From Octopus vulgaris (Eukaryota), in contig CATOCA020000106.1 in NCBI GenBank assembly GCA_951406725.2, positions 1 through 5,277 of the forward strand: a stretch of 5,277 bases of DNA, written 5' to 3'. Numbering within the stretch: position 1 is the first letter of the stretch; every line of letters starts with the position of its first letter. Below are positions 1 through 5,277 of the stretch, in pieces. Made by a program: the position numbers and the translations under genes. The notes beneath the pieces are model-generated. The model was not told where the DNA came from and made no database searches. It worked only from the letters and a program-made list of their open reading frames with translations.

Positions 1-127
1 AACTGAAGGGTCGTTCTTTATGTTACTTGTCTTGTTTTCCATTTGTTTCTTTCGTTGTTCGCAAAAAAGATTCGTATTCCATGTTTTCGTATTTCATGTT
101 ATTTACGTTTTATGACGTCCTGCACCA

Positions 128-174
128 ATACATGCATATATATGTAAGTATGTACACATATGTATGTATATATG
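128..174. repeat. Degenerate TA/TATG simple repeat at the SINE 3' flank
   Basis: atacatgcatatatatgtaagtatgtacacatatgtatgtatatatg, almost entirely alternating purine/pyrimidine. Confidence 0.7.
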
Positions 175-545
<371 letters not shown>

Positions 546-589
546 AAAAAATGAAGTTCGAAAATGCTGCTGTATTATACAATTTTTAA

Positions 590-660
590 TTTTTATATAT
601 ACATTATAACATGTTTCAGTTCCTGAAATGAACCTTATCAAAAAAAGTTATATATAAAAA
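590..660 (-). ncRNA. Putative minimal type I hammerhead ribozyme (variant core) at the PLE 3' end
   Basis: Minus strand reads TTTTTATATATA-ACTTTTT-TTGATAA-GGTTC-ATTTCAG-GAACT-GAAA-CATG-TT-ATAATG-TATATATAAAAA. Core UUGAUAA (641-635), 5-bp helix II, GAAA (617-614), palindromic ACATGT, NUH triplet GUU (610-608), all enclosed by a perfect 12-bp inverted repeat (590-601/649-660). The proximal part of helix I is imperfect. Confidence 0.65.
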
Positions 661-726
661 GAGACAGCTCATGCCGTCAAACACAAGAAATTCATTTATA
701 ATACACAACGGAGTCAGACATCTTAG

Positions 727-774
727 AGTTCATGTATAGTTGATATATAGTTCATGTATAGTTGATATATAGTT
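727..774. repeat. Perfect 22-bp tandem duplication (agttcatgtatagttgatatat x2 plus agtt)
   Basis: 727-748 is identical to 749-770. Confidence 0.95.
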
Positions 775-996
775 TGAAGTATATGTTCAAAGTGTTCGAT
801 GCAGTGGCCCACGGTGGCGATACGTATTCAATACAAAAAACAGATCAAAGTGGTGGAAAGCGGTCAATACAGAAGATTGATGTTTCCGAAAGAGCGAGGA
901 ATTCATTTTTACCTTAAGCAATTGTGATGACCCATGGTGGAAGTTCGCTGGGTGGTTCTAGTGAGTTTTTGTGAAATGCTCGGTTTTATAATGCCT

Positions 997-1355
997 GTTA
1001 GGTGGTCAATCTAGCGTAGCGTGACGTCATCAATGTTTTGACCAATCGTTTCGTTAGGTGGCTTTAATCAAGTGGAACGGGACGTCATCATTATTTTGAC
1101 CAATCGCTGCATTATAACTCCCTCTTGTTTGTTTCCTGTCTTGACCAGTCGCTTCGTTAGTCAAGCATAGCGGGACGTCATCCAGATTCTGCCCAATCAC
1201 GACTTATAGCTACATTAGATCTGCCCCCTGTCTGTACTTGTTAGGTGACTATTCAAGCAGAAAAGGACGTCATCAATATTCTGACTAATGACTGTCCCCT
1301 GTTTGTATCCTGTCCATTCTAGCAGAGCTAGACGTCATCAACTTGTTGACCAATC
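997..1355. promoter_or_regulatory. Degenerate array of five GACGTCATC...CCAAT modules (CRE/ATF-like plus NF-Y-like sites) in the PLE 3' UTR
   Basis: GACGTCA starts at 1023, 1081, 1174, 1266 and 1331. CCAAT starts at 1042, 1100, 1193, 1285 (as CTAAT) and 1350, always 19 bp later. The repeat is directly seen; regulatory function is inferred. Confidence 0.6.
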
Positions 1356-1522
1356 AGAATCGGGTCTGACCCTTAGCTGTATCGTATGTATCAGGGTCAG
1401 ATTTGCACGAAAGAATTTTTTTCCTTTTTTACTAAGGCATATTTCCGTCAGAGTGAGTGTCTGTTTGAAGTAGCGGCCGTGGTGAAATTTGGTTCTCCTT
1501 TTCGGAGGACTTATCTTTTGTT

Positions 1523-3820
1523 TTAGTATTCCTGGCCCAGGGTGTTTAAACTTGGTCTAAATTTTTTTATGAAATATAGTTCTTTATTTTGGCGTTGTGT
1601 GAAGGTTGCGTTGTCACTGAATTTATAGAGCGGGTTAGTTGTAAATTTCGGATTTACATTTCCAGCACATCTATCTATGTGTCCGCTGACCGGTATTTTG
1701 CGGTAATCAGGGTTTCTAATTTGTGATTTATGCACCGCCATCCTGTTACGTAAGCTATTTTTTGTATGGCCTATATACTGCCTATTGCAGCCTGCGCATG
1801 TTATGACGTAAATTAAGTTTTCTGATGCGCAGGTGAAGTTTGTTCTAATGGTGAACTGGTGGCCTTGTTCCAGTATAAATTCTGATCCTTCTTTCAAGAT
1901 GACACAGATTCCGCAGTTGGGCCTTCCACATTTTCTAACTGCTGGTTTTGTGGTTGATGTTGAGTGCAGTGTAGCTTGGGTTAAAATCCTTTTCAAGGAT
2001 TTTGGTTGCCGTTTACTTTTAATGATGGTGTGTGTTTCGAGGATCCGGTTCATCTTTGGGTCTCCCTTTAGTAGGGCTGTGCTTTGTAGTATGGTGTTGA
2101 AGGCCTCATTGTTGAGTGGGTTGTGTGTAGAGATGTAGGGAAGGGTTTTTAATTGTTCTTTCTTTTTTGGTTTTGTTTGTCTCAGGTCTTCTATACTTAA
2201 TTTAAGTACCCGTTGGATTGCACTGTCTATTAGGGGCTGTGGATAGTTTCTATTTGTGAGTGTGGTTCTAAGTTCCTGGAGACGTGTGTGTCGGGTGTTT
2301 GTGTCTGATATTATGGTGCAAATCCTTCTAGCTAAACAAAAAGGGACATTCATTCTAGTGTGTCGTGGGTGGCATGAATCAAAGGGTAGGTACTGTTTAG
2401 AGTCTGTCGGTTTATAGTAGATATCTGTCTCTATTTTGTTGCCGGTTTTCTTAATGAGGATGTCTAAAAATGGTAATTCTTTTTCGTTGTGGTCCATCGT
2501 GAATTGTATATTGTCATTTATTCCATTTAATAGAATTTTAAATTCCTCAAGTTTCTCTATGCCTTTGTCCCAGATGATGAAACAGTCATCGAGGTATCTT
2601 TTCCAGTTGTTATGGATATAGGTGGCGAAGGTGTTTCCATATTTCTCGAGTGTCATCCGGTATAGTATTTTCTCGAGGTATCCCATCACTAGGTTGGCAA
2701 AAGATGGTGCAGTACGCGTGCCCATCGCTGTTCCCGATCTTTGCCTGTAGAAATCATTGTCAAAAATAAAATAATTGTTCTCTAAAATGAATCTAAGTCC
2801 TTCTATTATAAGGTCTTTGTTTATGCGAGTTGGGAGTTCAAAGGGGTAGTTATTCAGCCAGAAGGTGATTGCTTCTATTCCTAGGTTGTGAGGGATGTTA
2901 GAATAAAGATTAACTACGTCGAATGATACTAGAAGGGTTTTCTCATTGACTGTTTTAGGGAGGTGGTTGAGCATATCTATATCGTCTCTTACGTAGCTTT
3001 TGATGTGTTTTAGGAAAGGTTTAAGAAGTGTGTCTAAGAAATTGCTGAGGCGGTGAGTTTCACATGCTGGCCCTGCTATTATCGGTCTTAGTTTAAGATC
3101 ATTTGGTGAAGGGATTTTGATGAGTGTGTCGGTGGATGTTTTGCACGTTTCTCTAATGGTTTGGCTTTTGTGTACCTTAGGGATACCATAGAACAAACTC
3201 GATTTGCATTTGAAGTTAGTGATGTATTCATACTCCTTGTTCGTGAGTCCTTCTTGGTATGTGTTGATTAATGTCCTAAGGTTATGCATTATTTTTTGCT
3301 GGTTATACTGTTGGGCCCTTTCATAATACGTTTCATCTCTTAATAGGGATAGCACTAAATTTTTATAATTGTTTGTATTCATTATTACTATCGCGTTGCC
3401 CTTATCTGCCTCCTTAATTGTTATTGTTTTGTCTTCTCTTAGTTTGATGAGGTCGTTCCATTCTCTTTTGTTGAAGTTAGGGCTGTGTTTTTGTTTCTTG
3501 ATGAATTGAAACGGGAAATTAGTTATGTAGTCACAATAGCGGTCTAAGGCTTTATTCTTACCTTTGGTGGGGGTGTAATTGCTCTTGTTTCTAGCTATTG
3601 AGTCCTCCTCTATTTGTTTGTCTTGAAATGCCTCGGTGAGTCTTAGTTTTCTGCAAAATTCCGAAATATCATCTTTCATTTCATAATAATTAGAACGTTG
3701 TGGGGTGGGTGTAAATTTAAGTCCTTTGGAGAGTATGCTTATTTCGTTAGGTGTAAGTTCTTTGTTTGAGAGATTGATTATCTTAATTACCTGAGGTTTC
3801 TTTTGTTTGTCCTTTGCCAT
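1523..3820 (-). CDS. PLE polyprotein: reverse transcriptase + GIY-YIG endonuclease (765 aa, uninterrupted)
   Basis: Motifs in order: IINLS, LSKGLKFTPTP, ADKG (DKG at 3398-3406), YGIPKVHK, LRPII, FDVVNLYSNIP, GTAMGT..APSFANL, catalytic YLDD (2585-2596), LPFLD, YYKPT, SCHP, linker CGRPNCGIC (1904-1930), LIY-VITCAGCNRQ-YIG (1769-1816), R...H and H..C downstream, terminal E..FI..F.PSLN. The ATG has A at -3 and G at +4. Confidence 0.97.
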   Translation of the reverse strand: MAKDKQKKPQVIKIINLSNKELTPNEISILSKGLKFTPTPQRSNYYEMKDDISEFCRKLRLTEAFQDKQIEEDSIARNKSNYTPTKGKNKALDRYCDYITNFPFQFIKKQKHSPNFNKREWNDLIKLREDKTITIKEADKGNAIVIMNTNNYKNLVLSLLRDETYYERAQQYNQQKIMHNLRTLINTYQEGLTNKEYEYITNFKCKSSLFYGIPKVHKSQTIRETCKTSTDTLIKIPSPNDLKLRPIIAGPACETHRLSNFLDTLLKPFLKHIKSYVRDDIDMLNHLPKTVNEKTLLVSFDVVNLYSNIPHNLGIEAITFWLNNYPFELPTRINKDLIIEGLRFILENNYFIFDNDFYRQRSGTAMGTRTAPSFANLVMGYLEKILYRMTLEKYGNTFATYIHNNWKRYLDDCFIIWDKGIEKLEEFKILLNGINDNIQFTMDHNEKELPFLDILIKKTGNKIETDIYYKPTDSKQYLPFDSCHPRHTRMNVPFCLARRICTIISDTNTRHTRLQELRTTLTNRNYPQPLIDSAIQRVLKLSIEDLRQTKPKKKEQLKTLPYISTHNPLNNEAFNTILQSTALLKGDPKMNRILETHTIIKSKRQPKSLKRILTQATLHSTSTTKPAVRKCGRPNCGICVILKEGSEFILEQGHQFTIRTNFTCASENLIYVITCAGCNRQYIGHTKNSLRNRMAVHKSQIRNPDYRKIPVSGHIDRCAGNVNPKFTTNPLYKFSDNATFTQRQNKELYFIKKFRPSLNTLGQEY

Positions 3821-4983
3821 CGTGTGTCCCTGTTCCTGTGTGTGGGGTCTAAAAAATGGTTGGTGTAGTTATGTTCAAAGCTATTATTTATCTGTCTCAT
3901 GTTGTTATAATTGTCAGAGTGAGTTTGTGGTGCTCTGTTCTGGAGTCTGTTGTTGAACCTAGTGTTACGTCTTAGTTCCTCAGGTGTATTGTGTTGGTAG
4001 TTGTTTCCTCCGTAGTGCATTTGTTGTTTGTTATGGTTGTATGGTTGGTTCCTGGGGTGGATGTTTGGTAGTAGCGTTTTGGTTTGGTTATGTGGGTTGT
4101 ATTTTATAGTATTGTATGTTGTGGCTCTTAGGTTCGTGGAATGGTGTGGTGGGACCCTATAAGTGTTTTGGGGTTGGTGTAGGTAGTGTGGGGTGCGTTT
4201 TAAATGCATTTTTCTGGTGTAGAGTGTGTTTGGATTTCTTGGTGGTTGTTCTGCTCTGTTGGTATGTCTATTTTCGAACTGGTGTGGTGGGCCTCTGTAG
4301 GTGTTTTGGGGTTGGTGTAGGTAGTGTGGGGTGTGTTTTAGGTGTACTTTTCTGGTGTAGAGTGTGGTAGGATTTCTTGGTGGTTGTTCCGTTCTATTGG
4401 TATTTGGTTTTGATTTGCTTAATTTTATGAAGGGGTTGTTGGATATGTGTTCATTTTTGAAGTTGGTTTCATAATCTAGAAACCAGATGGCGCTCTTTTC
4501 CCATCGTTGGAGGGACTTAAGTTCCTCTTTTTCACATTCTTCATTCCATAGTGCTGTTAATGTTTCAGTATTGTTGTCGTCTATTAGTTTGATGACTTCT
4601 TCGTTGATTTCCTCGTCTATGGTTTTTACTTTTTCTTCATTCGTTTTAGCTCTCAGCTTAAGTAGTTCTATTTCCATCTTCATTTTTTCTAATGACATTT
4701 TTTCTCTAAGTTTTCTTTGTTCTTCTGGTTCTTCCGAGATGGGTTTGATTTGTAATTTACGGGGTATGACTAGGGGTGTTGAGTCTAGCCATTTTTGGTA
4801 AATCTCTGCTTTATTCTGATTTTGTATCATTTTCCAAAAAGCGAATTTTCTGTTTCGCTGTAGTGTTCTCCATTGGGGGAGGACTTGGTTCTTTATTTGT
4901 AATGTTGAAGTTGCTCGGTTCTTCTCATGTGTTCCTTCTTTTTGTTGCTCTTGTTTCGTAAAGTTTGTGAAGAATGTCGTCAT
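3787..4983 (-). CDS. Upstream ORF1 of the PLE, 398 aa, unknown function: charged helical/coiled-coil N-half and low-complexity N/H/Q/P/T/R-rich C-half with a 46-aa duplication
   Basis: 1.2 kb open frame in AT-rich DNA, same strand and base bias as the RT ORF, overlapping it by 34 nt. E/K-rich heptad-like segment EEQRKLREKMSLEKMKMEIELLKLRAKTNEEKVKTIDEEINEEVIKLI. The start codon abuts the microsatellite, so the true start is uncertain. Confidence 0.8.
   Translation of the reverse strand: MTTFFTNFTKQEQQKEGTHEKNRATSTLQIKNQVLPQWRTLQRNRKFAFWKMIQNQNKAEIYQKWLDSTPLVIPRKLQIKPISEEPEEQRKLREKMSLEKMKMEIELLKLRAKTNEEKVKTIDEEINEEVIKLIDDNNTETLTALWNEECEKEELKSLQRWEKSAIWFLDYETNFKNEHISNNPFIKLSKSKPNTNRTEQPPRNPTTLYTRKVHLKHTPHYLHQPQNTYRGPPHQFENRHTNRAEQPPRNPNTLYTRKMHLKRTPHYLHQPQNTYRVPPHHSTNLRATTYNTIKYNPHNQTKTLLPNIHPRNQPYNHNKQQMHYGGNNYQHNTPEELRRNTRFNNRLQNRAPQTHSDNYNNMRQINNSFEHNYTNHFLDPTHRNRDTRWQRTNKRNLR
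3850..3856 (-). other. Candidate -1 ribosomal frameshift slippery heptamer U UUU UUA (also reads as part of a TTTTTTAG splice-acceptor-like site)
   Basis: ORF1 codons CAT TTT TTA (H-F-L) put the heptamer in the correct X XXY YYZ phase. The -1 frame is the RT frame and is open from 3868 to the ATG at 3820. Confidence 0.55.
4142..4403 (-). repeat. In-frame tandem duplication, period 138 bp (46 aa), inside ORF1
   Basis: 4142-4265 matches 4280-4403 (for example ggatttcttggtggttgttc at 4232 and 4370). Protein TNRTEQPPRNPTTLYTRKVHLKHTPHYLHQPQNTYRGPPH versus TNRAEQPPRNPNTLYTRKMHLKRTPHYLHQPQNTYRVPPH. Confidence 0.97.
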
Positions 4984-4985
4984 TG

Positions 4986-5004
4986 TATATATTTATACAT
5001 ATAT

Positions 5005-5065
<61 letters not shown>

Positions 5066-5068
5066 CAC

Positions 5069-5132
<64 letters not shown>

Positions 5133-5140
5133 GCACACAT
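4986..5140. repeat. Compound microsatellite: degenerate TA/TG, (TA)23 at 5014-5059, (AC)27 at 5071-5124
   Basis: Read directly from the sequence. Confidence 0.98.
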
Positions 5141-5277
5141 AATATCAGCATTGAATTTCAAAATTAATTAAATTATATGTATATCAATCATTATTCGTTA
5201 TAGAAAAAAAGAAAAATTAATGTAGTATGGATCAAAGTATACCACCTTTCTCTCGCTATCTTTCCCATCCAAATTCT

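Follow-up and report, generated by a model that had tools for sequence, protein, structure and literature searches.

The window, by which we mean the whole 5277-nucleotide stretch of Octopus vulgaris DNA, carries on its minus strand a 3461-nt element in which a helical ORF1 overlaps an intact reverse transcriptase (RT)/GIY-YIG frame by −1. Judging from the junction and its conservation among relatives, the enzyme is probably made as an ORF1-RT-endonuclease (EN) fusion through programmed −1 ribosomal frameshifting at a U UUU UUA heptamer (probability about 0.85). In this mechanism tRNA-Phe and tRNA-Leu would slip on the heptamer, as in HIV-1 and the alphaviruses, and free ORF1 is predicted to be in excess over the fusion.

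The junction and its element

All genes and motifs described here lie on the minus strand. The RT frame, open from position 3868 to its stop at 1525-1523, comprises 781 codons; it is closed upstream by a TAA at 3871-3869, four codons ahead of the heptamer, and its first ATG is at 3820. ORF1 reads CAT TTT TTA, which places U UUU UUA at 3856-3850 (ORF1 Phe377-Leu378) in the phase required for −1 slippage. The sequence-only reading had described this −1 offset, the stop-free stretch from 3868, the ATG and the tandem-slippage phase, and each was borne out on the minus strand. The junction thus holds a canonical −1 cassette, an X XXY YYZ heptamer in phase inside a −1 overlap. No other T6 run occurs on the coding strand of this 3461-nt element; the chance of an in-phase T6R within 16 codons is about 5e-4, and that of any canonical XXXYYYZ about 0.08. 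After the heptamer comes a 30-nt (10-codon) spacer at 3849-3820, unstructured by folding and free of U, which in 28 of 76 homologues is followed directly by the ORF1 stop. In the window, that position (ORF1 codon 13, UGG, Trp) is overlapped by the RT-frame AUG at 3820-3818, which has a strong context (A at −3, G at +4). Codon 13 is the site of the ORF1 stop in sister families, and Trp occupies it in all six rows of the window's subclade. The ORF1 stop of the window (TAA, 3789-3787) lies 20 codons past the heptamer.

The ORF1 frame is free of stops from 4992 to 3790, and its ORF (4983-3787) is probably 5'-truncated. A conserved three-helix, coiled-coil-like domain (about 4881-4399) precedes a disordered tail rich in N, Q, H, P and R, and the search for homologues yielded 566 representatives. 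The predicted structure has helices at residues 9-67, 87-133 and 136-178, with pLDDT mostly >85 across residues 31-190. Pfam returned no family above cut-off for ORF1, fold searches with the model gave generic helical matches only, the ESM Atlas gave no usable match, and neither a capsid fold nor a zinc knuckle was found, with no match at E ≤ 0.001 in the PDB or viral libraries. A profile search with alignment A2 gave just three matches, and a weak search among 441 candidates revealed no longer proteins carrying the ORF1 domain. Because the model consists of three long helices and a disordered tail and lacks a capsid match, ORF1 is gag-like in layout only. Complete ORF1 homologues begin aligning at their residues 76-88, equivalent to 4947-4911, and a high-depth contig (X5 record 23) extends 266 bases past 4975, which makes it likely that about 65-75 codons of the N terminus are missing here. 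The 1153 aa proposed earlier for the fusion add up correctly when counted from ATG 4983, although the family probably starts elsewhere.

By its motifs the element appears to be a 5'-truncated Penelope-like element (PLE) of the Neptune/Nematis type. Homologue searching identified a PLE-type RT with a C-terminal GIY-YIG endonuclease (838 homologues), and translation and domain search place the intact frame at 3868-1523. Within it are the RT core (Pfam RVT_1, residues 259-442, 3094-2543; E 1.2e-6, slightly below the curated cut-off) and the endonuclease (1816-1553; E 3e-6, exceeding the cut-off). The endonuclease has a CCHH motif with two cysteines between GIY and YIG; C691, C694 and H713 are invariant and H730 nearly so across 46 aligned proteins. 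The linker between the two domains bears the zinc-finger motif C647-x4-C652-x2-C655 (1930-1904), a form of the CX2-5CxxC motif of Neptune (or Nematis), and these cysteines show no variation in the same 46 proteins. Downstream lies a 3' pLTR-like promoter region (1364-985) with five TGACGTC/CCAAT-type repeat units and then a TATA box; similar TGACGTC arrays, and also hammerhead core-like motifs, are found 3' of the RT stop in L001, L002, L004, L007 and L081. Within the window a hammerhead ribozyme was sought and neither an Rfam match nor a core pattern was found, the sub-threshold Rfam matches all being microsatellite-driven. The viral contigs searched held no relative of the element. A (TA)n microsatellite borders the 3' side of the element (394-547) and a (TA)n/(TG)n microsatellite its 5' truncation point (4990-5130); (TA)n flanks on both sides were seen in a single copy of the family.

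Conservation of the junction among relatives

In an RT tree made up of unnamed loci, the window falls in a 19-row clade (SH 100), in which the junction is visible in 12 rows including the window. An in-phase U UUU UU(A/G) is present in the window and in 10 of its 11 clade relatives with a visible junction, so that alignment of related families retains both the −1 offset and the TTTTTTA-type heptamer proposed by the sequence-only reading. In L099 the −1 overlap contains no heptamer, and a decayed copy (L065) has five T only. The families sharing offset and heptamer are about 31-58% identical in RT. In none of the 10 heptamer-bearing relatives does the RT frame have an AUG ahead of its first conserved motif. 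The point of entry into this frame is pinned by four of these loci, because the −1-frame stop abuts the heptamer in L003 and L011 and is one codon off in L002 and L081.

The ORF1 proteins carry the same signature. Phe-Leu occurs within the last 45 residues of 76 of 101 full-tailed ORF1 homologues (2.7% expected), and FL/FF is missing from 20 of the 101 tails. The residue before Phe-Leu was never one whose codons cannot end in U (E, Q, K, M or W; 0/76 versus 53/109 in the control, p 1e-8, a value that overstates independence since the labels cluster by kin). Neither a fused ORF1-RT protein nor a one-ORF form of full length was found among the 120 RT and 150 ORF1 homologues listed, the longest proteins being 803 aa and 553 aa, respectively; the continuous ORF that would have spoken against the frameshift was thus not encountered. 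A Met upstream of the first motif was called in 53 of the 120 listed RT homologues. Single-ORF elements with long N-termini lie outside the window's clade in the RT tree. The in-phase T6R sequences in L017 and L031 are inside long single reading frames and were treated as chance. The two-ORF layout is the family form.

Endonuclease-bearing PLEs of the Neptune and Nematis groups have been described as single-ORF (Craig et al. 2021, PMC8557442), whereas the window element has, family-wide, a separate ORF1 that overlaps RT by −1. For some PLEs, the legend to Fig. 1 of the same paper mentions a frameshift, with a pseudoknot, that can set ORF1 apart (Craig 2021, PMC8557442). The window element resembles Athena/Terminon and other endonuclease-deficient two-ORF PLEs in having a coiled-coil-type ORF1 ahead of RT, but Athena and Terminon lack the endonuclease and are telomeric, whereas this element has GIY-YIG, microsatellite flanks and no pseudoknot that we could find. 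The frameshift and pseudoknot of that legend reportedly refer to Athena. The closest parallels in the heptamer itself are HIV-1 gag-pol and the alphavirus (SFV) 6K/TF site, which have the same U UUU UUA; as in these systems G after the heptamer is common, and Phe-Leu and Phe-Phe routes are expected (PMC6771820). Unlike HIV-1 gag, ORF1 has neither capsid fold nor zinc knuckle, and unlike HIV-1 and SFV, both of which have a downstream stem-loop, this PLE clade conserves none.

Other routes to the enzyme

The AUG at 3820, with its good context and its retention in the subclade, could yield free RT. An improbable extension of this is that RT in the window's subclade comes mainly from this AUG, by termination-reinitiation or from a shorter transcript, with the heptamer secondary or serving as a tether that keeps a constant distance to the stop. 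Its context is strong, the ORF1 stop lies 31 nt downstream of it, the codon-13 Trp of all six subclade rows is compatible with A-UGG, the closest RT homologues have a Met start at a similar place, and the ORF1 and RT of one contig (P0130/P0008) fit the same overlap. The fixed motif-to-stop distance also agrees, reinitiation signals typically keeping such a distance. However, those same six rows all have Phe-Leu with a U-compatible preceding residue, the 10 other heptamer loci all lack the AUG and have a −1 frame open from the heptamer onward, the phase is maintained in families with other stop distances, and L052 has a different yet canonical slippery heptamer.

It is highly improbable that the T run and a following AG form a 3' splice site, with RT translated from an mRNA in which splicing bypasses ORF1. 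Acceptor-like TTTTTTAG is found at 7 of 11 DNA sites, and in the 3' pLTR-like region of the window a TATA box at 990 precedes a strong AUG at 935, which is followed by a donor-like AG/GTAA of phase 2 at 912; were copies arrayed in tandem, splicing from this donor to the heptamer AG would keep the RT frame, a one-in-three chance. Yet the AG is missing at the site in L002, L010, L011, L081 and L052, the residue after Leu cannot start with G in at least 15 of 76 homologues, and pattern search from the RT stop to the ORF1 start revealed no donor in L001, L002, L004 or L007. Splicing, moreover, does not need ORF1 to pass through the site in a fixed frame, and across the clade this explanation is already weak. 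At the heptamer AG, contigs of the run guessed to be RNA showed neither a joint nor a loose end; contigs cannot show absence.

Slippage by Pol II or RT on the T6 run, adding one U and so fusing the two frames in RNA or DNA, is barely plausible. One added T does fuse the frames, and homologue P0224 reads Phe-Phe-Phe and continues in frame into the RT motif, but such slippage does not need codon phase, which is nevertheless fixed. The run is just six T, L052 has an in-phase A AAA AAC, and the contigs of the four runs record no inserted base there.

A chance indel, the caveat raised from the sequence alone, or an assembly error at the homopolymer, either of them in a single decayed copy of a one-ORF element, is ruled out: the copy is truncated and one T separates the two layouts, but the junction is bridged gap-free by contigs of two other runs, the layout recurs in 10 divergent loci and full-length fused proteins are absent among the homologues listed. 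Copies of the element were examined as contigs from four runs. X5 record 19 spans 3572-3937 at depth 394 with no differences and no gaps, X6 record 28 spans 3564-4192 without gaps, the diverged pieces X5 record 20 and X6 record 29 likewise bridge the junction, and the six listed indels all lie within 4181-4479.

Stop distance and a candidate ribosomal stimulator

For frameshifting at the heptamer, the canonical stimulatory structure 5-9 nt downstream was not found. The 80-100 nt 3' of the heptamer fold worse than shuffles in the window (z +1.4 and +2.1), in keeping with the earlier caveat that downstream pairing is weak, and a crude search of this copy revealed no stem or pseudoknot starting 3-12 nt downstream. 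Over 11 loci the mean z was about −0.3, with a clear hairpin in L003 only and weaker ones in L004 and L081; a crude pseudoknot search of 12 loci clearly beat shuffles in L003 only and was borderline in L010 and L032. These loci thus revealed no hairpin or pseudoknot that is conserved as a stimulator. U UUU UUA alone may shift weakly, and this copy has no stimulator structure.

New here is a fixed minimum distance of 10 codons from heptamer to ORF1 stop. The stop always lies at least 10 codons past the heptamer, and exactly 10 in the 28 of 76 homologues noted above; expressed as the distance from Phe to the C terminus, the minimum and the mode are 12 (28/76), with 13 in 6 and >13 in 42, including the window element (22). 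Spacer identity is about 10%, and the stop distance changes 11 times over the tree, which was a quick tree. The spacer is U-poor, which alone depletes stops. The 10-codon spacing recurs in two distant PLEs with unrelated ORF1 proteins, L032 (U UUU UUA) and L052 (A AAA AAC, endonuclease absent); in nine further RT loci the A AAA AAC goes with overlaps of about 200 codons instead. In the window's subclade the RT-frame AUG sits at the 10-codon position and the ORF1 stop is mostly 20 codons past the heptamer.

By analogy, the 10-codon distance is about that of a disome. In yeast a 10-codon gap is the minimal collision distance, a distance also worded as "10 codons behind" in the same paper and thus ambiguous by one codon, and in human cells disome-sized footprints are enriched at stops (bioRxiv 2023.02.01.526718). 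Termination pausing, on the other hand, seldom triggers collisions (eLife 2026 study), and inspection by eye revealed no consistent GA-rich termination-pause motif ahead of the ORF1 stop. The stop of SARS-CoV-2 lies five codons from its slippery site, which was proposed to let the pseudoknot refold (Bhatt et al. 2021, PMC8168617); by comparison, the PLE stop is at least 10 codons away and structure is absent, which would fit a ribosome roadblock instead. We tentatively suggest, as a possibility less likely to be right than wrong, that PLEs use a structure-free −1 frameshift with another ribosome as stimulator, the stop being placed one ribosome-length (or two) past the heptamer. A ribosome terminating on the ORF1 stop would be a roadblock one ribosome-length ahead of the trailing ribosome on the heptamer; in the window's subclade the block might come from two queued ribosomes or from one that initiates at the codon-13 AUG. 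C at +4 after the stop was seen in 5 of 7 loci with a Phe-to-C-terminus distance of 12 and in 0 of 6 others, a sample too small to use. If this suggestion is true, RT output would rise and fall with the number of ribosomes loaded on the element's own mRNA, and the geometry, shared by a PLE that lacks the endonuclease and has a different heptamer, would be ancient or convergent.

A gag-pol-like frameshift conserved in a clade of hundreds of ORF1 families would alter the annotation of endonuclease-bearing PLEs: RT frames without a start codon would be intact and not broken, and a structural or RNA-binding ORF1 produced in excess is implied. Recoding biology would gain dozens of naturally occurring U UUU UUR sites that share no RNA structure and keep a sharply conserved stop distance; these sites allow one to ask whether ribosome collisions at stop codons can be a programmed frameshift stimulator.

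Layout of the element in the window

The element in the window is a two-gene Penelope-like element (PLE) on the minus strand, in which an ORF1 frame ending at 3787 lies upstream of a frame of 781 codons (3868-1523) with detected reverse transcriptase (RT) as well as GIY-YIG domains. The RT frame is -1 relative to ORF1 and is closed upstream by a TAA at 3871-3869. The frames, stops, and heptamer were re-derived, and every coordinate of the sequence-only reading was correct, including those of its central claim, a slippery U UUU UUA in -1 phase inside the overlap (3856-3850). No other T6 occurs on the coding strand of the element, and an in-phase T6R would occur by chance in the overlap window with a probability of ~5e-4. 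Alignment with homologues revealed a C-x4-C-x2-C motif in the linker of the RT/endonuclease protein and a CCHH motif in its endonuclease, both in agreement with the Neptune/Nematis description (Craig et al. 2021, PMC8557442). The ORF1 product is predicted to form three long helices followed by a disordered tail, and fold searches with the model returned no capsid-like match. A tandem duplication of 138 nt (4142-4403; 89% identical over 124 nt) in the part encoding this tail keeps the frame.

Microsatellites flank the copy on both sides. It is probably 5'-truncated, because homologues align only from their residues 76-88 and a deep contig extends 266 bases past 4975, and its expression as a whole is unlikely. 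The fusion of ~1153 aa proposed from the sequence alone would therefore be that of a truncated copy; an intact copy would encode one nearer 1,220 aa. On the minus strand, five spaced TGACGTC and CCAAT-type units (996-1364) are followed at 990-909 by a TATA box, an AUG in strong context that begins a frame of 8 codons, and a donor-like site. The stretch (1364-909) is probably a pLTR promoter together with a 5' intron; five relatives likewise have TGACGTC arrays after the RT stop. A short GC-richer repeat beside (TA)n at ~190-393 presumably resembles an octopus SINE, and by this resemblance the host would be an animal, perhaps an octopus.

Conservation of the junction

The DNA sample comprised 97 loci plus L098 (on the same contig as L081) and L099. 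The RT tree (95 rows) placed the window inside a 19-row clade with an SH support of 100; seven of these rows lack the junction, six beginning too late and L021 just behind the site. Among the 12 rows showing it, eleven carry a -1-phase heptamer, either U UUU UUA or U UUU UUG: the window itself plus ten loci (L001, L002, L003, L004, L007, L008, L009, L010, L011, and L081). Heptamer and -1 offset are conserved in these related families, a point that the sequence-only reading had proposed to test. About eight lineages are represented, since L001 pairs with L007, L008 with L009, and L010 with L011 as close relations. The one exception, L099, combines a -1 overlap with an AUG of its own and no heptamer, and L065, a decayed L002-family copy kept out of the tree, has a run of five T. 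In 8 of the 11 heptamer sites, a -1-frame stop lies 0-4 codons upstream. L001 (period 3699), L004, L002, and L007 are arranged as head-to-tail tandems; in each, a compact core resembling a hammerhead lies after the RT stop and before the ORF1 start of the following unit. L081-L085, L099, and NCBI-named RT hits are animal retroelements in bacterial genome bins under bacterial symbiont names, most likely through host contamination.

At the protein level, the ORF1 domain had 566 representatives at E≤0.001 (best 150, 87-553 aa), and the best 120 of 838 RT homologues measured 612-803 aa where lengths to 1367 were permitted. After removal of 51 proteins with short or cut tails from a set of 152, the last 45 ORF1 residues of the remaining 101 contained Phe-Leu in 76, Phe-Phe only in 5, and neither in 20, compared with a Phe-Leu expectation of 2.7% from the remaining tail composition. 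None of the 76 has E, Q, K, M, or W as the residue ahead of the pair (versus 53/109 elsewhere), which agrees with the U-ending codon that the heptamer needs there. Phe-Arg stands in place of the Phe-Leu of relatives in P0228, P0259, and P0141, possibly reflecting another shift site or decay. In a single protein, P0224, ORF1 continues in frame into RT.

Possible stimulators and the distance to the ORF1 stop

RNA downstream of the window heptamer folded less than shuffles, in keeping with the earlier caveat that no strong hairpin follows it. The mean folding z was ~ -0.3 (60 nt, 11 loci), with a clear hairpin in L003 alone; a crude pseudoknot search of 12 loci found none at the window and clearly beat shuffles only in L003. 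We conclude that a shared RNA stimulator is absent among the loci folded; long-range pairing or a protein may stimulate instead.

Counted from the Phe, ORF1 (n=76) ends after 12 residues in 28 proteins, 13 in 6, more than 13 in 42, and fewer than 12 in none, where a constant stop rate, kinship ignored, would put ~6 proteins at the earliest position allowed and 43% at shorter distances. The ten spacer residues are ~10% identical among homologues, and the 12-residue trait, clustered by kin, changes 11 times on the tree, with six changes forced by well-supported branches. The spacer is U-poor and so has fewer stops, yet its third frame has 4 stops in 117 codons; U-poverty does not explain the sharp mode. 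Two distant elements not selected for spacing share it, each by chance at ~3%: L032, whose unrelated ORF1 of 643 codons has U UUU UUA and terminates 10 codons after it (L032 1917-3848), and L052, which lacks an endonuclease and has A AAA AAC with a stop 10 codons on (L052 1200-1270). Telomere-like ACCC-containing repeats lie in the L052 spacer. From its motifs we take the L032 ORF1 end to resemble an SGNH/GDSL esterase domain; Pfam gave no match for this terminal domain. Nine other A AAA AAC loci (L041, L044, L055, L069, L070, L072, L075, L076, and L078) depart from this rule; they make up an RT group of their own on a long branch, have large ORF1s, and carry the heptamer near the beginning of a -1 overlap of ~200 codons.

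A ribosome on the ORF1 stop might stall a trailing ribosome on the heptamer, a trigger that we consider tentative and rather doubtful. According to bioRxiv 2023.02.01.526718, the minimal collision gap in yeast is ten codons between two A-site codons, elsewhere put as "10 codons behind," a one-codon ambiguity, and footprints of disome size are enriched at human stop codons; PMC13341110 states that collisions rarely result from termination pauses. The literature search found no paper in which a stop codon placed one ribosome-length further on serves as stimulator, the nearest precedent being the stop-position effect on SARS-CoV-2 frameshifting (PMC8168617).

Together with five relatives, the window falls in a single group (SH 88) with stop distances of 21-28 (22 in four of six) and a Trp precisely at codon 13, the position of the stop in the sister group; this Trp codon gives rise to the AUG at 3820 in the RT frame. 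Three options fit about equally: the former stop may have become UGG, with a two-ribosome queue now spanning 20 codons, a ribosome at AUG 3820 may take part, or RT may be made partly by reinitiation.

Expression of the RT

Typical PLEs are credited with one ORF (passages of PMC3846280 and PMC6515669) and endonuclease-less PLEs with two-ORF layouts (passages of PMC6431247 and PMC13159263), PMC5408684 being cited alongside these on ORF layout. Craig 2021 (PMC8557442) notes, in the legend to Fig. 1, an ORF1 frameshift with a pseudoknot for PLEs, and two-thirds of the Atkins 2016 review contain no mention of Penelope. For endonuclease-bearing PLEs, our literature search found no paper on frameshifting; a two-ORF layout may already be on record in Repbase, in subscription papers, or in supplements on bioRxiv. 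The frameshift in that legend probably concerns Athena.

We assign a probability of about 0.85 to programmed -1 frameshifting at the heptamer as the source of RT, with two slippage routes anticipated from the HIV-1 and SFV cases (PMC6771820). That RT is made chiefly from its own AUG or by reinitiation is unlikely. The first conserved RT motif is preceded by a Met in 53 of 120 gene calls, whereas 44 begin within it and 23 later (gene-caller starts, suggestive only). An RT-frame AUG ahead of this motif occurs in none of the ten heptamer loci other than the window. Splicing as the supply of RT mRNA is quite improbable, and polymerase slippage joining the frames slightly more so.

At least half of the words of 3400-4900 were present in 20 of 24 listed sequencing runs (9 studies). 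Four runs, one perhaps the source of the window, were aligned on 3000-4975; the listing covered 32 of the 659 pieces and 40 of the 282 substitutions. Contigs from X5 (3572-3937, depth 394, identical to the window) and X6 (3564-4192) span the site gap-free, and so do diverged pieces, one with 22 differences in 261 and one with 14 in 185; X1 and X18 pieces were not counted as bridging because, among those listed, they break a few bases past the heptamer. That the two-ORF layout is an artefact is highly improbable. The six indels listed all lie elsewhere (4181-4479), and the chance indel allowed for by the sequence-only reading is contradicted by these contigs and by the same layout in related loci. 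The overlap junction with its heptamer is a real feature, common to the family.
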